This document shows, one piece after another, positions 1 to 61,990 of a stretch of DNA of 61,990 nucleotides. The stretch's first letter is position 1; each line of letters starts with the position of its first letter. The translations under genes were made by a program, and so were the position numbers. The stretch lies in NCBI GenBank assembly GCA_019745315.1, contig JAIETH010000005.1, positions 1 through 61,990 of the forward strand. Direction: 5' to 3'. The notes below the pieces were generated by a model, which was given only the letters and a program-made list of their open reading frames with translations, searched no databases and was not told where the DNA came from. The DNA comes from Patescibacteria group bacterium. Its GTDB lineage: Bacteria > Patescibacteriota > Minisyncoccia > Phycocordibacterales > UBA918.

Positions 1-94
1 AAGCTCATTTTCAAGAAGGATCTGATATTTTTCTGTATTCATGTATACGAAGTATAGCACCGCTTTTTAAGTGTGCTTTGGTCTAGTGGGGATG

Positions 95-1735
95 CTATTC
101 AAGCTCCTCTATAAGTGCCTCAAGCGTAGAATAGCTTGTTGCAATGAGAATAAATTCATTTTGTATAAAGGTGTAGAGAATTCGTTCCTCGCCCACTTCA
201 TCATACAGAATGCGTACGTCGTGATTTTGGATAACGTCATCAACAAACGATGCGGGGCGCGTACGATCTTCTGTAAGTGAGGCAGGATCAAATGTTTTGC
301 GTACTGGCTCTCCAAAAAATGGCGCAAGATCAACACTTATTGATGCTTCCCATGCAAGCATTCCTGCGAGCGCAGTATCAAATTGATTTGTTTTGAGAAC
401 AATGAAAGCATTCTTATTTGTGCCGTATGAACCAAACATGCTCGTACTATCGAGGCTGCGGATAAAGGTTCCTGGAACACGAGGATCAAGCACCCGCATG
501 ATTTCAGATGTTGTTTCTGCAACCTCTGATCCATTTTGGAGCGTGGTTGGGTACACCTGAAGGAAGTCACGAGCACCAAGCGGTGTGGCACTTGAAAGAG
601 AAGTTATTTTTTCAATCAAAGTAGTTCGATCCTCGGGGAGTTGTACGGGTATTTGTGTCTGTGTCTTAAAGAATCCAGGAATGCCACTTACTACAGTCGT
701 TTGTCCAGAAGTATTTATGTTGAGGTAATAGTAAGTACCGCCTCCTGTGATTGCGATGAGCAGGAGTGCTATTGCAATAAATGGAATCCAGGAGCGTTGT
801 TCTCGCTGACGTGGCGCTTGATAGCTAACGCCTGTTCTCTCTCTTCGTTCTGCCTCGATTGCCGCTATTTGAGGCGCTGATATTTCATTCGTTTTTATAT
901 CCGTAAGTGCATCATTTCGATACGTTCGTATAGGTGCCGTCCCTTCCTCAGATAGTTGCGGTGGAATAAAAGGAATGTCTCGTGACACGCGTACCTCTTG
1001 CACCTCCTCTTTCTGTTTTGTTTCAGCGAGTTGGGCTAGGCGCTGTCGTGCTTCCGTATCTTCTTGTGGTGGCGCGGGTGGCGGAGGCGGTGCTGCGGGA
1101 CGCACCTGACGCATCACCTTAAAAGATTTTTTAGGTGGTTGCTCAGATACGGAGATGGGGGGTAGTGTCCGAAGCGCTGCGCGATACTCAGTGACCTTTT
1201 CTTTTGGTGCTGTGGGCGTTCTTGGTTCACTAATAAGATTCCATGTAGTTTTTTGAGGTGGCGGTACAGGAGTTTCTTGCTGCGAAGGCAGTGCTGGAGC
1301 AATGTCAACTCGCATCTGGGTGGTTGGCACAGTTTCTTCAAGTAAGGGTGTTATATTTTTCTCCCACCAGTTTTTTATATTTGAGGTAAATTGCTCAATG
1401 ACAGGGGTGCGACTTGTCTGATAGTTGTTAAGTATCATTCCTTCCTCATCGCCCCTCCCCGCACTTTTTATGTCAAACGCATTTGGATCGTGCGCCACCG
1501 CAGAAGGTTTTGCAGTAAATGTAGTTTCTGCTTTTTCTATGTGAGCTGTGGTGTCACGTAGAATTGCATTCTGGAGATTTTCAGCTTGTGTTGTGATGTG
1601 TTGCGGAGCAACGAGTGTGGCTGGTGTTGAGGCTGCTACTGATGGGGCTGGTGTATTTCCTCCTTGCGCACGTTCAAGATCCTCAGCGAATGTTCTAAGT
1701 GCGCGAAGACCCCCTTTCTTTTGTGAAGGCTGCAT
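95..1735 (-). CDS. Hypothetical single-pass membrane protein with a long Pro/Gln/Glu-rich N-terminal region and a globular C-terminal domain
   Basis: 546-aa ORF. Low-complexity PPPPPAPP tract, one TM helix (WIPFIAIALLLIAITGGG), and a -10-like GATACT 8 nt before the ATG. Confidence 0.75.
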   Translation of the reverse strand: MQPSQKKGGLRALRTFAEDLERAQGGNTPAPSVAASTPATLVAPQHITTQAENLQNAILRDTTAHIEKAETTFTAKPSAVAHDPNAFDIKSAGRGDEEGMILNNYQTSRTPVIEQFTSNIKNWWEKNITPLLEETVPTTQMRVDIAPALPSQQETPVPPPQKTTWNLISEPRTPTAPKEKVTEYRAALRTLPPISVSEQPPKKSFKVMRQVRPAAPPPPPAPPQEDTEARQRLAQLAETKQKEEVQEVRVSRDIPFIPPQLSEEGTAPIRTYRNDALTDIKTNEISAPQIAAIEAERRERTGVSYQAPRQREQRSWIPFIAIALLLIAITGGGTYYYLNINTSGQTTVVSGIPGFFKTQTQIPVQLPEDRTTLIEKITSLSSATPLGARDFLQVYPTTLQNGSEVAETTSEIMRVLDPRVPGTFIRSLDSTSMFGSYGTNKNAFIVLKTNQFDTALAGMLAWEASISVDLAPFFGEPVRKTFDPASLTEDRTRPASFVDDVIQNHDVRILYDEVGEERILYTFIQNEFILIATSYSTLEALIEELE

Positions 1736-1833
1736 TCTCTATCAGTATCGCACGGAGAAGACATCAATGCGATTGTTTTGCTATAAAGAATGTTGATTTA
1801 AAAAAGAGAGTCACATGAATGTGACTCTCTTTT

Positions 1834-2388
1834 TTACTCATCGTTTCGTTTTTCTTTCTGAATATTTTTTCTACCTCCCGATCTGTTCCCGATAAGGAAT
1901 GTATCTGGGTCTTCATCCATATCAAGAAAGTCATCAGTTGATTCGATGAGTCGCGCAGAAGATGAGCGACCAAAAGAAATAACCTCAACCTGACACCCTT
2001 GCGCTCGCACGTATTCAACAAGAGGTACGAAGTCACCATCACCTGTTGCAAGTACGATAACATCAAGCTTTGGCGCCATCTTGATAGCGTCAATTGCCAT
2101 TCCGACATCCCAATCAGCTTTCTTTGCGCCACCAAAAAATATTTGAAGATCTTTTGTTTTTGTTTCGATGCCAATTTTTTGAAGCGCTTCAAAAAATGCT
2201 TGCTCGTCCCCACTTTCAGTAGTTACTACATATGAAATAGCTCGTACGAGCTTTCTTTCGCCAAGTGCTGCATGGACAACGGCGTCAAAATTTACTTTTG
2301 CTTTATAGAGGTTTTTTGCACTATGGTAGAGGTTTTGTGTGTCTATAAAAATACCGACACGCTGCTCTTTATGTTTAACAATTGTCAT
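1834..2388 (-). CDS. NYN domain protein (LabA/DUF88, PIN-like fold)
   Basis: Motifs IFIDTQNLY, KADWDVGMAIDA, LATGDGDFVPLV, LIESTDDF. Confidence 0.9.
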   Translation of the reverse strand: MTIVKHKEQRVGIFIDTQNLYHSAKNLYKAKVNFDAVVHAALGERKLVRAISYVVTTESGDEQAFFEALQKIGIETKTKDLQIFFGGAKKADWDVGMAIDAIKMAPKLDVIVLATGDGDFVPLVEYVRAQGCQVEVISFGRSSSARLIESTDDFLDMDEDPDTFLIGNRSGGRKNIQKEKRNDE

Positions 2389-2456
2389 AAAATCGTTGAG
2401 GCAGTGGTTTCTAATTACATATTAAAACGTCTCGCGAACCTATAAAAAGTATAGCA

Positions 2457-2481
2457 TAAGACCCTCCTTAGGAGGGTCTTA
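2457..2481 (-). terminator. Intrinsic terminator-like hairpin after rpsO
   Basis: TAAGACCCTCC-TTA-GGAGGGTCTTA, a perfect 11-bp stem. Confidence 0.6.
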
Positions 2482-2502
2482 TGGAACAAAATGTGAAAAA
2501 TA

Positions 2503-2769
2503 TTAGCGTTTGAGACCAAGTTTCTTGGTTAAAGCGTTGTACGCCTTAACATCAGTGCGCTCAAGGTATTTGAGGTGCTTGCGGCGATCCGCAACCATCT
2601 GCAAAAGTCCACGACGTGAGTGCACATCCTTCTTGTTTTTGCGCAAATGTGTTGAAAGTTCATCAATTTGCTTGCTCAAAAGAGACGCCTGTACCTGAGG
2701 TGACCCTGTGTCAGCGTCATGTGTGCGCGCTTCTTTTATAACATTTTGCTTTTTTCGTTTCGTAAGCAT
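2503..2769 (-). CDS. rpsO: 30S ribosomal protein S15
   Basis: DTGSPQVQ and HSRRGLLQMVADRRKHLKYL motifs. Start moved to ATG 2769, which follows TTGCAA-17 nt-TATAGT by 6 nt. Confidence 0.97.
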   Translation of the reverse strand: MLTKRKKQNVIKEARTHDADTGSPQVQASLLSKQIDELSTHLRKNKKDVHSRRGLLQMVADRRKHLKYLERTDVKAYNALTKKLGLKR

Positions 2770-2891
2770 GCGAGGACTATAGCACAGATTGACAATATTT
2801 GCAAGTACTGTCGTAACTACCCTCCCTGAGCGTACGTTTTGTTGAGCTTTGGGGGTCATTTCTCTCCCTGTGTGTCTGATACACTATATAT

Positions 2892-3806
2892 ATGAGTATA
2901 CAAGAAGCAATACGCGAATTTCTTCAATATCTTGAGATAGAAAAAGGTCGTTCTGCAAAGACTATAGATAACTATGGGCACTACCTCGAACGTTTTGTTG
3001 TGTATTCTAAGATCAAAGCCCCGGCTGATATAACAGAAGTCCTTATTCGTGAGTACCGTGTATGGCTTAATCGCCAGCCGGGCACAAAGGTTGGTAGGAA
3101 TATAGAGACAATGAAGCGACGCACCCAAAATTACTACCTTATTGCGCTTCGTGCTTTTCTTAAGTTTTTGCGTAAGCGTGGTATTGAGTCTGTTTCTCCT
3201 GAGCGTATTGAGCTGGCGAAGGTTGGCGAGCGTCATCTTGACCTTATTACTGAAGCTGAATTAAATCGCCTCCTTGATGCCCCTGACGTAAAAAGTACAC
3301 AAGGAATGCGTGATCGCGCAATTTTAGAGCTCCTTTTCTCTACTGGTCTTCGCGTATCCGAGCTCTGCGCCCTTTCAATTGATGATGTTGATCTCTCTCG
3401 TGATGAATTTTCAGTGCGTGGGAAAGGAGATAAGGTTCGTGTAGTTTTCTTAACAGAGGCTGCGAAGCGCTGTATTAAAGAGTACTTGGCTTCGCGAAAA
3501 GATATGGACGATGCGATGTTTGTGCAGTATGGAAAAAACGCTAAAAATGCGAAAGAATTACGCCTCACAGTGCGCGCGGTGCAGAGACTTGTGAAATTCT
3601 ATGCTGCGAAGGCAGGTATTACGCGCAAGGTAACCCCTCACGTTATTCGCCACAGCTTTGCGACGGATTTATTAGGAAATGGTGCTGACCTCCGCTCGGT
3701 ACAAGCGCTCTTGGGGCATGCGAATATCGCGACAACTCAGATCTATACGCATGTCACTGACTCACATCTCCGCGAAGTGCATAAAAAATTCCACTCAAGA
3801 AAATAA
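2892..3806 (+). CDS. xerC: XerC/XerD-family tyrosine recombinase (paralogue identity cannot be resolved)
   Basis: RDRAILELLFSTGLRVSEL, HVIRHSFATDLL, LGHANIATTQIYTH: the catalytic R-H-R-H-Y set is intact. Confidence 0.92.
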   Translation: MSIQEAIREFLQYLEIEKGRSAKTIDNYGHYLERFVVYSKIKAPADITEVLIREYRVWLNRQPGTKVGRNIETMKRRTQNYYLIALRAFLKFLRKRGIESVSPERIELAKVGERHLDLITEAELNRLLDAPDVKSTQGMRDRAILELLFSTGLRVSELCALSIDDVDLSRDEFSVRGKGDKVRVVFLTEAAKRCIKEYLASRKDMDDAMFVQYGKNAKNAKELRLTVRAVQRLVKFYAAKAGITRKVTPHVIRHSFATDLLGNGADLRSVQALLGHANIATTQIYTHVTDSHLREVHKKFHSRK

Positions 3807-3837
3807 AAAGCACGATCTTTTGGATGCGTGCATGTCT

Positions 3838-4587
3838 TCATGTGTGATTTCGCTGCGGATCGAAGAAGCAGACGATTGCTGTCCGCGCGATATTGATATC
3901 GCGTGCAATAGGTTCTCCATCGCGCGCTACGACACGGTGTTCCGTGGGGGCAAGTGCGCCCTTGGTGTTTGTATGGAGTACATTTCCGATCATGATCGGA
4001 AACTCCTTCCTCCGTGCCTCCACATCAACCCATTCACCCCTTATCTTTACCTGCAGCCCCGGGTGACTTTCGTCCACATGGAGCGTAAGTCCTGACCTGT
4101 CTACATGCGCTTTTGCCAGCGTCTCCTTCTTGTTCCCCGGCGGCGGTATATCGTATGCCAGGAATCGGATGATAAGATCGGGTTCCGCTGCTCCGCTAAG
4201 AAATTTCCCTCTCAATCCTGCATAGGGAAATTCTTGGTCAAAGAGGTCGAGTGCCGCTAATGCTGGAGGGATCAGGTGTTTCTGAAGGCACGATGCAACT
4301 CTGATAAAGTGAGTTAAGGTTTCGTTTTCTGGAAACTTCCCTCGAGCCCACTTCTTCCACTCTCCTGTATAGTGAAAAAAGTGTTTAACGTCAGCGCCCT
4401 CTTTCCTGCTGTATCCGTCGGGCGTTGTGTCTCCCGAAATGATCATCTGTGTCTCTGCGAGGATCTCGTAGGGCATTTCTCGCAGTAGACGAAGCCATGC
4501 TTTGTTGGCTTGAGTGATGAGCTTAGGCGAAATTATATGAGGAACATATAGAAGGCTTTGGCCAAGCACGAACGCTTTGCTCTCCAT
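3838..4587 (-). CDS. 2-oxoglutarate/Fe(II)-dependent oxygenase (isopenicillin N synthase-like fold)
   Basis: HxD (AHVDRSGLTL), GLQV, W-x-x-V, distal His (TEHRVV), and C-terminal R-T-A-I-V-C-F. Confidence 0.75.
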   Translation of the reverse strand: MESKAFVLGQSLLYVPHIISPKLITQANKAWLRLLREMPYEILAETQMIISGDTTPDGYSRKEGADVKHFFHYTGEWKKWARGKFPENETLTHFIRVASCLQKHLIPPALAALDLFDQEFPYAGLRGKFLSGAAEPDLIIRFLAYDIPPPGNKKETLAKAHVDRSGLTLHVDESHPGLQVKIRGEWVDVEARRKEFPIMIGNVLHTNTKGALAPTEHRVVARDGEPIARDINIARTAIVCFFDPQRNHT

Positions 4588-4703
4588 GGCGCATTCCCTT
4601 CGCGTGAGGTTTCTGAGATTAATAGTACGGCAGATGCGTTTTTGAGAATACTATTCAGAAAAGATAAAGTGTGTTGTTTTCTGTAGTTTGCTACTATATC
4701 CCT

Positions 4704-5471
4704 ATGAAATTAATCTCTTGGAATGTGAACGGACTTCGGTCGCTTGAGAAAAATGGGACGTGGGATGCATTTTTAGCACTCGACCCTGATATTTTTTGTC
4801 TCCAAGAAACGAAAGCTGAAGTTGAGCAGCTCTCACCCACTCTCCGCTCACCTGCCGGATACCATTCCTATTTTTCTTCCTCAAAACTAAAGAAGGGTTA
4901 CAGTGGTGTGGCTCTTTATACAAAAATTGAACCCAAAGAAGTTTTTTATGGTATGGGAATCCCTCATTTTGATGACGAGGGTCGCATTGTGGGAGGAGAT
5001 TTTGGTGATTTTGTACTTATCAATATTTATTTTCCGAATGGTGGTCAGGGTCCGGAGCGTTTAGCATACAAATTTGATTTCTACGACGCATTTTTAGAAT
5101 TTATTGATCGATTCCGTGCGCAAGGCAAGAGTGTGATCTTTTGTGGTGATGTAAATACTGCCCACGAAGCAATTGACCTTGCTCGTCCTAAAGAGAACGA
5201 AGAAAACACAGGCTTTCTTCCAGAGGAGCGTGCGTGGATAGACGAAGTAATTCGTCATGGATACATGGATACTTTCCGCTATAAAAATCCTACCAAAAAG
5301 GACGCGTATTCATACTGGGATCAAAAAACTCGCGCGCGTGATCGTAACGTCGGGTGGCGCATCGATTACTTCTTTGCGAGTCAAGATATTCTTCCTCGTG
5401 TTGTAGGCGCAGACATTCTCCCTACTGTTTTGGGTTCAGACCACTGCCCTGTTGTTCTAGATATTAAATAG
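4704..5471 (+). CDS. xth: Exodeoxyribonuclease III (AP endonuclease)
   Basis: MKLISWNVNGLR, CLQETK, GDVNTAH, GWRIDY, SDHCPV. Start moved to ATG 4704. Confidence 0.95.
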   Translation: MKLISWNVNGLRSLEKNGTWDAFLALDPDIFCLQETKAEVEQLSPTLRSPAGYHSYFSSSKLKKGYSGVALYTKIEPKEVFYGMGIPHFDDEGRIVGGDFGDFVLINIYFPNGGQGPERLAYKFDFYDAFLEFIDRFRAQGKSVIFCGDVNTAHEAIDLARPKENEENTGFLPEERAWIDEVIRHGYMDTFRYKNPTKKDAYSYWDQKTRARDRNVGWRIDYFFASQDILPRVVGADILPTVLGSDHCPVVLDIK

Positions 5472-5476
5472 TCTCT

Positions 5477-6082
5477 TTATTTTTTGCTGCGGGTTGCAGC
5501 GATGAAGCTGGTGTAGTTCCACTTAAGGTCTTGAATTGATTCCTCAAGGATGTCGAGTTTGTATAATTTTGCTGCAGCACGTGAGGCTATAACCGCTGTC
5601 CCCTCTCCTAATACGCCACTCGCAAGATCCGCAGCGGCTTTCGCTGTGTCCTCATAAACTTCAATCTGTGCTTGAGGCCACGCACGTTTGAGGTACATTC
5701 TGCACTGCTTGATAGCTTGGTCGTGCGACGTGATAGTAGTGACCTCGCCCGCCTTAATCCCCTTTCGAACCAAAAGATTGTGGTGGATGTCTATCTCAAA
5801 AATTTTCTTAATATCGAAATTATGGCGCGACATTGCGTGTACTGCCTCGAGTACTATTCCCCCGTTACTATTCTCTATGGGAAATATAGCAGTCGTTATC
5901 TTCCCTGTCTCCAGAGCAGAAAGTACATTTTCAGCATTGAGTAGATATGCAAGCTCAAAACCCTTCAGCTTCATCTTTGCGGCATACGTCCGCGCAGCTT
6001 CTTCAGAAAAACTGCCTCGTGCACCCATAAGGCCAATGATTTCTTTGCTCGCCTCACCTTTCTTTGAAGTGATTTTTTTCAT
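5477..6082 (-). CDS. pheA: Prephenate dehydratase catalytic domain only (no ACT or chorismate mutase domain)
   Basis: GARGSFSEEAA, PIENSNGG, HDQAIKQC, TAKAA, AVIAS, IQDLKWNYTSF (canonical form ends TRF). Confidence 0.8.
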   Translation of the reverse strand: MKKITSKKGEASKEIIGLMGARGSFSEEAARTYAAKMKLKGFELAYLLNAENVLSALETGKITTAIFPIENSNGGIVLEAVHAMSRHNFDIKKIFEIDIHHNLLVRKGIKAGEVTTITSHDQAIKQCRMYLKRAWPQAQIEVYEDTAKAAADLASGVLGEGTAVIASRAAAKLYKLDILEESIQDLKWNYTSFIAATRSKK

Positions 6083-6124
6083 GATACGTAAGACTATATC
6101 ACAGAGTATTTTACGTAAAAACAC

Positions 6125-6201
6125 AGATGTCTTTTATAAAAGACATCTAAAAGACTCTTATCCACACATATGTCCTTTACGCTCAATCGTAAAGGACATA
6201 T
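6125..6201. promoter_or_regulatory. 24-bp perfect palindrome, a perfect DnaA box and a 14-bp hairpin
   Basis: AGATGTCTTTTATAAAAGACATCT (6125-6148); TTATCCACA (6158-6166); ATATGTCCTTTACG/CGTAAAGGACATAT (6168-6201). Confidence 0.55.
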
Positions 6202-6259
6202 AGTAGCGGTAGGCCCTTGAAGGCTATGGATATCAATGAGATATCCGAGATGATCTTTT

Positions 6260-6558
6260 AAAAAAGAAGAAGTAATACCTCCAAATTACTTCAGTTCTTT
6301 CACATATTCCACCCACTTTGAACCAAGACGTTGCGGCTGAATGATTCCGCCCTGAGTATCCTAGGTGTCTTTTATAAGACTACTAGGGTGTTGAGGACGG
6401 GGTCATTCTACACATGCCCCAATAGAATGGTTCTCATGGAGGCCAATCGCAACGAGACTTCGTCTCAACGCAAGATCCACTAGGATCACGGCCTCTCCAA
6501 AGCCCGACTCAAACGTTACTAATTAACTACCACATTAGCAGCGTACAGCCGGGCTTTT
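6260..6558 (-). ncRNA. Unassigned structured RNA candidate of about 300 nt
   Basis: No ORF of 60 aa or more. At least six stems, several pairing as G.U only on the minus strand. Ends in GAAGUAAU/AUUACUUC followed by UUCUUUUUU. Confidence 0.5.
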
Positions 6559-6593
6559 GTATTTCCTCCCTATTCCTATTTGGTTTAGTTCGC

Positions 6594-6622
6594 AAAAAAG
6601 CGCCTGGTTAGGCGCCCTTTTT
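6594..6622 (-). terminator. Terminator after cca
   Basis: AAAAAAGCGCC-TGGTTA-GGCGCCCTTTTT. Confidence 0.6.
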
Positions 6623-6645
6623 AGTATGTGTATCTATAGAAGAGG

Positions 6646-8124
6646 TTATCCGACGTGGTATTTCTTATGGATTTCTTTGATGGCGCCCCGCTCCTCTTCT
6701 CTTTGCTTCTCTCTACCCTGCTCTCCAAGCGAAATTAGCTCTTCAAGCGGCATTTTCATAAGTACTAAAGCCCTACTCTCTAGGTAGTCCTCTGTGTTTT
6801 TGAGTGGATCTTCTAAAACCTCTTCAAGTAATGCGTGGAGTGTATGACCAAGCTTTGGTCCAGGCTTCTCAGCGCTCAGTTCCATGATGCGAGAACCATC
6901 AATCTTAAGCATTTTGACAGTAATAGGGTCTCGAAGAGCTTCTTCTACCATTGCGATATACTTTCTGAGTCGAAATGGCTGTTCTTTTGGTCGTCCTGTC
7001 CCTACGCGGTCGCAGATTCTGAGGTTAAGTAAATCCCATATATTTTCTTGTCCTACGTTTCGTATCGTTCTTCTGACCGCTGAGAGCGTTACTTCGTCTG
7101 GATCTGAGAAGAACATATGCCAACGAACCAAGTTTGCCACCTTTTCAACTGTTTCACGTGGAAACTTAAGCTCTTGGAGAGCCTTCTTTGTTACACGTGA
7201 ACCCACAACCTCGTGTCCGTGGAAGCTCCAGTCTTTCTTTTCTTCCGCCCAGCGCCGTGTTTCTGGCTTAGAAATATCATGAAACAGTGCAGCGAGGCGA
7301 ATTTCGAGTGACCAACCCTTGTCAGCCGCATGTTGAAGTGTGCGCACGAGGTGCTCATACACATCAAAGGCATGAGCTTGGTTTTGAGAAACACCAATAC
7401 TTCGCAGTACATCCGGCGCAACATACGGGAGCATACCAAGCTTTTCAAGCAAAATAATGCCCTGCATAGGCTGTTTTGATTCCAATATTCGCACAAATTC
7501 GTCTCGAATACGTTCTTTTGATATCCGACTTAGATTATTTGCATTTTTAGCTATAGCGGCCATTGTGGCTCCTTCTAGGGTCAGCTCAAGTTCCACGACA
7601 AGTCGAACTGCGCGCATCATACGAAGTGCGTCTTCTGCAAAGCGGTCACGAGCTACTCCTACTGCACGGAGGCGTCTATCTTTTAGATCGGCTTGGCCAT
7701 CGAAAAGATCTATAAATTCAGCTGTTTTTGGGCGATATGCAATAGCGTTTATGGTGAAATCACGTCGTTTGAGGTCATCTTCTATCGAGGTGCTGAAGAG
7801 GACGCTATCAGGTCTTCTAGCATCTGAATATGTTGATTCAATGCGGTACGGGGTTACTTCTATGACTTTTACCCGTGGATCGAGCGCTTCCTCGTATACG
7901 ACTCCAATTGTGCCGAATTCGTTGTTTTGATAGGTATGCTCAAAAAGACTGACTATTTCTTCCGGTCGTGCGTTCGTTGTGATATCCCAGTCCTTAGGCA
8001 GCCTTTTTATTAAAAGATCACGGACGCACCCCCCTACTAAATATGCTTCAAACCCACCTTTTTCTAACGTTTCTGCTACATCTAAAACCTCGCGTGGAAT
8101 ATCAGATAGGGTGATCGTTGACAT
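6646..8124 (-). CDS. cca: CCA-adding tRNA nucleotidyltransferase with HD domain
   Basis: LVGGCVRD, DWDITT, RRDFTINA, EDALRMMRA, ERIRDE, LFHDISK. The tRNA genes in this window do not encode CCA. Confidence 0.9.
   Translation of the reverse strand: MSTITLSDIPREVLDVAETLEKGGFEAYLVGGCVRDLLIKRLPKDWDITTNARPEEIVSLFEHTYQNNEFGTIGVVYEEALDPRVKVIEVTPYRIESTYSDARRPDSVLFSTSIEDDLKRRDFTINAIAYRPKTAEFIDLFDGQADLKDRRLRAVGVARDRFAEDALRMMRAVRLVVELELTLEGATMAAIAKNANNLSRISKERIRDEFVRILESKQPMQGIILLEKLGMLPYVAPDVLRSIGVSQNQAHAFDVYEHLVRTLQHAADKGWSLEIRLAALFHDISKPETRRWAEEKKDWSFHGHEVVGSRVTKKALQELKFPRETVEKVANLVRWHMFFSDPDEVTLSAVRRTIRNVGQENIWDLLNLRICDRVGTGRPKEQPFRLRKYIAMVEEALRDPITVKMLKIDGSRIMELSAEKPGPKLGHTLHALLEEVLEDPLKNTEDYLESRALVLMKMPLEELISLGEQGREKQREEERGAIKEIHKKYHVG
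7150..7204. other. Two parS-like sites inside cca
   Basis: TGTTTCACGTGGAAAC (7150-7165) and TGTTACACGTGAACCC (7189-7204), against consensus TGTTNCACGTGAAACA. Confidence 0.45.
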
Positions 8125-8271
8125 TGCATGTATTTTAGTATCATTTTTGCATTTTAGCTACTTTAAACGTATGATTCTAGTGCTGAAGAAAGAGTCTGCT
8201 TGTATGACCTTCGGTCATACAAGGGCTGCGCTCAAAGAAAATATAAGCAAGCTTCTACTTTCTTCTCGCTT

Positions 8272-8343
8272 GCCCTTGTAGTGAAATGGATATCACTATA
8301 GTCTTCGGAACTATCATTCTAGGTTCGAATCCTGGCGGGGGCA
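8272..8343 (+). tRNA. tRNA-Arg(UCG)
   Basis: Acceptor GCCCTTG/CGGGGGC, D stem GTGA/TCAC, anticodon arm ATAGT-CTTCGGA-ACTAT, T arm CTAGG-TTCGAAT-CCTGG. Confidence 0.93.
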
Positions 8344-8795
8344 CAAAGGTAACAAAAAAACACCAACTTCACTGGTGTTTTTTTGTTAAAACGAAAACTG
8401 CTTTGCGTTTGTGCCTTTGTGCCAAACGGAAACATGTTTTATTTATAAAACAGTTGAGTTCGGGGAGGAAGTTCTTAATGAGCAAAGCGAATTTAGAAAC
8501 TTGACCCCACAAAAATAAGGTATTTTCAGAGATTATATGGCTCAACAAGAACGCAAAAAGCCCATCATGTAAACATGAGGGCTTTTTGTGACGCAACTAT
8601 TAAGAAATACGTCAGGTGAAGTGACTCTTAGCTTTTTATAAAGCATATAAGCCAATTCTTTAAAGAACAGAATCGGCGCCGTGTGCGCCGAGGGTACTTT
8701 ATAACACGCGCTCCGAGTCGTGTCATGTGGATTATGCACTTCCGCACCATATACTGGATTTAGCGATGGTCTGTAGTATAATCTGAGCTACATTT

Positions 8796-8866
8796 GCGGG
8801 TATGGTTTAGTGGTAGAACACGTCCTTGCCAAGGACGAGTCGAGAGTTCGATTCTCTCTACCCGCA
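8796..8866 (+). tRNA. tRNA-Gly(GCC)
   Basis: Acceptor GCGGGTA/TACCCGC, anticodon arm CGTCC-TTGCCAA-GGACG, T arm GAGAG-TTCGATT-CTCTC. TATAAT at 8777-8782. Confidence 0.96.
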
Positions 8867-9182
8867 CAAAGGAGCGAAGCGACTATTGTGCGCTGGCGCT
8901 ACTGCGCCAGTAGGAGGAATCGAAGACCTTGCGAGCTAGCTTTTCAAGCTTTTGTGCAGAAAAGTAGCCACAAGGTGTACTGAACATGTAATGTTCGATT
9001 CTCTCTACCCGCACAAATAAGCGAAGCGTTTTAGGTGGGTAAGCAAGACGCGGGGCGTCTTGCGTGGGAGAATCGAACGGCGGAGCGGGACCCGTGCTTG
9101 CACGGGAGCGAGCCGTGTCCCGCGGCACTTATGAGCGAAGCGAATTAGTGACCGTCAGGACGATTCTCTCTACCCGCACAAA
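8867..9182 (+). repeat. tRNA-appended palindromic repeat module with two units (core A and core B)
   Basis: Direct copies of the tRNA 3' end at 8993-9017 and 9161-9182, partial inverted copies at 8886-8924 and 9066-9077, and three GCGAAGC. Confidence 0.85.
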
Positions 9183-9240
9183 AACGTCAAAAAAGACTAG
9201 CGATACCGCTAGTCTTTTTTGATCACACTGCGTCTTTTAC

Positions 9241-9400
9241 ACATACAGTTTCAAAATATCAATAAAAAGCCTATAAAATATAAGCAGATTGTCCACACGG
9301 TAGGGGTACATAGACCTGTGCATAAGACAGGGGATATGTGTATAAAGGACGTCTTTTATATAATTGTTTTTTAACAAATGGCTTAAAATAAGGCTTTTTA
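9241..9400. promoter_or_regulatory. DnaA-box cluster with AT-rich flanks (oriC candidate)
   Basis: TTGTCCACA 9289-9297, TGTGCATAA 9317-9325, TGTGTATAA 9337-9345. AT-rich 9241-9288 and 9351-9400. Confidence 0.45.
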
Positions 9401-9876
9401 AAAAAGACAAGTTTCATGTGAAACAGAGTATATTTCTCAAAAATGTGAAAAAAGAAGCAAAACATTTACGCATTGGAAGAATTGGAGAGCGGGCTGTGGC
9501 CAATCACCTCAAAAGGAAGGGATTTACAGAACTTGAATCAAACTTCCGTACTAAGACAGGAGAAATTGATCTTATCTTCAGAAAAGAAGAAAAAGTTTAC
9601 TTCGTAGAAGTTAAGACTGTCTCTGTTGAGAGTGGGAGAGCTTCTGTTTCATATGAAACAGAGGGTGGGGGGTACAGAGATGTTTCACGTGGAATATATA
9701 GACCGGAGGATAATGTGCATCATGATAAGTTACGAAAGATTCTTAATACCATTCAAGTATGGATATCTTTGAATAAGTATGAGGGTTTGTGGCAGCTTGA
9801 TATTGCTTCTGTATATCTTGACCTTAAGGATAAGCGCGCACAGGTACGTTTCATAGAAAATATCATAGTGGAGTAA
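9364..9876 (+). CDS. yraN: YraN family (UPF0102) PD-(D/E)xK nuclease-like protein; start uncertain
   Basis: GRIGERAVANHL, NFRTKTGEIDLI, YFVEVKT, WQLDIASV. Confidence 0.85.
   Translation: MFFNKWLKIRLFKKDKFHVKQSIFLKNVKKEAKHLRIGRIGERAVANHLKRKGFTELESNFRTKTGEIDLIFRKEEKVYFVEVKTVSVESGRASVSYETEGGGYRDVSRGIYRPEDNVHHDKLRKILNTIQVWISLNKYEGLWQLDIASVYLDLKDKRAQVRFIENIIVE
9410..9696. other. Three parS-like sites within the yraN ORF
   Basis: AGTTTCATGTGAAACA 9410-9425; TGTTTCATATGAAACA 9645-9660 (perfect palindrome); TGTTTCACGTGGAATA 9681-9696. Confidence 0.7.
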
Positions 9877-9969
9877 AGGACATCGAATGTCCTTTAGAGA
9901 ATTTTGTTTTTTGTGCGTTCTAACGCTTGGCTTTCTTTAATGGTGCGTGCTACTATGTTGCAACAAAAG

Positions 9970-10040
9970 CGGGGCGTAGTATACCGGTAGTACGTCTGGT
10001 TTGGGACCAGATAGACCGAGTTCGATTCTCGGCGCCCCGA
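9970..10040 (+). tRNA. tRNA-Pro(UGG)
   Basis: Acceptor CGGGGCG/CGCCCCG plus A73, anticodon arm TCTGG-TTTGGGA-CCAGA, T arm CCGAG-TTCGATT-CTCGG. Confidence 0.95.
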
Positions 10041-10227
10041 ACGTAGTGAGGAAGAAAAAGCGGAGCTTTTGTCCGAGAATCGAAAGCCGGAGCGGTGCCG
10101 ACCAAGGGTCGGCCGCGAGGCAGGGCTGTAAGCACTTAGTATTTTGAGCAAAGCGATAAATACTTAGTGACTTATGGCCGATTCGGCGCCCCGAACGTAG
10201 TGAGGGAAAAGCACGTTCCGAGCTTTT
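10041..10227 (+). repeat. tRNA-appended palindromic repeat module (core B)
   Basis: Inverted T-arm copy CCGAGAATCGAA at 10073-10084. The 23-nt direct repeat TCGGCGCCCCGAACGTAGTGAGG is at 10029-10051 and 10183-10205. Confidence 0.85.
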
Positions 10228-10243
10228 CATTTCACGTGAAACA
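10228..10243. other. parS-like site (intergenic)
   Basis: CATTTCACGTGAAACA, 14/16 match to TGTTTCACGTGAAACA. Confidence 0.65.
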
Positions 10244-10358
10244 CATGTTATATACATTAAGAAGAAGGTTCTGCTTAAGCAGCCTCGTTTCTCCTTCTCT
10301 GCCTGTTTTGGAAAGGAGTCGTCGTTTGGTACGTCTTTATATATAATGGTTCCACCAT

Positions 10359-10907
10359 ATGGCGAAAGAAACGTCACAAGAAGCTGGAGGAACCCAAGAG
10401 GATCGGTTTTTGAAAGCATTTGATGAATACGCAGACGCGCTCTTTCGTCATGCGACGATGCGGCTCTCTGATAGGGAGCGTGCCATAGAGCTTGTACACG
10501 ACACTTTCACAAAGGCGTGGACTTACGCAAACAATGGCAATCTAATTGAGTCGTATCGTCCGTTTCTATATAAAATACTCGGAAATCTAATAATTGATGA
10601 GTATAGACGAAGACGTACAGAATCTCTTGATTCAATCCTTGAAGAAGAGGGAATGGATACTGGGAGGTTTAGAGATCTCCAGGAGGGTTCGCTTGAAGAG
10701 TCTCTTGCTGCTCTTGATGCAAAGCGCATCATAGAAGCCATGGAGAAGCTCCCGGCAATTTACAAGGAGACCCTCGTTCTCCGTTTCGTTGATGGATTGG
10801 GACCAAAAGAGATAGCAACCCTTATTGAAGAGACGGAGAATGTTGTTTCTGTTCGATTGAATAGGGGAATGAGCTTGCTACGAGAGATTGTGACAAAAAA
10901 AGAATAA
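10359..10907 (+). CDS. ECF-type (group 4) sigma-70 factor
   Basis: Region 2 AIELVHDTFTKAW...PFLYKILGNLIIDEYRR; region 4 LPAIYKETLVLRFVDGLGPKEIATLI...VSVRLNRG. Confidence 0.9.
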   Translation: MAKETSQEAGGTQEDRFLKAFDEYADALFRHATMRLSDRERAIELVHDTFTKAWTYANNGNLIESYRPFLYKILGNLIIDEYRRRRTESLDSILEEEGMDTGRFRDLQEGSLEESLAALDAKRIIEAMEKLPAIYKETLVLRFVDGLGPKEIATLIEETENVVSVRLNRGMSLLREIVTKKE

Positions 10908-10910
10908 TTC

Positions 10911-12242
10911 ATGGGAATGTTAGAAAAAAAACTAAAAAGTGAACTCGGGAAAATACACATGCGTGCTTCTGAGCGTATCTTTTTGCGTGAACGGCTTCTT
11001 GCATACATGGAATATCATGATCGTAAAAATTTTCATGCATCATCAGCGATTCAAGATAGGGTAGTGGGATTCTTTGCAGATTTCTATGCTTCGTATTTAA
11101 ATACATCTCAAGCACGCGGTGCCTTTGGCGTTGTTGCACTTCTGGTAGTAGTTAGTATTCCTTTTTCTGCCGAGTCGTCAGTTCCTGGGGATGTTTTGTA
11201 TCCAGTAAAGGTGCGCGTAAATGAAGAAGTGCGCTCAGGATTAACTTTTTCTCCGTATGAAAAAGTTGCGTGGGAGGCAAAACGCGCAGAGCGACGTATT
11301 GGCGAGGCGCGTGTCCTTGCAAAGGAAGGCCGTCTTACCAATGAGGTTGAGGCTGAGTTGACTGAAACCATGAAGGGGCATGTTGCCGATGCTCAAAAAG
11401 AAATGGCGGTTCTACGCGAAAGCGATGCTGATGGAGCAGCTATTGCGCAGGTTGCAATGGAATCTGCTCTTGAGCTGCAGACTGCAGTTCTTGATACTGA
11501 TATTTCTACTCAGGCATCGTCTTCAGTCCCTGGAGAAAGTCATATGGCAACCTTGGCTCTTGCTGTGCGTGATGTTCATGCGTCACTTGTTGTTTCCGAG
11601 CCAGAGGTATCAGTTTCAGCATATGATCGCTTTACTCTCAAGGTTGCAGAATCAATGAAATATGCAAAGGAGCTCGAGTCTTCTCTTCTTCCGACTTTGA
11701 CAGAAGGGGAATCATTCGAAATAAATCGTCGACTTTCTGATATAGAGAATACTGTTTCTGCGGCTCACACATTGCATGCCTCAAGCACTACACAAGGAGG
11801 ATTGCGAGACTTAAAGGCCGCATTCAGTGATATACAAAAACTCATTGCTTTTATGTCAGATATCGAGGTGCGTCGATCTGTTGCAATTGAGAAACTTGTA
11901 CCGAAGCAGCTCACGGATGAAGATAGAAAAGAAATTCTCTGGGCTGCTCATGCAGAGCTTCTGGGCACCGTAGAATTAGTATCATTGCGTCTTGCTTCAT
12001 CAACGGCAGAACAAGGGGTGCGGGATGTTCAGTCCACAACAATAGCGCAGCTGCAAGAACAGCTTGATATAGTAAGTCGCCAACTTGAAGAAGGAGGTTC
12101 TTTAAACGAAGCAGAGTTTGCGCTTAACGCAGCACGAGTACTCTCCCACACACTTCTTGGTTCTGTAGATCAAATTGATGCACCGGTTGATGAGGCTCCT
12201 GTTTCGGAAGAAGCAACGTCGACACCTCCTCAGGCTCTATAA
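10911..12242 (+). CDS. Putative membrane anti-sigma factor with DUF5667-like helical domain
   Basis: Starts 3 nt after the sigma gene. One TM helix followed by AESSVPGDVLYPVKVRVNEEV. Confidence 0.65.
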   Translation: MGMLEKKLKSELGKIHMRASERIFLRERLLAYMEYHDRKNFHASSAIQDRVVGFFADFYASYLNTSQARGAFGVVALLVVVSIPFSAESSVPGDVLYPVKVRVNEEVRSGLTFSPYEKVAWEAKRAERRIGEARVLAKEGRLTNEVEAELTETMKGHVADAQKEMAVLRESDADGAAIAQVAMESALELQTAVLDTDISTQASSSVPGESHMATLALAVRDVHASLVVSEPEVSVSAYDRFTLKVAESMKYAKELESSLLPTLTEGESFEINRRLSDIENTVSAAHTLHASSTTQGGLRDLKAAFSDIQKLIAFMSDIEVRRSVAIEKLVPKQLTDEDRKEILWAAHAELLGTVELVSLRLASSTAEQGVRDVQSTTIAQLQEQLDIVSRQLEEGGSLNEAEFALNAARVLSHTLLGSVDQIDAPVDEAPVSEEATSTPPQAL

Positions 12243-12248
12243 TAAGGA

Positions 12249-13295
12249 TTATTGAGAAAGAATGTGAGCAGCTTTAAATCGAGCTGCTTTTTTCTGTATG
12301 TCGCCTTCAATATTTTCAGAAAGTGTATGGCCGGTTTCTGATAAAAGTATTGTATTTATATAGGAAAGAGTGAGGGCTCGTAAGCTTCCAAGGCCGTCTT
12401 TCTCAGAGTTACCCTTAGTCACTATTATTCCAAGCAGTATGCCTGTATTAGTGGTCACGGGTCCTCCTGATACGCCGTAGTGACCGATGGTGGAAGAGCT
12501 GAGACCAATAACATCAATCTCAGATTCTCCATAAGTAAAAAGTTTCGTAATGCTGACCGTCTCCATATGCTGATTGAGAAGAATATTCGCACTATGCTTC
12601 ATAGCATCTTCTTCCGAGGGATATCCAGCAGCAATTACGCGCATGTCACGCACATCAGTTGGTATTTCTGTGCTAAAGGATATAAAGGGGTATGATGCAG
12701 GCGTGTTGTATCCTGCGCGTGGAGTGATATACAAAAGCGCGTAGTCATATTCTCCGGTGCCTACCAGAGAAGGACGTGCCAGTTCTTTCTTGTTGGCATC
12801 AATCCATTTTTGCGACATATAGAGAATATGTGCTTCGTAAGAATTTCTGCCTGGGTTTCCTGTCCGAACTGCACACGTCGGTTCATGTGTTTCATCAAAT
12901 AGTAGTGATTGAACTACGTGGGCATTCGTAAGGATGACGCCTTTAGGATCGATAACGACGCCACTCCCGCTCGATATATGTACTGCGTCGCCATCTTTGT
13001 GGGTGCATACGATATTAACGAGCGCATCGGCGAGCGCAGGGTCTAGAGTAGGAAGGACTGCATCGCTAAGGGCCGCTGTTTGCGGTATTGATTCAAAAGA
13101 TTCGCTAATTTCTTGAGGGATGTCCGTATACGTTTCCTCCGCGTGGTTATTCTGGGGCACAGAGAAGGTTTTTTGTACCAATACCACGCCATTCCTTACC
13201 TCTTGCACAAGGTATGTTCCCAAATAACCACTCACTGCAAGAAGAATGCTTGCGATGCTCAGTGCAAAATCTAAGAAAAAATGGCTAAAATTCAT
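12249..13295 (-). CDS. Membrane-anchored trypsin-like serine protease
   Basis: GSGVVIDPKGVILTNAHVV (His), YDYALL (Asp), GVSGGPV (Ser), and an N-terminal TM. Confidence 0.8.
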   Translation of the reverse strand: MNFSHFFLDFALSIASILLAVSGYLGTYLVQEVRNGVVLVQKTFSVPQNNHAEETYTDIPQEISESFESIPQTAALSDAVLPTLDPALADALVNIVCTHKDGDAVHISSGSGVVIDPKGVILTNAHVVQSLLFDETHEPTCAVRTGNPGRNSYEAHILYMSQKWIDANKKELARPSLVGTGEYDYALLYITPRAGYNTPASYPFISFSTEIPTDVRDMRVIAAGYPSEEDAMKHSANILLNQHMETVSITKLFTYGESEIDVIGLSSSTIGHYGVSGGPVTTNTGILLGIIVTKGNSEKDGLGSLRALTLSYINTILLSETGHTLSENIEGDIQKKAARFKAAHILSQ

Positions 13296-13466
13296 GCTGG
13301 GAAAAGTATAGCATGATGATAGGATTGGTATTGAAATTCCTTTACAATACCTTTATTTAGTGACTTGATTGTGCATGTGGTTTAGAGTGTGATACACTAC
13401 CGCAGGTATGGAAAATCCATGCTGACTACGCTCTAAGAGGGCGTTTATTAGTCTAAAGAAAACAAC

Positions 13467-13565
13467 ATGGTTAACTTTTTCAATGATGAAGAGGTAGTAG
13501 TTGACGGAGAAGAGACTCCTGAAGATGAGGAGGCTACTGAGGCTACAGAAGAAGACGCTGCATAA
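13467..13565 (+). CDS. 32-aa extremely acidic small protein (not in the ORF track)
   Basis: MVNFFNDEEVVVDGEETPEDEEATEATEEDAA*. Upstream TG-A-TACACT promoter-like element and a terminator at 13567-13602. Confidence 0.6.
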   Translation: MVNFFNDEEVVVDGEETPEDEEATEATEEDAA

Positions 13566-13566
13566 T

Positions 13567-13602
13567 AAAAGCAAAACTCCGCATATGCGGAGTTTTGCTT
13601 TT
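13567..13602 (+). terminator. Terminator after the small acidic ORF
   Basis: AAAAGCAAAACTCCGCAT/ATGCGGAGTTTTGCTTTT perfect inverted repeat. Confidence 0.7.
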
Positions 13603-13666
13603 ATTTTAAGCCAGATATGGTAGAATCGCTGTGTTGCGTTAGATGGTGGGGTAGTAGAAAAATATT

Positions 13667-13737
13667 GCGGGGTTAGTTTACCGGTAAAACATCTGCCTTC
13701 CAAGCAGAGGTAGAGGGTTCAATTCCCTCACCCCGCA
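13667..13737 (+). tRNA. tRNA-Gly(UCC)
   Basis: Acceptor GCGGGGT/ACCCCGC, anticodon arm TCTGC-CTTCCAA-GCAGA, T arm GAGGG-TTCAATT-CCCTC. Confidence 0.96.
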
Positions 13738-13983
13738 CCGAGCGAAGCGAGGAGAAAAAACAGCCTGCAAGGGCTGTTTTTTCCTGCGGGGTGAGGGAAT
13801 TGAAAACCTTGCGAGCTATCTTTTCGAGCTTGCGAAGAAAAGTAGCTGAATAGCACAGGGTTCTATTCAGAGGTGTACTGATCCTGTAAGGATCAATCAC
13901 ACTATCCGCACCAACGAAAAAGAGCCCGTTAGGGCTCTTTTTCCTGCGGGGTGAGGGAATTGAACGGGGACGAGGTCAATTCC
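13738..13983 (+). repeat. tRNA-appended palindromic repeat module (core A)
   Basis: Perfect 20-nt inverted copies of tRNA 13718-13737 at 13785-13804 and 13945-13964. Degenerate direct copy at about 13891-13912. Confidence 0.85.
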
Positions 13984-14063
13984 TTAAAATATAACAACTT
14001 GCTCTCGGCAATTTTACCTGTATTGTTATTGAAGGCGACTCAATGCCTCATCGAGGGAGAGAA

Positions 14064-14480
14064 ATGATGTCCAGCTCTGCGACGGCTGTAACGGAATTTG
14101 AAATCGCCCTTGAGAGGGTGAAGAAGGGCGTAGCGTGGCTTGATGAGAAAGCGAAGACTGACCCGCGGTTTCTGCGGTGGCGACTCATGTTGATGAGTAT
14201 CTATGGGTCGCGTGTCAGTTCTCTGGTGAAGATTGAGTATAATACGCACGACCCTATTTCTCTGATTCTTCGCGAACATCCCGGCTTGGCCTGCTTGAGC
14301 GATGGTCGTGTGAAATGGGCAACGGTGAAGCATGCTTTTTTCAGAAGCAAGCACGATGGGGATCCGGTTGAGCTGGGTTTCGATTCGGATAACGCGGTTT
14401 CTGCTCAGGCACTCAATCATGCCTGGGCGCAAATCTTGTCGGAGTATGATCTGCCGACGGCGATCCGCCACTTCCCCTAG
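14064..14480 (+). CDS. Hypothetical accessory protein, GC-richer than its neighbours
   Basis: Open frame with SD-like GAGGGAG before ATG 14064. RVKKGVAWLDEK and GF...LNHAWAQIL segments. Confidence 0.65.
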   Translation: MMSSSATAVTEFEIALERVKKGVAWLDEKAKTDPRFLRWRLMLMSIYGSRVSSLVKIEYNTHDPISLILREHPGLACLSDGRVKWATVKHAFFRSKHDGDPVELGFDSDNAVSAQALNHAWAQILSEYDLPTAIRHFP

Positions 14481-14589
14481 ACAGATCTTTTGAAGCAATA
14501 CTCTACGTCAAAAACGCAGGGTATTTTTAATTTTTGCATTACACTACAGAATTACATTATTCTATATCTGTACCCATAAACTACTTTTT

Positions 14590-14973
14590 ATGATTGATCA
14601 TGTTGGACTCAGTGTTGAAAAGTATGAAGAAGCAAAAGCATTTTATATAGCAGTGCTAAAGCCTCTCGGATATGAACTAGTTGCAGAATTTCTTTCGCCA
14701 GCTTCTCCTCAGAATATTGCTGGTTTTGGAAAAAATGATAAAGGAGATTTTTGGATTTCTGAAGAAGGAAAAACAACTCCACATACCCATATCGCATTTG
14801 TGGCAGAGAGTAGGGGAGATGTCGATGCATTTTATGAGGCAGCAATACATGCCGGGGGAATTGATAACGGAAAGCCGGGGGTTCGCGCTGAGTACCACCC
14901 ACACTACTATGGAGCTTTTGTTATCGATCCAGAGGGACACAACATTGAAGCAGTGTGTCACAAGGAGGTGTAG
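14590..14973 (+). CDS. VOC/glyoxalase family protein
   Basis: MIDHVGLSV, HIAFVAESR, YYGAFVIDPEGHNIEAVCH. Confidence 0.9.
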   Translation: MIDHVGLSVEKYEEAKAFYIAVLKPLGYELVAEFLSPASPQNIAGFGKNDKGDFWISEEGKTTPHTHIAFVAESRGDVDAFYEAAIHAGGIDNGKPGVRAEYHPHYYGAFVIDPEGHNIEAVCHKEV

Positions 14974-15044
14974 CTTATACGTGGAAGGTTGAAGCAACAA
15001 AAAACACCGGTAGACCGGTGTTTTTTGTTGCTCAGTAATTGAGA

Positions 15045-15317
15045 TTACTTCACAGCGTCCTTAAGCGCCTTAGATGCGCGGAACTTCGGTACTCGCATCG
15101 CAGGAACTTCAATAGATTCACCTGTGCGTGGGTTGCGACCCTGACGCGCTGGACGCATCTTTGCAGAGAAAATTCCAAGCCCTGCAACAGATACCTCGTC
15201 TCCAGACTTCAATGCAACAACAATGCTGTCGATCATGCACTCAACAGCGCGTTCTGCGTCTGCTTTTGTGCCACTCAAAACCTCGTGTACTTTTGTGATG
15301 ATGTCTGCCTTGTTCAT
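15045..15317 (-). CDS. hup: DNA-binding protein HU
   Basis: MNKADII, GLGIF, RQGRNPRTGESIEVPA, PKFRASKALKDAV. Confidence 0.95.
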   Translation of the reverse strand: MNKADIITKVHEVLSGTKADAERAVECMIDSIVVALKSGDEVSVAGLGIFSAKMRPARQGRNPRTGESIEVPAMRVPKFRASKALKDAVK

Positions 15318-15455
15318 AAAGTGGTGAGAGCTAAATAATAATCGCGTGCCCTCCGCGCAATATGGCGCTAGAGATATGGCTAAAAGTATTATATAGGAGC
15401 TAGTCCGGAGCGCAATGGTTCAGAAGACCTATTGACAGAGGTGCTTTTATATTTT

Positions 15456-16982
15456 TTAGCGTGCGTACTCAATCACTTTAGTCTCACGGATTACTGACAC
15501 CTTAATCTCTCCTGGGTACCGAAGTTCTTTTTCGATTTGACGAGCGATGCTCTGCGCAAGTTCAAATGCTTCAAGGTCACTCACTTTCTCTGGGGTCACA
15601 AACACACGTAAGTCACGTCCAGCTTGGATGGCATATGTTTTCTCAACTCCTTCGTGTTTGTTTGCAATCGCTTCGAGGTCTTCAAGACGTTTAATGTATT
15701 TCTCAATGCTATCACTTCGTACTCCAGGACGTCCTCCAGAGATTGCGTCAGCAACCTGCACGAGGATAGACTCAGTTGTTTCATACGGATACTCCTCGTG
15801 ATGGGCCTGCATTGCTTTGATGATGAGTTCATCAACGCCGTATTTCTGAAGAATCTTGCGTCCAATCTCTACGTGCGTTCCTTCTACCTCATGAGATACA
15901 GCTTTTCCGATGTCGTGAAGGAGACAGCCTGCACGCGCTATCTGGGGATCAGCACCAATCTCTGTAGCAATAATTGCTGCAATGTGTGCCATCTCTACTG
16001 AGTGCCACAGCACATTTTGTCCGTAGCTCGTGCGGTAGTGAAGGCGACCAAGAATTTTAATAACGTCAGGGTGAAGATTGTGTACGCCACATTCAAAAGC
16101 TGCTGCCTCTCCTTGTTTGCGCATTGTTTCGCCAACATCCTTCCGAGCTTTCTCAATAGCCTCTTCAATCTTTGCAGGTTGTATGCGTCCGTCGGCAATG
16201 AGTGTCTGAAGTGCGATGCGTGCCACTTCGCGGCGCACAGGGTCAAATGATGAGATGGTGATGACTCCGGGAGACTCGTCGATAAGGACATCAACTCCGG
16301 TGAGGCGTTCAAAGGTTCGGATATTACGTCCTTCTTTTCCGATAATTTTTCCCTTCAGATCATCACTTGGAATCTCAACGGTTGAGGTCATGATGTCGGT
16401 ATGTACCTGGTTTCCAATGCGATGGATTGCGGTCGTTATGATATCGCGAGCTTTTTCTTCGAGTTTTTCGCGTCCACTAATCTCAAGTTTCTGAAGACGC
16501 ACCATAATATCTTCGGCATTTTCTTTTTCTAAGCGCTTCATCACCATCTCGAGTGCTGCTTCACGACTCATACCTGCTACTTCTTCGAGCTTTGTATCAA
16601 TAGAAAGAGCCCGCTCGTCGAGTCGAGTTTTGATATTTTTGATATCTTCGATTTTCCCGCGCACCGCTTCAACCTCAGAATCTAGGTCTATCTGGCGCTT
16701 ATCAAGAAGCTCTTCTTTTTTTATAAGGCGTTCTTCTGTTTTTTCAAGGCGTTCACGAGCTTCTGTTACCTCTTTCTTAAGCTCTTCTTCAACCTTCTCA
16801 GCTTTTTGTTCTGAGCGTTCTACTATCTTCTTTGCTTCTTCCTTTGCGTCGAGCAAGATTCTTTTTACTTCAAGCTCGAGAGATTGCTTCTGTCCAAGGG
16901 CGCGAAGGTATCTAAAGTAATACCCAATCGCAAGTCCCAGTGCTCCCGCGATCGCGGTGAGTAGTATAAGTGCTATATTCAT
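15456..16982 (-). CDS. rny: Ribonuclease Y
   Basis: N-terminal TM and coiled coil, KH (KGKIIGKEGRNIR), HD (LLHDIGKA), ADAISGGRPG. Start moved to MNIAL. Confidence 0.95.
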   Translation of the reverse strand: MNIALILLTAIAGALGLAIGYYFRYLRALGQKQSLELEVKRILLDAKEEAKKIVERSEQKAEKVEEELKKEVTEARERLEKTEERLIKKEELLDKRQIDLDSEVEAVRGKIEDIKNIKTRLDERALSIDTKLEEVAGMSREAALEMVMKRLEKENAEDIMVRLQKLEISGREKLEEKARDIITTAIHRIGNQVHTDIMTSTVEIPSDDLKGKIIGKEGRNIRTFERLTGVDVLIDESPGVITISSFDPVRREVARIALQTLIADGRIQPAKIEEAIEKARKDVGETMRKQGEAAAFECGVHNLHPDVIKILGRLHYRTSYGQNVLWHSVEMAHIAAIIATEIGADPQIARAGCLLHDIGKAVSHEVEGTHVEIGRKILQKYGVDELIIKAMQAHHEEYPYETTESILVQVADAISGGRPGVRSDSIEKYIKRLEDLEAIANKHEGVEKTYAIQAGRDLRVFVTPEKVSDLEAFELAQSIARQIEKELRYPGEIKVSVIRETKVIEYAR

Positions 16983-17226
16983 ATGCTGCGTTTTTAAGCG
17001 CAACCAGTCGACATGCTACGTGTATAGAGAGATAGTACGTGTGTGCAGTTGGTAGATTATTCCGTGCGATACATAAATGTTCTATAGTCGGTAGGTTGTG
17101 TCTGTCGAGGCGGTCGCGCGGTATTCATTAATGGGACTTTTTCACTATACCAGCACTTTTTACAGATGTCTAATTTCTCGCAGTAGTTCATAAAAAAACG
17201 CAGGATCGGTTGATCCTGCGCGGGTG

Positions 17227-17490
17227 TCAGCGACCCCGTGCCCTCTCGATTGCGAGTGCACGACTTGCTGCGTCGTGTCGTGCGGCGTCACCATAGTCCC
17301 AGCGCTCCATAACCCAGGGGGTGCTGGTCTCGCATATCCGCACCTCTGCGGGAGTCGCACTCTCTATCCGGAGAGGAAGGCAGTAGACCCAGTCCCGAAA
17401 CGAGGTGTCGGGGTTAAGCAATACCACCGCAAGGAAGAAGATTCCTGCGGTGAGTGCGAGGAAACCAAGCAACTTTCCAAATACGGACAT
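17227..17490 (-). CDS. Small GC-rich membrane-anchored hypothetical protein
   Basis: MSVFGKLLGFLALTAGIFFLAVVLL..., followed by CACCCG and a terminator hairpin. Confidence 0.6.
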   Translation of the reverse strand: MSVFGKLLGFLALTAGIFFLAVVLLNPDTSFRDWVYCLPLRIESATPAEVRICETSTPWVMERWDYGDAARHDAASRALAIERARGR

Positions 17491-17598
17491 CGGATCTCTC
17501 TTTGAATGTGTAAGGGCTCGATACCCAAACGTGTATGAAATATACAACTTAATCTTATATATGTCAATATATAGGAAATTATGGAGGAGCTACCTGTA

Positions 17599-17916
17599 CT
17601 ACCGAGAGTTTTGTTGCTCGAAGTGTCGGAGAAGTATGGCTCGATCTTCCTCTGTCATAAGTTCTCCTTGTCCAAGTCGTCGCAGTACCTCCGAAAGCTT
17701 TCGTTTTTGTTCTTCAGGGTCTTCCATTTCTAATACAGAAAATATTTCTGCTCGCTCAATAACTTTTGAGTTTGTTGCTGTGTCTGGTCCACTATATCTT
17801 GCTGCGTGAGCTTTCGGCGCCTCTGCGGCGAGGCTACCCGCTACAAGGCTCGCCATACCCAGATTTTTCAAGTTCTCAATGGCTCGTCTAGGCTTACTAT
17901 TTGGTGACTCTTTCAT
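17599..17916 (-). CDS. Hypothetical protein with signal-peptide-like segment
   Basis: 105 aa; LGMASLVAGSLAAEAPKAHA followed by a charged helical region. Confidence 0.6.
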   Translation of the reverse strand: MKESPNSKPRRAIENLKNLGMASLVAGSLAAEAPKAHAARYSGPDTATNSKVIERAEIFSVLEMEDPEEQKRKLSEVLRRLGQGELMTEEDRAILLRHFEQQNSR

Positions 17917-18035
17917 ATATATAGTAGATTACGTTCGTATGCTATAATGGTAGCATGGCCTTTTGAGAGCAATCTCGATCTCCTTTGATAACAAAAAACA
18001 CCCCCTGGGGGTGTTTTTTGTATGTATGAATGTCT

Positions 18036-18647
18036 TTACTTAATCACTTCGTCTACAAGTCCGTACTTCTTTGCTTCATCTGCATCCATAAAGAAGTCGC
18101 GTTCCACGTCTTGTTCAATTTTTGAAAGAGGCTGACCGGTTGCTTTCGAAAGTATTTTATTAAGACGATCACGTGTTTTGAGGATGTGGCGCGCAGTAAT
18201 CTCAATATCAGTTGCCTGTCCCTGTGCTCCTCCCCACGGCTGATGAATCATGACTTCAGCATTTGGTAGTACTGAACGTTTTCCTTTCTTTCCTCCTGCA
18301 AGGAGAACGGCGGCTCCTGAGGCTGCGATGCCAACACACACTGTAGCAACGTCAGGCTTCACGTGGTTCATGGTATCGAGCATTGCAAGGGTTGCTGTTA
18401 CTGATCCTCCTGGTGAGTTGATATAAAGGAATATGTCTTTCTTTGGGTCTTCAGACTCAAGAAAGAGGAGTTGCGCAATCACGAGGTTTGCCATGTGATC
18501 GTGTATTCCTCCTCCAATGAAGATAATACGCTCTTTTAGAAGTCGTGAATAAATATCATATGCGCGCTCACCAAATTGCGTCTTTTCGACAACCATCGGT
18601 ACCAGCTGCGCGTGCTCGCTACTATGTTCAGAATTGTTGTTTATCAT
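18036..18647 (-). CDS. clpP: ATP-dependent Clp protease proteolytic subunit
   Basis: [44 protein letters not shown]. Confidence 0.97.
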
Positions 18648-18744
18648 GGGAGCTATAGTAACAAAAAAGTATGTGAATGAAAACTCTGCTCAAAAATAAT
18701 AAAAAAATGAGCCTGAACCCATTTTTACTTTTTTGAGGCATCCT

Positions 18745-18858
18745 TCATTTTTTAGGAGCCTCTTTCTTGTCTTCGTTTTTTGGCACGACCCAGAATAGGG
18801 CAGTGCCGAGTGCTCCGAGACAAATCCATGCGATGGAAAACCATATCCACCACCACAT
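18745..18858 (-). CDS. 37-aa Trp-rich single-TM peptide (not in the ORF track)
   Basis: MWWWIWFSIAWICLGALGTALFWVVPKNEDKKEAPKK*, a hydrophobic helix with a charged tail, between tig and clpP. Confidence 0.45.
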   Translation of the reverse strand: MWWWIWFSIAWICLGALGTALFWVVPKNEDKKEAPKK

Positions 18859-18997
18859 TGCACCGTGCTCCCCTTTGACTCCCTAGAGAAGATATCATAA
18901 TTCTAATATAGTTTGTAATTTTTTGATGGAATTATTACAAAAACAGACTGAATGCGTAGGCATTCAGTCTGTTTAGCTCAATCAAGCCCAATGGTAT

Positions 18998-20155
18998 TTA
19001 TTGGCTTTCGAGAAATTCCATTACCTGAGCATTTCGTAATACTGATTCTATATATACACGGACTCGTACAGGATCAGCTTCTTTGTATTCTGCAAGCACA
19101 TTCTTCATCTGATCCGCTACAGCGGCTTCGTCTGGAGTGAGGGACTCTTTTTTTGCTATTTCATTAAGAATAAGCTGCGTTTTTGCTCGTTTTTCAGCTA
19201 TAGGTGTCCACTCTTTGATAAGATCCTCTTCTTTTTTTTGTATATGCTCGAGGTATCCAGCGAGGGTAAGGTTTGCACGCTTGAGATCGTCTTCCATCTG
19301 TCCAAACATTTGTCCGAGTTCACTTTTTACGAGAACATCAGGAAGATCAATCTCACTCTCCTCAATAATGGAATCAGTAATCCCTGCGCGATGCTTCCCG
19401 ATGACATCTTGTGTTTTTTCTGTCGTCGAATGTTTCTTGATTTCTTCTTTGAATGCAGAAACAGAATCAAAAGCACCAAGTGTTTTTACATACTCATCAG
19501 TTAGTTCAGGAAGAGGTGCTTTTGTGATGTCTTCCTCCTCTGACTCCACTGTTTCAGGTGTAGGGAGGGAGATACCTTCTTTGGTGGCAGCATCGAGAGC
19601 TGCCTTACGTCGCGCTTTTTCTTGGAGGCGGTCGTAGGAAAGTTTTTGACGCTGAAGACGCTCAATAGCATCAGTGATTTCCTGCTCAGACACAACAACC
19701 TCCTCTTTCTTTTTGTTGGCTTCTTTGGCTATTTTTTTGTAGTCAGATAGTTTCACATCAGGGAGTACGGCGAGTTCAATGCGGAATCCAAAAGGGTTCC
19801 CTGGAGCCATTTTCTCAGCGTGCACTTCAGGTCGCCCTATGGCTTCAAGCTTAAAGTGCTCGATGATTGAAGGATATATGTGAGCGAGGGTGTGTTCGGT
19901 AACCTCAGAAAAGAGGGTCATTTCCCCAATATGCTTTCGGAGCATGTCAGCGGGTACATGCCCTTTTCGAAATCCTTTGATTTCGACGTCATGTCCGAGA
20001 TGTTCCAAAACATGCCCTTCGTGTTTTTGGAGCTCAGAAACAGGAATTTCTCCTGTAATACTCACCATTGATTTAGGCTTTTTCTCTACTTTAAAGGTTG
20101 CAATGAGTGCTGTGAGCTCCTCATTGTTTTCGTGGTGATTGTGATGATGATTCAT
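18998..20155 (-). CDS. tig: Trigger factor lacking the FKBP PPIase domain
   Basis: GFRKGHVP ribosome-binding motif and LPELTDEY C-domain entry. Start at 20155 is supported by TACACT 8 nt upstream. Confidence 0.9.
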   Translation of the reverse strand: MNHHHNHHENNEELTALIATFKVEKKPKSMVSITGEIPVSELQKHEGHVLEHLGHDVEIKGFRKGHVPADMLRKHIGEMTLFSEVTEHTLAHIYPSIIEHFKLEAIGRPEVHAEKMAPGNPFGFRIELAVLPDVKLSDYKKIAKEANKKKEEVVVSEQEITDAIERLQRQKLSYDRLQEKARRKAALDAATKEGISLPTPETVESEEEDITKAPLPELTDEYVKTLGAFDSVSAFKEEIKKHSTTEKTQDVIGKHRAGITDSIIEESEIDLPDVLVKSELGQMFGQMEDDLKRANLTLAGYLEHIQKKEEDLIKEWTPIAEKRAKTQLILNEIAKKESLTPDEAAVADQMKNVLAEYKEADPVRVRVYIESVLRNAQVMEFLESQ

Positions 20156-20248
20156 AGGCAAACAGTGTACAAGGGAATCGTGTATTTGCAAATTTTAAAC
20201 GCAAAACGGCGCGTACGCGCCGTTTTGCTATAGGTAGTGAGGAAGTAA

Positions 20249-20773
20249 TTATCCTGGAAATTTCTCACTATAGAGGGTGCGACTTCGTGCAAATGCTTTT
20301 TCTGCAGCAGCCTTGTCTTCAAATCCTTTCGTTTCAACATTCTTATTCTGTACTTTCTTATATGTTGCAAAGAAATGTTCGATTTCTTTCAGTGTGTGGG
20401 GGTTGATATTTGAAAGGTCAGTTACACCATCAAAGCGGGGGTCTTTCTTTGGTACTGCAATAATCTTTGCGTCACTTTCTCCGTCGTCAATCATATTCAT
20501 GATCGCAACAGGGCGAGCAGGCACGAGTACTCCTGGGAATAGTGGGTAGGTTGTGAGGAGGAGAACATCAAGTGCATCACCATCATCCCAGAGCGTCTTT
20601 GGTACAAAGCCATAGTCAAACGGGTAGTCTTGAGCCGAGTGCATAACGCGGTCAAGTGCAATCATGCCTGTTTCTTTATCAATCTCATACTTGTTCTTCG
20701 AGAACTTAGGAATTTCAATGATAACGTTCATTGTGTCCTCATTCCCTGGGTCGATGTCATGCCATAGATTCAT
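20249..20773 (-). CDS. ppa: Inorganic pyrophosphatase (family I)
   Basis: IIEIPK, KYEIDKE, YPFDYGF, DDGDALDVL, DDGESDAKI, FFATYK. Confidence 0.95.
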   Translation of the reverse strand: MNLWHDIDPGNEDTMNVIIEIPKFSKNKYEIDKETGMIALDRVMHSAQDYPFDYGFVPKTLWDDGDALDVLLLTTYPLFPGVLVPARPVAIMNMIDDGESDAKIIAVPKKDPRFDGVTDLSNINPHTLKEIEHFFATYKKVQNKNVETKGFEDKAAAEKAFARSRTLYSEKFPG

Positions 20774-20785
20774 ATATGGTTGTTG

Positions 20786-21994
20786 TTATTCAGCTGATAC
20801 TTCCTCTTTTGATGCATCTTCGGATTTTTCTTCCGTCTTAGGTTCTTCTTTTGCTCCCTTAGAAATAATATCAATTTTCCAGTTAGTCAGTTTTGCTGCA
20901 AGGCGTACATTTTGTCCACCGCGACCGATAGCAAGTGATTGCTGGTCAGCATTTACTTCAACAGTTGCTTGGTTCTCGGTAGCATCAGGAGCACTTTTTA
21001 TAGTTACTCCAACAACTTGCGCTGGTGAGAGTGCGTCTTCAATGAAGGATGCTGGATCAGCTGACCACTCTATAATATCAATCTTTTCTCCGCCGAGTTC
21101 GCTCATAACCGTTGATACACGTACTCCTCGTTGTCCCACAAGAGATCCTACCGGGTCAATGTGTGCGTCATTTGAGAATACCGCTATTTTTGAACGGCTT
21201 CCTGCTTCTCGTGCGATTGCACGCACCTCTACCACACCACTTTGGAGCTCTGGTGTTTCGATGGTAAAGAGTTGTGTAATAAAGTCAGGATGTGAGCGAG
21301 AGAGCTTAAGGAAGATGCCACGAGGAGTTTCTTCTACTGAGAGAAGAAGCGCGCGTACACGCTCTCCTGGTCGATAGCGTTCTCCGGGAATTTGCTGGTC
21401 GTATGGCATCACACCAGTGACACGTCCAAGGTCTACGTAGAGGTTGCCGCGCTCAAATCGCTGCACGATTCCAACGATAATATCTCCTTCTTTTTGTTCG
21501 AATTCAGCGAGGGCTGACTCTTTTTCTGCTTCACGAATCTTTTGAATGATTACCTGCTTTGCAGTTTGTGCAGCGATTCGTCCGAAATCATCTTTTGACT
21601 CGAGAGGGAAGACGAGTTCGTCGCCAACTTTTACCCCACTCTTTATATAGCGAGCGTCCGCAATCATGATGTGCTTTTCCGCATCGAAGTGCACGCGCGC
21701 ATTCTCAAGTACCGGAGCTGCCTCTGTAGCCTCCTTTTTTTCTTGATCTTCACCAAGCTCCTCGTCATCCTGATAGACAGTGGTCTCATCAGTTACGATC
21801 TTTACCTGATTAAATTCAGTAGCGCCTGTCGCCATATCAAATTTTACACGTACGATTTGTCCGCGCTTTCCAAATTCTTTTTTATAGGCAGTTCCGAGAG
21901 CTTGCTCAATGGCGTCAATCATTTTTTCACGGGGAATACCGCGCTCCTCTTCGAGCTGATTGATGACTGAGTGTATGACTTTTAGATCAAACAT
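20786..21994 (-). CDS. nusA: Transcription elongation factor NusA
   Basis: FGRIAAQTAKQVI, S1 domain, AREAGSRSKIAV, GQRGVRV, LAIGRGGQNVRLAAKLT. Confidence 0.97.
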   Translation of the reverse strand: MFDLKVIHSVINQLEEERGIPREKMIDAIEQALGTAYKKEFGKRGQIVRVKFDMATGATEFNQVKIVTDETTVYQDDEELGEDQEKKEATEAAPVLENARVHFDAEKHIMIADARYIKSGVKVGDELVFPLESKDDFGRIAAQTAKQVIIQKIREAEKESALAEFEQKEGDIIVGIVQRFERGNLYVDLGRVTGVMPYDQQIPGERYRPGERVRALLLSVEETPRGIFLKLSRSHPDFITQLFTIETPELQSGVVEVRAIAREAGSRSKIAVFSNDAHIDPVGSLVGQRGVRVSTVMSELGGEKIDIIEWSADPASFIEDALSPAQVVGVTIKSAPDATENQATVEVNADQQSLAIGRGGQNVRLAAKLTNWKIDIISKGAKEEPKTEEKSEDASKEEVSAE

Positions 21995-22318
21995 ATATAG
22001 GGGTAATTAGACTGTCTGGTAATAAAAAAGCCGACCGCGCGGTCGTCTGTGACAGATAGGAATAGTGTACTACGGACTCAGGAATTGTCAAAAGCTGCGT
22101 GATTTCACACCAACTGATTACCAAAATATGTAATAAGTCTTTTATTTTATTTTTTAATTACGTATAACAAAAAATATTATGTAATCCGTTTCAATATATT
22201 TTCACTATAAAATAATTTAAAAAGTAATTAGTTTATACACGAAATGTGCGCGAAAGTGCGCAGTTTTTTGTATGAGTGTTGCTATACTACATACATAAAA
22301 CTCTTTGGAGAAAATCTC

Positions 22319-24067
22319 ATGCGCATACAAGACGCACAATTAAAACGTTTTATATCTGACTCGGGACTTGTATCTGCGAAAGATTTTGACGCTGCGGTTA
22401 AAAAAGCAAAAGAAGAAGACATCTCACTCTCCGCTGCGCTCGTGAACCAAGGTTCAATGAGCGAAGACGATCTTCGGCGCGTTGAGTCATATGTGCTCGG
22501 TATTCCTTTTATTGCACTTGTTGATCGTAAGATTGATTTTGAAATACTTTCACTGATCCCTGAACCGATTGCGCGAAAACATAATATTATTGCGTATGAA
22601 AAAAGCGCAGATTCTCTCGAGGTTGCCATGCTCGATACCGCTGACCTGCCTGCAATCGATTTCATTAAGAAAAAAGTTGGACTGAAGATTCTTCCGCGCC
22701 TTACTGACACAGAATCAATGAAGATTGCGCTCCGTCAATATCAAAAAACTCTTAAAGATGAGTTTGGCGACATTATCATGAAGGAGACTGCGGCTCTTAA
22801 GGTGATAAAGGAGGGAGGTGACGAGATGAGTGGTGACGATCTCAAGAAAATGGCAGAAGATTTGCCAGTTGTACGTATCGTAGATACGCTCTTGCGTCAC
22901 GCCATCATTCAGTCAGCGTCAGACATCCATATTGAGCCGATGGAAAATGAGGTTTTGGTCCGATATCGTATTGATGGAATTTTGCATGACGCCATGATGC
23001 TTCCTAAGCGGGCAGCGCCAACGATTGTGGCGCGTATCAAGGTGCTTTCAAATTTAAAACTTGATGAAAAGCGTCTTCCGCAAGATGGACGCTTTAAGAT
23101 GGAGTCTGAGGGTACGCGCGTTGCGTTTCGTGTGTCGGTGCTCCCAGTATTCTTTGGAGAAAAAATTGTAATGCGTCTTCTCCATGAAGGGCGATCGGGC
23201 TATACGCTTGAAGGACTTGGTTTCCACGGAGAGTCTCTTGAGAGATTGCATCATGCCATGAAGCAGACCACCGGTATGATTTTGGTAACAGGTCCGACTG
23301 GTTCAGGAAAAACGACGACACTCTATACCGTACTTGATGTGCTAAATACGCCAGAGGTAAATATTTCAACCATTGAAGACCCTGTTGAGTATCAGATGCC
23401 GCGTGTGAATCAGACACAAGTGCGTCCACAAATAGGTTTTACCTTTGCTGATGGCCTTCGTACATTGATGCGACAAGACCCAGATGTGATCATGGTGGGA
23501 GAAATTCGTGATACTGAAACAGCGTCTCTCGCTATTAACGCTGCTCTTACCGGGCACTTGTTGCTTGCGACCGTGCACACCAACTCTGCTGCAGCAACAA
23601 TTGCTCGTTTGGTAGATATGGGAGCTGAAGCGTTTCTCGTTGTTTCAACACTTCGCGTGATCATCGGTCAGCGACTCGTGCGTAAACTATGTGAAGATCC
23701 TGAAGAATATTTTCTTTCTGATGCAGAAGTAGAAGAGATCGCGCGTCATGCCGACCTCGATCGACTCCTTAAGGTTCTCAAGCACGAGAAAGTAGTGAAG
23801 GAGAGTGCAAAATGGAGCACGATCCCGTTTTATAGACCAAAGCCGTCGCCAGCATGCGAAGACGGGTACAAAGGACGTATTGGGATACACGAAGTGCTCT
23901 ATGTGAGTCCTGCTATTAAAGAATTGATTATTAAAAATGATACCGCTGACGCGATAGACGCTCAAGCGCGAAAAGAAGGAATGCTTACCATGGTTGAGGA
24001 TGGAATATTTAAAGCAGCTCGCAAGCTTACTTCTATCGAAGAAGTGTTGCGTGTAATCTCTGAATAA
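22319..24067 (+). CDS. pilB: Type IV pilus / T2SS assembly ATPase (PilB/GspE)
   Basis: ASDIHIEP, RLPQDGR, Walker A GPTGSGKTTT, TIEDPVEY, RQDPDVIMVGEIRD, TGHL. Confidence 0.92.
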   Translation: MRIQDAQLKRFISDSGLVSAKDFDAAVKKAKEEDISLSAALVNQGSMSEDDLRRVESYVLGIPFIALVDRKIDFEILSLIPEPIARKHNIIAYEKSADSLEVAMLDTADLPAIDFIKKKVGLKILPRLTDTESMKIALRQYQKTLKDEFGDIIMKETAALKVIKEGGDEMSGDDLKKMAEDLPVVRIVDTLLRHAIIQSASDIHIEPMENEVLVRYRIDGILHDAMMLPKRAAPTIVARIKVLSNLKLDEKRLPQDGRFKMESEGTRVAFRVSVLPVFFGEKIVMRLLHEGRSGYTLEGLGFHGESLERLHHAMKQTTGMILVTGPTGSGKTTTLYTVLDVLNTPEVNISTIEDPVEYQMPRVNQTQVRPQIGFTFADGLRTLMRQDPDVIMVGEIRDTETASLAINAALTGHLLLATVHTNSAAATIARLVDMGAEAFLVVSTLRVIIGQRLVRKLCEDPEEYFLSDAEVEEIARHADLDRLLKVLKHEKVVKESAKWSTIPFYRPKPSPACEDGYKGRIGIHEVLYVSPAIKELIIKNDTADAIDAQARKEGMLTMVEDGIFKAARKLTSIEEVLRVISE

Positions 24068-24068
24068 T

Positions 24069-25298
24069 ATGGCAACGTTTCGATATACAGGTGCTGATAG
24101 AGAGGGAAACAGTGTGACGGAAGTTGTCACTGCAGACGATCGTTTTGCCGTATATGATATTGCTCATACGAATGGACATACCATCGAAACTGTCGACGAA
24201 GTTCGATCTCTCGATATAAAAAAAATACTACGACTTGAGTGGCTCAACCTCCTTTTGTCTCGGATTAAGCAAGATGAGATGGTTATGTTGACACGAAATC
24301 TTGGGGCAATGCTCAAGGCAGGACTTCCTCTGTCTCGCGCGCTCTCTGTTTCAATACGACAAACCAAAAACCCAAAGCTCAAGGGAGCTTTAATGGTTTT
24401 AAATGAAAAGCTTACGAGCGGAAACCAGTTTCATGAAGCGTTAGGAGGATTTCCTGCTATTTTTTCACGGTTGTATGTGGCAATGGTGCGCGCAGGAGAA
24501 GAAGGGGGGAAGCTTGCTGAAAGTCTCGATATTCTCGCGCTTCAAATGGAACGATCTTCAACGCTTCAAAAAAAGATAAAGGGTGCGCTCGTATATCCGA
24601 TGATTGTGATTACCATCATGGTTGGTATTGGAATACTCATGTTGATTTTCGTTATTCCAACACTCACTGCAACCTTTAAAGAATTAAATGTCGCACTGCC
24701 GCTTGCTACACGAGTAATCATCGCGACGAGTGATTTTTTATCACAACATACCATTATCGCTCTTATTTCAATGGCACTTGGGGTGTTTGGGATTATATCT
24801 TTTTTCAAAACGCGCATTGGAAGAACGGGCTTTGAATGGTTTTTAATTCATTCGCCGATTCTTGGGGGTATTACAAAGCAAGTGAACGCAGCGCGTACCG
24901 CACGAACGCTTTCCTCCTTGCTTGCCTCGGGCGTCAGTGTTGTTTCAGCGATTACTATAACGAACGACGTAGTGCAAAACTCTTTTTATCGAGTAATTCT
25001 CGCGGAAGCGGCAGAGCGCGTTGAGAAAGGAAAGGCACTTTCAGAAGTTTTTATTGAGCGCGAAGATCTCTATCCGTTGTTAGTCGGTGAAATGATTGCT
25101 GTGGGGGAGGAGACAGGACAGATCGCAGATATGCTTTTGCAGATTGCTATTTTTTATGAAAACGAAGTAGAACAAAAGACAAAGGATCTTTCAACAATTA
25201 TCGAGCCACTCATGATGGTTGTTATCGGAGGCATGGTTGGCTTTTTCGCGCTTGCTATGATCGCTCCAATTTACTCAATCTCAGACAGTATTAATTGA
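24069..25298 (+). CDS. pilC: Type IV pilus / T2SS platform protein (PilC/GspF)
   Basis: AMVRAGEEGG, ALVYP, MIAVGEETG, IIEPLMMVVIG. Confidence 0.92.
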   Translation: MATFRYTGADREGNSVTEVVTADDRFAVYDIAHTNGHTIETVDEVRSLDIKKILRLEWLNLLLSRIKQDEMVMLTRNLGAMLKAGLPLSRALSVSIRQTKNPKLKGALMVLNEKLTSGNQFHEALGGFPAIFSRLYVAMVRAGEEGGKLAESLDILALQMERSSTLQKKIKGALVYPMIVITIMVGIGILMLIFVIPTLTATFKELNVALPLATRVIIATSDFLSQHTIIALISMALGVFGIISFFKTRIGRTGFEWFLIHSPILGGITKQVNAARTARTLSSLLASGVSVVSAITITNDVVQNSFYRVILAEAAERVEKGKALSEVFIEREDLYPLLVGEMIAVGEETGQIADMLLQIAIFYENEVEQKTKDLSTIIEPLMMVVIGGMVGFFALAMIAPIYSISDSIN

Positions 25299-25305
25299 TT
25301 CCGTA

Positions 25306-27072
25306 ATGTACGCGTTTATACACGTATATCGTACTCAGATAAACCCTCGGGGTTTCTCTTTGGTAGAGGTTGTTGTGGGCGCAGCCCTTCTTTTGTTGGT
25401 ATTTAGTGGGATCATTGCAGGATTTCGATCTACTCTTGTGTTGGTTGGACATGCACGCGCTAGTTCAGGTGCTATTGGCTTGGCAACGGAGCGAATAGAA
25501 TATACTCGCTCAATTCCATACGATACTGTTGGTACTGTGGCAGGAATTCCATCAGGAAGTATTCCTCAAAATGAAACTGTTGCATTAAATGGTATGTCAT
25601 ATGAACGACGTACCCTCATTCAGTACGTTGATGCGCCAGAAGATGGGATGGGCGCTTCAGACACGAACGGCATTACCGCTGATTATAAGCGCGTGAAGGT
25701 AGAAATAACCTGGGTTGTCCGGGGATCCCCTCGTTCATTTGTATTGGTTACCAATATTGTTCCTAAGGGTATGGAAACCGTGGCAGGAGGAGGGACGCTC
25801 GTTGTAAATGTGTTTGATTCACAAGCGCTCCCTGTACAAAATGCAGCTGTTCGTATTGTGAACGCAAGTACAACATCTCCTATAGATGTCACTTCGTATA
25901 CAAATGCACAGGGCGTTGTTATGTTTCCAGGAGCTCCTGCTGGAGGGGGATATGAGATTAGTGCATCTCGTACAGGATATTCACTCGATCAAACGTATGA
26001 CACTACGCCTTCAAACCCAAATCCAAACCCTGCTCATATCGCGGTTGTTGTTGGGAATGTATCGACAGTTAATCTTGCTATTGATAGGGTAAGCACACGT
26101 ACGATTGTTACAGTGGAGTCTCCACAAGAAGAATATTTTGAAGACCAGTTTGTTGATGCGTCCCGTGTTAGCGCATCAAGTTCTGTCGCGATAGGGGCAG
26201 GATCGTTAGTTCTCGCGGGAAGCGTCGGAAGCTATCCTTCTGCAGGAGCCGCGACAACAACATCTACTACTCCAAGCGGTCTCATTTCTTGGGATAGTGT
26301 TTTTTGGACAGGCACTTTACAGTCAGGCACAGAGGCTCGCATAAAGGTGTATGGGGTTTCAGGAAGCCAGTATACACTTGTGCCTGATACTGAATTGCCA
26401 GGGAATAGTGCGGGGTTTTCTTTTGGAACGACGTCTCTCTCGGGTATATCAGCGACGACATATGAAGGTCTTGCACTTGGAATGTCGCTTGCAACAAGTG
26501 ACGCATCAACTACTCCACTGATAGACAAAGTACTTCTTTCATATACAACTGCAGATCCTGTTCCGAATGCCTCATTTACCTTGGTTGGTGGGAAAAATAT
26601 AGGCGCAGATGGAACTGGTCAACTTATACCAAAGTATTCAGAAACCCACCAAACCAGTGCTGCGGGCTCTATAAATCTCACAGATCTCGAGTGGGATACG
26701 TATACGCTGTCTGTCGATGGTACATCTCTGGGATATGATATTGCAGGAATATGTGCACCGGATTCTCTGTTGGTTTCACCAAATACGAATGCTACAACGA
26801 CGGTTGTTTTAGCTCCGCATACAACACACTCTCTGTTGGTTCGGACACTTGCTGCATCGCTCGATCCGATAGGAGGCGCGACTGTAACCGTCGCTGGTTC
26901 AGGAGCACCTATTGTAGGCACTACATCGTCGTGTGGGTATGTATATTTTGGAGGACTTTCTTCAGCAGATACGTATGACATAACCATTTCAGCATCTGGA
27001 TATGTAGGAGATTCACTTGCTGATGTCGTAGTTACCGGCGCTACGGTTGTTCCATTCACTCTTGCGCCATAA
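25306..27072 (+). CDS. Large minor pilin with beta-rich carboxypeptidase-regulatory-like domains
   Basis: Class III signal G|FSLVEVVV. Repeated V..A.V....TN..G....G.Y.I..S..GY pattern. Confidence 0.8.
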   Translation: MYAFIHVYRTQINPRGFSLVEVVVGAALLLLVFSGIIAGFRSTLVLVGHARASSGAIGLATERIEYTRSIPYDTVGTVAGIPSGSIPQNETVALNGMSYERRTLIQYVDAPEDGMGASDTNGITADYKRVKVEITWVVRGSPRSFVLVTNIVPKGMETVAGGGTLVVNVFDSQALPVQNAAVRIVNASTTSPIDVTSYTNAQGVVMFPGAPAGGGYEISASRTGYSLDQTYDTTPSNPNPNPAHIAVVVGNVSTVNLAIDRVSTRTIVTVESPQEEYFEDQFVDASRVSASSSVAIGAGSLVLAGSVGSYPSAGAATTTSTTPSGLISWDSVFWTGTLQSGTEARIKVYGVSGSQYTLVPDTELPGNSAGFSFGTTSLSGISATTYEGLALGMSLATSDASTTPLIDKVLLSYTTADPVPNASFTLVGGKNIGADGTGQLIPKYSETHQTSAAGSINLTDLEWDTYTLSVDGTSLGYDIAGICAPDSLLVSPNTNATTTVVLAPHTTHSLLVRTLAASLDPIGGATVTVAGSGAPIVGTTSSCGYVYFGGLSSADTYDITISASGYVGDSLADVVVTGATVVPFTLAP

Positions 27073-27079
27073 TACGTAT

Positions 27080-27691
27080 ATGCAGATCAAAATATCACAC
27101 ACAAAGGGTTTCACACTTGTTGAGGTGGTTGTGGTTGTTTCGTTGTTTACACTTCTTTCGCTCGCTCTCTCGGGTACCATTGCTATGTTGTATCGTACGA
27201 ATGGATACGCGATTGCTCAGGCATATGAAGTGAGTCATGCGCGAAGGGGTATAGAAGCTACAATACGAGATATTCGTGAGATGACTTTTGGAGATGATGG
27301 TTCATATCCGCTGGTGGAAGTATCGTCAACAACTATCGGTTTTTATAGCGACATTGATAGGGACGATAGCGTTGAGTACGTGCGGTACGTGCTGGCGACA
27401 ACAACTCTCTATAAGTATGTATACAATGCGGCAGGATCTCCTCCTGTGTATACGCTCACTACTCCGAGTGAAACATATACCATCTCTCAATTTGTACAGA
27501 ATAAAGTTCAAGCAACCTCAACGTTTGCATATGTTACTGAAAGCGGTCTCCTCGCCACGAGCACAACCCCCGTTACCGATATACGATTTATTCAAATCAA
27601 TGTAATCATTAACATTGATCCTAATAGAAATCCTGGACAGTATATGCTGCGTTCAAGCGCGGCACCTCGTAACCTTAAGACTACATTCTAA
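27080..27691 (+). CDS. Minor pilin (prepilin N-terminal cleavage/methylation domain)
   Basis: KG|FTLVEVVVVVSLF. Confidence 0.85.
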   Translation: MQIKISHTKGFTLVEVVVVVSLFTLLSLALSGTIAMLYRTNGYAIAQAYEVSHARRGIEATIRDIREMTFGDDGSYPLVEVSSTTIGFYSDIDRDDSVEYVRYVLATTTLYKYVYNAAGSPPVYTLTTPSETYTISQFVQNKVQATSTFAYVTESGLLATSTTPVTDIRFIQINVIINIDPNRNPGQYMLRSSAAPRNLKTTF

Positions 27692-27693
27692 TC

Positions 27694-29130
27694 ATGAGCA
27701 CGAGCACATATCATACAAGGGGATACCTTATAATCTACGCTCTTGTTTTTGGTGCCATTCTTTTTTCTTTCCTCGTTGCATTCATTGGTTTTATTGTGAT
27801 TGAAAATGGGACACAGCGTGTAAAAATGGAAAAAGAAGGAGCGCTGCAGATTGCTGAGGCAGGACTGGATTACTACAAATGGTACCTCTCTCACTTTCCA
27901 ACAGATGTAACAAACGGAACAGGGTCTCCGGGTCCCTATGTACATTCGTATGAAGATCCCGAGCTTGGCGTCATTGGAGAATTTTCTCTGGACGTAGAAG
28001 CAAATACTGTCTGTGGAGACATTGCTTCAATCGATATTCATTCGACAGGTACCATTGCGTCAAATCCGGATATTTCTCGCACTGTGTATGGACGCTATGC
28101 GCGGCCTACAGTGGCTGAATTTGCATACATTATTAACTCTAATGTATGGGCAGGTGCGGACCGCGTAATTATGGGGCCATATCATTCAAATGGAGGTGTC
28201 CGAATGGACGGCACTAATCAGTCAACCGTTTCAAGTGGAGTAGAAACATGGCTGTGTACACCCGGGTTTGGGTGTTCCCCGACAACAACAAGAAATGGTG
28301 TGTTCGGAGCTGGTCCGAATAACGATCTCTGGAGTTTTCCATCGCCTCCTATTAGCTTCACTGGATTATCTGTTGACCTGGCTCTTATAAAAGCAAAAGC
28401 ACAAGGGAGCGGTCGATACTTTGCTCCTTCAGGAAATTTTGGATACCACATTGTTTTTAGGAACAATGGGACGTTTGATCTATACAGAGTTACTGGAACT
28501 CAAAGTGTTGCAGGGTATACAACAGAAGCCGGTTGGGCATCTGAGCGACATATTATAAGTTCGCAAACACTTGTCGGTAATTACACTATTCCTCCATCAT
28601 GCTCAGTTATCTTTGTTGAGGATAAGCTTTGGATTGACGGAACACTTACAAATAAAGTCACGGTCGCTGCTGCCAATGTAATAACTGCAGGCGTTGCGCC
28701 GGACCTTATTTTGGAAGGTAACATAACCTATGCCACAAGCACTGCTGGCCTGCTGGCAGTAGGGGAGGGGTCAGTTCTTATACCTCTTGATTCTCCTGAC
28801 GTAATGACTATAAACGGTATATTTGTTGCACAGACAGGCCGCTTTGGGCGCAATCACTATTGTCAGAGTGAGTGTGATAGTGATAATCCAGGCAATGAAG
28901 GTGTTTCAAATGCACTTGATCCGTATGTCACACAAACATCGCTGACGGTGAATGGAACTATTGTGTCTAATGGGCGCGAAGGAACTAAGTGGACGAGTGG
29001 CGCTACTGTTGTGTCAGGCTATCAGACTCGAACCAACTCATATGATAGAAAGCTTGTTTCTGATCCGCCGCCACTCACCCCCTATACCTCAGATACCTAT
29101 AAGTTTATCGAGTGGCGCGAAGAGAATTAG
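27694..29130 (+). CDS. PilX-like minor pilin / pilus assembly protein
   Basis: RG|YLIIYALVF, ALQIAEAGLDYY, beta-rich C-terminus ending YDRKL...PPP...W.E; lies in the pil operon. Confidence 0.75.
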   Translation: MSTSTYHTRGYLIIYALVFGAILFSFLVAFIGFIVIENGTQRVKMEKEGALQIAEAGLDYYKWYLSHFPTDVTNGTGSPGPYVHSYEDPELGVIGEFSLDVEANTVCGDIASIDIHSTGTIASNPDISRTVYGRYARPTVAEFAYIINSNVWAGADRVIMGPYHSNGGVRMDGTNQSTVSSGVETWLCTPGFGCSPTTTRNGVFGAGPNNDLWSFPSPPISFTGLSVDLALIKAKAQGSGRYFAPSGNFGYHIVFRNNGTFDLYRVTGTQSVAGYTTEAGWASERHIISSQTLVGNYTIPPSCSVIFVEDKLWIDGTLTNKVTVAAANVITAGVAPDLILEGNITYATSTAGLLAVGEGSVLIPLDSPDVMTINGIFVAQTGRFGRNHYCQSECDSDNPGNEGVSNALDPYVTQTSLTVNGTIVSNGREGTKWTSGATVVSGYQTRTNSYDRKLVSDPPPLTPYTSDTYKFIEWREEN

Positions 29131-29196
29131 GGCTGTATAGCGCCGTAAGGGTTACTGAAAGGTGGGCGTATATGACGCATGATATACTTGTTGCGT

Positions 29197-29982
29197 ATGG
29201 ATGTATTAAAACCACAATTAGTTGTAGCCAATTGGAAGATGAATCCGAGTACGCGCGTGCAGGCTCAGGAGTACGTAGCTGATATTAAAAAGACGCTTGG
29301 AAAGCGAGAGCTCGCGGGGAATATCGTTATTGCTTCTCCTTTTCCATTTCTTGGCGATGTAGCTAAGAGTATAGGAAAAGAAAAACGCGTTGTGCTTGGT
29401 GCTCAAAATGTGTCGTACGAAAAAATGGGAGCCTACACGGGAGAAGTATCTCTTTCTATGCTTCAAGATCTGGGAGTTTCATACGTTATAATCGGTCATT
29501 CAGAGCGACGCGCCTTAGGGGAAAGGGATGAAGATGTAACAAAAAAAGCCGCACTTATCACGAAGTCAGGCGTTGCTGCAATTGTATGTGTGGGCGAGCG
29601 CGAGCGCGACGCCCACGGTACTCACTTTGGAACAGTTGAGGCACAGCTTCGTGCTGCGGTTAAAGATGTACCGATAGGGAAGCTCGCATCGTTGGTTATT
29701 GCGTATGAGCCTGTATGGGCGATTAGTACAAGTACTCCGGGCGCGCATCCTGCAACTCCTGAAGATGCGCATGAAATGATTCTTTTTATACGAAAACTGC
29801 TCACTGATATTTATGGACGAGCGAGCGCATACAAAGTGCGTATTCTCTACGGAGGTTCTGTTAATCAAAAAAATATTGAATCACTCGTTCTTCAAAGCGG
29901 AGCAGATGGCTACTTGGTTGGTGGTGCAAGTTTAAAAATGAATGAATTTAAAACTATTGTAACAACGGTCTATGGACGTTAG
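29197..29982 (+). CDS. tpiA: Triosephosphate isomerase
   Basis: NWKMN, GAYTGEVS, GHSERR, AYEPVWAI, LYGGSV, LVGGASL. Confidence 0.96.
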   Translation: MDVLKPQLVVANWKMNPSTRVQAQEYVADIKKTLGKRELAGNIVIASPFPFLGDVAKSIGKEKRVVLGAQNVSYEKMGAYTGEVSLSMLQDLGVSYVIIGHSERRALGERDEDVTKKAALITKSGVAAIVCVGERERDAHGTHFGTVEAQLRAAVKDVPIGKLASLVIAYEPVWAISTSTPGAHPATPEDAHEMILFIRKLLTDIYGRASAYKVRILYGGSVNQKNIESLVLQSGADGYLVGGASLKMNEFKTIVTTVYGR

Positions 29983-31126
29983 ATTTTCACATATTCGCCC
30001 ACTCAGTCAGTGTAGCAATCTCCGTGGTGTGCGGGTCTTGTTGCGTGCAGGAATAGATGCTCCACTTGCTGAGGACGGTTCAATCGTTGATGATTTTCGT
30101 ATTCGTAAATCTCTCCCAACACTACAGTTTTTACGAAACGCAGGAGCGCGAGTGATTATAGTAGGACATACTTCGCGCGCCGATGGATCGTCAGACGTAT
30201 CCCTCAAAGAAATTTGTACGGCGCTTAATGCGTATCTCCCGGTAAGATGGGCAGGAGGAATTTTGGGTGAGTCAGTCAAAGCACAGGTAGAAGCGCTCCA
30301 GGATGGCGACATGCTGATGTTGGAAAATCTTCGTTTTGAAAAAGGGGAAAAAGAAAACGATAGTACATTTGCTCGCTCTCTTTCTGCGTATGCGGACATA
30401 TATGTAAACGATACATTCTCTGTTTCTCACAGAGAGCATGCGTCTATTGTTAGTGTTCCACAGTTTTTACCTGCGTATGCTGGTCAGCAGTTTATGGAAG
30501 AGTTAGAAAATTTGAGCATGGCACGCACTCCTAATGCGCCGTCACTGTTTGTTATTGGAGGAGCCAAATTTGAAACAAAGCTCCCGCTCGTTGAGGCTCT
30601 TCTCAGTACATATAATTATGTGTTTATTGGAGGAGCGCTCGCAAATACTTTTTTTAAAGCACAAGGTTTTGAGGTCGGCGAGTCACTCGTTTCATCTATC
30701 GATACAGCATCTCCTCTTTTTAAAAGTCCAAAAGTATTACTACCGATTGATGTGCGAGTGCGGACTCCAGACGGCATTGTTATAAAAAAACCTACAGAGA
30801 TTTTGAGCACTGAATCAGTACTTGATGCGGGTCCTCTGACTATCGCTATGTTGAAAGATCGATTAGAAACAATAGAAACACTTTTGTGGAATGGACCACT
30901 TGGAGATTATGAACATGGCTTCGATGAGGGAACAAATAGTTTTGCGGAGGCCGTTGCTGACCATAAAGGGGTATCAATCGTGGGGGGAGGGGATACCGTT
31001 GCAGCGATTAAAGATCCCGCACTCGTTGATCACTTCACATTTCTCTCAACTGCAGGAGGCGCAATGCTTTCGTTCCTTGAACAAGGGACTCTCCCAGGAA
31101 TTGAGGCGCTCAATAAAAGAACTTAA
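29972..31126 (+). CDS. pgk: Phosphoglycerate kinase
   Basis: LENLRF, GGAK, WNGPLG, GGGDT. The N-terminal RVDFNVP motif reads RAGIDAP. Confidence 0.92.
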   Translation: MDVRFSHIRPLSQCSNLRGVRVLLRAGIDAPLAEDGSIVDDFRIRKSLPTLQFLRNAGARVIIVGHTSRADGSSDVSLKEICTALNAYLPVRWAGGILGESVKAQVEALQDGDMLMLENLRFEKGEKENDSTFARSLSAYADIYVNDTFSVSHREHASIVSVPQFLPAYAGQQFMEELENLSMARTPNAPSLFVIGGAKFETKLPLVEALLSTYNYVFIGGALANTFFKAQGFEVGESLVSSIDTASPLFKSPKVLLPIDVRVRTPDGIVIKKPTEILSTESVLDAGPLTIAMLKDRLETIETLLWNGPLGDYEHGFDEGTNSFAEAVADHKGVSIVGGGDTVAAIKDPALVDHFTFLSTAGGAMLSFLEQGTLPGIEALNKRT

Positions 31127-31158
31127 ATTAATATGGGCGCAAGACAATTTTATTTTTT

Positions 31159-31563
31159 ATGAACAAATTTTCAAAGACCTTTATAATTATTGGTTCCATA
31201 GCAGCTTCGGTTCCTCTTTTATTAATGGTGGCTGCTTACAGTGTATTTCTATTGGGTTCTTGTAGCGGCACTATAGGGGTAGAACAGATTGTCTGTGCAG
31301 ATACTTTCAGTGAAAAACTAATTGATGTACTCCATGGATTAGGATTTATCCTTGGCATGTTCCTTTTTTTACCAGGCATAGCCTTGCTCTTGCTAGGGAC
31401 GCTCTTGAAAAAATCTGATACATCACAGGTTCTTCCATTAGAAAAAAGCACGTTAGAAAAGTTTATCGGCGTACGGAAAGAAGTGCTTGTCGTGGTGGCG
31501 ATCGTTTTAGGAGGGTTCTACCTACTGAGTTTTCTATTGCCGCTTTTGAGAAATTTAAACTAA
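31159..31563 (+). CDS. Hypothetical membrane protein (three TM-like segments)
   Basis: 134-aa AT-rich ORF with hydrophobic stretches. Confidence 0.6.
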   Translation: MNKFSKTFIIIGSIAASVPLLLMVAAYSVFLLGSCSGTIGVEQIVCADTFSEKLIDVLHGLGFILGMFLFLPGIALLLLGTLLKKSDTSQVLPLEKSTLEKFIGVRKEVLVVVAIVLGGFYLLSFLLPLLRNLN

Positions 31564-31965
31564 AGCAGATTTTATTTTTTCTGCGTAGCTGTCCATCTCT
31601 CCTTCTGCGTACTCTGTATGGTTGGGAGGAGTAAATACATTATCGCCTTCTGTGCGGGGGATAATGTGTACGTGCGCGTGAAACACTGCTTGGTCCGCCG
31701 CCGGTTCATTGTTCATGATGATGTTCACCCCATCTGCGTTTGTTGCTGTTTTGATTGCAAGGGCAACTTTGTGTACTGTCTCCATGAGTCTCCCCAACTC
31801 TTTTTCTGTCATAGAAAACAGGTTTCGCGTATAGGCTTTAGGAACTACAAGTGTATGACCTTTGGACGCTGGTTGTATATCAAGAAAGGCATAGGTTTCA
31901 CTGTCCTCGTATACCTTGGCACTTGGAATCTCTCCTCGTATTATTTTTAAAAATAAGTCATTCAT
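31555..31965 (-). CDS. HIT family nucleotide hydrolase
   Basis: FLKIIRGEIPS, AFLDIQP, GHTLVVPK, HAHVHIIPR. Confidence 0.93.
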   Translation of the reverse strand: MNDLFLKIIRGEIPSAKVYEDSETYAFLDIQPASKGHTLVVPKAYTRNLFSMTEKELGRLMETVHKVALAIKTATNADGVNIIMNNEPAADQAVFHAHVHIIPRTEGDNVFTPPNHTEYAEGEMDSYAEKIKSALV

Positions 31966-32056
31966 ATATAGGCGTATCATACAGTAAAGCTTTTTTGTGT
32001 GCCACGGCAGGAATCACGAAAAGATATAGGTATAAGAAAATGGTAGAATGCCAGGC

Positions 32057-33793
32057 ATGTCGAATGCTCTCTATATAGAAAAAGAACCTCCGTCTGCGGG
32101 CGCCTGTGCTGAGTTGTCAGAGTACGATACCCTTACACAGCGACTCCTTGCTGCGCGGAATATCAAAACTCTTCAAGAGGCGGAGCTTTTTTTTGATCGA
32201 AACTATGAAGAGGGTTTGCACGACCCGTTTTTATTGCCTGACATGGACACGGCGGTTTCGCGAATTCTTCAAGCGATAAAAGAGGGAGAGAAGATAGCTA
32301 TCTTTAGTGACTATGATTGTGATGGTATTCCAGGCGGAGCACTGCTTCATGATTTTTTTAAAATGATTGGGTATACCAATTTTTATAACTATATTCCGCA
32401 TCGACACTATGAAGGGTATGGGATGAGCACAGATTCTATTGATACGATTTTGAGGGAGGGAGCACGTCTTATGATTACGGTTGATTGCGGTATTACTAAT
32501 CTAGACGAAGTTGCGTACGCAGAAGGGTTGGGTATATCGGTGATTGTGACTGATCATCACGAGCCAAAAGAAATTCTCCCGAATGCTCACGCCGTTATAA
32601 ATCCAAAACGAAAAGATAGCATCTATCCATTTACGGGACTCTGCGGCACAGGCGTTGCATTTAAGTTGATCTGTGGACTTTTGGAGCGAGGAGGATTTTC
32701 TATAACAAAAGGACAAGAGAAATGGCTTTTGGATTTAGTAGGTATTGCGACCATTGCGGACATGGTGCCGCTTATAGACGAGAATAGAATTTTTGCACAT
32801 TACGGATTGCTTGTACTGCGAAAAGGGAAACGACTCGGTCTTTCACATTTATTTCGTATTATGAAAATACCACTCGCGACCGTCACTGAAGATGATATTG
32901 GTTTTATGGTGGCTCCGAGAATTAATGCGGCGTCACGTATGGGAAATCCTCACGACGCATTTCAGTTATTAATTGCGTCAGAGGAGGCTGATGCTGGTGC
33001 GCATGCACATACACTTGATCGTATAAATAATGAACGGAAAGGAGTTGTGGCGGCGATGGTTAAAGAGGCAAAGCACATGTTGTCACTCCGTAGTGGAATG
33101 GGTTCAGTGATTGTTGTTGGCGATCCATCATGGCGCCCATCCTTGGTTGGCCTTGTGGCAAACACTCTTTCAGAAGAATATGCGCGCCCTGTTTTTGTAT
33201 GGGGACGCGATGGAAACGGAATATTGAAAGGCTCGTGTCGTTCTGGTGGAACAAGTAGTGTTGTTACAATTATGGAAAAAGCAGCACATGCGTTTATCGA
33301 ATTTGGTGGTCACCATATGTCAGGAGGTTTTTCAGTTAAGGAAGAATATATTCATACACTTTCAAGTGAGCTTGAATCAGCACGCGCTGAACTTTCTTTA
33401 CAGGGAAGCGAAGATGTCCGCAGTGAATTATATGAAGTTGATGCAATTCTTTCGCTTGATGAAGTAACGCGATCACTTGCAAAAACATTGGATAGATTCG
33501 CACCATATGGAGAAGGAAACACAAAGCCACTTTTTGTATTTCCGTGTGTTACACCATCTCGCGTTGAAATATTTGGAAAACAAAAAGCGCATACAAAAAT
33601 TCTTTTTAAAACAAATAAGGGAATGATTACTGCGATAGGATTTTTTTCTTTGCCACACGAATATGCAGTCCCTCTTCAGGAAGAAAAGCCTTTTGATTTA
33701 ATTGCGCACGTTGAGGAGAGTTTTTTTATGGGTCGTTCTGAATTGCGATTACGTATTGTTGCCGCCCTTCCGGTCAGTTCGCCTCAAAAATAA
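32057..33793 (+). CDS. recJ: Single-stranded DNA exonuclease RecJ
   Basis: DYDCDG, ITVDCGI, TDHH, ATIADMVPL, PRINAASRM, GGHHMSGG, APYGEGN. Confidence 0.95.
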   Translation: MSNALYIEKEPPSAGACAELSEYDTLTQRLLAARNIKTLQEAELFFDRNYEEGLHDPFLLPDMDTAVSRILQAIKEGEKIAIFSDYDCDGIPGGALLHDFFKMIGYTNFYNYIPHRHYEGYGMSTDSIDTILREGARLMITVDCGITNLDEVAYAEGLGISVIVTDHHEPKEILPNAHAVINPKRKDSIYPFTGLCGTGVAFKLICGLLERGGFSITKGQEKWLLDLVGIATIADMVPLIDENRIFAHYGLLVLRKGKRLGLSHLFRIMKIPLATVTEDDIGFMVAPRINAASRMGNPHDAFQLLIASEEADAGAHAHTLDRINNERKGVVAAMVKEAKHMLSLRSGMGSVIVVGDPSWRPSLVGLVANTLSEEYARPVFVWGRDGNGILKGSCRSGGTSSVVTIMEKAAHAFIEFGGHHMSGGFSVKEEYIHTLSSELESARAELSLQGSEDVRSELYEVDAILSLDEVTRSLAKTLDRFAPYGEGNTKPLFVFPCVTPSRVEIFGKQKAHTKILFKTNKGMITAIGFFSLPHEYAVPLQEEKPFDLIAHVEESFFMGRSELRLRIVAALPVSSPQK

Positions 33794-33812
33794 AAAGGTA
33801 TATACTTGACCT

Positions 33813-34235
33813 ATGAAACGTATTATTTGCTACACAGACGGAGGGGCTCGCGGAAACCCAGGGGTTTCGGGGGTTGGAATTGTTGCTTTAAAAGAAGACG
33901 GGGAAACCCTCTTTGAAGGATCTCAATTTTTAGGAAATGCCACGAATAATTTTGCTGAATACGCAGCGGTTGCGTTGCTTTTGAATGAACTCAAGAAGCG
34001 CCTCGGAAAAGAAACAAAGACAACGATATTTGAAATCCGTATGGATAGTGAATTAGTGCAGAAGCAATTGAGTGGTATCTATCAAATTAAAGAGCCGTCG
34101 TTGGTACCACAATTTATAGAGATCCATAATCTTCGTGTGTCTGCATTTCCGCATATTCAGTTCGTACATGTTCGACGGGAAGAAAATGCGCGGGCCGATG
34201 CGCTTGCTAATGAAGCGATGGATCGTCGTGTGTAA
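33813..34235 (+). CDS. rnhA: Ribonuclease HI family protein
   Basis: YTDGGARGNPG, TNNFAEY, MDSELVQKQ, RREENARADALAN. Confidence 0.9.
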   Translation: MKRIICYTDGGARGNPGVSGVGIVALKEDGETLFEGSQFLGNATNNFAEYAAVALLLNELKKRLGKETKTTIFEIRMDSELVQKQLSGIYQIKEPSLVPQFIEIHNLRVSAFPHIQFVHVRREENARADALANEAMDRRV

Positions 34236-34238
34236 CAT

Positions 34239-35741
34239 ATGAAAAAATATGGACTCATCTGTATGGCGATGGGACTTGCGAGCGGAATTGGTTTCCGCTC
34301 GTTTTTTAATATTGATTCGCACCTCCTCGGACTCCTCTTTGTTTTGTTAGCCCTCCTCTCTGTTCTTCTCGCAGTTCGGAGATTGGTAGCTGTTTCACAC
34401 CTACTTTGTGGCTTAGTTGTGCTGTTTTTTGTAATCATAGGAGTTATTCGATTTGAGAGCGCAGAGGCATCAAATACTTCTCGGATATATTCTGTTGCTC
34501 AGTATGAATCTCGAGAGGTTGAGGTGAGAGGGAGGGTTGTTCGAGATGTTGAGCGTACGGAGCGAGGGTATCTTCTATATGTAGAAACAACTACCATAGA
34601 ATCTGAGTCTGTTCGTATTATTCTCCAGGTGCGTATTGAAGGCGATGCTCATGTGGCATATGGAGATATGGTTGTGGTGCGTGGCACACTAAAACGACCA
34701 CACGCTTTTGAGTCAGAAGTGGGGCGGGTGTTTTTATATGAAGAATATTTGCATGCTCGCAACGTCACACATACGCTTTCCTTTGCGAAAATTGAATCAT
34801 ACGAACCACTTCAAAATTTTTCAGTATTTCGTGTTTTGTATGCAAGCAAAGAAATATTTATGCATGGCATTGAATCTGTGTTGCCAGAACCGCATGCTGG
34901 TTTTGGAGAGGGTTTACTTCTTGGAGAAAAGCATGCGCTGGGAGAAAAGTATGAAGACATATTTAGATCCTCTGGGATCATTCATATCGTTGTATTGTCG
35001 GGCTACAATTTAGCAATTGTTGCGGAGGTGTTGATGTATATCCTTGCGCGATTTTTTATTCCGCGTACACGAGTGGTATTGGGTATTGCTTCACTCATTC
35101 TTTTTGCAATAGCAGTTGGACTTTCTGCGACGGTTGTGCGCGCAGCGATTATGGCAATATTGGCACTTGTAGCGCGTGCATACGGAAAGACATATTTTGC
35201 AACTCTCGGTTTATGTTTTGCAGGAATACTAATGCTTTTATGGAATCCATATGTACTTATGTTTGATCCAGGGTTTCAACTTTCTTTTATTGCAACACTC
35301 GGGCTCATCTATGTTGCTCCGGTTCTTGAAAGATGCTTTACGTTTCTATCTTCTCGGTATGGATTTCGTGAGTGTGTTGTCGCAACAGTGAGTACACAGA
35401 TGAGTGTCACCCCATTATTGCTTTTTAGTATGGGTACTGTATCGATCATATCTCTCTTTGCAAATGCGCTTGTGCTTGTGGTGGTGCCACTTGCGATGCT
35501 CTGTGTTTTTGTGGCAGGTATAGGTGGTGTGCTTTTTGGGTCTGCCGCAATGGTTGTAGGATATCCGGCATATCTCATACTCTCGTATATTTTGTTTGTC
35601 GCACAAATGTTCGCGTCGTTTCCGTATGCAGTGATAGAGGTTAAAAATTTTTCACTATTTTTATTAGTGATGAGCTACGTTATATTTATTGGTGCAGTCG
35701 TCTATCTTTTCCATAAAAAAATACCACGGACTATTTTGTAG
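34239..35741 (+). CDS. comEC: ComEC/Rec2 competence protein, membrane domain
   Basis: GLLLGEK, GIIHIVVLSGYNL, ATVVRAAIM, GFQLSFIATLG, NALVL. Confidence 0.92.
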   Translation: MKKYGLICMAMGLASGIGFRSFFNIDSHLLGLLFVLLALLSVLLAVRRLVAVSHLLCGLVVLFFVIIGVIRFESAEASNTSRIYSVAQYESREVEVRGRVVRDVERTERGYLLYVETTTIESESVRIILQVRIEGDAHVAYGDMVVVRGTLKRPHAFESEVGRVFLYEEYLHARNVTHTLSFAKIESYEPLQNFSVFRVLYASKEIFMHGIESVLPEPHAGFGEGLLLGEKHALGEKYEDIFRSSGIIHIVVLSGYNLAIVAEVLMYILARFFIPRTRVVLGIASLILFAIAVGLSATVVRAAIMAILALVARAYGKTYFATLGLCFAGILMLLWNPYVLMFDPGFQLSFIATLGLIYVAPVLERCFTFLSSRYGFRECVVATVSTQMSVTPLLLFSMGTVSIISLFANALVLVVVPLAMLCVFVAGIGGVLFGSAAMVVGYPAYLILSYILFVAQMFASFPYAVIEVKNFSLFLLVMSYVIFIGAVVYLFHKKIPRTIL

Positions 35742-35760
35742 TCCGTGGTATTTTAATTTT

Positions 35761-36363
35761 TTAGAGCAACGGTATGTTTGAAAACCGTGTTTCAGGAACG
35801 CTCCAGTTTATGTTTCTCAAAAATGCATCAACATATTTTTTCTTTTCACTCGGCAGAAAGTCAACCATAAATGCATGCTCCCACATATCCATTGCAAGGA
35901 TTATGGGAAGGCTGCCGAGTTGTCCAAGTTCATGGTCACTCACCCAGGCAACATGTGGTGTGTTACCGATAGGGTCGTGGTAGAGAACTGACCATCCGAT
36001 ACCGCGACTCATGCCAACTTGTATAAAGTGCGAAACGAATGCATCCCATGAACCGTATTTTTCCGTGACCGCTTTTTCAAATGAACTTCCTTCTGCGTGG
36101 TCATGAGGACCTTTTTCAAACTGTGAAAAGTAGTACTCATGCATGCGCATACCATTAAATTCAAATCCCAAACGCCTACGTGTCTCCATGATTGCGTACG
36201 CATTTTTTTCCTTGTCCGTGGTTTCGAGGTGCTGTATCTGTTCACGGAGAGCGTTCACGTGCTTGACGTATCCTTCGTACAGTCCGATATGAGCAGTCAC
36301 CTGTTTTTCTGAGAGGTCTATAAGGTCAGGGAGATCAAACTTTTTTATTTCGTATGTATGCAT
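35761..36363 (-). CDS. sod: Fe/Mn superoxide dismutase
   Basis: HIGLYEGYV, FNGMRMHEYYF, GIGW, LAMDMWEHAF. Confidence 0.9.
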   Translation of the reverse strand: MHTYEIKKFDLPDLIDLSEKQVTAHIGLYEGYVKHVNALREQIQHLETTDKEKNAYAIMETRRRLGFEFNGMRMHEYYFSQFEKGPHDHAEGSSFEKAVTEKYGSWDAFVSHFIQVGMSRGIGWSVLYHDPIGNTPHVAWVSDHELGQLGSLPIILAMDMWEHAFMVDFLPSEKKKYVDAFLRNINWSVPETRFSNIPLL

Positions 36364-36478
36364 ATATGTTCTGATTACTTAGGGTACAGTATAGCATTGA
36401 GAAAAGAGGTCTATAGCGGAGGCTCTTGTGGTGTGTATAGCTCCTTGCGAAATTGAAGGGGGGTCGTATCATACATAT

Positions 36479-36694
36479 ATGTATACAGCTCTTAGGTTTC
36501 TCATTATCCTCGGACTCATATTTTGGCTTTTCGTTATGTACGAGAAAGCCAATCCAAATCTTCCGCTCCCTTCTTTTTCTGTTGATGATGCAACGAGATC
36601 AGAAAAATGCGCACAATATGCAAAGACTACTGACGCGGGTACAAGTATGGACTATCGCGATCGTATCAAGCAGTTTTTGGCTGGATGTTGGTAA
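36479..36694 (+). CDS. Small membrane-anchored protein with a Cys pair
   Basis: MYTALRFLIILGLIFWLFV...EKC...AGCW. TTGCGA-16 nt-TATCAT, then 6 nt to the ATG. Confidence 0.6.
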   Translation: MYTALRFLIILGLIFWLFVMYEKANPNLPLPSFSVDDATRSEKCAQYAKTTDAGTSMDYRDRIKQFLAGCW

Positions 36695-36697
36695 TAC

Positions 36698-37582
36698 ATG
36701 GAAATCTCCAAGGATACAAAAGCATCGAATGCACGTGTGTTCATCGTTGGTCTCTGTATTATCACGTTAGCACTACTCAGCTTTGTTCTCTTTGTAGATA
36801 GAATTCAAAACAAAACATTGAAGGTGGTTTTCTTTGACGTTGGTCAGGGAGACGCTATTTGGATTGAAACTCCGGGAGGGGTACAGGTACTCATTGATGG
36901 GGGGAGGGATAGAAGTGTGGTGCGCGCACTTTCTGGTGAAATGAGTTTCTTCGATAGATCAATTGATATGGTTGTAGCAACGCACGAAGACGCTGATCAT
37001 GTAGGAGGTTTGCCTGAAGTTTTTGACCGCTATGACGTTGATACTTTTTTACGCACTGAAAATCAAGGGGAGGGTACTGCGGCGAAGCGCATTGATAGTA
37101 TAAACGAGAGTTCTGGTAGTGATGTTGTGTATGCGCGTACGGGTATGAATTTTGATCTCGGTACAGGAGTTTTTCTTTCAGTCGTATTCCCTGATCGAAA
37201 TGTGGCTGGACTTGAGACAAACACATCCTCAATTATTCTCAAGCTCGTCTATGGATCTTCAGAATTTTTACTCACAGGCGATTCGCCTGATGAAATAGAG
37301 AAGTATTTAGTTGCTGGGAATGTAGATCTCGTGAGTGACGTGCTTAAGTTGGGGCATCATGGATCTAAGACTTCAACCTCAGAAGAGTTTCTGGAACGTG
37401 TAAATCCTGTGTATGCAGTAGTGTCGGCAGGCAAAGATAATTCGTACGGACATCCTCATCCAGAGGTTACCCAAAGAGTTGCTGCACAGAGTGTCGAGCT
37501 GTTGTCGACGATCGAAGAAGGATCTATTGTTTTTTTGACGGACGGCACAAATCTCCGACATACAAAAAGATGGTGGCACTAA
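36698..37582 (+). CDS. ComEC-associated metallo-beta-lactamase-fold nuclease domain
   Basis: FFDVGQGDA, LIDGG, THEDADHVGG, LLTGDS, LKLGHHGS, ISAG-like VSAG, YGHPH. Confidence 0.9.
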   Translation: MEISKDTKASNARVFIVGLCIITLALLSFVLFVDRIQNKTLKVVFFDVGQGDAIWIETPGGVQVLIDGGRDRSVVRALSGEMSFFDRSIDMVVATHEDADHVGGLPEVFDRYDVDTFLRTENQGEGTAAKRIDSINESSGSDVVYARTGMNFDLGTGVFLSVVFPDRNVAGLETNTSSIILKLVYGSSEFLLTGDSPDEIEKYLVAGNVDLVSDVLKLGHHGSKTSTSEEFLERVNPVYAVVSAGKDNSYGHPHPEVTQRVAAQSVELLSTIEEGSIVFLTDGTNLRHTKRWWH

Positions 37583-37627
37583 AAATCCCTGAGATACTCA
37601 GGGATTTTTAGTGCTATGCGCTTTTCT

Positions 37628-37870
37628 TTAGATAACGCCAGCTTTTGAGAGTGTTTTGAAGGCTCCATTCTTTGCAACAGTACGGAGAGCTTTTGTTGAA
37701 AGAGACACAGTTACGCTCTTTCCGAGCTCAGCCACATAGATGCGCTTCTTTTGGAGGTTTGGGCTTCGGCGAACTTTTCCGCACGGGTTAAATTGGGTCG
37801 CACGAGTGCGATTGCTATAGCGTCCCCCGATTTGGGTTCCTTTTCCAGTGATTTGACAGATTCGAGCCAT
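37628..37870 (-). CDS. rpmB: 50S ribosomal protein L28
   Basis: MARICQITGK...RRSPNLQKKR...LSTKALRT. Confidence 0.9.
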   Translation of the reverse strand: MARICQITGKGTQIGGRYSNRTRATQFNPCGKVRRSPNLQKKRIYVAELGKSVTVSLSTKALRTVAKNGAFKTLSKAGVI

Positions 37871-37931
37871 ATAAATGTGTTTCAGATAGGTACGGGTCAT
37901 GCTATCATACTTCGTATATTTTTCAAGCATT

Positions 37932-38573
37932 ATGGAAATCACCACACTCATTATCATAGCCGCACTCGTTATGTCTATCGTGATCCACGAAGTGGCTCAC
38001 GGCTTTATGGCTAATTGGCTGGGAGACCCAACCGCTCGTCTTGCTGGGAGACTCACCCTTAATCCCGTCTCTCATGCAGATCCTATAGGCTCGGTCATAT
38101 TGCCGGGATTCCTCGCTCTGACGGGTTCAGGGCTCCTCTTTGGATGGGCGAAGCCAGTACCGTATAACCCATATAACTTAAAGAACCAGCGGTGGGGCGA
38201 GGTCCTTGTTGCTGCGGCTGGTCCTGCAGTAAATATAGTAATTGCTCTTGTTTTCTCCCTTATTATACGACTTGCTCCTGGACTCAGTCTTTCTTCGGCA
38301 TTCCTGGAACTGGCGTCATATATTGTATATATGAATATTGTGTTGGCTTTTTTCAACCTTATTCCTGTTCCTCCTCTCGATGGATCAAAGATTTTAACTG
38401 GCTTCTTACCTCTTTCTCTTGAAATTAAGTACCGTAGATTTGGTGACGCTCTCGCACAGATGGGTGTTCTTTCAATGGTCCTCTTTATATTTATCTTTAT
38501 ATATGTACTCTCGGCGCCTTTCCAAGTGCTTGTTAAGACCATCTTTGCACTCCTTACCGGTTCCCAGTTCTAG
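37932..38573 (+). CDS. Site-2 protease (M50 family)
   Basis: HEVAHG, GRLTLNP, AAAGP, FNLIPVPPLDG. Confidence 0.93.
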   Translation: MEITTLIIIAALVMSIVIHEVAHGFMANWLGDPTARLAGRLTLNPVSHADPIGSVILPGFLALTGSGLLFGWAKPVPYNPYNLKNQRWGEVLVAAAGPAVNIVIALVFSLIIRLAPGLSLSSAFLELASYIVYMNIVLAFFNLIPVPPLDGSKILTGFLPLSLEIKYRRFGDALAQMGVLSMVLFIFIFIYVLSAPFQVLVKTIFALLTGSQF

Positions 38574-38605
38574 TTGCTTTTTTGTAAAAGAGTGCTATTA
38601 TAGTA

Positions 38606-38830
38606 AATAGAGAACGGCACGCCCACCCCCTGCTTTGGCACCGTCTCTGATGACGCGGAGAGGGACGACCCCCCTCAACCCTCAAAAAAACCGTGTTGTC
38701 GGCTCTGGCGGGAGGCTCACCCTACTATTGTGGCCTCCCGCCACCCCCTCTTGTTCTTTCTTTTGATCATCACGCTGTTCCATCCTCACCTTTGGTGAGG
38801 ATTAATGCTTTCTACTTTCTAAGAAAGTAG
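38606..38830 (+). other. GC-rich structured intergenic transcript candidate
   Basis: Promoter-like TTGTAA...TATAGT upstream. 11-bp hairpin at 38706-38743 followed by GTTCTT, plus two more hairpins. Confidence 0.35.
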
Positions 38831-38926
38831 AAGAGATTACTTGCAAATTTCTATATGAAATAGTACAGTACACGCACTCTCTGAATCTGGCGCACGCCAT
38901 CTTTTGAGGTATTGAATAACAACTAC

Positions 38927-39334
38927 ATGTCTACTATAAATCAGCTTACACGCCGCAAGCGACAAAATACTGCACGCAAAAGCAAGACAGGTGCTTTGTC
39001 GACTGGTTTCAATACGCTCAAGAATCAGCCAAACTATTTCAATTCTCCATTCAAGCGTGGAGTATGTACAAAGGTAACAACAAAAACTCCTCGTAAGCCT
39101 AACTCTGCTATTCGAAAGATTGCTCGCGTACGTCTTACAAACCACCAGGAAATCACTGCATATATTCCAGGTATTGGACATACACTCCAAGAGCACTCAG
39201 TGGTATTGGTTCGTGGAGGTCGCGTAAAGGACATTGGAGTGCAGTACACTATTGTTCGTGGTAAGTACGATGCAACTGGTGTAGCTAAACGAGCAAACGG
39301 TCGCTCTCGATACGGAGCAAAGGCGCCAAAGTAA
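38927..39334 (+). CDS. rpsL: 30S ribosomal protein S12
   Basis: [39 protein letters not shown]. Confidence 0.98.
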
Positions 39335-39370
39335 TTTCCTTATTTCAATACTTTTTAAATAACACTCACG

Positions 39371-39844
39371 ATGCGACGACCAATCAAAAAACGAGCAGCA
39401 CTTCGCCCAGATGGCACACATAACTCAGTGTATGTGACGCGTCTTATTAACTATGTCATGCAGCGCGGACAGAAGGAGACTGCACGTGGCATTGTCTACA
39501 AAGCTTTTGAGATTATCAAGAATGCTCCAGAAGGAGGAGGTGAGCCTGTAGAAGTTTTGGAAACAGCGCTTCGAAATGCTGGTCCTCAGATGGAAGTACG
39601 ATCACGACGTGTGGGAGGAGCGAACTATCAGGTTCCTCGCGAAGTTCGTCCAGAGCGTCGTACGGCTTTGGCGCTGCGTTGGATGATCGCTGCTGCTCGT
39701 AGCCACAAGGGAAAGCCTATGGCAGAAGCATTGGCATCCGAGCTCATGGCTGCTGCAAAAGAGCAGGGGGTAGCGGTAAAGAAGAAGGAAGATACGCACC
39801 GCATGGCAGAAGCAAACCGAGCCTTTGCACACTTTGCTTGGTAA
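39371..39844 (+). CDS. rpsG: 30S ribosomal protein S7
   Basis: [29 protein letters not shown]. Confidence 0.98.
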
Positions 39845-40026
39845 TTTGAATTAATTGTATAGAAAAAAGAAAAACCGCTCTCGCGGTTTTTCTTTTTTCT
39901 AATTGCACCAGGTATACATTTAGTATATAGTGTGCGCACTGTTAGGTACCAAAAACGTCCTGCCTCACAGCGAGGATTTTTTTGTCTCACACATTTATTT
40001 AATTATTATTTTGTATTTATTTTGGT

Positions 40027-42177
40027 ATGGCACGAGCATTTCCACTAGAAAAACTTCGTAACTTCGGTATTGTTGCGCACGTTGACGCGGGTAAGACCAC
40101 GACATCTGAGCGTGTGCTTTTCTATACCGGAATGAGTCACAAGATTGGTGAAGTGCACGATGGAGCAACTGTCACTGACTGGATGGAACAAGAGCGCGAG
40201 CGCGGTATCACTATTACTGCCGCTGCTATTTCATGTAACTGGACTAAGTCAGAAGAGAAGGATCGAAATAACGATGCATTGAAGTACACTTTCAACATCA
40301 TCGATACTCCAGGACACATCGACTTTACCGCTGAAGTGAAGCGTTCAATGCGTGTACTCGATGGCGCAATTGTGGTGTTTGACGGAGTGGCAGGAGTGGA
40401 GCCACAGTCAATGACAAACTGGCGCTATGCTGATGAAGCCGGAGTTCCTCGTATTTGTTTTATTAACAAAATGGATCGTACAGGAGCGTCATTTGAAAAG
40501 TCATATGAAAGCGTTTTGCGTAAGCTTTCAAAGAAAGCAGTACGTATCCAGCTTCCAATTGGAGCAGAAGGAGACTTTGATGGCGTGATTGATCTCATCA
40601 AAATGAAGGCTTTCAAGTTTGAAGGGGAAATGGGAATGAACGTTATCGAATATGATATTCCTGAAAACCTTCTGGCTGACGCACAAAAAGCTCGTGCAGA
40701 AATGATTGAAAAAATCGTTGAGCATGACGACGCTCTTATGAATGCGTACCTTGAGGGAGTAGAGCCAACGATGGAGCAGGTGAAGGCAACACTCCGTAAG
40801 GCAGTGATTGGAAATAAGATTTTCCCCGTAATGACAGGGTCTGCGCTTCGCAACAAAGGAGTACAGCTTGTACTTGATGCCGTGGTTGACTATCTTCCGT
40901 CTCCGGTTGACCTTCCTCCAACAAGGGGAACAAATCCTAATACAGAAGAGGCAGTAACACGAAACCCTTCAGATACTGATCCTTTCTGTGCGCTTGCATT
41001 TAAGCTCCAGAAAGATCCATTTGTGGGGCAGCTTGCCTTCTTCCGTGTGTACTCAGGAACAGTAAAAGCAGGAAGCTATATTTATAACTCAACGACTGGA
41101 GAAAAAGAGCGACTCGGACGTATCGTGCGTCTTCAGGCTGATAAGCGTCAGGAAGTTGAAGAGGTATACGCAGGAGAAATTGCTGCAGCTGTTGGTCTTA
41201 AAGAAGTAAAGACTTCACACACACTCTGTGACGAAGCTCACCCGATTGTTCTTGAGAAGATTATCTTCCCAGAGCCAGTGGTTGCGATGCGTATTGAGCC
41301 AAAAACTAAGGGAGATCAAGAAAAAATGGGAATGGCGCTCAAGAGTCTTTCTGATGAGGATCCAACATTCCATATATCATCTGATGCTGAAACAATGGAG
41401 ACTATCATCTCAGGAATGGGAGAGCTCCACCTCGAAATTCTTGTGGATCGTATGAAGCGAGAATTTGGTGTACAGGCAGATACTGGCAAGCCACAGGTTG
41501 CGTACCGAGAAACTATTCGTCGCGGAGCTGAAGCAGAGCATAAATACATTAAGCAGTCTGGAGGTAAGGGTCAGTATGGTCACGTGAAGATTCGTATTAA
41601 GCCTATGGAGAAGCTCGAGGAAGGAGCAACCGTTGCTAAAAACGTATCTCGTGAAGATCACTTTGAATTTATAAACAACATTAAGGGAGGAGCAATTCCA
41701 GGAGAGTATATTCCTGCAGTTCAGAAGGGTGTGAAAGAGGCTATGGAGCGTGGGTTTGTTGCTGGATACAAGATGGAAGATGTTTCTGTCGAACTGTATG
41801 ATGGTAGCTACCACGACGTAGACTCAAGTGAAATTGCCTTTAAGCTTGCAGGTATTATGGCCTTCAAGGAAGCTGCTGAGAAAGCTGATCCGGTAATTCT
41901 TGAGCCAATCATGAAGGTGGTTGTGACAACTCCTGTTGAATTCGTGGGAGATGTTTCAGGAAGTATCTCTTCAAAGCGTGGACAGATTGAAAGTACTGCT
42001 GAAAGTAACGACACAGACCGTATCATTACCTCTCAGGTTCCTCTTAAGGAAATGTTTGGATATACCACAAACCTCCGATCTATGACCAAGGGTCAGGCAT
42101 CCATGGTGATGGAATTCGATCACTATGAGGTGGTTCCAGGAAACGTTGCAGCTGAAATCAAGGCCTCACGAGCATAA
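40027..42177 (+). CDS. fusA: Elongation factor G
   Basis: AHVDAGKTTT, ERGITI, DTPGH, NKMD, KQSGGKGQYGHV. Confidence 0.98.
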   Translation: MARAFPLEKLRNFGIVAHVDAGKTTTSERVLFYTGMSHKIGEVHDGATVTDWMEQERERGITITAAAISCNWTKSEEKDRNNDALKYTFNIIDTPGHIDFTAEVKRSMRVLDGAIVVFDGVAGVEPQSMTNWRYADEAGVPRICFINKMDRTGASFEKSYESVLRKLSKKAVRIQLPIGAEGDFDGVIDLIKMKAFKFEGEMGMNVIEYDIPENLLADAQKARAEMIEKIVEHDDALMNAYLEGVEPTMEQVKATLRKAVIGNKIFPVMTGSALRNKGVQLVLDAVVDYLPSPVDLPPTRGTNPNTEEAVTRNPSDTDPFCALAFKLQKDPFVGQLAFFRVYSGTVKAGSYIYNSTTGEKERLGRIVRLQADKRQEVEEVYAGEIAAAVGLKEVKTSHTLCDEAHPIVLEKIIFPEPVVAMRIEPKTKGDQEKMGMALKSLSDEDPTFHISSDAETMETIISGMGELHLEILVDRMKREFGVQADTGKPQVAYRETIRRGAEAEHKYIKQSGGKGQYGHVKIRIKPMEKLEEGATVAKNVSREDHFEFINNIKGGAIPGEYIPAVQKGVKEAMERGFVAGYKMEDVSVELYDGSYHDVDSSEIAFKLAGIMAFKEAAEKADPVILEPIMKVVVTTPVEFVGDVSGSISSKRGQIESTAESNDTDRIITSQVPLKEMFGYTTNLRSMTKGQASMVMEFDHYEVVPGNVAAEIKASRA

Positions 42178-42185
42178 GCGCGCGT

Positions 42186-42322
42186 GCCTCTTCACGACAT
42201 ACCCTGAAGCGGAGTCGCTTGAAAGGCGATCGGAAGGGTTATGTCGTGAAGAGTGCGGACATAAACGGTCCTTGTATGATGAGAGCTCAGAAAAAACCAG
42301 AGACGTGCTCTGGTTTTTTTGT
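42186..42322 (+). other. Long hairpin plus terminator in the fusA 3' region
   Basis: CTCTTCACGACATACCCT (42188-42205) pairs with AGGGTTATGTCGTGAAGAG (42235-42253). Terminator AAAAAACCAGAG..CTCTGGTTTTTTT follows. Confidence 0.55.
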
Positions 42323-42331
42323 GGGTTTTTC

Positions 42332-42360
42332 TTGACGCATAGGGATGCGTCCTGTACTAT
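42332..42360 (+). promoter_or_regulatory. Sigma-70 promoter for tuf
   Basis: TTGACG-17 nt-TACTAT. The spacer contains the inverted repeat GACGCAT/ATGCGTC. Confidence 0.65.
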
Positions 42361-42547
42361 AACCCGCACTGCACTTTGCTCTTTTTCACTTGAGTCAGGA
42401 GACACTTCTCCGACGCCTGTTTTTTGAAATAGTAGAAAGGTGCAGGGCTATCACAAAGCTTTAAAGTGGTGAATAGGTGGGCACTTTCTCGCGCCTCAGC
42501 TAATCATCAGTTTAATACTGTGAGTTTTATTACATTAATGTATTACT

Positions 42548-43741
42548 ATGGCGGAATCATTCAACCGATCTAAGCCGCACGTAAACGTAGGAACAATTGG
42601 TCACGTTGACCACGGAAAGACTACTCTTACTGCTGCTATCCTTACCGTTCTCAACAAAAGAGGGAATGGTTATTCTGCGTCTGTAAAGGGCGTAGATGAT
42701 ATCGATAAGGCTCCAGAAGAAAAGGCACGAGGTATAACCATTTCTCTTTCTCACTCTGAGTATGAGACACCTCAGCGTCACTACGCACACATCGATGCGC
42801 CAGGACACGCTGACTACATCAAGAACATGATCACAGGAGCTGCGCAGATGGACGGCGCAGTGCTCGTGGTGGCAGCTACAGACGGAGCTATGCCTCAGAC
42901 CAAAGAGCACGTACTTTTGGCTCGTCAGGTTGGAGTACCAAAGATCATCGTATTTTTGAACAAGTGCGACATGGTTGAAGACGAAGATATGATCATGCTT
43001 GTGGAAGAAGAGCTCCGTGAACTCCTTGATAAGCACGGATTTGATGGAAAGAATGCTCCTATCATCAAAGGATCAGGACTTAAGGCTCTTGAGGACCCAT
43101 CAAGCACATGGGGAGATAAGGTTCTTGAGCTCGTTGATGCGATGGACTCATACTTCCCACTTCCGGTTCGTGAAACTGACAAGCCGTTCCTTATGCCGAT
43201 TGAGGACATCTTCTCAATTGAAGGACGCGGAACAGTGGTTACAGGACGTGTTGAGCGCGGTCAGCTTAAAGTTGGAGCAGATATCGAAATTGTCGGTCTT
43301 CACCCAACAACAAAGACGACTATCACTGGTATTGAAATGTTCAATAAGCAGCTCGATTCAGCAATGGCGGGAGACAACGCAGGAGTTCTTATTCGCGGTA
43401 CAAAGAAAGAAGATGTACACCGCGGACAGGTTCTTGCAGCTCCAGGGTCAGTAACTCCTCATACAGAATTTGAAGCAGAAGTATACGTGCTTTCAAAGGA
43501 TGAGGGAGGACGTCACACACCATTCTTCTCAGGATACAAGCCACAGTTCTACATCCGTACAACAGACGTAACAGGAGACGTTACGCTTAAGGAAGGAGTG
43601 GAAATGGTTATGCCAGGAGACACTGTTACTTTCAAAGTAAAGCTTGTAGCTCCAATTGCTCTTGAAGAGCAGAACCGTTTTGCCATCCGTGAGGGAGGTA
43701 AGACAGTAGGAGCGGGTGTTGTAACAAAGATTGTCGCGTAA
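42548..43741 (+). CDS. tuf: Elongation factor Tu
   Basis: [37 protein letters not shown]. Confidence 0.99.
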
Positions 43742-43763
43742 CTCCTTACTAGGAATTAGTATT

Positions 43764-44144
43764 ATGGCCACAACAAAAGCAGAAAAAGGAGAAGAAAAAA
43801 AGCGTGCTCCTCGCCGTGCGGCAGCTTCCCTCGGCGATGTACAGAAGCTTCGCATTCGCGTTCGTGCGTATGAGCACAAGATTCTTGATGCGTCAGTGAA
43901 GCAGATCATGGACACAGCACTTCGCTTTGATGCGCAGGTTGTTGGCCCGATTCCACTTCCTACTGAAATCAAGAAGTATACTGTCAACCGTGCTTCGTTC
44001 GTGTTCAAAGATGCGCGAGAACAATTCGAAATGCGAGTACATAAGCGCGTAATTGACATTGTGTCACCATCTTCAAAAGTTATTGAAGCTTTGACCAATC
44101 TTTCACTCCCTTCAGGAGTATCGATTGATGTAAAGATGATGTAA
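43764..44144 (+). CDS. rpsJ: 30S ribosomal protein S10 with N-terminal extension
   Basis: RIRVRAYEHKILD, GPIPLPT, REQFEMRVHKRVIDI. Confidence 0.97.
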   Translation: MATTKAEKGEEKKRAPRRAAASLGDVQKLRIRVRAYEHKILDASVKQIMDTALRFDAQVVGPIPLPTEIKKYTVNRASFVFKDAREQFEMRVHKRVIDIVSPSSKVIEALTNLSLPSGVSIDVKMM

Positions 44145-44189
44145 AAAAGCTATTAAGCCTAAAAGGTTTAATAGAAAAAACACTATAAA

Positions 44190-44226
44190 AACAAAAAAGA
44201 CCGCTCTAGCAGCGGTCTTTTTTGTT
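44190..44226 (+). terminator. Terminator after rpsJ
   Basis: AACAAAAAAGACCGCT-CTAGC-AGCGGTCTTTTTTGTT. Confidence 0.7.
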
Positions 44227-44282
44227 ATAAACACTGTGGAGGGTTGTGGGTCTTGCGGGGTATAAAAAAAGGAGTACTGTAT

Positions 44283-44591
44283 ATGAGTCGACCATTACAT
44301 GGACGCCGTCCGTGGTGGTGGGCATCAGCCTACAGGAGGACTGAACGATGCAGAGTTGTCCGCGTTCCTTCCACTTCGGCACGAATCGCGCGAAGAACAT
44401 GTCCGAACGCCGCGGCGCCACCGGCCATCCCGAGCAGGGCACGCAGCGCGCCACGGCTTCCCGCATGCTGGGCACCGCCGGCCTGGGCGAGATCGGCTGA
44501 TGATGCACCATCCCGGCACCATGGAGAAGCAGCGCCCGTTGCGCTGCGCCAGGATCCGCGACGGTCCCAATTGTTCGCTTTCGTGACCTGA
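44283..44591 (+). pseudogene. Very GC-rich segment with ambiguous or frameshifted coding signal
   Basis: The GC3-biased frame switches at GGCTGATGATG (about 44505). None of the overlapping ORFs looks like a clean gene. Confidence 0.35.
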
Positions 44592-44780
44592 TGGTCACTG
44601 TCCGTCGGGGAGAGGTCAGAATCCGCTGTCCTCTCCCAGCACTCGTTCTTTTTGAATACATCGACGATTCATTTCGTCACCCGTCCACACTCCTCGCTTC
44701 ATGCGGGGCTTGTTTGTTTCCAATTCCTACACAGGTCTTTCCTGTGTACTGCGTATTTTAAAAAGTTGTATACTGTTTTT

Positions 44781-45536
44781 ATGAAGACTATTTCACTTAA
44801 TACATGGGGCGGGCGGGGAGGAAAAGAAGCTCTGCTCCAGTTCTTTAGAAACAATACAGACACTGATATTTTTTGCTTACAGGAGATATGGAATGGCGGG
44901 GAGGAGATGGTTGGTGTACAAGCGGGAGGAGTTCCACTTGTTGGTATTGCAAACTCGCTGTTAAGCGACATTGCGTCTGTACTTCCTGACCACCAGGTAT
45001 TTTTTCGCCCACACTTTAGAGATTACTATGGCCTCGCAATGCTTGTGAGGAAATCTTTCACAATTCAAGAAGAAGGTGAGGTGTTTGTGTACCAAGAGCG
45101 AGGGTTTGTTTCGCCAGATGAGTATGGAAACCACGCACGTAATATTCAGTATGTGACTCTTCAAGCGGAAGCGGGTATCCGTACGGTTATTAATTTTCAT
45201 GGTCTGTGGAACGGGAAAGGTAAGGGGGATGTAGACGAGAGACTTCTTCAGTCAGCAAATATCATACATTTCGTAGGATCATTGAATCATCCATTTGTGC
45301 TCCTTGGCGACTTCAATCTCCGTCCTGATACAGAAAGTCTGAAAAAATTAGAAGATTTTCCGCTTCGTAACCTTATTCGTGAGTACGGCATTACCTCGAC
45401 CCGTACCAGTTTGTATACAAAAGAAGAGCGTTTTGCTGATTATGCTCTTGTAAGTAATGGTATTGAGGTAGAAGATTTCTGCGTATTGCCTGACGAGGTT
45501 TCTGACCATGCGCCTCTTGCGCTCACGTGGAGGTAG
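44781..45536 (+). CDS. Endonuclease/exonuclease/phosphatase (EEP) family protein
   Basis: ISLNTW, FCLQEI, LGDFNL, ADYAL, SDHAPL. TATACT 6 nt before ATG 44781. Confidence 0.9.
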   Translation: MKTISLNTWGGRGGKEALLQFFRNNTDTDIFCLQEIWNGGEEMVGVQAGGVPLVGIANSLLSDIASVLPDHQVFFRPHFRDYYGLAMLVRKSFTIQEEGEVFVYQERGFVSPDEYGNHARNIQYVTLQAEAGIRTVINFHGLWNGKGKGDVDERLLQSANIIHFVGSLNHPFVLLGDFNLRPDTESLKKLEDFPLRNLIREYGITSTRTSLYTKEERFADYALVSNGIEVEDFCVLPDEVSDHAPLALTWR

Positions 45537-45633
45537 TTTAAGAAAGATAAAAATTGACTGTTCGGTTTTATAAAGTATAATTTTTTAGTCGGATTTGCTT
45601 TCGGGCGATGAAGGCCGTGGGGAGAACTCACGT

Positions 45634-46080
45634 ATGAACTTTGAAGGAAGGGATACGGACATGCGTCCGAGTCCGAATGAAGAGTGTGGCGGGTGCGCGG
45701 CTGTCAACAGGCTCGTGCTCGCGCTCGTCTTGCTGCCGATCGTGATCGCCTGGCCGCTCGTGGGCGTCGCAATTTCGGCGGTCGCCTTCGTGATCCATCT
45801 CCGTCTCGCGATCGCCGGCAGCCTCGGCAACAAGCGGGCGCTGGTGGAGACGCCGCTGGTGAATCCCTGGGTGTCGCCGAAGCTCGCCGAGATGCCGCAG
45901 GTGCTGCAGCGTGGTCGCGACGGGCATCTCCATGGGATGGGTCGGCGTGGCCTGCTGGCTTTCGGCTCGCTGAAGCATCTCGCCCAGGGCGCGGCGCTCA
46001 TGCTGGCGAAGCTCCGCACCTGGCACGTCAACCTGCCGACCTGGCGCATCGCCAACCCGCGCGTCGCCGGCGCCCACTGA
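45634..46080 (+). CDS. GC-rich hypothetical membrane protein
   Basis: Third codon positions are almost all G/C. TM-like LVLALVLLPIVIAWPLVGVAISAVAFVI. Confidence 0.65.
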   Translation: MNFEGRDTDMRPSPNEECGGCAAVNRLVLALVLLPIVIAWPLVGVAISAVAFVIHLRLAIAGSLGNKRALVETPLVNPWVSPKLAEMPQVLQRGRDGHLHGMGRRGLLAFGSLKHLAQGAALMLAKLRTWHVNLPTWRIANPRVAGAH

Positions 46081-46221
46081 TCCCTGTTCGGGATCACGGG
46101 CGAGGGGTGGTGGAGGGCTTGCTCTCCACCACCCCAGCTACTGTTCTTCGCCCACCCGTCCACCGCATCGCGCGTGGCGTTTTTTTGTTTTTTAATTACC
46201 ATTCCACCCTCAAACCTCCTC

Positions 46222-46371
46222 TTGCACTTTTAAAAATCATCTGTATACTACCCGGAGCTTTACAGCTAAGACCTATGTTTCCGGGCTCGTCTCGCGAAAC
46301 CAATGGGCACAAAACCGCATATGCGGCGCGTGCCGCATATGCGTTTTTACTGTACTGGCTCGAATATATCT
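46222..46371 (+). promoter_or_regulatory. rplC promoter and structured leader with terminator-like hairpin
   Basis: TTGCAC-16 nt-TATACT (46222-46249); CCCGGA/TCCGGG stem; 12-bp CGCATATGCGGC/GCCGCATATGCG followed by TTTTT (46316-46348). Confidence 0.55.
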
Positions 46372-46998
46372 ATGAAATTTGTCCTCGGAACAAAACAAGA
46401 AATGACGCAAATTTTTGATGCACAAGGTCGCGCATGGCCAGGCACTATTTTGCGTATCGAGCCGTCTAAGGTTACTCAGGTAAAGACCGTTGAAACAGAC
46501 GGCTATGCGTCAGCTCAAATTGCGAGCGGTGCACAGAAAGAGCAGCGTCTCTCTAAGGCGCTTGTCGGCCACCTCAAAGGAGCATTTAAGACTGTTCGCG
46601 AATTCCGTCCTCAGACTGATCGAAACGAGACTCTTGAAGGTATTGAGTTTGGAGCAACTATTGACGCCAGCATCTTTGCTCCAGGAGATAAAGTTGTGGT
46701 TTCTGCAATTTCAAAAGGAAAAGGATTCCAAGGTGTGGTAAAGCGTCATGGTTTTGCAGGAGACAAGGCGTCTCATGGACGTAAGCACTCAATGCGAACT
46801 CCAGGATCTATCGGAGGAGGAGGTCGCGCAGGAGGTCGCGTTATCAAAGGTATGCGTATGGCAGGACGTATGGGAGGAGACCGTATCACGGTAAAGAACC
46901 TTCGCGTGCTCCAGGTGAATGCCGCAGAAAACGTACTCGTGATCGGAGGAGCTATTCCGGGACGACGCGGCACAGTAGTTGAGATTCGCGCGCTGTAA
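46372..46998 (+). CDS. rplC: 50S ribosomal protein L3
   Basis: LGTKQEMTQ, SKGKGFQGVVKRH, RTPGSIG, MAGRMG. Confidence 0.98.
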   Translation: MKFVLGTKQEMTQIFDAQGRAWPGTILRIEPSKVTQVKTVETDGYASAQIASGAQKEQRLSKALVGHLKGAFKTVREFRPQTDRNETLEGIEFGATIDASIFAPGDKVVVSAISKGKGFQGVVKRHGFAGDKASHGRKHSMRTPGSIGGGGRAGGRVIKGMRMAGRMGGDRITVKNLRVLQVNAAENVLVIGGAIPGRRGTVVEIRAL

Positions 46999-47016
46999 AA
47001 TGCATAACGACTGAAT

Positions 47017-47694
47017 ATGAAAGCTTCTATCTACAACACAACAGGAAAAGAAATACGCACTATCGAGGTGCCCGAAAGCATTTTCGGTGCCAAGTGGAAT
47101 GCTGATCTTGTGCATGAGGTTGTAACATCTATGATGAGTAATGCGCGCGCAGGTACTGCAGACGCTAAGGGACGTGGAGAAGTTCGCGGAGGAGGCCGCA
47201 AGCCATGGAAGCAGAAGGGTACTGGACGAGCGCGACATGGTTCACGACGTTCCCCTATATGGCGTGGTGGAGGTGTGACACACGGTCCACTTTCTGAAAA
47301 GGACTACTCAAAGAAAATCAACCGCGTTGCTCGCGCAAAGGCGCTCGGCGTAGCTCTTTCTAAGAAGTTTGCTGATGGAGAGATTGTATTTATCGACTCA
47401 TTCGGATTTGCTGAACCAAAAGCAAAAGATGCAAAGAATGTCCTCATTTCTCTTTCAACTATTAAGGGTATTGAAAAGCTTGCAGGGAAGCGAAAGAATG
47501 CAGCGCTCGTCGTAACAGGGGCTCGCGAAGTAAATACTGAAAAGAGTTTCCAGAATTTTGGTAACATCGAAGTTGCTCAGGTGAAGGATATCAATCCTGT
47601 TGAAGTGTTGGCTAATAAGTTTGTGATTTTCACAAATCCAGAGGCGGCACTTGAGATTTTGACTACTCGAATCGCCCCTGCTAAAAAGAAGTAA
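47017..47694 (+). CDS. rplD: 50S ribosomal protein L4
   Basis: RGEVRGGGRKPWKQKGTGRARHGS, WRGGGVTHGP. Confidence 0.98.
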   Translation: MKASIYNTTGKEIRTIEVPESIFGAKWNADLVHEVVTSMMSNARAGTADAKGRGEVRGGGRKPWKQKGTGRARHGSRRSPIWRGGGVTHGPLSEKDYSKKINRVARAKALGVALSKKFADGEIVFIDSFGFAEPKAKDAKNVLISLSTIKGIEKLAGKRKNAALVVTGAREVNTEKSFQNFGNIEVAQVKDINPVEVLANKFVIFTNPEAALEILTTRIAPAKKK

Positions 47695-47703
47695 TACACT
47701 ACC

Positions 47704-48063
47704 ATGGCTTTATTTGGATCAAAAAAAGAAAAGAAGACAGACGTAGCGCCAGCTGCTACTACATCTGTACCTGTTATCACTCGTGATATCTCACGCATCA
47801 TTGTGCGTCCGGTTATCACAGAAAAAGCTGCTGTGCTTGGAGATCGAAATGTGTATGCATTTGAAGTAGCTCCTCGTGCTACAAAGTTTGATGTTCGCGC
47901 TGCTGTTCAAAAGCTTTGGAATGTAACACCAGCACGCATCAATATTGTAAATCGTGTGCCACGTTCATTTGTGGTAAAGGCTAAGAATCGCGTTGGTACT
48001 CATCCGGGACAAAGAAAAGCATATGTTTTTCTCAAAAAAGGAGACCGTATTGATTTGGTATAA
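47704..48063 (+). CDS. rplW: 50S ribosomal protein L23
   Basis: RPVITEKA, YAFEVAPRATK, RKAYVFL. Confidence 0.95.
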   Translation: MALFGSKKEKKTDVAPAATTSVPVITRDISRIIVRPVITEKAAVLGDRNVYAFEVAPRATKFDVRAAVQKLWNVTPARINIVNRVPRSFVVKAKNRVGTHPGQRKAYVFLKKGDRIDLV

Positions 48064-48081
48064 CTTTTATAATATCAACAT

Positions 48082-48945
48082 ATGAAAAGCTATAAACCAG
48101 TAACTCCAGGACGTCGCGGAATGACCGTAGTGTCATATCGTGATTCTCTTACCTCTCACAAGAGTACTCCTCTGAAGTCTTTGACGAAGGGCAAGAGAAG
48201 TACCGGAGGACGCAACCATGCGGGGCGCACAACAAACTTCTATCAGGGAGGTGGTCATAAGCGAACGTACCGTCAAATTGACTTTGTATACAACAAAAAA
48301 GATATCCAGGCGCGCGTTGAAAGCGTTGAATATGACCCATTCCGAACAGGCTTCATTGCGCTTGCTGTATATGCAGACGGAGAGCGTCGCTATGTAGTTG
48401 CACCTAAGTCACTTGTTGCGGGAAGCACATTTATTGTATCTGAAACAGCACGTGCTCTTGTTGGGAACCGTCTACCTCTTGGTAAGATTCCCGTAGGAAC
48501 CTTTATCTACAACGTTGAGATTAAGCCTGGAGCAGGGGCGCGCATCGCTCGTTCAGCAGGAAACTACGCTGAAGTAGTGGCTCACGACGGAGGATATACG
48601 CAGGTGCGTCTCCCTTCGACTGAAGTTCGCAAAATCCTTAGCACTTCATGGGCGTCTATTGGAGCTGTTTCTAATGAAGAGCATCACTTGGTAAATATTG
48701 GTAAGGCAGGGCGTTCACGTTGGATGGGACTACGTCCTAAAAACCGTGGTACGGCTCGTAACGCAGTGGATCACCCACACGGAGGAGGAGAAGGACGCTC
48801 AGGACGTGGACATCGCCGTGCTCGTACTATGCAGGGACGTCCAGTTGGAAAGGGTCAGAAGTCTCGCCGACCAAAGAAGTACTCAAATGTTTTCATTGTT
48901 ACGCGACGAAAGCCTGGAATCCGCATGCAGAACCGAAAGGTATAA
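48082..48945 (+). CDS. rplB: 50S ribosomal protein L2
   Basis: GGRNHAGR, VEYDPFR, NAVDHPHGGGEG. Confidence 0.98.
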   Translation: MKSYKPVTPGRRGMTVVSYRDSLTSHKSTPLKSLTKGKRSTGGRNHAGRTTNFYQGGGHKRTYRQIDFVYNKKDIQARVESVEYDPFRTGFIALAVYADGERRYVVAPKSLVAGSTFIVSETARALVGNRLPLGKIPVGTFIYNVEIKPGAGARIARSAGNYAEVVAHDGGYTQVRLPSTEVRKILSTSWASIGAVSNEEHHLVNIGKAGRSRWMGLRPKNRGTARNAVDHPHGGGEGRSGRGHRRARTMQGRPVGKGQKSRRPKKYSNVFIVTRRKPGIRMQNRKV

Positions 48946-48980
48946 CAAAAAAACCATCCCTCTGGGATGGTTTTTTTGTT
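48944..48980 (+). terminator. Terminator after rplB
   Basis: AACAAAAAAACCATCCC-TCT-GGGATGGTTTTTTTGTT. Confidence 0.75.
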
Positions 48981-49025
48981 AGAGTCCCTGTGATATATTT
49001 TTAGGGATGCTCGGCTTTTTCACAA

Positions 49026-49127
49026 AGACCATCATTAAGAAAAACTGCGAAAGCGGGGTGTCTGCGTGATGGTCTAAGAAAAAACGATGAACGCACAACC
49101 CCGCACTCATGCGGGGTTTGTTCTTTT
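49026..49127 (+). promoter_or_regulatory. Candidate cis-regulatory RNA (stem with internal GAAA tetraloop hairpin) followed by a terminator-like hairpin
   Basis: AGACCATCA/TGATGGTCT, CTGC-GAAA-GCGG, then AACCCCGC/GCGGGGTT and TGTTCTTTTT before SD-like GGAGG. Confidence 0.4.
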
Positions 49128-49141
49128 TATGGGAGGAAAGA

Positions 49142-49555
49142 ATGGATTACGAATATGTCGAAAACGGACCGTTTGGGGACGTGCGGATGGCTTCGTGCGC
49201 GAGTACGCCCCTCTGTAGGCTTGTGCACCTATCACGAACCGGTAGCGAGGCTGTGAGGGCGAGTCTCTTGCGTAATACGTCGTTTCCGGGGGCTGATGAG
49301 CTGGCGCAGCACGAGCTTGAAAACTCTTCTGCAACTTGGGTTATTCGCCAAGCGATCGCAGGGAGTGTTAGGGTTTCTGAGGTGACTTTGCGAAGGGTTG
49401 CCTCAGGGGGAGAGTGGTTTGTGATGATTGCTCTCGCGAATAATCCACGCTGCCCCAAGGATATTTTAGAGGTGTGCGCGGCTGACCAACGGGTTTCCTT
49501 CAAGGAAATCACTGCTATCGCTCGTTCGCGCCTCCTCTCTGGCCTCGCCCTGTAA
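49142..49555 (+). CDS. Hypothetical protein with leucine-rich-variant / HEAT-like repeats
   Basis: [45 protein letters not shown]. Confidence 0.65.
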
Positions 49556-49573
49556 GGGTGCGGCCGTTTTTTG

Positions 49574-49602
49574 TTGACTTCCATATTCTCTTCAGGTACA
49601 CT
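49574..49602 (+). promoter_or_regulatory. Internal promoter for the rpsS-rplV-rpsC block
   Basis: TTGACT-17 nt-TACACT. Confidence 0.65.
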
Positions 49603-49647
49603 GCTTCGCGAGGCTCACTTTCGAGCTTTTTTATTTCCCTATATTTT

Positions 49648-49989
49648 ATGTCTCGGTCACTCTATAAAGGACCTTACGTCGACGAAAAGCTTCTCAAGAA
49701 AATTGAGGGCAAGAAACCCCAAGCAACAGGGTTGATTAAGACGTGGGCGCGCCGAAGTCAAATCTCTCCAGAAATGGTAGGTTTTAAGTTTGGTGTTCAC
49801 AATGGACGAGACTTCATCGAAGTCCTTGTGGCTGAGGAAATGGTAGGACATCGTCTTGGAGAATTCTCTCCGTCTAAGAAGTTTGTTCGCCACGGAGGAA
49901 AGATGCAGAAGGATATTGAGATGAAGAAGAAAGAGTCTGAAATTGCTGCAGCAAAAGCAACAAAGGTAGCTGACGTTAAAAAGAAGTAA
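49648..49989 (+). CDS. rpsS: 30S ribosomal protein S19
   Basis: [30 protein letters not shown]. Confidence 0.97.
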
Positions 49990-49990
49990 T

Positions 49991-50335
49991 ATGAAAGCGT
50001 TTGTTAAAAACTACCGTCAGTCACCACGTAAGGTTCGCCTACTGGCTGATTTGGTGCGTGGAAAGCAGGTAACAAAGGCAGTAACTCTTCTTGAGTTCTC
50101 TGAGAAGCGCGCGGGAGGAGCATTTTCAAAAGCACTTCGTTCAGCTATTGCGAATGCTCGCGTACAGGGAAAGAATGAAGAGACTCTTTTTGTTACGAAG
50201 GTAGCAGTAGACATGGGCCAGACACTTAAGCGTTTTATGCCACGTGCACGAGGATCAGCTTCCGCGATCCGCAAGCATTCAAGCCACATTGCAATTGAAC
50301 TTGGTGAGAAAGCGCTTAAGAAGGTTTCAAAATAA
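49991..50335 (+). CDS. rplV: 50S ribosomal protein L22
   Basis: RQSPRKVRL, LKRFMPRARG, SHIAI. Confidence 0.97.
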   Translation: MKAFVKNYRQSPRKVRLLADLVRGKQVTKAVTLLEFSEKRAGGAFSKALRSAIANARVQGKNEETLFVTKVAVDMGQTLKRFMPRARGSASAIRKHSSHIAIELGEKALKKVSK

Positions 50336-50352
50336 ACTGATTATATTTTTTC

Positions 50353-51132
50353 ATGACACACGTAGCTCATCCATTTATACAACGCGTAGGCATCGTCAAA
50401 GACTGGCGAAGTCGCTGGTTTTCAGTGAATCCGAAGCTCTTTCGTGAAAATCTTCGCGCAGATAACAAGGTACGTGATTTTCTAGCGAAGCGTCTTAAGG
50501 GTATGTACATTGCGGGTACTGACATTGAGATGGGTAATAAAGTAATGCGTATTATCATCCGTACATCTCGACCAGGACTTATTATTGGTCGTGGGGGAGA
50601 TGGTGCTCAAAAGCTTCGTAAAGATGTTGATCAACTTCTCCGCACACTAAAGCTTTCAGAAAAGCTTGATATCAAAATTGATATCGAAGAAGTTCGTTCT
50701 CCAGAATCAAGCGCTGCTATTGTAGGACAAATGATTGTAGAAGGACTTGAGAAGCGCATGCCGTTTCGTCGTGTGATGAAGCAGACTATTGAAAAGGTTA
50801 TGGCGAATCGCGACGTTGAAGGAGTCCGCGTTATTCTGTCAGGACGTCTTGGAGGAGCTGATATGAGTCGTACTGAAGAGTTGAAACGTGGACGAATTCC
50901 GCTCCAGACCCTTCGTGCTGACATCGACTTTGCTCGTGAGCGCGCACTTCTCCCATACGGAATCCTCGGTGTGAAGGTATGGATTTATCGTGGTCAGGTA
51001 TTTGCTGATCGTCGCACAAAGGGTGATGAGCAGACTGATCGAGGAGGAAAGGGTGAGGGGGCACGTCGTGAGTCAGCAGATCGAGGTGGATACCGTGCTC
51101 CAGCGTCTCGTGCGCCACGATCGGCTCAGTAA
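50353..51132 (+). CDS. rpsC: 30S ribosomal protein S3
   Basis: RPGLIIGRGG, GRLGGADMSR, GRIPLQTLRADID, GVKVWIY. Confidence 0.97.
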   Translation: MTHVAHPFIQRVGIVKDWRSRWFSVNPKLFRENLRADNKVRDFLAKRLKGMYIAGTDIEMGNKVMRIIIRTSRPGLIIGRGGDGAQKLRKDVDQLLRTLKLSEKLDIKIDIEEVRSPESSAAIVGQMIVEGLEKRMPFRRVMKQTIEKVMANRDVEGVRVILSGRLGGADMSRTEELKRGRIPLQTLRADIDFARERALLPYGILGVKVWIYRGQVFADRRTKGDEQTDRGGKGEGARRESADRGGYRAPASRAPRSAQ

Positions 51133-51146
51133 TTTTTATACTCTGT

Positions 51147-51575
51147 ATGTTGTTTCCTAAAAAAGTAAAACATCGCAAGTGGCAAACAGGTCGCCGCAAC
51201 CCAAATAAAGTCCGTGTTGAGACACGCGGGACGACTCTTTCCTTTGGTGCGTATGGTCTCAAGTCTATGAGCGAAGAGCGCGTAAAGTCTAATCAGATTG
51301 AAGCAGCTCGTCGCGTTATTAGTCGCTCACTCGGGAAGACGGGACGTATCTGGATTCGTATATTCCCAGACCGACCATTTACTAAGAAGGCAGCTGAAGT
51401 GCCGATGGGTAAGGGTAAGGGAGACCCAGAATACTTTGTATTCGAGGTGTTGCCAGGACGACTTTTGTTTGAAGTAGATGGAGTAACTCGTGCAGTAGCA
51501 CAAAACGCTCTCATCAAGGCTGGCAAGAAGCTTCCAATAAAGACGAAGTTTGTGAGTAGAGAAGTGGCTAGCTAG
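51147..51575 (+). CDS. rplP: 50S ribosomal protein L16
   Basis: PKKVKHRK, QIEAARR, WIRIFPD, MGKGKG. Confidence 0.97.
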   Translation: MLFPKKVKHRKWQTGRRNPNKVRVETRGTTLSFGAYGLKSMSEERVKSNQIEAARRVISRSLGKTGRIWIRIFPDRPFTKKAAEVPMGKGKGDPEYFVFEVLPGRLLFEVDGVTRAVAQNALIKAGKKLPIKTKFVSREVAS

Positions 51576-51657
51576 ACAAATACACACTTTTCGTGTATAA
51601 GTTTCGAACACATAACCTACGCTCAGAGTCAAAAAAATCGCAATCAGCCACAGTATT

Positions 51658-51840
51658 ATGAAAGAAATCAAAGAAAAAAACGATAAAGATCTTGCAGCGT
51701 TTCTCACAGAGAAACGTGAAGAAGTTCGTGTATTTCGATTTGGTACTGCGGGAAGTAAGGTTCGTGATGTTCGTGCTCAGAGAAAGACTCGTCGCATGAT
51801 TGCACGAGTACTTACAGAGATGAATGCACGAAAGGCATAG
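51658..51840 (+). CDS. rpmC: 50S ribosomal protein L29
   Basis: Lies between rplP and rpsQ; RKTRRMIARVLT. Confidence 0.9.
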   Translation: MKEIKEKNDKDLAAFLTEKREEVRVFRFGTAGSKVRDVRAQRKTRRMIARVLTEMNARKA

Positions 51841-51853
51841 TTATATTTTAAAT

Positions 51854-52108
51854 ATGGAAAAAACAGCAACACCAGAAGCAACAAAGAACGGACGCGTTTT
51901 CCGCGGTACTGTGGTGTCAACAAAAATGAAAGACACGATTGCAGTTGCTGTAACTCGGTATGTGAAGCATCCTAAGTACAAGAAGTATCAGACTCGCACA
52001 AAGAAGTACTTGGTACACGATGCAGGTAATACTAAGACAGAAGGTGAGGCGGTCACTATTCGTGAGACTCGTCCACTCTCAAAGAATAAGCATTTTGAGG
52101 TAGTTTAA
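51854..52108 (+). CDS. rpsQ: 30S ribosomal protein S17
   Basis: GTVVSTKMKDTI, KHPKYKK, ETRPLSKNKHF. Confidence 0.97.
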   Translation: MEKTATPEATKNGRVFRGTVVSTKMKDTIAVAVTRYVKHPKYKKYQTRTKKYLVHDAGNTKTEGEAVTIRETRPLSKNKHFEVV

Positions 52109-52113
52109 ATACC

Positions 52114-52485
52114 ATGATTCAACCACAAACACTCGTTACTGTAACCGACAACTCAGGCGCAAAGATAGGCCGCGTGTTTAAGGTTCTTGGTGGTTCTAAG
52201 CGTCGATATGCACAGATTGGTGACATCGTGATCCTTTCTGTACAGACTGCAGAGCCACGTAAGGCTACTAAGAAGAAGGATGTTGTTCATGGTATTGTGG
52301 TGCGTCAGCGCAAGGCATTCCGCCGCAAGGACGGGTCATATATTCGCTTTGACGATAACGCTGTAGTAATCGTTGAAAAAGAGAAACAGGTTCCTCGAGC
52401 AAACCGTGTATTCGGTCCAATCCCTCGAGAGATCGGAGAAATTGGTTTCCAAAAAATAGTATCCCTCGCACCTGAGGTTGTATAA
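52114..52485 (+). CDS. rplN: 50S ribosomal protein L14
   Basis: DNSGAK, IRFDDNAVV, RVFGPI, SLAPEV. Confidence 0.98.
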   Translation: MIQPQTLVTVTDNSGAKIGRVFKVLGGSKRRYAQIGDIVILSVQTAEPRKATKKKDVVHGIVVRQRKAFRRKDGSYIRFDDNAVVIVEKEKQVPRANRVFGPIPREIGEIGFQKIVSLAPEVV

Positions 52486-52495
52486 AAATTTCTAT

Positions 52496-52807
52496 ATGAA
52501 GATCAAAAAAGGAGATACAGTCATCGTTATTGCTGGAAAAGACCGTGGTAAAAGCGGAACTGTTTTGACAGCGTTTCCTAAAAAAGACATGATTTTGATC
52601 GATGGTATGCATATGGTAAAAAAGCACCAGAAAGCACGTCGTCAGGGTCAGAAAGGACAGGTTATTGACCGCGCGCTTCCTATGCATGTATCAAATGTTG
52701 CGCTCAAGGACTCTAAGACTGGAACGGCAACACGTGTTGGATACCAGATGCAGGACGGTAAGAAGGTACGAATTGCGAAAAAGAGCGGTACAAAAATCGC
52801 TGCATAA
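52496..52807 (+). CDS. rplX: 50S ribosomal protein L24
   Basis: MKIKKGDTVIVIAGKDRGK, MHVSNV. Confidence 0.97.
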   Translation: MKIKKGDTVIVIAGKDRGKSGTVLTAFPKKDMILIDGMHMVKKHQKARRQGQKGQVIDRALPMHVSNVALKDSKTGTATRVGYQMQDGKKVRIAKKSGTKIAA

Positions 52808-52827
52808 GCATGTTTTAAATTATACGT

Positions 52828-53367
52828 ATGTCAATCACAAAAGAAAAAGTAACAAAAAGCTTCACAGCACTCAAGGACGCTTTTGCGTACACAAATGTGA
52901 TGCAGGCGCCTCTCATCAAGAAGGTTGTTGTTTCTTCGGGTGTAGGAAAGATCAGCGACAAGCAGCAGCGTATCCTTATTCAGGATCGTCTCGCTCGCAT
53001 TACTGGTCAGAAGCCAGCTCCACGCGGTGCTAAGAAATCAATTGCTTCTTTCAAGCTTCGTGAGGGAGATGTGGTTGGGTACCAGGTGACACTTCATGGT
53101 GCTCGTATGTATAATTTCGTGGATAAGCTTATTCATATCGTGCTTCCACGTACTCGTGACTTCCGCGGTCTTGAAGCTTCAGCAATTGATGAGATGGGGA
53201 ATATCACCATCGGAATCAAGGAGCACACAATATTCCCGGAGGCCGCTGACGAGGAATTGCGAAGTGTCTTTGGTCTCGCAATCACCATTGTAACGACTGC
53301 GAAGAATAGAGAGGAGGCAGAGGTATTCCTTCGACACATAGGGTTACCTCTCAAGGAAAAGGGGTAA
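52828..53367 (+). CDS. rplE: 50S ribosomal protein L5
   Basis: ITGQKP, SFKLREG, LPRTRDFRG, IFPE. Confidence 0.97.
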   Translation: MSITKEKVTKSFTALKDAFAYTNVMQAPLIKKVVVSSGVGKISDKQQRILIQDRLARITGQKPAPRGAKKSIASFKLREGDVVGYQVTLHGARMYNFVDKLIHIVLPRTRDFRGLEASAIDEMGNITIGIKEHTIFPEAADEELRSVFGLAITIVTTAKNREEAEVFLRHIGLPLKEKG

Positions 53368-53475
53368 CAGGGACTCGTTTGAGTACTACTAGACGCGCCG
53401 TATGTTTGACATCGGAATGCGAAGGCGCTAGTATGCTCGGCAAGCCCTACGAGGCTTTTTATTTTCATACACCAT

Positions 53476-53661
53476 ATGGCAAAAACATCAGTAATCGCAC
53501 GCTCACAAAAAACCCCGAAATTCAAAAGTAGGGTAGTTCGTCGCTGTTTCAAGTGCGGACGCAAGCGAGCATATATGCGAGACTTCGATGTATGTCGTAT
53601 TTGTTTTAGAGAAATGGTCCACGAGGGACACATTCCAGGTATTAAGAAATCATCATGGTAG
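53476..53661 (+). CDS. rpsZ: 30S ribosomal protein S14 type Z (Zn-binding)
   Basis: 61 aa; RCFKCGR...CRICFRE, GIKKSSW. Confidence 0.96.
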   Translation: MAKTSVIARSQKTPKFKSRVVRRCFKCGRKRAYMRDFDVCRICFREMVHEGHIPGIKKSSW

Positions 53662-54050
53662 GAGACCCAGTAGGAGATTTTATTGTTCGCCTTACTAACG
53701 CTGGCGCTGTACGAAAAGAGATCGTATCTCTTCCGTACTCACAGCTGAAGCATGCGATCGCAGACAAGCTCAAAGAGCGTGGATATATTACTGAAGCTGT
53801 GAAGCAGGGTAAGAAAGTGAAGAAAACACTTGATGTAACTCTTCGCTACAATGCTGACGGATCGGCGTTCATTCAGGGAGTCTCTCGTGTTTCAAAGCCA
53901 GGACGACGCCTCTATGTAAAGAGTTCTGAGATTTTCCCAGTGAAGTTTGGTAAAGGAACAATGATCCTTTCTACTCCAGAGGGAATTCTCGCAGGAGACG
54001 AAGCACGCAAGAAAAAAGTAGGAGGAGAGAATCTCTTCATCATTTGGTAA
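53655..54050 (+). CDS. rpsH: 30S ribosomal protein S8
   Basis: DPVGDFIVRLTNA, RVSKPGRRLY, LSTPEGI. Confidence 0.97.
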   Translation: MVGDPVGDFIVRLTNAGAVRKEIVSLPYSQLKHAIADKLKERGYITEAVKQGKKVKKTLDVTLRYNADGSAFIQGVSRVSKPGRRLYVKSSEIFPVKFGKGTMILSTPEGILAGDEARKKKVGGENLFIIW

Positions 54051-54057
54051 AAAATAT

Positions 54058-54588
54058 ATGAGCCGTATTGGAAAACAACCTGTAGCACTCAATAAGACCG
54101 AAGCGACATACGCAAACGGTACCTTTACAGTAAAAGGTCCAAAAGGGACACTTTCACGCGCTTTTGGAAATGAAGTTGCTATTGCTATTGGAGCAGAAGA
54201 AATTACTCTCACACCTGCGAAAGAAACTGCTCTTGCAAAGGCTTTGTGGGGTACCTACGCTGCTCATATCCAGAACATGGTAAAGGGAGTAACAGAAGGT
54301 TTTGTAAAAGTGCTTCAGGTTGAGGGTGTTGGATACCGAGGAGAAGTAAAAGGCTCAACTCTTGTAATGCAGCTTGGATTCTCTCACCCAGTTATTGTTC
54401 CAATACCAGCAGGAGTCTCTGTGGTTATTGAAAAAGGTGTAATCACTATTTCAGGTATTGATAAGGAAGTAGTGGGGCAGTTTGCTGCAAATGTTCGCGC
54501 ACATCGTAAGCCTGAGCCATACAAAGGTAAAGGTATCCGATACCAGGGTGAATTTATCTTGCGAAAACAAGGAAAGAAGGCAACCTAA
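54058..54588 (+). CDS. rplF: 50S ribosomal protein L6
   Basis: MSRIGKQP, VKGPKG, GFSHPV, PEPYKGKGIRY. Confidence 0.98.
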   Translation: MSRIGKQPVALNKTEATYANGTFTVKGPKGTLSRAFGNEVAIAIGAEEITLTPAKETALAKALWGTYAAHIQNMVKGVTEGFVKVLQVEGVGYRGEVKGSTLVMQLGFSHPVIVPIPAGVSVVIEKGVITISGIDKEVVGQFAANVRAHRKPEPYKGKGIRYQGEFILRKQGKKAT

Positions 54589-54606
54589 TGTTTTTGATTT
54601 TATACT

Positions 54607-54957
54607 ATGGAAACTTCCTCAAACAAAAAGATTTTACGAGATAGACGACACGCACGTGTTCGATCTCGTGTTCACGGTACTGCGCTTCGTCCACGTCTCG
54701 CAGTATTTCGATCAAATCGCTATGTGTATGCGCAGCTCATCAATGATGATACGCAGACTACTATTGCTGCATCTGATTCTCGTAAGGTGTCAGGAGCTAC
54801 GACAACAGTACGCGCTGGCGAAGTCGGACGTGTTATTGCAGAGGTTGCAAAGAAGCAGGGAATTGAGGCTGCTGTCTTTGATCGCGGAGGTTTTCAGTAC
54901 CAGGGAGTTGTTGCGGCTGTCGCAGAGGGAGCACGTAATGGCGGACTTGTATTTTAA
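54607..54957 (+). CDS. rplR: 50S ribosomal protein L18
   Basis: RPRLAVFRSN, VFDRGG, ARNGGLVF. Confidence 0.97.
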   Translation: METSSNKKILRDRRHARVRSRVHGTALRPRLAVFRSNRYVYAQLINDDTQTTIAASDSRKVSGATTTVRAGEVGRVIAEVAKKQGIEAAVFDRGGFQYQGVVAAVAEGARNGGLVF

Positions 54958-54969
54958 TATACGATATTC

Positions 54970-55569
54970 ATGATAGACGAAACTACTACAACACAAAACG
55001 ATATTGAAACTACTCCTGAGGTAGCGGCTGAACCAGCTGTTGTTCCAGCTTCACGTGAAAAAGATGCCCTTCGAGATCCAAAGAAGAATCCTCGTCGAAC
55101 AGTTCGAAGAGGGGCTCCCCGACGAGAAGAACGAGCTCGTCCTGAGTATGCGCAGAAAATCATCAGTATTCGTCGTGTAACACGTGTTATGGCCGGTGGT
55201 CGCCGCTTTACCTTTAGCGTTGCGATGGTTGCAGGAAATAAGGCTGGAAAAGTAGGAGTTGGTATCGGAAAAGCGGGAGATACACAGCTCGCTATTGAAA
55301 AAGCATTTCGTGCTGCGAAAAAGAATATGATCCAGGTTACTATGGATGAGCATAGCCGTATTCCTCATGATGTATCTACCAAGTACGCATCAAGCCAGAT
55401 CATGATGATGCCGTCTCCAGGACGAGGACTCGTGGCGGGTTCTTCAGTACGTACAGTGCTTGAGCTTGCGGGAGTAAAAGATGTTACTGCAAAGGTGTTC
55501 TCTCGTAGCAAGAACAAGCTTAACAACGCAAATGCTGCAATACAGGCCTTGAAGCAGCTTCGCGCATAA
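54970..55569 (+). CDS. rpsE: 30S ribosomal protein S5
   Basis: IRRVTRVMAGGRRF, GKVGVGIGKA, VLELAGV. Confidence 0.97.
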   Translation: MIDETTTTQNDIETTPEVAAEPAVVPASREKDALRDPKKNPRRTVRRGAPRREERARPEYAQKIISIRRVTRVMAGGRRFTFSVAMVAGNKAGKVGVGIGKAGDTQLAIEKAFRAAKKNMIQVTMDEHSRIPHDVSTKYASSQIMMMPSPGRGLVAGSSVRTVLELAGVKDVTAKVFSRSKNKLNNANAAIQALKQLRA

Positions 55570-55598
55570 GTCTACTAGACTCACAATAAAAAAGAGAT

Positions 55599-56048
55599 AT
55601 GCAATTACATCAACTACAACCAAAAACAAAACGTATTAAAATGGCGCGTGTTGGACGTGGTGGAAAGCGTGGAAAAACTTCAGGAAAGGGTATGAAGGGA
55701 CAGAAGTCACGTGCTGGAAACAGTATGCGTCCTGAGCTCCGTGATATGATTAAGAAGCTTCCAAAGCTTCGCGGTCATGGAAAGAATCGTGCAGATACGG
55801 TAAACAATGAGCGCGCGATTGCGCTTCCGGTAAATCTCACAGCTCTCGAGCTTGCATTTGGTGCAGGTGCAGAGATCAATCCACGATCTTTGGAATCAAA
55901 AGGCCTTATCCGTATTCGCGGAGGGAAGTCACCCCTGGTGAAGATTCTCGGAACAGGAACACTCTCAAAGAAGTTTATTGTTTCAGGATGTAAAGTTTCA
56001 GCGAGTGCAAAAGAGAAGATCCTCGCAGTTGGTGGAACGGTTGCATAA
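55599..56048 (+). CDS. rplO: 50S ribosomal protein L15 (no rpmD upstream)
   Basis: RVGRGGKRGKTSGKGMKGQKSR, VKILGTG, AKEKILAVGG. Confidence 0.97.
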   Translation: MQLHQLQPKTKRIKMARVGRGGKRGKTSGKGMKGQKSRAGNSMRPELRDMIKKLPKLRGHGKNRADTVNNERAIALPVNLTALELAFGAGAEINPRSLESKGLIRIRGGKSPLVKILGTGTLSKKFIVSGCKVSASAKEKILAVGGTVA

Positions 56049-56049
56049 T

Positions 56050-57321
56050 ATGGATTCATTCATACATAAGGTAAAACTCATTTTTGGAGACGCATCACTC
56101 CGAAACAGAATATTTTTTGTTATAGGGTGTCTTGTACTCTTCCGCGCTCTCGCAACGGTACCAATTCCAGGTGTCGATTTGATGCGTCTTGAGCAATTTT
56201 TCTCAAACAACCAATTTTTTGGTTTGCTTAATATTTTCTCTGGAGGAGGTCTTTCAAACCTCTCTCTTGTGATGCTTGGTGTAGGGCCATACATTACAGC
56301 TTCAATTATCATGCAGCTCTGTACGGTGATCTTCCCGAAGCTTAAAGAGATGTACAGTGAGGAAGGGGAGGCGGGACGCCAGAAGTTTACGCAGATTAGC
56401 CGTCTTTTGACACTTCCTCTTGCTATTCTTCAGGGATTTGGTTTCCTCGTACTTCTTCAGAATCAAGGAATCCTTGGCGAGCTTAATCTCGTTAACTTTG
56501 TGACCAACATTCTTGTTGTTGTTGCTGGATCAATACTCTTGATGTGGATTGGAGAATTGGTAACTGAATTCGGTATTGGAAACGGAATTTCATTGATCAT
56601 TTTTGCTGGTATTGTCGCAGGTCTTCCAGCTATCATTAGCCAGCTTCTCTTCTCATTTGATACTGCTCAGATACCTCTCTATCTCGGTTTCGTTGTGGTT
56701 GCGATGATCATTATTTATGGAGTGGTAGTGGTCACAGAGGCTGAGCGACCAATTCCTATTACCTACGCGAAGCGAGTGCGTGGTAATAAGGTGTATGGTG
56801 GCGTATCAACATACCTCCCACTTCGCCTTAATCAGGCTGGAGTTATACCAATCATCTTTGCGCTTTCTATACTTTTGTTCCCTCAGATGATTCTCAATAT
56901 CCTCTCTGGTATTGATGCCGCATGGGTTTCTCGTGCATCATCTATGGTTCTCGCATTCTTTCAAAGCCAGTGGCTCTATGCACTCGCATACTTCTTCCTG
57001 GTGTTTGTGTTTACGTACTTCTATACAGCAGTGACATTTGATCCAGATGCTATATCAAAAAATCTCCAGAGAAATGGTGCCTTTGTGCCAGGTGTTCGTC
57101 CAGGAAACCATACCTCTGAGTATCTTGGGAAAGTGATCACTCGTCTTACATTTGTGGGCGCAGGATTCCTCGGACTTATCGCAGTGCTTCCACTTGTTAT
57201 GCAGAACCTTACCGGGTTTACCGCGCTCGCTATCGGAGGAACAGCGCTCCTTATCGTAGTATCGGTAGTACTCGACTTCATTAGAAGGATCGACTCACAA
57301 ATTTCTCTTCGAGAATACTAA
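56050..57321 (+). CDS. secY: Preprotein translocase subunit SecY
   Basis: LGVGPYITASII, GIGNGISLII, NQAGVIPIIFA, PGVRPG, IGGTALLI. Confidence 0.98.
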   Translation: MDSFIHKVKLIFGDASLRNRIFFVIGCLVLFRALATVPIPGVDLMRLEQFFSNNQFFGLLNIFSGGGLSNLSLVMLGVGPYITASIIMQLCTVIFPKLKEMYSEEGEAGRQKFTQISRLLTLPLAILQGFGFLVLLQNQGILGELNLVNFVTNILVVVAGSILLMWIGELVTEFGIGNGISLIIFAGIVAGLPAIISQLLFSFDTAQIPLYLGFVVVAMIIIYGVVVVTEAERPIPITYAKRVRGNKVYGGVSTYLPLRLNQAGVIPIIFALSILLFPQMILNILSGIDAAWVSRASSMVLAFFQSQWLYALAYFFLVFVFTYFYTAVTFDPDAISKNLQRNGAFVPGVRPGNHTSEYLGKVITRLTFVGAGFLGLIAVLPLVMQNLTGFTALAIGGTALLIVVSVVLDFIRRIDSQISLREY

Positions 57322-57393
57322 AAACTAAAAAGCGACCAGTGTGGTCGCTTTTTAGTTTTTGCAGAACGTAGATAAATTGATATTCTAGAATAT

Positions 57394-57987
57394 ATGCTTA
57401 CAGAGAGCGCGGGTCACCTCATACTTCTGATGGCTCCTATGGGGAGTGGAAAAAACGCACTTAAGGATGCTGCAAAACAAGCCTATCCAGAAATAGTATT
57501 TTTAGTTTCGTGTACAACGCGTACGCCGCGCCCGGGTGAAGTGGAGGGAAGAGAGTACTACTTTCTTTCACGAGATGTATTCATGGAAAAAGTGCACGCG
57601 GGAGAGTTTGTTGAATGGGCGGAGTTTGGAGGTAATCTCTATGGAACCCTTAAATCTGAAATTCTAGAACCTCTTGAAGAAGGTCGTGTTGTTTTAAATG
57701 AAATTGAACTTCAGGGCGTTGAACAGCTACGCGCACTTATTCCAAAAGAAAATCGTACGGTGGTCTATATTGAGGCGGGTGATTGGGAGGCGCTCCGCGA
57801 ACGAGCATTGAAGCGAGCGCCCATGTCTGACGAAGAACTTGAGAAGAGACATGCGCGCTACCTTATTGAGCGTGAATCAAAAAAAATCGCTGACGTCATA
57901 ATTGAAAATTATGACGGGGGGCTTGCGGCGGCACAAAAAGCTTTTGTTGATCTTGTTGGGGGTGTTATAGAAAGGTGTAAAAAATAA
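57394..57987 (+). CDS. gmk: Guanylate kinase
   Basis: P-loop APMGSGK, SCTTRTPRPGEVEGREYYF, EWAEFGGNLYGT. Confidence 0.92.
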   Translation: MLTESAGHLILLMAPMGSGKNALKDAAKQAYPEIVFLVSCTTRTPRPGEVEGREYYFLSRDVFMEKVHAGEFVEWAEFGGNLYGTLKSEILEPLEEGRVVLNEIELQGVEQLRALIPKENRTVVYIEAGDWEALRERALKRAPMSDEELEKRHARYLIERESKKIADVIIENYDGGLAAAQKAFVDLVGGVIERCKK

Positions 57988-58046
57988 TAATTCCATCAGC
58001 GCAATTCCTTGTATTTTACGTGGCGCTCTAGTACTCTAAAATCACT

Positions 58047-58667
58047 ATGAATCTAGTATCTCAACCCCACAAGGCCCCAGAAACAGTTATTTTCATCGGA
58101 CCACAAGGTAGTGGCAAAGGAACACAAATAGAGCGTCTTGACGCACATTTGCGCTCTGTAGACCCTGCTCGGAAGATTGCTGATATCCAAAGTGGACGTA
58201 AGTTTCGTGCTTTTGCCGCTGACGAGGAAGGCTATACTGCTGATCATATACGAGAGACCCTGAATACCGGCATATTGCAGCCTCTTTTCCTCTCTGTTGC
58301 GCTCTGGGGAACTGAGATGGTTCATATGGTTGACCCGAATTCTCACGTTCTTATTGATGGCTTTCCTCGAGCGGTTCCTGAAGCTATCGTGCTCGAGACC
58401 GCATTTGAATTTTATAAACGTGAAAATATCTCAGTTGTATTTCTTGATACGCCAGAAGAAGTGGTGCGCCAGCGTATGGTGGCGCGGGCGAGAGAAGACG
58501 ATACTGCTGACTCCATTGAAGAGAGGCTTTCATGGTACCGAGAGAAAACTCTTCCTGTTGTTGAATACTATAGAGATCGTCCTCACACAAACCTCATCAC
58601 TATCGATGGCACCAAAACAGTTGACGAAGTAAGTGCAGAAATTATACGCGCGCTCGGGTACGTCTAA
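58047..58667 (+). CDS. adk: Adenylate kinase family NMP kinase (short LID)
   Basis: GPQGSGKGTQ, LIDGFPR, REDD, IDG; located upstream of map. Confidence 0.85.
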   Translation: MNLVSQPHKAPETVIFIGPQGSGKGTQIERLDAHLRSVDPARKIADIQSGRKFRAFAADEEGYTADHIRETLNTGILQPLFLSVALWGTEMVHMVDPNSHVLIDGFPRAVPEAIVLETAFEFYKRENISVVFLDTPEEVVRQRMVARAREDDTADSIEERLSWYREKTLPVVEYYRDRPHTNLITIDGTKTVDEVSAEIIRALGYV

Positions 58668-58674
58668 GGCTTTT

Positions 58675-59442
58675 ATGATTCATATTAAAACTCCTGAAGA
58701 TATCGCAAAGCTTAAAAAAGCAGGAAATATTCTTGCAGAGATTTTGCGTGCCCTAAAGAAAATGAGTGTTCCAGGTGTGACAACTGAAGAGCTTGATGAT
58801 GAAGCAGCTCGCCTTATGGATGAGTATGGTGTTGAGCCGGTGCTTCTCGGATATCATCCAGAGTTCGCTCCGCGTCCGTATCCTGCAGTGATTTGTGCTT
58901 CAGTCAATGATGTGGTGGTTCACGGAATTCCTAATGAAGATCCATACACGCTTAAGGACGGAGATATTATTAGTCTCGATACGGCACTTGCGTTTGAAGG
59001 GATGATTGCAGACTCAGCGATTACTGTGGCTGTTGGAAAGATTGATGCAGCGTCTAAAAAACTTATTTCAGTAACTCATGCGGCGTGTGATAGAGGGATA
59101 CAAGCGGCTCAGGTAGGGAACACCGTAGGAGACATAGGGCATGCGATCTCTTCATATGTAGAGCGTGAGGGATTTAGTATTGTTGAAGAGCTCTCTGGTC
59201 ACGGAGTCGGGTATGCAGTGCATGAAGAACCGTTCGTGGCAAATTTTGGAAACCCTGGCGAGGGCGATGTGCTTGAAGCTGGTATGGTTATCGCAATTGA
59301 GCCTATGGTAAACATGGGTAAGAAGCAGGTTGTCTTTGAAAAGGATGGATATACGGTTCGTACAAAAGACCGCTCACGAAGTGCGCACTTTGAACATACG
59401 GTGGTGATTACAGAAAAAGGACCAGTAGTGGTCACGCGCTAA
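58675..59442 (+). CDS. map: Methionine aminopeptidase type I
   Basis: SVNDVVVHGIP, GDIISLD, ADSAIT, GHGVG, IAIEPM, SAHFEHT. Confidence 0.97.
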   Translation: MIHIKTPEDIAKLKKAGNILAEILRALKKMSVPGVTTEELDDEAARLMDEYGVEPVLLGYHPEFAPRPYPAVICASVNDVVVHGIPNEDPYTLKDGDIISLDTALAFEGMIADSAITVAVGKIDAASKKLISVTHAACDRGIQAAQVGNTVGDIGHAISSYVEREGFSIVEELSGHGVGYAVHEEPFVANFGNPGEGDVLEAGMVIAIEPMVNMGKKQVVFEKDGYTVRTKDRSRSAHFEHTVVITEKGPVVVTR

Positions 59443-59492
59443 AAGGGTATACTGCTTGAAAAATCCTTAAAGTGTGCTATTTTTTGTACACT

Positions 59493-60116
59493 ATGACTCA
59501 AAATACACCAGAGAAGCGCGAGCTTCATAAAGAGCGCACATTCGTTATTATTAAGCCTGATGGAGTACAGCGAGGGCTCATCGGAGAGATTATTTCTCGA
59601 TTCGAGCGAACAGGACTTAAGTTTGTTGGGTTTAAGTTTTTGGTTCCTACGAAGGAGCAGTGTCTCACTCACTACAACAAGGACGAGGCATGGTTTTTGC
59701 GTAAAGGGAATCGTATTATCGAAGATTTGACAGCACAAGGACTGCCGGTAGAGAAGGACGCTATGGCATACGGACGTGGCATCATTGACACTATTGTTGC
59801 ATTTATGACAGCGGGGCCAGTGCTTGCTATGGTTATTGAAGGTAATCAGTCGGTTGCGATCGTAACTAAGATTACGGGTTCAACCGAACCAGCTACGTCC
59901 GATGTAGGTACCATTCGCGGAGACTTGACCGTTGATTCATATGCTCATTCAACATTCCAGAATCGCGCAGTTCGAAACCTTATTCACTGTTCAGAATCTC
60001 CAGAAGAGGCAGAGCGAGAAATCAAAGTATGGTTTGATGAGAGCGAAATCATTCCCTACAAGACTGCTCAGGAGAAAATTCTCTACGACGTAGACCTCAA
60101 CGGAATCTTTGAGTAA
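59493..60116 (+). CDS. ndk: Nucleoside-diphosphate kinase
   Basis: ERTFVIIKPDGVQRGL, GSTEP, GTIRGD, NLIHCS. Confidence 0.95.
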   Translation: MTQNTPEKRELHKERTFVIIKPDGVQRGLIGEIISRFERTGLKFVGFKFLVPTKEQCLTHYNKDEAWFLRKGNRIIEDLTAQGLPVEKDAMAYGRGIIDTIVAFMTAGPVLAMVIEGNQSVAIVTKITGSTEPATSDVGTIRGDLTVDSYAHSTFQNRAVRNLIHCSESPEEAEREIKVWFDESEIIPYKTAQEKILYDVDLNGIFE

Positions 60117-60201
60117 GCACTATTTTAGACTATTCAAAAAAAGCGCCTCAGGCGCTTTTTTTGTGGATTGTGTTTTGTGAGGAAGTGATATACTAGAGGC
60201 A

Positions 60202-60354
60202 GGGTTACATATTTGCATGTTACTCTTAAAGCATCGTCAGGGAGCTTGAAGCATAGCTCGCCAATGAGAGCCGTGGGAAACCAAAGGATTTCAGCGGACG
60301 ACTAGATAGAGCACCCACCTGGAGTTTTCTAGGGACACATGCTTTATGTAACCC
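60202..60354 (+). ncRNA. ssrS: Probable 6S RNA
   Basis: Own extended -10 (TGATATACT 60186-60194) and terminator (60363-60383). Ends pair (GGGTTACAT/ATGTAACCC, GCATGT/ACATGC). Contains GGGAGCTTGA and GCACCCACCT, which I recall from 6S RNAs. Confidence 0.6.
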
Positions 60355-60402
60355 ACGCAAGTAGTCCGCTTTGCGGACTTTTTGCGTTATACTTATTTCT
60401 GT

Positions 60403-60798
60403 ATGCAGGTATCTCCCCGATTTGACGCATCATTCATTCTTTTTTTTCTGTCACTCGTACTTCTGGCGGTTATTCACTATCTCGCAATAAACCTATCGCT
60501 CTACTGGATCTATCCATGGCTTGATATACCGATTCATTTTCTGGGAGGGGCAGTCGTTGCGCTTGGTACACAAAGCTCTCTTTTTAAACGTATATTCAAG
60601 ACACCTGATATTTCTTTTGCAAAAACACTCTTGATCGTTCTTTTTGTGGGAACGGTTTGGGAAGTGTTTGAATGGCGTGTCGGTATTGTAGACTCAATAA
60701 AGTATGCGTTTGATACTGGTCTCGATATCTGCATGGATCTATTGGGGGGAGTGATTGGATTTGTAACAGCGAAAGCGCTTTCGCACTTAGAACAATAG
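60403..60798 (+). CDS. Hypothetical membrane protein
   Basis: Four hydrophobic segments; WLDIPIHFLGG, WEVFEW, DTGLDICMDLLGG. Confidence 0.75.
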   Translation: MQVSPRFDASFILFFLSLVLLAVIHYLAINLSLYWIYPWLDIPIHFLGGAVVALGTQSSLFKRIFKTPDISFAKTLLIVLFVGTVWEVFEWRVGIVDSIKYAFDTGLDICMDLLGGVIGFVTAKALSHLEQ

Positions 60799-60803
60799 TA
60801 TCT

Positions 60804-61990
60804 ATGAATACTGCGCGTATAGGATTTTATGGAGGAGTGGGGAGTGTAACGGGTGCAAACTTTTTTTTAGACACGGGCGCCCAAAAAATACTTATTGATT
60901 GTGGGTTGGTGCAAGGAAGTGCGTTTGCGCAAAAAGAGAATGCAGGCGTGTTTCCATATAACCCGCAGGAAATTGATATGCTTTTTGTGACTCACGCTCA
61001 CGCTGATCACATTGGGCGCATTCCAAAGCTTGTGAAAGATGGTTTTAAAGGAGTCATTTGGTCAACGCCTCCGACACGTGCGCTTGCCGAAGTGATGCTT
61101 AAAGATGCATATGAGGTTATGGTCGTTGAATCAAAGCGTGCTCATATACCTATTTTGTATGACATGGAGGATATTGATGCGGCCTTTGCTCTCTGGAAGA
61201 CGTTTACGTATGGAGAAGAAAAGAAGCTCGAAGGAGGTGTGTCGGTTGTGCTTGCGAGTGCAGGGCATATCCTCGGCTCATCACTTGTTACCTTTATGCG
61301 TGATGGCAAAAAGCTTATGTTCACGGGGGATATTGGTAATGTTCCGCAGCCGTTACTTGATGCGCCAGAAGCACGCGACGATCTTTCGTTTCTTGTTATG
61401 GAAAGTGTCTATGGAGATAGGGTTCACGAAGGTGTGAGTGATCGATCAGAAATTCTTCTTTCAGAAATTAAACGAACGATAGAGAGGAAGGGTGTGCTTA
61501 TCATTCCTGCGTTTTCTCTTGAGCGCACACAGTCAATGCTCTATGAAATCAATAACTTCGTAGAGCAAAAGCTTATTCCCGCAATTCCTGTTTTTCTCGA
61601 TTCGCCCTTGGCTATCTCAGTGACTGGGGTCTATAAAACATTTAAAGAATATTTGAGCACAGATATTCAATCGCAGCTTGCGCATGGCGACGATGTTTTT
61701 GATTTTCCTCGACTCGCTTTGACGCGTACCATTGCATCATCTCGTGAGATAGAAGGGGTCGCAGGACCAAAGATCATCATCGCTGGTTCAGGGATGTCGC
61801 ATGGGGGACGCATTCGAGCGCATGAGCGCCTGTATTTAGATCATGAGGATACGACACTACTGCTTGTTGGTTTCCAGACGGTAGGAAGTATTGGACGCTT
61901 GCTGCAAGATGGTGCAGATCACGTGGTTATCGATGGGGAGCGTGTGAAGGTGCGCGCGCGGATTCAGACGATACGCGGCTACTCAGGACA
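60804..61990 (+). CDS. MBL-fold beta-CASP RNA-metabolising nuclease, truncated by the window end
   Basis: MNTARIGFYGGVGSVTGANF, LIDCG, THAHADHIGR, AGHILGS, FTGDIG, MESVYG, IPAFSLER, GSGMSHGGR. No stop before 61990. Confidence 0.9.
   Translation, partial: MNTARIGFYGGVGSVTGANFFLDTGAQKILIDCGLVQGSAFAQKENAGVFPYNPQEIDMLFVTHAHADHIGRIPKLVKDGFKGVIWSTPPTRALAEVMLKDAYEVMVVESKRAHIPILYDMEDIDAAFALWKTFTYGEEKKLEGGVSVVLASAGHILGSSLVTFMRDGKKLMFTGDIGNVPQPLLDAPEARDDLSFLVMESVYGDRVHEGVSDRSEILLSEIKRTIERKGVLIIPAFSLERTQSMLYEINNFVEQKLIPAIPVFLDSPLAISVTGVYKTFKEYLSTDIQSQLAHGDDVFDFPRLALTRTIASSREIEGVAGPKIIIAGSGMSHGGRIRAHERLYLDHEDTTLLLVGFQTVGSIGRLLQDGADHVVIDGERVKVRARIQTIRGYSG

Follow-up and report, generated by a model that had tools for sequence, protein, structure and literature searches.

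The 61,990-nt stretch of Patescibacteria DNA analysed here (hereafter the window) carries, in the gap between cca and pheA, a folded element that is real. It is most likely a stand-alone structured non-coding RNA (ncRNA) gene, and it occurs in a single copy nearly throughout one Parcubacteria (Kaiserbacteria-like) family; to this reading, taken together with the layout and mode of action proposed below, we give a probability of roughly 0.4. The element is conserved and covarying, its copy number is constant, and it bears promoter and terminator signals; the functional RNA is probably encoded on the plus strand. A preliminary description of the window had placed an orphan structured RNA at 6260-6558, on the minus strand. 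Its existence was borne out, as the region is ORF-poor, strongly folded and covarying, and belongs to no Rfam family. Its extent required revision, as the unit that is conserved spans roughly 6211-6562 and is accompanied by a promoter module. The RNA is absent from Rfam, and literature searches yielded no description of it. The features of the locus are collected in Table 1.

Table 1. Features of the cca-pheA region, in window coordinates (primed names, plus-strand parts; a dot, no strand assigned)
Feature	Position	Strand	Remarks
pheA, prephenate dehydratase	5477-6124	minus	Identity from Pfam
Hairpin B palindrome AGATGTCTTTTATAAAAGACATCT	6124-6149	.	Same half-sites as hairpin A
Promoter module	6158-6204	plus	DnaA box, hairpin A, -35/-10
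DnaA-box consensus TTATCCACA	6158-6166	plus	Perfect match, just upstream of -35
Hairpin A inverted repeat ATATGTCCTTTAC-N-GTAAAGGACATAT	6168-6201	plus	Invariant
Sigma-70-type promoter TTTACG-17-TATAGT	6176-6204	plus	Sole promoter-like site in a scan of 6000-6760
Proposed RNA gene, about 350 nt	6211-6562	plus	Start inferred from the -10, end from the terminator; encloses 6260-6558 of the preliminary description
P6', 5'-terminal hairpin GCCC-UUGA-AGGC	6213-6224	plus	Covariation
P5' hairpin	6228-6246	plus	16 pairs, all compensated (69 sequences)
P4' hairpin GAAGUAAU/AUUACUUC, AAGUAAU/AUUACUU	6269-6292	plus	8 pairs covary; 'terminator' of the preliminary description
P4' loop ACCUCCAA	6277-6284	plus	Invariant in all alignments
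Unpaired C-rich linker UUCCACCCAC	6300-6319	plus	Conserved
Domain under long-range helix 6320-6325/6428-6433	6320-6433	plus	Contains hairpin 6339-6408
Three-way junction with two hairpins	6439-6495	plus	Covariation
P1' long hairpin and U-rich tail UUUUGUAUUU	6499-6564	plus	Stem covaries; putative intrinsic terminator of the plus-strand RNA
cca terminator hairpin	6590-6620	.	Terminator-like in both directions
cca	6646-8124	minus	Identity from Pfam

A credible ORF was sought in the cca-pheA gap and none was found. The segment 6250-6590 folded far better than shuffled sequence on either strand, with z-scores of -5.3 (minus) and -6.0 (plus). Comparison of homologues revealed indels of 1 nt and 4 nt that interrupt the most conserved block, and coding is therefore excluded. 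A small protein or leader peptide was rejected on the same grounds and because the candidate ORFs change frame among relatives and lack a start codon at the proper distance. In eight closer relatives, found via their cca homologues, cca is followed by a gap of 490-670 nt and then by pheA or a convergent xth. In most relatives the convergent xth is what lies downstream in the minus-strand direction, and the neighbours cca, xth and pheA differ from one relative to another.

We compared the locus with known RNA families using the 4227 models of Rfam 15. The window contained only four tRNAs at gathering score, and a search of 6050-6750 on both strands at E<=10 returned chance-level matches only (at most 22.6 bits), so that the Rfam search proposed in the preliminary description assigned the element to no family. 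Twelve homologous loci, ten of them searched at E<=0.1, likewise gave nothing relevant. The preliminary description had been unable to match the element to tmRNA, RNase P RNA, SRP RNA or a standard riboswitch, and this held: no riboswitch known to Rfam matched, RNase P RNA is encoded elsewhere (C10:14692-15058, 126.8 bits), tmRNA also has its own locus (C8:18546-18942, 89.5 bits), and ARAGORN detected no tmRNA in the cca-pheA gap.

SRP RNA is recognized by helix 8 (domain IV), with its GNRA tetraloop and conserved internal loops, and by its partner Ffh. Neither SRP RNA model (RF00169 or RF01854) had a match in the organism's own genome or in 37-41 relatives, and a regular-expression search for the domain IV motif hit coding sites only. 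The GTPase motifs of Ffh and FtsY were not found in the genome, and PF00448 gave P-loop-level matches only (18-22 bits) in 25 genomes. The SRP system is missing from this genome in its entirety, and without Ffh and FtsY an SRP RNA is not to be expected. A divergent SRP RNA, an appealing candidate in a genome in which no SRP RNA is detectable, was accordingly rejected, as Ffh, FtsY and the domain IV motif are all missing.

T-box leaders are characterized by a specifier loop in Stem I, an antiterminator with a UGGN bulge and an aminoacyl-tRNA synthetase or amino-acid gene downstream on the same strand. The minus-strand linker AAUUAGGGUGG resembles the first (5') half of the T-box sequence and is followed by a hairpin. 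A T-box was rejected, however, as the locus has no match to the model, no partner strand for an antiterminator and, in most genomes, no regulated gene downstream; the best match of the genome to RF00230 lies elsewhere and is sub-threshold. P1 is a near-perfect hairpin without Stem I or a specifier loop, and covariation favours the small P6 hairpin over pairing of GGGUG with the tail. The strand that would carry such a leader is also probably the wrong one. 6S RNA forms a rod, about 180-200 nt long, whose central bubble imitates an open promoter; RF00013 had no match at E<=10, and 6S RNA was rejected since the locus folds as a chain of independent hairpins with a three-way junction. The reading of the element as a divergent SRP RNA, 6S RNA, T-box leader, RNase P RNA or tmRNA can draw on AAUUAGGGUGG and on the undetectable SRP RNA. 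With no Rfam match on either strand or in the homologous loci, RNase P RNA and tmRNA placed elsewhere, Ffh and FtsY missing, and no minus-strand gene to regulate in most relatives, it is largely refuted already, and we consider it highly improbable.

Homologues were sought by BLAST among 60 relatives. What was retrieved at first was limited to a block of some 65 conserved nucleotides (6255-6322) from two further genera, located downstream of cca both times and with the same hairpin layout. A covariance model (R1) gave weak matches in further genera, one per genome. In the flanks of these matches, conservation continues for about 60-150 nt beyond the hairpin that had been taken for a terminator. 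In minus-strand notation, the conserved linker is followed by the P5 hairpin, which varies in length, and by CUGCUCGCCCUUUCUGGGCC, which holds the small hairpin P6; beyond P6 come the hairpin A palindrome, one or two 9-mers resembling DnaA boxes and the hairpin B palindrome. A second model (R2), comprising the linker, P4, P5 and P6, found a single copy per genome in 144 of the family's 165 genomes, among them 114 of the 127 high-quality ones, and in nine of ten genera. The family is that of GTDB; organism names in public records are an unreliable guide to any spread beyond it. Across 400 genomes of the class, R2 recovered the own genome only, in a search of low sensitivity in which seven candidates were scored per genome. 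A metagenome scan with the 15-mer TAGCCTTCAAGGGCC yielded 120 chance matches and zero homologues.

Covariation was analysed in two sets of sequences, and the covarying homologues that the preliminary description had called for exist in both (9 relatives; 69 sequences). For the nine close relatives, RNAalifold predicted 68 pairs; 92.8% of all cells were paired, as against 86.5% after shuffling and 34-48% in slid controls, and 22 pairs were compensated, as against 11.4 in shuffled alignments. None of 500 shuffles reached the observed values. Among 69 distinct family sequences aligned to R2, 92.7% of cells were paired (71.3% shuffled; 29-55% in slid controls), 25 of the 28 pairs were compensated, and cells with double changes numbered 304, compared with 69 after shuffling; again 0 of 500 shuffles equalled the data. 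In the largest genus, the full-length structure alignment covered the 3' domain (in minus notation) only. The conserved helices are nearly all Watson-Crick, with G.U in 4.3% and A.C in 2.3% of cells. Helices covary freely, the invariant sequence consisting of loops and linkers, and the most conserved helix contains an invariant mismatch or wobble.

Most of the helices named in the preliminary description were recovered. Stem 1 (P1; 6499-6557) is kept in relatives of differing sequence, and the three-way junction closed by GAGGCCG/UGGCCUC, with its two hairpins, is present and conserved; its closing helix reads GAGGCC/GGCCUC, GAGCC/GGCUC, GAGUC/GACUC or CAAGC/GCUUG, and its hairpins covary too. 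The long-range GAACCA/UGGUUC helix is likewise conserved, becoming CAAUGAA/UUCAUUG, GCCAU/AUGGU and others in relatives, and the CCUAG/CUAGG hairpin and the AAGUAAU/AUUACUU hairpin (P4) are also kept. By contrast, the two hairpins described as mutually exclusive, together with the GCGG/CCGC stem, gave way in the nine relatives to one long hairpin, GAAUGA-cc-CCGUCCU-caa-[hairpin]-cuc-AGGGCGG-aa-UCAUUC, supported by 7 + 3 compensated pairs in that set. The supposed intrinsic terminator turned out to be an internal hairpin (P4) with an invariant loop, whose U-tract is unconserved and past which conservation runs on. Two other pairings of the tail, one to P1 and one to the GGGUGG linker, were rejected, as neither covaries; the small hairpin P6 is supported instead. 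On the plus strand, P6' appears as GCCC/GGGC or GCCU/AGGC in relatives and as GCAACCUC/GAGGAUUGC in L215 and L217, and P5', short in the window, reaches about 80 nt in relatives.

Upstream of the conserved unit on the plus strand lies the promoter module. Its promoter has an equivalent in L074, a relative from another genus, where it was again the only one scanned out. Among distinct loci, TTTACN-17-TAnnnT was present on the plus strand in 64 of 65, with a spacer of exactly 17 in 63, and on the other strand in 4 of 65. Hairpin A covers the -35 and the spacer and reaches into the first part of the -10; in 64 of 65 loci its loop, which sets the spacer, is 10 nt long. This inverted repeat recurs widely in Patescibacteria and is probably an operator. 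Nearly every locus that bears the RNA has one or two TGKGNATA boxes at a distance of 2-16 nt from hairpin A. Hairpin B is kept as TGTCCTTTATAAAGGACA in relatives; it is followed by a U-tract only for minus-strand transcripts, and hence is terminator-like in that direction, in the window and in L074. The DnaA boxes suggested a replication origin, which was rejected because contig C2 carries both dnaA and the GC-skew switch, and the skew keeps its sign at the cca-pheA locus. The same cassette precedes different plus-oriented RNAs in two other Patescibacteria lineages, L237 and L252. Both RNAs have an unpaired CCUCC within or beside a terminal hairpin that leads into a U-rich stretch; the elements read CCUCCUUA in L237 and CACCUCC in L252.

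Folding energy, wobble pairs and the U-tract also bear on which strand encodes the RNA. The preliminary description had argued for the minus strand from pairs that are G.U there and A.C on the plus strand, an argument that fails after correction for base composition. In 27 of 28 homologues the minus strand had the lower raw minimum free energy (MFE), and it also formed more G.U pairs. The minus strand is 56-61% G+U, and its dinucleotide shuffles folded about 25 kcal/mol better than plus-strand shuffles, indicating that its raw advantage is due to base composition. Both measures were therefore dropped as tests of strand after shuffle correction. Judged by dinucleotide-shuffle z-score, 27 of 34 homologues favoured the plus strand (p=0.002). 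Wobble at consensus pairs, expressed in minus notation as observed over shuffled, was 0.48 for G.U, 0.30 for A.C and 0.24 for other mismatches, a nearly neutral signal that gives the plus strand no support. One P5 position is G.U in 29 of 50 sequences and a U.G in helix 3 is invariant (9/9), both of which would be A.C mismatches on the plus strand; one consensus position is rich in A.C in minus notation. On the plus-strand 3' side of P1 there are on average 6.4 U in 8 nt, with at least 6 in 30 of 32 loci, compared with a mean of 4.5 on the other side. In minus notation this is an A-run before P1 with few T after it, indicating that P1 has the form of a canonical plus-strand terminator. P1' may possibly also serve as a second terminator for the convergent cca. 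The putative plus-strand transcript (about 6211-6562) folds at -122.7 kcal/mol with a z-score of -7.2. It is an A/C-rich, large, multi-domain RNA with at least seven helices, and is 400-450 nt long in relatives. A conserved promoter, a terminator, covariation and frame-breaking indels are thus the sequence signals by which the locus qualifies as a stand-alone ncRNA gene.

The organism's own 16S rRNA ends in GGAUUAAUUCC rather than GGAUCACCUCCUUA. GGAGG occurs upstream of only 1.6% of long-ORF starts, and GGAGG-like targets were not enriched at gene starts. Conversely, -10 boxes of the TATA(C/A)T type are enriched upstream of long ORFs, as expected for leaderless mRNAs, and most genes look leaderless. 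Loss of the anti-Shine-Dalgarno (anti-SD) sequence has been described for about half of Parcubacteria (PMC9297842). In the window, the P4' loop ACCUCCAA contains ACCUCC, the core of the 16S anti-SD tail that is missing from the organism's own 16S rRNA. The C-rich motifs ACCUCCAA, UCCCACCC and CCCCUU are invariant and sit in loops or linkers, where the plus-strand fold is predicted to leave them unpaired.

Based on these features, we propose that transcription would start near 6211 from a promoter built into the palindrome, with a DnaA box upstream, and would end near 6562 at the P1 hairpin and U-tract, converging with cca. DnaA and a palindrome-binding repressor would gate synthesis. The RNA would act in trans through three invariant, exposed, C-rich single strands, which may pair with or sequester G-rich (GGAGG-like) RNA partners. 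This mode of action, suggested by the C-rich motifs, is offered tentatively. The further idea that the anti-SD sequence survives on a separate, DnaA-controlled RNA, as a free-standing module in Parcubacteria without a 16S anti-SD, is a long shot.

Several known RNAs bear on this proposal. C-rich-loop regulators that act by base pairing include RsaE/RoxS in Firmicutes, the CcsR or 'Cuckoo' RNAs in Alphaproteobacteria and RNAIII, a 514-nt multi-hairpin RNA, in Staphylococcus. Like the locus, each is a stand-alone gene that has a promoter and an intrinsic terminator of its own, with conserved C-rich or anti-SD-like motifs in loops or linkers on variable supporting helices. The element has no homology to these families in Rfam, in sequence or structure, and any likeness is confined to how it may act; it differs also in its size (350-450 nt, at least seven helices) and in a promoter with DnaA boxes and a palindromic operator. 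Moreover, because the host lacks both a 16S anti-SD and SD-led mRNAs, the usual target of such regulators, the SD region of mRNAs, is missing. The 16S 3' tail itself (anti-SD, GAUCACCUCCUUA) is echoed by the ACCUCC of the invariant loop and by the L237 RNA; here, however, the motif is on a separate transcript far from the rRNA operon and in a hairpin loop instead of at a free 3' end, and any binding to the ribosome is hypothetical. The raiA motif RNA, OLE, ROOL, GOLLD and HEARO are comparable in being several hundred nucleotides long, multi-domain, covarying and lineage-restricted, and in having neighbouring genes that do not reveal function, but they differ in architecture and motifs; the present RNA matches none of them in Rfam on either strand and occurs strictly once per genome, in a CPR family.

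The features of the plus-strand RNA would also suit a scaffold or decoy that binds protein and, for example as a mimic of either the 3' tail of 16S rRNA or some A/C-rich ligand, titrates a ribosome-associated or RNA-binding protein in the manner of CrcZ, CsrB or 6S RNA. Invariant loops and linkers on freely covarying helices, the invariant mismatch or wobble in the most conserved helix and the large multi-domain form are consistent with such a role, and SD-led mRNAs are unavailable as obvious pairing targets; yet the locus offers no linked protein as a candidate partner, its neighbours cca, xth and pheA being variable, and the RNA is unlike any protein-sponge RNA in Rfam. We regard this role as somewhat doubtful, though nearly as likely as pairing. 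An RNA from the minus strand would display a GGAGGU loop and GGGUGGG, end at hairpin B and be transcribed either by cca read-through or from a promoter not yet recognised. The spacing in L219, where P1 begins 17 nt after the cca stop codon, would fit this reading, as would the terminator-like form of hairpin B; the raw MFE, the slightly better tolerance of consensus pairs for G.U than for A.C, the helix 3 U.G and the G.U-dominant P5 position also point that way. But the MFE edge is compositional, no promoter-like site lies upstream of P1 in the window or in L074, P1 in the window lies behind a strong cca terminator, and the A-run 5' of P1, the fixed 17-nt geometry and the conserved TAnnnT would be left unexplained. 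A minus-strand RNA is therefore unlikely. With a promoter conserved only on the plus strand (64/65), a U-tract terminator (30/32) and plus-favouring z-scores (27/34), the strand given in the preliminary description is most probably wrong.

Selection could also act on both strands or on the DNA itself, through a sense/antisense pair or a structured regulatory DNA linked to DnaA and a palindrome-binding protein. The almost purely Watson-Crick helices, the terminator-like signals on either strand and the flanking DnaA boxes and invariant palindromes would fit this reading. However, the locus is not a replication origin, and invariant unpaired loops on helices that are hypervariable and differ in length are what a folded RNA usually shows, which makes selection of this kind decidedly improbable. 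We thus retain the plus-strand ncRNA gene as the preferred reading.

CPR bacteria (Patescibacteria) have tiny genomes with little non-coding DNA. That an RNA of 350-450 nt is kept there in one copy in about 90% of the family suggests an important role. The locus also illustrates that, where base composition is skewed, raw folding energy and G.U counts can mislead on strand. The cassette of DnaA box, TGTCCTTTA-N10-TAAAGGACA palindrome and TAnnnT may be reusable for finding RNA genes in Patescibacteria. If the anti-SD sequence does survive on this RNA, the module could deliver the few GGAGG-bearing RNAs, of host or phage, to ribosomes or withhold them; alternatively, it could take the place on the ribosome normally filled by the SD/anti-SD helix. 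The CCUCC RNAs of L237 and L252, behind the same cassette, would then mark a whole class of such modules. The ACCUCC loop offers a concrete handle on the rewired translation initiation of these bacteria.

We analyzed the surroundings of the orphan RNA in relatives of the window's genome. The window and six close relatives have pheA (encoding prephenate dehydratase) placed between xth and the promoter region of the RNA. This slot lacks pheA in L219, L220 (loci of further genomes) and the other genera, and xth is directly convergent there. In many genomes of the largest genus (L068-L079), further conserved hairpin modules lie beyond P1, the long hairpin at the cca-side end of the RNA, on its upstream side in minus-strand notation. 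The modules include (U)AAGUUCRCAAUA-hairpin-UUUGYUCAYUU as well as ACGAAGGAAA-long hairpin-UUUCCUGAAGU, and one module is terminator-like on the plus-notation strand.

Elsewhere in the window, a second cluster of DnaA-box-like 9-mers (TTGTCCACA, TGTGCATAA and TGTGTATAA) occurs together with a TAAAGGAC/GTCTTTTA repeat; an AT-rich tract and a parS-like site lie alongside. Paired TAAAGGAC repeats are confined in the genome to this one 4-kb stretch. A further inverted repeat, TAAAGGACAT-CGA-ATGTCCTTTA, is located after the yraN-like ORF. At the genome scale, dnaA adjoins a switch of GC skew from negative to approximately zero or positive on contig C2; this region is probably oriC. The opposite switch, on contig C1, probably marks the terminus.

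Coordinates of features in the window, elsewhere in its genome (contigs C1, C2 and C4) and in MAGs of other Patescibacteria (L237 and L252)
Feature	Location	Strand
pheA	window 5477-6124	
Second DnaA-box-like cluster and neighboring repeats	window 9290-9350 and 9874-9897	
Top T-box match	C4:3816-4044	minus
3' end of 16S rRNA	C2, ~34.5 kb	
dnaA	C2:142.2-143.5 kb	
Region of the GC-skew switch at dnaA	C2 135-160 kb	
Opposite GC-skew switch	C1, ~180 kb	
Promoter cassette and RNA, L237	L237:1318-1610	
Promoter cassette and RNA, L252	L252:6400-6730	

The top T-box (RF00230) match of the genome scored 19.9 bits (E 0.009), far under the gathering score of 93 bits. This genome and 24-40 relatives of the same order seem to lack the SRP pathway entirely. 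No SRP RNA, small or large, was found in 37-41 genomes. Matches to PF00448 (the Ffh/FtsY GTPase) in 25 genomes were only P-loop-level, at 18-22 bits; all 14 control genomes scored above the cut-off. Searches of the window's genome (98.8% complete) for GxxGxGKTT, TKxDG and SRP-type DTAGR motifs found none, and the literature searched contained no description of SRP pathway loss in these bacteria.

The 3' end of the 16S rRNA reads ...GUCGUGGAUUAAUUCC..., without a CCUCC anti-SD, and genome-wide only 1.6% of long ORFs have GGAGG ahead of them. At positions -22 to -4 of ORF starts, the words TATAC, TATAA and CTATA are enriched 4-6 fold across the genome, which suggests that most mRNAs of this organism are leaderless.

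The promoter cassette of the orphan RNA also stands ahead of different RNAs in L237 and L252, in the shared order DnaA box, TGTCCTTTA-N10-TAAAGGACA, TAnnnT. Each RNA behind it is ~250 nt long, has no Rfam match and carries an unpaired anti-SD-like sequence (CCUCCUUA in L237, CACCUCC in L252) within or beside a terminal hairpin that is followed by U-rich sequence. RNAs that bear CCUCC and share this type of promoter may form a wider class.

Follow-up and report, generated by a model that had tools for sequence, protein, structure and literature searches.

The window, a 61,990-nucleotide stretch of a Patescibacteria genome, carries units of about 150 nt behind tRNA-Gly(GCC), tRNA-Pro(UGG) and tRNA-Gly(UCC), and also behind tRNA-Arg(TCG), which lay outside the range of a preliminary description of the locus (Table 1). 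Each unit starts with a spacer hairpin, which is followed by the tRNA 3' end in inverted copy, by a structured core and by the same 3' end in direct copy. This layout, which the preliminary description had proposed for three of the tRNAs, is confirmed by exact matches evaluated against shuffled sequences: CGATTCTCTCTACCCGCACAAA has exact matches at 8849, 8996 and 9161, with 0 occurrences expected in 100 shuffles, and TGCGGGGTGAGGGAATTGAA, found exactly at 13785-13804 and 13945-13964, is the reverse complement of 13718-13737, again with 0 expected by chance. The tRNA-linked inverted and direct copies are real and far above chance; for at least 13 of the 36 tRNAs of the genome, the 3' end is repeated 140-250 nt downstream of the gene, and such copies are found nowhere else in the genome. 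Many units sit downstream of intrinsic terminators, and the tRNAs and the direct copies have a trailer motif in common. The modules matched no family in an Rfam search of the window.

Table 1. Features of the tRNA-linked units in the window (positions are those of the window).
Feature	Position	Strand	Basis or remarks
Xer-type recombinase gene of the source genome	2892-3806		
tRNA-Arg(TCG)	8272-8344	+	ARAGORN and Rfam; module behind
Module behind tRNA-Arg, type-B-like variant	8390-8515	+	sequence
tRNA-Gly(GCC)	8796-8867	+	ARAGORN and Rfam, 71.9 bits; CCA not encoded
36-nt repeat, copy 1	8846-8881	+	T-loop to tRNA 3' end, then trailer with GAGCGAAGCGA mini-hairpin motif
147-nt unit (spacer, inverted arm, core A, direct copy)	8873-9019	+	absent in L061-L064
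Unit 1, 5' arm	8889-8924	+	imperfect inverted copy (TGCG...TAGGAGGAATCGAA)
Type A core, three-way junction	8912-9010	+	R1 match, 90.1 bits; covariation; fold
Direct copy 1 of tRNA-Gly(GCC) 3' end and trailer	8993-9028	+	repeat search, shuffles
Unit 2, 5' arm	9035-9077	+	folds
Type B core	~9078-9157	+	GGCGGAGCG, hairpin, GCGAGCC, GTCCCGCGG, hairpin with GAGCGAAGCGA tip, CCGTCAGGAC
Direct copy 2 of tRNA-Gly(GCC) 3' end	9158-9182	+	repeat search, shuffles
Intrinsic-terminator-like hairpin closing the Gly-GCC array	9187-9222	+	16-nt perfect arms, then T run
tRNA-Pro(UGG)	9970-10040	+	ARAGORN and Rfam
154-nt Pro unit	10045-10198	+	absent in L061, L062; present in L063, L064
Hairpin AAAAGC-GGA-GCTTTT, GT, inverted copy CCGAGAATCGAA	10056-10084	+	sequence
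Type B core, Pro unit	10085-10177	+	fold, z = -3.4
Direct copy of tRNA-Pro 3' end and trailer, ACGTAGTGAGG	10178-10210	+	T-loop part 2 nt shorter
tRNA-Gly(UCC)	13667-13739	+	ARAGORN and Rfam
Trailer motif GAGCGAAGCGA, then terminator-like hairpin X1	13740-13784	+	sequence
Inverted copy 1 of tRNA 3' end, perfect, 20 nt	13785-13804	+	exact match
Type A core, extra hairpin within P2	13805-13892	+	R1 match 13792-13907, 42.1 bits
160-nt unit (core A, decayed direct copy, X2, inverted copy)	13805-13964	+	absent in L199
Decayed direct copy (TCAATCACACTATCCGCACC)	13893-13912	+	sequence, repeat search
Terminator-like hairpin X2	13917-13944	+	sequence
Inverted copy 2, perfect, 21 nt	13945-13965	+	exact match
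Type C core with 28-nt deletion, then 8-nt direct copy TCAATTCC	13966-13983	+	comparison with strain L199

The fidelity of the copies differs among the loci. Behind tRNA-Gly(GCC), the blocks at 8846-8881 and 8993-9028 are 94% identical, trailer included, but the inverted copy of unit 1 is only 73% complementary over 22 nt, and in the fold its arm is split by the hairpin CTGGCGC-TACT-GCGCCAG (8893-8910). The type A core of this unit comprises P1, CGAAG, P2 (8927-8976), GUACU and P3 (8982-8996, loop UGUAA), with P3 stacked on the 3' strand of P1, and folds at -42.7 kcal/mol (z = -3.6). The arm of unit 2 (fold at -74.7 kcal/mol, z = -5.6) is composed of the acceptor complement GTGGGTA, an A, the 9-bp hairpin P0 with a GGG loop (9043-9063), GT and the T-stem/T-loop complement GGGAGAATCGAA; the type B core that follows, a relative of the core in the Pro unit, also stands behind tRNA-Thr(GGT) at another place in the genome. 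The inverted arm reported for tRNA-Pro is present but limited to an exact complement of the T-loop and the 3' strand of the T-stem (12/12, 10073-10084), and the direct copy includes 28 nt at 93% identity (10183-10210). At tRNA-Gly(UCC), the two inverted copies form the perfect 20-nt pair that had been described, but the direct copy is decayed and the second unit is truncated; the stems of X1 and X2 differ by compensatory changes. The full type C core, CCGACAGTGCGGGGCACTGTCGCGCCGAGGGACGAGG, is found in strain L199, and the same core lies behind tRNA-Gln elsewhere in the genome. In the tRNA-Arg module, CCTTTGTGCC complements the tRNA end and trailer (GGCACAAAGG), and a long hairpin bears GAGCAAAGCGA at its tip.

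Comparison of 43 type A copies from 29 genomes showed that type A is 93% paired, with compensatory changes in 25 of the 26 pairs and a covariation score that was reached in none of 500 shuffles; covariation is equally strong in 81 type A copies from named Patescibacteria. These observations demonstrate selection for pairing in the cores. P2 and P3 are nearly all Watson-Crick, with about 2% G-U. On the tRNA-sense strand, G-U pairs outnumber A-C mismatches by 43 to 17, and three stem polymorphisms among strains retain wobble pairing on this strand, which implies that one specific strand folds. The 5' arm is stereotyped, namely, acceptor complement, A, P0 hairpin, GT and T-stem complement, so that P0 is placed exactly at the boundary of acceptor and T-stem; P3 adjoins the 3' strand of P1 as the T-stem adjoins the acceptor stem, and, in the folds, the 3' strand of the module is continuous and the discriminator is unpaired. 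Type A elements are present in 33 of the 41 genomes of the order and absent in 8 (0-40 copies per genome), and they are also found in Saccharibacteria. A same-strand tRNA end lies 31-310 nt upstream in 63 of the 81 copies from named Patescibacteria, the background for such proximity being, by our estimate, about 1.6% of positions in the source genome. The layout of a tRNA followed by a module recurs in more than 30 independent genomes, with arms that fit each local tRNA, and the arrays include truncated and decayed copies. These cassettes apparently constitute a widespread and so far undescribed repeat family.

Both parts of the earlier observation that the arms match the tRNA of each locus while the cores are common to several loci hold, and they extend across tRNAs and genera. 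Core similarity follows neither tRNA type nor genome: one pair of cores is 93% identical despite different tRNAs and different families, and two units 55 kb apart in one genome (G035) have an identical core up to parts of the T-loop, everything outside being local. Within the source genome, there are no identical copies at different loci, and the highest core identity is 87%. Twelve non-Watson-Crick stem positions were informative, and at 10 of them the 5' arm is the complement of the 3' strand and not a copy of the tRNA 5' strand; the G-U pairs of the tRNAs, including G3-U70 of tRNA-Ala, become Watson-Crick pairs in the units. In the copies that are not linked to tRNAs, the arms correspond to the final 11-15 nt of the ORF upstream, with no sequence common to these copies.

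The comparison of occupied and empty alleles that had been proposed revealed presence or absence of units between near-identical strains. In contigs that are approximately 99% identical to the window, single units bounded by 27-36-nt repeats are precisely missing at all three loci (Table 1), the boundary of the tRNA-Gly(UCC) unit being the 27-nt repeat TTTTTCCTGCGGGGTGAGGGAATTGAA. At two loci the repeat boundaries fall in the direct arm, whereas those of the third locus are in the inverted arm. At the tRNA-Gly(GCC) locus, the trailer reads either CAAAGG or CAAATA, which suggests that two deletions occurred independently. At the tRNA-Arg locus of strain L063, another terminator and module take the place of the segment that extends from the end of the tRNA to ~8480, and the window lacks a 37-nt stretch that L061-L063 carry. 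Members of the genus differ in occupancy, and in another genus the site is empty. The strain polymorphisms are best read as losses, and no gain was observed; the units are lost precisely, through recombination or slippage between the 27-36-nt repeats, and hence the arrays differ among near-identical strains.

We propose, with a probability of roughly 0.45, that these elements are a family of gene-free, non-autonomous, folded DNA cassettes that reside behind tRNAs and, occasionally, ORF ends, with arms templated from the end of the upstream gene. Each would consist of a spacer hairpin, a 5' arm complementing the last 12-20 nt of that gene, one of the interchangeable cores (the type A three-way junction, type B or type C), and a direct copy with trailer. 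Among the three explanations offered in the preliminary description, the best fit is that of a non-autonomous element copying its target, given the presence and absence of units among strains, the local Watson-Crick arms, the tRNA-independent cores and the copies of ORF ends, although no insertion event was caught and it is the copying that we infer. The source genome's lack of very recent identical copies at different loci and the folding of one specific strand also count against the cassette reading. A switch in pre-tRNA maturation finds no support, with many units behind terminators, the inverted arm neutralised by the direct copy and the units dispensable between strains, whereas a decoy attB role would be a side effect at most, as the presence of serine recombinases does not follow the number of elements. 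Among known repeats, REP/BIME elements with RAYT and the dRS3-flanked NIMEs of Neisseria are similarly short, intergenic, palindromic or mosaic repeats located 3' of genes, with few motif types in a stereotyped order and a widely varying copy number; however, the arms of REP and dRS3 are constant within a family whereas those of the modules are locus-specific, and RAYT/Y1 genes are missing in the source genome and do not co-occur with the modules across genomes.

A search by Pfam domain for a mobilising HUH/RAYT, integrase or reverse transcriptase gene, as had been suggested, yielded none that tracks the elements. The serine recombinase domain PF00239 does not co-occur with element number across the 41 genomes (0 matches in 12 genomes with 3-30 copies; 1-5 matches in four genomes without copies); the reverse transcriptase domain PF00078 was not found in the source genome nor in 31 of the 41 genomes; and PF01797 (Y1 transposase/RAYT) was detected neither in the source genome nor in the 40-copy genome G015. 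Thus, no serine recombinase, reverse transcriptase or Y1 transposase accompanies the elements. A single Xer-type PF00589 protein per genome is present in 40 of the 41 genomes, element-free ones included.

The tRNA-like outline of the arm is easier to rationalise for an RNA than for a DNA cassette. The units could be functional tRNA-like RNAs, produced by read-through or as transcripts of their own, in which the acceptor and T stems of the host tRNA are retained, P0 stands in for the D arm and the anticodon arm and the T-loop is replaced by the core, so that the cloverleaf-like molecule is handled by tRNA-processing enzymes and serves as a processing or stability element or as a decoy for factors that recognise the acceptor and T-arm of a given tRNA. 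The proximity to tRNAs on the same strand, the stereotyped 5' arm with its 7-nt acceptor complement, the continuous 3' strand and unpaired discriminator, the position of P3 against P1, the common trailer motif, the bias towards wobble pairs on the sense strand, which the strain polymorphisms retain, and the strong covariation are all compatible with this possibility. A stack resembling the acceptor stem and T-arm, with a 3' strand identical to that of the tRNA, is likewise found beside genuine tRNA genes in the t-elements of plant mitochondria and in mascRNA. However, in the modules the T-loop is paired away and the tRNA G-U pairs have turned Watson-Crick, which indicates that faithful tRNA mimicry is not maintained; moreover, the units are dispensable among near-identical strains and absent from 8 of the 41 related genomes, many lie behind terminators with no visible -10 box, some are truncated or decayed, copies not linked to tRNAs exist, G-U pairs are rare in P2 and P3, and no Rfam family is matched. 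On balance, we consider a functional RNA rather unlikely.

An unlikely alternative is that the units are folded single-strand attachment sites, in which the arms would pair in single-stranded DNA and rebuild the duplex of the tRNA gene 3' end; the single Xer-type recombinase of the host, or another recombinase, would then exchange a single strand between unit and tRNA gene, and the product would be resolved by replication. Such exchange in the direct arm predicts the observed order of tRNA, spacer, inverted arm, core, direct copy and chromosomal trailer, as well as tandem arrays of mixed units; the stem would need target-identical Watson-Crick arms, and one specific strand folds. The attC sites of integrons, including the long, branched VCR-type attC of Vibrio, are also imperfect palindromes that act as a folded single strand, with an inverse-core/core pair around a variable, sometimes branched, centre, and form tandem interchangeable units in which a boundary repeat is common with the next unit. 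In contrast to integrons, the modules have neither an integron integrase nor attI, neither an ORF nor the RYYYAAC/GTTRRRY consensus, and it is their centre that is conserved, whereas the stems are copies of the neighbouring gene end that differ per locus. In CTX-phage-type IMEX, with a hairpin attP of two inverted dif-like sites and host XerCD, the insert likewise has an inverted and a direct target copy at one of its ends, a host recombinase would act here as well, the predicted order of the product fits and tandem integration is possible; yet the modules are 150 nt long and gene-free, no dif-like sequence was identified in them, and the target, instead of one fixed site, is the 3' end of any one of 15 or more tRNAs, or even the end of an ORF. 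A recombinase would thus face no constant stem sequence, Xer is equally present where the elements are absent, the movement of cores between tRNAs is unexplained, and the varying boundaries of the polymorphic units resemble homology-driven rather than site-specific exchange.

It appears still less probable that the units are remnants or helpers of tRNA-targeting islands, that is, deleted island ends mobilised in trans, or additional attB landing pads or decoys for the islands with large serine recombinases of this genome. Integrative elements that target the T-loop sublocation of tRNA and tmRNA genes do leave direct repeats from the T-loop past the 3' end into the trailer, with the gene-adjacent copy keeping the tRNA intact, and type A units whose arms resemble tRNA-Trp and tRNA-Glu are found ~12.9 kb downstream of these two tRNAs, with resolvase-domain genes in between. 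The modules, however, possess no cargo, no unit in the window contains or flanks an integrase gene, their copy number reaches 40 per 1-Mb genome, resolvase-domain genes do not follow their distribution, and none of the 14 IMG/VR contigs that match a 16-base type A pattern carries a true type A element. As the preliminary description noted, ordinary att duplication leaves an inverted copy unexplained, and so it does the covarying cores. An assembly artefact, in which repeats of this metagenome-assembled genome would be collapsed or chimeric, is extremely improbable: although the source assembly is the only one to show the type A unit of the tRNA-Gly(GCC) locus, with no exact match to its junctions in JGI metagenome contigs, and contigs often break at such loci (L061 ends within tRNA-Gly(UCC)), assemblies made independently from other samples also contain the type B unit, the Pro unit and the Gly-UCC inverted copy, and the locus-matched architecture recurs in dozens of genomes.

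Under the cassette reading, new units would arise, and their arms would stay matched to the neighbouring gene, by template-directed copying that employs host replication and repair functions. Template-switch mutagenesis at quasipalindromes is established in E. coli, where it is a source of point and cluster mutations; to our knowledge, it has not been recognised as a route by which a repeat family builds its arms. Here, such enzyme-free rewriting of one arm of an inverted repeat from the other, or fold-back, might generate the inverted arm and could hold it complementary to the selected tRNA 3' end. The core could be acquired at the conserved sequence of the T-loop, through gene conversion or through template switching over short homology, and the direct copy through direct-repeat conversion. 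Purely passive copying would leave the covariation unexplained because strong covariation requires selection for the fold. If the copying is indeed template-directed and performed by host functions, a dedicated sequence-specific recombinase would be unnecessary. The inverted arm, by neutralising the extra tRNA 3' end in any read-through RNA, may also render the cassette harmless.

The direct and inverted repeats that the preliminary description had placed behind the tRNA genes proved to be exact. A 22-mer, CGATTCTCTCTACCCGCACAAA, occurs three times at the tRNA-Gly(GCC) locus, and a 20-mer, TGCGGGGTGAGGGAATTGAA, the reverse complement of which lies inside tRNA-Gly(UCC), occurs twice; zero occurrences are expected in shuffled sequence in either case. 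The duplicated block, 36 nt long at Gly-GCC and 28 nt at Pro, starts in the T-loop, passes the tRNA end and continues into a trailer that carries a mini-hairpin motif (GAGCGAAGCGA / GAACGTAGTGA). Throughout the host genome (771 kb, 15 contigs of which C3 is the window, 44% G+C), at least 13 of the 36 tRNA genes have their own last 18 nt copied 140-250 nt downstream, and no such copies exist elsewhere in the genome. The trailer motif, GARCRWAGYGA, which amounts to a C-GNA-G mini-hairpin flanked by G-A, has 27 copies in the genome, whereas its reversed control has 8; 10 of the 27 begin within 0-6 nt past a tRNA 3' end, and others immediately follow direct copies or form the ends of core hairpins. 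The motif could be a processing signal or a crossover site. CCA is not encoded in any of the window's four tRNA genes, and a gene for the CCA-adding enzyme, with PolyA_pol, HD and tRNA_NucTran2_2 domains in the contig annotation, adjoins the tRNA cluster.

The repeated units are 147-160 nt long, contain no plausible ORF and have a fixed order of parts, which, read 5' to 3' on the tRNA strand, consists of the trailer, a spacer hairpin that is often terminator-like (A-run, hairpin, T-run), a 5' arm that is the complement of the tRNA 3' end, the core, and the direct copy followed again by the trailer. When complete, the 5' arm begins with a 7-nt complement of the acceptor 3' strand, an A and a 9-bp hairpin (P0) with a YGGGR loop, and continues with GT and the complements of the T-stem (5 nt) and the T-loop (7 nt); at least 11 clean cases of this stereotyped arm were found across different genomes, including the second Gly-GCC unit of the window. 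P0 marks the point where an acceptor-like helix meets a T-stem-like one; the bases of the T-loop are paired, and the G-U pairs of the tRNA are lost. The arm is contiguous and perfect over 20-21 nt in the Gly-UCC units and is cut down to 12 nt, namely, the T-loop and T-stem, in the Pro unit. Behind tRNA-Arg(TCG), a terminator is followed by a type-B-like module, the arm of which complements the tRNA end and trailer, not the T-arm. A perfect 21+21-nt palindrome (AATAAAAGCAAAACTCCGCAT / ATGCGGAGTTTTGCTTTTATT) between a 32-aa ORF and tRNA-Gly(UCC) appears to be a bidirectional terminator, and a parS-like palindrome, GTTTCAYGTGAAAC, has two copies within yraN and one immediately past the tRNA-Pro unit.

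Features of the tRNA cluster and its repeat units, with positions in the window
Feature	Position	Strand	Remark
Tyrosine recombinase gene	2892-3806
CCA-adding enzyme gene	6646-8124	-
tRNA-Arg(TCG)	8272-8344	+ (tRNA strand)	tRNA gene call
Terminator and type-B-like module	8346-8520
tRNA-Gly(GCC)	8796-8867	+	tRNA gene call
22-mer CGATTCTCTCTACCCGCACAAA	8849, 8996, 9161
GARCRWAGYGA motif	8872, 9133, 10039, 10146, 10193, 13740
Type A core	8912-9010, 13792-13907		three-way junction
Full 5' arm, second Gly-GCC unit	9035-9077
Type B core	about 9078-9157, 10085-10177		also in second unit 3' of tRNA-Thr(GGT)
GTTTCAYGTGAAAC palindrome	9411-9428, 9646-9663, 10229-10246
yraN	9445-9876
G-run GGGTGGGGGG in yraN	9664-9673
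tRNA-Pro(UGG)	9970-10040	+	tRNA gene call
21+21-nt palindrome	13564-13605
tRNA-Gly(UCC)	13667-13739	+	tRNA gene call
20-mer TGCGGGGTGAGGGAATTGAA	13785, 13945
160-nt segment variable between strains	13805-13964
Type C core, truncated	13966-13975

Three core families were distinguished. In type A, the elements follow one another as P1 (formed by both arms), CGAA(R), a long P2 with a bulged internal loop, GUACUGA and P3, which has a UGUAA loop and is directly adjoined by the 3' strand of P1. A covariance model of this type was built on 17 copies of this genome. Among 43 copies from 29 genomes, 93% of the cells are paired and 25 of the 26 pairs have changed on both sides, with a covariation score that none of 500 shuffles and no slid register approached; the 81 further copies from named MAGs give the same pairing picture. 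Support for the type A fold suffices for proposing it to RNA or repeat databases as a new family, and that the fold is under selection we regard as settled. Pairing in P2 and P3 is nearly all Watson-Crick (G-U, about 2%); on the tRNA-sense strand overall, G-U outnumbers A-C (43 vs 17), and three stem polymorphisms between strains keep wobble pairing on that strand, which indicates that one particular strand folds, as RNA or as single-stranded DNA. The type B folds are convincing (z = -5.6 and -3.4); the 11 collected copies were too heterogeneous to align well and yielded no covariance model, so type B is delimited by pairwise similarity and single-sequence folds only. Type C, a P0-like hairpin plus GCCGAGGGACGAGG, is truncated in the window and whole in a sister strain. 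In a permissive Rfam scan of 8000-14500, the four tRNAs alone exceeded the gathering score, with no match on the modules or on types A, B and C. A hammerhead-like reading of the CGAA and CUGA junctions, attempted by hand, was rejected, as the strands that join the three helices do not come in the required order and N7-G8-A9 lacks conservation.

We likewise consider it settled that the 3' end of the neighbouring gene is the source of the closing arms; the cores are not local. Pairwise identity among the 33 cores with known hosts is 0.71 for the same tRNA in different genomes and, for different tRNAs, 0.70 between genomes and 0.69 within one genome, and the nearest neighbour of a core nearly always belongs to another tRNA and another genus; with no clustering of cores by tRNA, tRNA-specific element lineages are ruled out. 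Thus, a tRNA-Leu(GAG) unit of another family is 93% identical to a tRNA-Tyr unit of this genome, P0 hairpin included, and a Ser(GGA) core is 91% identical to a Glu(CTC) core. In one relative (G035), tRNA-Val and tRNA-Leu units 55 kb apart have a common core with stem differences that are all compensatory; the homology starts and stops exactly at the T-loop-derived bases, and local sequence makes up the spacer, the T-stem portion of the inverted arm and the direct copy. Where tRNA-Arg(TCT) differs in its T- and acceptor stems between the two species of the genus, the differences are mirrored in both arms of the unit. Since the complement of the acceptor 3' strand resembles the tRNA 5' strand, tRNAs with G-U or mismatched stems were used for the finer comparison. 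At nine informative T-stem positions, the 5' arm has the Watson-Crick complement in six, the tRNA 5' base in two and neither in one, and all four placeable acceptor positions have the Watson-Crick complement; for tRNA-Ala, the best match upstream of the unit has A, not G, opposite U70. A unit that is a degenerate copy of the whole tRNA, with the tRNA 5' strands as its 5' arm, is rejected by these data, as 10 of 12 informative positions follow the 3'-strand complement. Judged from these positions, the inverted arm is apparently a templated complement of the 3' strand of the gene.

Occupied and empty alleles, the comparison of which the preliminary description had proposed, were available in contigs of other samples that encode identical neighbouring proteins and are ~99% identical to the window, and whole units proved to be present or absent between these strains at Gly-GCC, Pro and Gly-UCC. 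The 147-nt type A unit of tRNA-Gly(GCC) is absent in all four such contigs (L061-L064) and the 154-nt tRNA-Pro unit in two of the four; a 160-nt segment at tRNA-Gly(UCC) is missing from a fifth contig, in which the type C core is intact. The unit boundaries fall within repeats of 36, 28 and 27 nt, the boundary repeat at the third locus, Gly-UCC, being the inverted arm and not the direct copy. Two trailer variants at Gly-GCC, CAAAGG and CAAATA, are each kept in one pair of the unit-less strains, most simply through two independent deletions with different crossover points; accordingly, the strain-level change that we see is loss, not gain. That the units are unstable via their own repeats is, in our opinion, settled as well. 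Downstream of tRNA-Arg(TCG), one near-identical strain (L063) has another terminator and module, and three strains have a 37-nt stretch, AAACTGTAAAGCCCGTCCCCTGCTCATATTTGTGACC, that is not in the window. In the interval between tRNA-Pro and the sigma factor gene, this genome has one unit, of type B, and the other species of the genus has two different ones; in three genomes of another genus, the interval is empty. Core-less inverted/direct palindromes, that is, empty landing sites, were not found in the genome. In yraN, the G-run GGGTGGGGGG is one G longer in L063 and in another of these strain contigs, L064, splitting the YraN-family gene of these assemblies into ORFs of 86 and 74 aa; a phase-variable tract and a homopolymer sequencing error are both possible.

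Copies that match the type A model number 0-40 per genome and occur in 33 of the 41 genomes of the order, representing 19 of 26 genera, with 26 copies in this genome and 40 in its relative G015. A 16-base pattern searched in one genome per species gave at least 119 loci. Among the matches listed, the true matches to the type A model all come from Patescibacteria (Kaiser-, Taylor-, Zambryski-, Nomura- and Lloydbacteria, Paceibacterota, Minisyncoccia and many Saccharibacteria), and those of the 16-base pattern in other phyla, as well as all 14 on viral contigs, are chance matches; 63 of the 81 type A copies listed have a same-strand tRNA end 31-310 nt upstream, and 8 of the remaining 18 are at contig starts. 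In an even sample of the phylum, the model is matched in at least 2 of 301 genomes, a lower bound because 13 candidates were scored per genome. The family is, then, abundant but patchy. An exact search of metagenome contigs for the junction of the Gly-GCC type A unit found none, and a looser one found the same layout 3' of tRNA-Gly(CCC) in one unrelated CPR genome. We consider it settled that the units are genuine and make up one or more widespread families of small structured cassettes.

The association with tRNAs is not one of principle. Copies of type A also occur 3' of the groEL stop codon and of another ORF, where the last 11-15 nt of the ORF stand in for the tRNA end, with the inverted copy past a short loop and the direct copy past the core, again in tandem. 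Two more type A copies lie ~12.9 kb downstream of tRNA-Trp and tRNA-Glu(TTC), one with a tRNA-Trp-like direct copy and the other with an inverted arm matching the Glu T-arm; resolvase-domain genes lie in between, and we read the two copies as the far ends of islands. Free-standing nuclease genes may be attracted by tRNA genes in this genome too: ORFs immediately 3' of tRNA-Cys and tRNA-Met (contig C1, ~49.9 kb; contig C5, ~14.9 kb) have motifs, recognised by eye, that we take to be those of HNH-type and LAGLIDADG-type homing endonucleases. Two tandem arrays (L001 in G013 and L011 in G001) have as their last unit a 100% identical duplicate of the one before it, cut within P2 and with unrelated sequence past the cut; either a recent duplication plus deletion or an assembly join would account for each.

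A partner enzyme of the kind suggested earlier, namely, a co-occurring HUH/RAYT, integrase or RT gene, did not emerge from domain searches of the 41 genomes. Resolvase-domain genes (PF00239) are present in 23 of the 41 and are unrelated to the number of elements, with none in twelve genomes with 3-30 units and one to five in four genomes without units. This genome and 31 of the 41 lack the RT domain (PF00078, RVT_1); the Y1 transposase domain (PF01797, Y1_Tnp), which neither this genome nor the 40-copy G015 has, shows no co-occurrence over the 41 genomes. This phyletic pattern rules out a serine recombinase, an RT or a Y1 transposase as the mobiliser. A match to Phage_integrase (PF00589) was found in 40 of the 41 genomes, unit-less ones included, and is limited to exactly one protein in 34; the only tyrosine recombinase of this genome is XerD/XerC/XerA-like, is encoded ~5 kb upstream of the tRNA cluster and arrays, and scores far below integron-integrase cut-offs.

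Comparison with known systems is instructive. Integrons have IntI with an adjacent attI and cassette array, whereas here arrays occur at many loci beside one Xer-type PF00589 protein; attC sites end in RYYYAAC/GTTRRRY, whereas the arms of the units are locus-specific, consisting of the local tRNA 3' end (GTTCGAWTC...) or ORF end. An attC site functions as a folded single strand; in the units, covariation is strong and G-U exceeds A-C on one strand, the folded molecule being RNA or DNA. REP/BIME sequences have a cognate RAYT (Y1 HUH) gene, but genomes with 26 and 40 units lack PF01797. MITEs have terminal inverted repeats that are constant within a family, duplicate a short target site and are related to an autonomous IS; the units have locus-specific terminal arms, a duplication of 27-36 nt and no transposase that we could find. 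Like tRNA-targeting integrative elements, the units are bounded by a direct repeat of the tRNA 3' end, but they contain no integrase, do not track with a serine recombinase and come with no extra tyrosine recombinase. As in the hairpin attP of CTX-type IMEX, the inverted and direct arms pair, the 5' arm being the Watson-Crick complement of the target; the target of IMEX, however, is dif bound by Xer, and those of the units are many different tRNA and ORF ends. Repeats produced by retroelements involve an RT and CCA in the copied tRNA ends, in contrast to the units, which have the genomic trailer in place of CCA in a genome that lacks PF00078. Finally, t-elements and other tRNA-like structures have an acceptor stem and a T-arm with T-loop that RNase P, RNase Z or the CCA enzyme recognises; the units have an acceptor-like and a T-stem-like helix, with a hairpin between the two, but a paired T-loop and none of the retained G-U pairs of the tRNA. 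The membership tests fail for integron attC, REP/RAYT, MITEs, integrase att scars, CTX-type IMEX and retroelement products alike, and no described REP/MITE family with a known mobiliser, the identity that would have overturned the original proposal, was matched. Searches of the full-text literature turned up no description, and Rfam has no model; we file the units as an apparently undescribed variant among small, non-autonomous intergenic repeat elements, and there is a real chance that their arms are acquired by a new mechanism.

That the arms have no constant sequence, that some targets are not tRNAs, that crossovers vary and that the searches found no co-occurring enzyme all argue against a sequence-specific recombinase. 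We therefore favour a scenario, inferred with neither an intermediate nor a gain having been seen, of template- and homology-driven copying by host functions. The inverted arm would be written from the gene end by fold-back or quasipalindrome template switching, cores would be imported or homogenised through the T-loop bases common to all units, across which templates would switch or gene conversion would act, and the direct copy would be kept identical by direct-repeat conversion. By itself, host copying does not explain the selection on the fold, which could be accounted for if folding promotes copying or renders read-through RNA harmless by sequestering the spare tRNA 3' end. The main rival is that the units act as RNA, in line with the strikingly tRNA-like layout of the arms and the co-orientation of units and tRNAs; yet units are dispensable between strains, lie behind terminators, have lost the G-U pairs and T-loop of the tRNA and include non-tRNA copies. 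A further candidate is a folded single-strand att site, resembling attC or the CTX-phage attP and served by the single Xer protein, which predicts the observed order of parts but is weakened by the lack of any constant sequence in the stem. Bolder, and in our estimation rather doubtful, is the proposition that the units are either a new kind of self-retargeting, gene-free mobile element or a new, expressed class of tRNA-mimicking RNAs that borrow the acceptor and T stems of each host tRNA. A self-retargeting element would have a structured core and rely on host replication and repair only, copying the last 12-20 nt of the upstream gene in both orientations and building from these copies its closing stem and recombination repeats, in effect, a transposition-like process that needs no transposase and is directed at tRNA 3' ends.

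The genomes of Patescibacteria are among the smallest and most streamlined of all bacteria, yet up to 40 units per genome are tolerated there beside single-copy, essential tRNA genes. The frequent contig breaks and the strain heterogeneity at the tRNA loci of CPR assemblies have their explanation in the units, which also give the tRNA-targeting islands of Patescibacteria many more attachment sites, and the type A covariance model provides a lineage marker that can be searched for in other genomes. Units that act as RNA would amount to a large family of tRNA mimics, each specific to its tRNA. If, on the other hand, the arms are templated from the neighbouring gene end, a repeat family would spread or persist without a dedicated enzyme, and the units would show in nature, with unusual clarity, how template-switch or short-homology copying shapes genomes.

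Follow-up and report, generated by a model that had tools for sequence, protein, structure and literature searches.

Behind two tRNA-Gly genes of a Patescibacteria group bacterium lies the same short structured sequence, here termed Core A, which raises the question of what kind of element this sequence belongs to. The window, i.e., the whole stretch of 61,990 nucleotides that was analysed, is contig C3 of genome G000 (771 kb, 44% G+C, 98.8% complete, 15 contigs). An initial annotation had noticed two copies at 8926-8996 and 13806-13894 that share three strings in the same order, and this was confirmed: ACCTTGCGAGCTA is found at 8926-8938 and 13806-13818, AGAAAAGTAGC at 8958-8968 and 13836-13846, and AGGTGTACTGA at 8973-8983 and 13871-13881. 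The variable hairpin, which had been placed between the last two strings, is present in the second copy only (13847-13869), and the first copy has just CACA. As had been described, two compensated pairs separate the terminal hairpins GAACA-TGTAA-TGTTC (8982-8996) and GATCC-TGTAA-GGATC (13880-13894), and in both copies the 3' arm of this hairpin, P3, continues into a copy of the T-loop and 3' end of the tRNA, which is exact in the first case (8993-9014) and degenerate in the second (13893-13912). In the window, the signature GGTGTACTGA-N3-TGTAA-N3-TC is present two times versus 0.00 times expected (100 shuffles), which excludes chance as the origin of the pair. Both copies are located 42-50 nt 3' of a tRNA-Gly gene. 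The observation was correct and understated, since Core A is a family of 26 copies, is closed by a stem made of tRNA tails and lies in a segment that is present in some strains and missing in others. With moderate confidence, we regard Core A as the conserved folded core of protein-less insertion modules of around 110 to 160 bp, which would be non-autonomous, structure-dependent and integrative.

All window features in this and the following paragraph are on the forward strand. The host gene of the first copy is tRNA-Gly(GCC) (8796-8867; ARAGORN; Rfam tRNA 71.9 bits). Its T-loop-to-3' end (GTTCGATTCTCTCTACCCGCAC) and the trailer AAAGGAGCGAAGCG, which contains a GCGAAGC mini-hairpin motif, form the first of two direct repeats (8846-8881; repeat search, family D1). 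It is followed by the left part of a 147-bp unit (8882-8925), in which sequence and RNA fold reveal a split inverted copy of the tRNA tail, termed X'. The left part starts with ACTATT and continues with GTGCG (8888-8892), which is antisense to the acceptor 3' end, the hairpin CTGGCGC-TACT-GCGCCAG (8893-8910), which splits X', and TAGGAGGAATCGAA (8911-8924), which is antisense to the 3' strand of the T-stem and to the T-loop. In the RNA fold, X' pairs with 8997-9010. Core A itself (8926-8996) is recognized by the covariance model R1 with 90 bits and an E-value of 1.7e-16 over 8910-9001. It consists of P1 (ACCTTG, 8926-8931, with CAAGGT, 8971-8976), P2 (GCTA(G)CTTTTC, 8935-8945, with GAAAAGTAGC, 8959-8968), the junction GTACT (8977-8981) and the P3 hairpin, and its fold has a z-score of -4.2. 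The second direct repeat (8993-9028; repeat search D1, 94% identity) comprises a second copy of the 3' part of the tRNA and the trailer AAATAAGCGAAGCG; its sole difference from the first repeat is GG/TA. A second unit with another core type, Core B, is located at 9029-9183 (sequence; repeat search), contains an inverted T-arm copy (GGGAGAATCGAAC) and has, at 9161-9183, the tRNA tail for the third time. A terminator scan placed a terminator-like hairpin 3' of the Core B unit, at 9187-9222.

The second copy is hosted by tRNA-Gly(UCC) (13667-13739; ARAGORN; Rfam tRNA 69 bits). TGCGGGGTGAGGGAATTGAA at 13785-13804 is an exact inverted copy of positions 54-73 of this tRNA (sequence; 12/12 matches in the T-arm part) and recurs identically at 13945-13964 (repeat search D9, 27 nt, 100%). 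Core A at 13806-13894 reaches 69.9 bits and an E-value of 4e-12 with R1 over 13790-13899; P1 is formed by ACCT (13806-13809) and AGGT (13871-13874), P2 by 13815-13825 and 13837-13846, and the extra hairpin is followed by the junction GTACT (13875-13879) and P3. The degenerate direct copy of the tRNA-Gly(UCC) tail (TCAATCACACTATCCGCACC, 13893-13912) has 7/17 matches without gaps. A further unit of 154 bp with another core type is located behind tRNA-Pro (10052-10205; repeat search D3) and is bounded by the direct repeats TCGGCGCCCCGAACGTAGTGAGG at 10029-10051 and 10183-10205. Core types other than Core A add further modules in the window genome.

The window copies belong to a large family. At least 15 of the 36 tRNA genes of the genome have their own last 18 nt copied, in direct or inverted orientation, within 600 nt downstream. 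A simple pattern search of the genome detected 13 copies of Core A, all but one of them (12/13) at a distance of 100-210 nt behind a tRNA gene. The model R1, which was built from these 13 copies, yields 26 matches in the 771-kb genome and places Core A behind at least 12 different tRNAs. Applied to related genomes, R1 finds Core A in 32 of 41, corresponding to 18 of 26 genera, and no match in the other nine; the copy number per genome ranges from 0 to 38 among these 41 relatives, with a wide spread within single genera. A pattern scan of 185,579 species genomes returned at least 119 contigs with a match; among the matches listed, the named records all bear Patescibacteria names except one labelled Verrucomicrobiota. 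The record names of related contigs include, e.g., Parcubacteria, Paceibacterota and Kaiserbacteria (Patescibacteria/CPR). In a thin sample of the phylum comprising 301 genomes, with 14 candidates scored per genome, R1 matched in its own order only, and a near-absence of Core A outside this order is weakly supported.

Core A folds into a three-way junction of P0, the P1-P2 arm and P3. In the closing stem P0, the 3' part of the neighbouring tRNA is present twice, as its inverted copy X' and as a direct copy, which pair with each other. P1 has 6 bp and occurs as ACCUUG/CAAGGU in subtype 1, AGGUUG/CAACCU in subtype 2 and CCCAAUUG/CAAUUGGG in subtype 3. P2, which is reached from P1 via a small internal loop, is A/U-rich and 9-10 bp long. 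The junction is GUACU, and P3 is a 5-bp hairpin of the form GA-NNN-UGUAA-NNN-UC with an invariant loop. In a MAFFT alignment of the 13 copies, which contains sequences of G000 only and is independent of the model, 88% of the paired cells are complementary versus 66% in shuffles and 27-39% when the partners are slid by 1-3 columns. Changes on both sides are seen in 13 of the 20 pairs, P3 is 100% paired with three pairs covarying freely, and RNAalifold recovers P1, P2 and P3 from this alignment unaided. A second alignment comprises 73 distinct copies from the genome itself and 24 relatives and is model-fitted, hence biased to pairing; 96.1% of its paired cells are complementary versus 71.8% in shuffles, the covariation score is 0.576 versus 0.151, and none of 500 shuffles matched any of the measures. 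The initial annotation had proposed that structure is selected over sequence and had named a larger alignment without covariation as the outcome that would speak against it. This outcome was looked for, and the larger alignments, of 13 and then 73 copies, gave clear covariation instead, with 19 of 20 pairs varying on both sides in the 73 copies.

The covariation also tells the two strands apart. Read on the tRNA-sense strand, G·T and T·G pairs together number 35 versus 9 A·C and C·A pairs, and within P1 the ratio is 12 versus 1; because G·T exceeds A·C there, the tRNA-sense strand is the one that folds, either as RNA or as single-stranded DNA. The Core A fold is thus selected, and it is selected on one strand. 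Furthermore, the stem of P3 covaries freely around an invariant loop, which argues that P3 is a hairpin and not a duplex protein site. In silico, copy 1 folds no less well on the minus strand, which counts against an integrative module. We considered whether the UGUAA loop forms a pseudoknot with the GUAC junction and rejected this, since natural GAAC junction variants keep the loop unchanged and show no compensation.

The arms follow the locus. X' is an inverted copy of positions 54-73 of the host tRNA and is often split at the boundary of T-stem and acceptor by a hairpin with a YGGGR loop. The possibility that X' copies the 5' strand of the tRNA was rejected, because X' has an A opposite U71, while tRNA-Glu has a G2·U71 pair; X' is the complement of the 3' strand. 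At the positions where the direct copy in the module differs from the tRNA, X' fits the real tRNA in eight cases, the module copy in only two and both in seven. The ratio of eight to two in favour of the real tRNA suggests that pairing or templating with the real gene outweighs the module's own stem, and this bias also counts against the integrative-module reading. The cores behind tRNA-Gly(GCC) and tRNA-Leu(CAA) are 87% identical, and their arms are unrelated, each pair matching its own tRNA. Behind the two tRNA-Glu genes, the frames (trailer, hairpin and split X') share 96% identity over 104 nt; P1-P2 of the two cores, which represent different subtypes, is 53% identical. Cores and arms thus recombine independently. 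Genome G001, from the same genus, has these four tRNAs in synteny, with Core A modules at both Gly tRNAs. The arms of these modules match the T-arms of G001 itself, which differ from those of the window genome, and the core behind tRNA-Gly(GCC) of G001 deviates in its P1 sequence and is similar to the second subtype of the window genome.

Core A is not confined to tRNA 3' ends. It was also found directly 3' of groEL, of ftsZ, where it forms a nested twin, and of a uvrC-like gene, and the arms at groEL and ftsZ copy the last 15-35 nt of the gene. Further copies are on the opposite strand, immediately 5' of tRNA-Arg(GCG) and of two tRNA-Glu genes. In both tRNA-Glu cases, the arms are antisense copies of the 5' flank. 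At groEL and at the 5' flank of tRNA-Glu(CUC), the 3' arm of P3 belongs to the direct copy, and the target complement is split around the P1-P2 scaffold. The arms copy whichever gene end precedes the unit, mostly that of a tRNA gene and also those of groEL and ftsZ. Short solo versions, which consist of a GGTGTACWG box and the TGTAA hairpin only, occur as well.

The units differ between close relatives. Five metagenome contigs (L066-L070), which are 97.5-99.3% identical to the window, were retrieved via the sigma-factor protein encoded at 10359-10907. L066, L067, L068 and L069 lack the 147-bp segment 8882-9028, which contains the spacer, X', Core A and one 36-nt repeat, and at these empty Gly(GCC) sites a single 36-nt repeat links the tRNA straight to the second unit. 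The Core B unit (9029-9183) is kept in every strain contig that covers this stretch (L066-L069). Of the five contigs, L068 and L069 contain the 154-bp unit behind tRNA-Pro, and the other three (L066, L067 and L070) lack it. One repeat copy remains at the empty sites of both loci, and at the empty Gly(GCC) site this is the GG form in L068 and L069 and the TA form in L066 and L067. The occurrence of both forms at empty sites agrees with recombination between non-identical repeats with differing crossover points and is not expected after a fresh target-site duplication. The direct copy behind tRNA-Pro is no faithful duplication either, since it is 2 nt short of the tRNA. From the sequences of these sites, we read the strain differences as probable conservative, repeat-mediated gain and loss of the Campbell type, with at least one loss. 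All of them could also be deletions that arose through slippage or homologous recombination between the repeats. Strain contigs were also sought at groEL, a glyoxalase-like gene, HU and pterin dehydratase, and these searches returned none or contigs that were too short.

Searches for a known family or a responsible enzyme narrowed the field. With Rfam 15 at gathering thresholds, the whole window contains four tRNAs and nothing else, and at E-values of up to 10 the region 8780-9200 gave the tRNA and two chance plastid matches on the tRNA itself. No other Rfam family, including those of hammerhead, twister, pistol and hatchet ribozymes and of tRNA-like RNAs, gave a match. A hammerhead or another known ribozyme was rejected, as by eye GAAA, stems and CUGA are not arranged as in a hammerhead and there is no Rfam match. 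Reverse transcriptase (PF00078, RVT_1) is absent from G000, G001, G015, G007, G021 and G018, which have 21-38 copies each, and PF00078 matches were found in just 10 of the 41 genomes. A route via reverse transcription, such as a retron, a group II intron derivative or a SINE-like element, was rejected because RVT_1 is missing from most copy-rich genomes. Likewise, no match to Y1 transposase (PF01797, Y1_Tnp) was obtained in G000, G015, G019 and G013 (10-35 copies each), and a Y1/RAYT route as for PATEs and REPs was rejected because Y1_Tnp is missing from G000 and other copy-rich genomes. The genome encodes a single Xer-like tyrosine recombinase, whose gene is located in the window at 2892-3806 on the forward strand (PF00589 at 3246-3764, E 2.4e-47), and 40 of the 41 genomes have at least one PF00589 gene, mostly just one, including genomes without Core A. 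This Xer-like recombinase is a candidate host enzyme for the module. A dif-like sequence as a link to Xer was rejected, since searches with naive dif patterns in and outside the modules gave nothing convincing. Two 12.8-kb islands with large serine recombinases separate tRNA-Trp and tRNA-Glu(UUC) from older module arrays. These islands were rejected as the source of the modules; they have their own, different junction repeats of 12-17 bp (AGCACGAGACGC and CTCGAGAAGGGTCGAGA) and merely split the tRNAs from the older arrays. A full-text literature search found no description of the module, and we could match it to none of the described RNA families or mobile elements found in our searches.

Several known systems nevertheless share features with the module. 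As in the attP(+) site of CTX phage, in IMEX and in the attC sites of integrons, an inverted and a direct arm would fold around a loop and thereby rebuild a duplex site. As in attC and attP(+), the structure is conserved and the stem sequence is free (covariation; G·T 35 versus A·C 9), the unit carries no recombinase, units occur in arrays and a host tyrosine recombinase is present. Unlike these sites, the module has a stem that copies the end of the target gene itself and differs at every locus, and its core is a three-way junction instead of a bulged hairpin. A partner site resembling dif or attI and an IntI likewise did not turn up in searches with naive dif patterns and with PF00589, the latter giving a single gene, which is Xer-like, in G000. 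With tRNA-targeting integrative elements and CIMEs, the module shares a direct repeat of the tRNA 3' part that brackets the insert and leaves the tRNA intact, the start of this repeat in the T-loop and the gain and loss of units between repeats. However, tRNA-targeting elements differ from the module, which has 110-160 bp without an integrase (the 147-bp unit contains no ORF), uses one core at 20 or more different tRNAs as well as protein genes and additionally has an inverted copy of the target, all in a genome with a single tyrosine recombinase. REP/REPIN-RAYT systems and the PATEs derived from IS200/IS605 are likewise short, multi-copy, strand-specific and non-autonomous hairpins 3' of genes. 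In contrast to these, the module has no Y1 transposase at its disposal in G000 and several copy-rich relatives, its arms appear templated on the neighbouring gene and are not fixed, and its direct repeats are long. A MITE was rejected because the arms vary by locus and correspond to the local gene end, and the flanking repeats have 20-36 nt and are unfaithful. A TCGAA target-site duplication was rejected as well: at T-loops with TTCAA the left flank is TTGAA, i.e., an inverted copy.

In the reading favoured above, that of an integrative module, one unit consists, in tRNA-sense direction, of a short spacer, which frequently contains a hairpin, X', the core and the direct tail copy, which starts at tRNA position 55-57 and pairs with X', thereby closing the three-way junction. 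How such a module might move can be outlined by analogy, and as a joint mechanism we put forward the following only tentatively. The unit might move as a folded single strand, in which the stem of X' and tail would rebuild the target duplex, as in attP(+) of CTX phage and integron attC. Entry and exit might occur by conservative Campbell-type recombination between the element-borne and the chromosomal tRNA tail, carried out by host functions (Xer or RecA), and the core would serve as a handle that is recognized by a host factor. The simplest idea for the origin of new arms would be copy-choice synthesis, i.e., template switching, on the target. The favoured explanation as such does not account for the fit of both arms to a new target.

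The module could also be an undescribed mobile system that carries its target address in nucleic acid, consisting of a conserved scaffold (P1-P2, GUACU and the UGUAA hairpin), a split antisense and a sense copy of the target. We consider this possible but doubtful. Here, each new target, i.e., the end of a tRNA, rRNA or mRNA gene, would serve as a fresh template for the arms, either during insertion or shortly after it. No element-encoded protein would be required; the unit would be a ribozyme-like or single-stranded DNA element or the substrate of an unrecognized host enzyme.

The fold also allows a reading without mobility, in which the unit would be a tRNA-like non-coding RNA with a function for the host that is co-transcribed with the tRNA and excised by tRNA-processing enzymes. 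P0 would correspond to a long acceptor-like helix that includes the 3' strand of the tRNA, P3 to a mimic of the T-arm and P1-P2 to an analogue of the anticodon arm, and possible roles would be those of a decoy, a sponge or a regulator for tRNA-binding factors. The order of the 5' strand of P0, an arm, a junction, a 5-bp hairpin and the 3' strand of P0 is indeed that of a tRNA, and the UGUAA loop presumably fits the U-N-N-R-A pentamer of T-loops. The tRNA-like domain of tmRNA, viral 3' TLS and mascRNA similarly have an acceptor-like helix that ends in the tRNA 3' strand and a 5-bp hairpin at the position of the T-arm, with an extra arm between. Such a function would agree with the conservation across an order, with the specific folding of the tRNA-sense strand, with the complementarity that X' keeps to the real tRNA and with the path from tRNA-Gly(GCC) to both units, which contains no promoter- or terminator-like site before the first hairpin at 9187-9222. 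However, the module is set apart from the known tRNA-like domains by the pairing of its T-loop nucleotides, the lack of a D-loop partner and an acceptor-like helix of 17-20 bp. The units are dispensable in near-identical strains, copy numbers vary from 0 to 38 with none in 9 of 41 genomes, and several copies, e.g., those at tRNA-Leu(UAA) and tRNA-Gly(UCC), come after a terminator-like hairpin and a T run. Processing would also need no arms identical to the neighbouring gene, and the copies at groEL and ftsZ are left unaccounted for. A host RNA of this kind is unlikely.

A programmable element with a guide was judged to be less probable still. X' and the 5' strand of P3 would form a split guide and the core a scaffold; where the 3' end of a highly transcribed gene exposes its sense strand, the guide would pair with it, some enzyme or ribozyme would insert the unit there, and the length of the duplex between guide and target would determine the repeat. 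What speaks for such a guide is that the direct repeat begins where the complementary region ends, that the target complement is split around a conserved scaffold, with the 3' arm of P3 included in the direct copy at groEL and the tRNA-Glu(CUC) 5' flank, and that nearly all copies examined are located at gene ends, either end in the case of tRNA genes and the 3' end in that of protein genes, and read away from the gene, at 3'-end sites on the sense strand of the gene itself. Against this, no candidate effector was found, the reading does not account for a guide that would have to be re-programmed with every new target, the three variable pairs of P3 are not tRNA-derived at most tRNA sites and the repeats are unfaithful. 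Template switching makes perfect inverted copies of nearby sequence, the genes whose 3' ends serve as sites are heavily used, and real serine-recombinase islands sit between two tRNA genes and module arrays; these points would suit functionless by-products, be it palindromes and repeats from replication template switches and fork U-turns at heavily transcribed genes or decayed attL/attR scars of islands with an integrase. Such by-products are very improbable because of the covariation: a scar would retain neither a three-way junction with an invariant GUACU and UGUAA, in which 19 of 20 pairs covary throughout an order, nor a core with 87% identity at unrelated tRNAs, and the 12-17-bp junction repeats of the islands differ.

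If the arms are truly templated on the target, the integrative module, or an RNA in its place, would be an entity whose specificity is copied from its landing site. We know of no described transposon, integrative element or guide-RNA system that obtains its specificity in this way. The abundance of the module, with 26 copies of Core A in 771 kb, stands in bacteria that are known for extreme genome reduction, and at least two units vary between strains that are 97.5-99.3% identical to the window. The three-way junction with its invariant GUACU and UGUAA represents a defined biochemical object and a clean marker for one order of Patescibacteria. For genome annotation, the duplicated tRNA tails can be misleading with respect to tRNA and att sites. 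In two related assemblies, copies of Core A were found at contig ends.

The frame formed by an inverted and a direct copy of the neighbouring tRNA's 3' tail also accommodates cores other than the three-way-junction Core A. Such cores are located at positions 9029-9183, 10052-10182 and 13945-13990 of the window, at C1:78040-78130 of the same genome and after tRNA-Gln(UUG). Core B consists of GGCGGAGCG...GCGAGCC...TTATGAGCGAAGCGAATTAG. A further small core type is composed of a hairpin with a GGGG loop and YGCCGAGGGACGAGG, and an 11-nt remnant of this type, CGGGGACGAGG, is found at window 13965-13975.

In a subset of units (L054, L058, L065 and L048; genome C1:11493, C1:61783 and C2:107057), the direct tail copy carries one or two additional nucleotides in its T-loop part, GAAATTCC versus GAATCC, and the inverted copy is a perfect 12/12 complement of the tRNA. 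In several copies of this subset, the core hairpin P3 is closed by GG..CC rather than GA..TC. Tandem pairs of Core A copies with equal model scores, spaced approximately 140 to 185 bp apart, are present in each of four relatives: G001 (C3:74246-74613, locus L037), G018 (C1:235411-235634), G007 (C4:96151-96424) and G036 (C43:326-581). Both L037 copies are identical in all parts read. These tandem arrangements indicate recent local amplification.

Throughout the genome, many tRNA genes have the short consensus GA(R)CG(W)AG(Y)GA (e.g., GAGCGAAGCGA and GAACGTAGTGA) 1 to 6 nt past their 3' end; in the window, this motif occurs at 8868-8881, 9015-9028, 9131-9146, 10041-10051 and 13740-13752. The direct repeats of the modules include this motif as one part, and it is also present behind tRNA-Ser(GGA), a gene without a module, and at a tRNA-Pro site that is empty. 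Its centre, C(GNA)G, has the same form as d(GCGAAGC), a DNA mini-hairpin of very high stability. The flanks covary (GC..GC versus AC..GT).

The region behind tRNA-Arg(UCG), window 8345-8515, is also variable between strains in comparison with the contigs L066 and L068; L068 carries a different module type at this place, GCAGG...GCGAAGCAAAGGC...CGAGCTGGGGTCGCG, and around 37 additional nucleotides are present near window position 8510 in L066, L067 and L068. At the place corresponding to window 9364-9876, the yraN-like (UPF0102/NERD) gene is called as two pieces of 86 and 74 aa in the strain contigs L068 (1948-2407) and L069 (479-938); in the window and in L066, it is a single 170-aa open reading frame.

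ARAGORN identified 36 tRNA genes and no tmRNA gene in the whole genome, which is rated 98.8% complete. The 5' end of tRNA-Glu(UUC) is duplicated over 23 nt (GGCCCTATCGTCTAACGGTTAGG) around 90 nt upstream of the gene (C1:268215-268330). Beside this duplicate are a copy of Core A on the minus strand and the perfect palindrome CCAAATTAATCC/GGATTAATTTGG. Two islands of approximately 12.8 kb lie outside the window behind tRNA-Trp (C1:65124-77900) and tRNA-Glu(UUC) (C1:268382-281100). Named by eye from the sequences, their proteins comprise large serine recombinases, one per island (440 and 426 aa), together with a ParB-like/DNA-methylase protein in both, a terminase-like protein in one and a 1611-aa protein in the other. 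The junction repeats of the two islands are AGCACGAGACGC and CTCGAGAAGGGTCGAGA.
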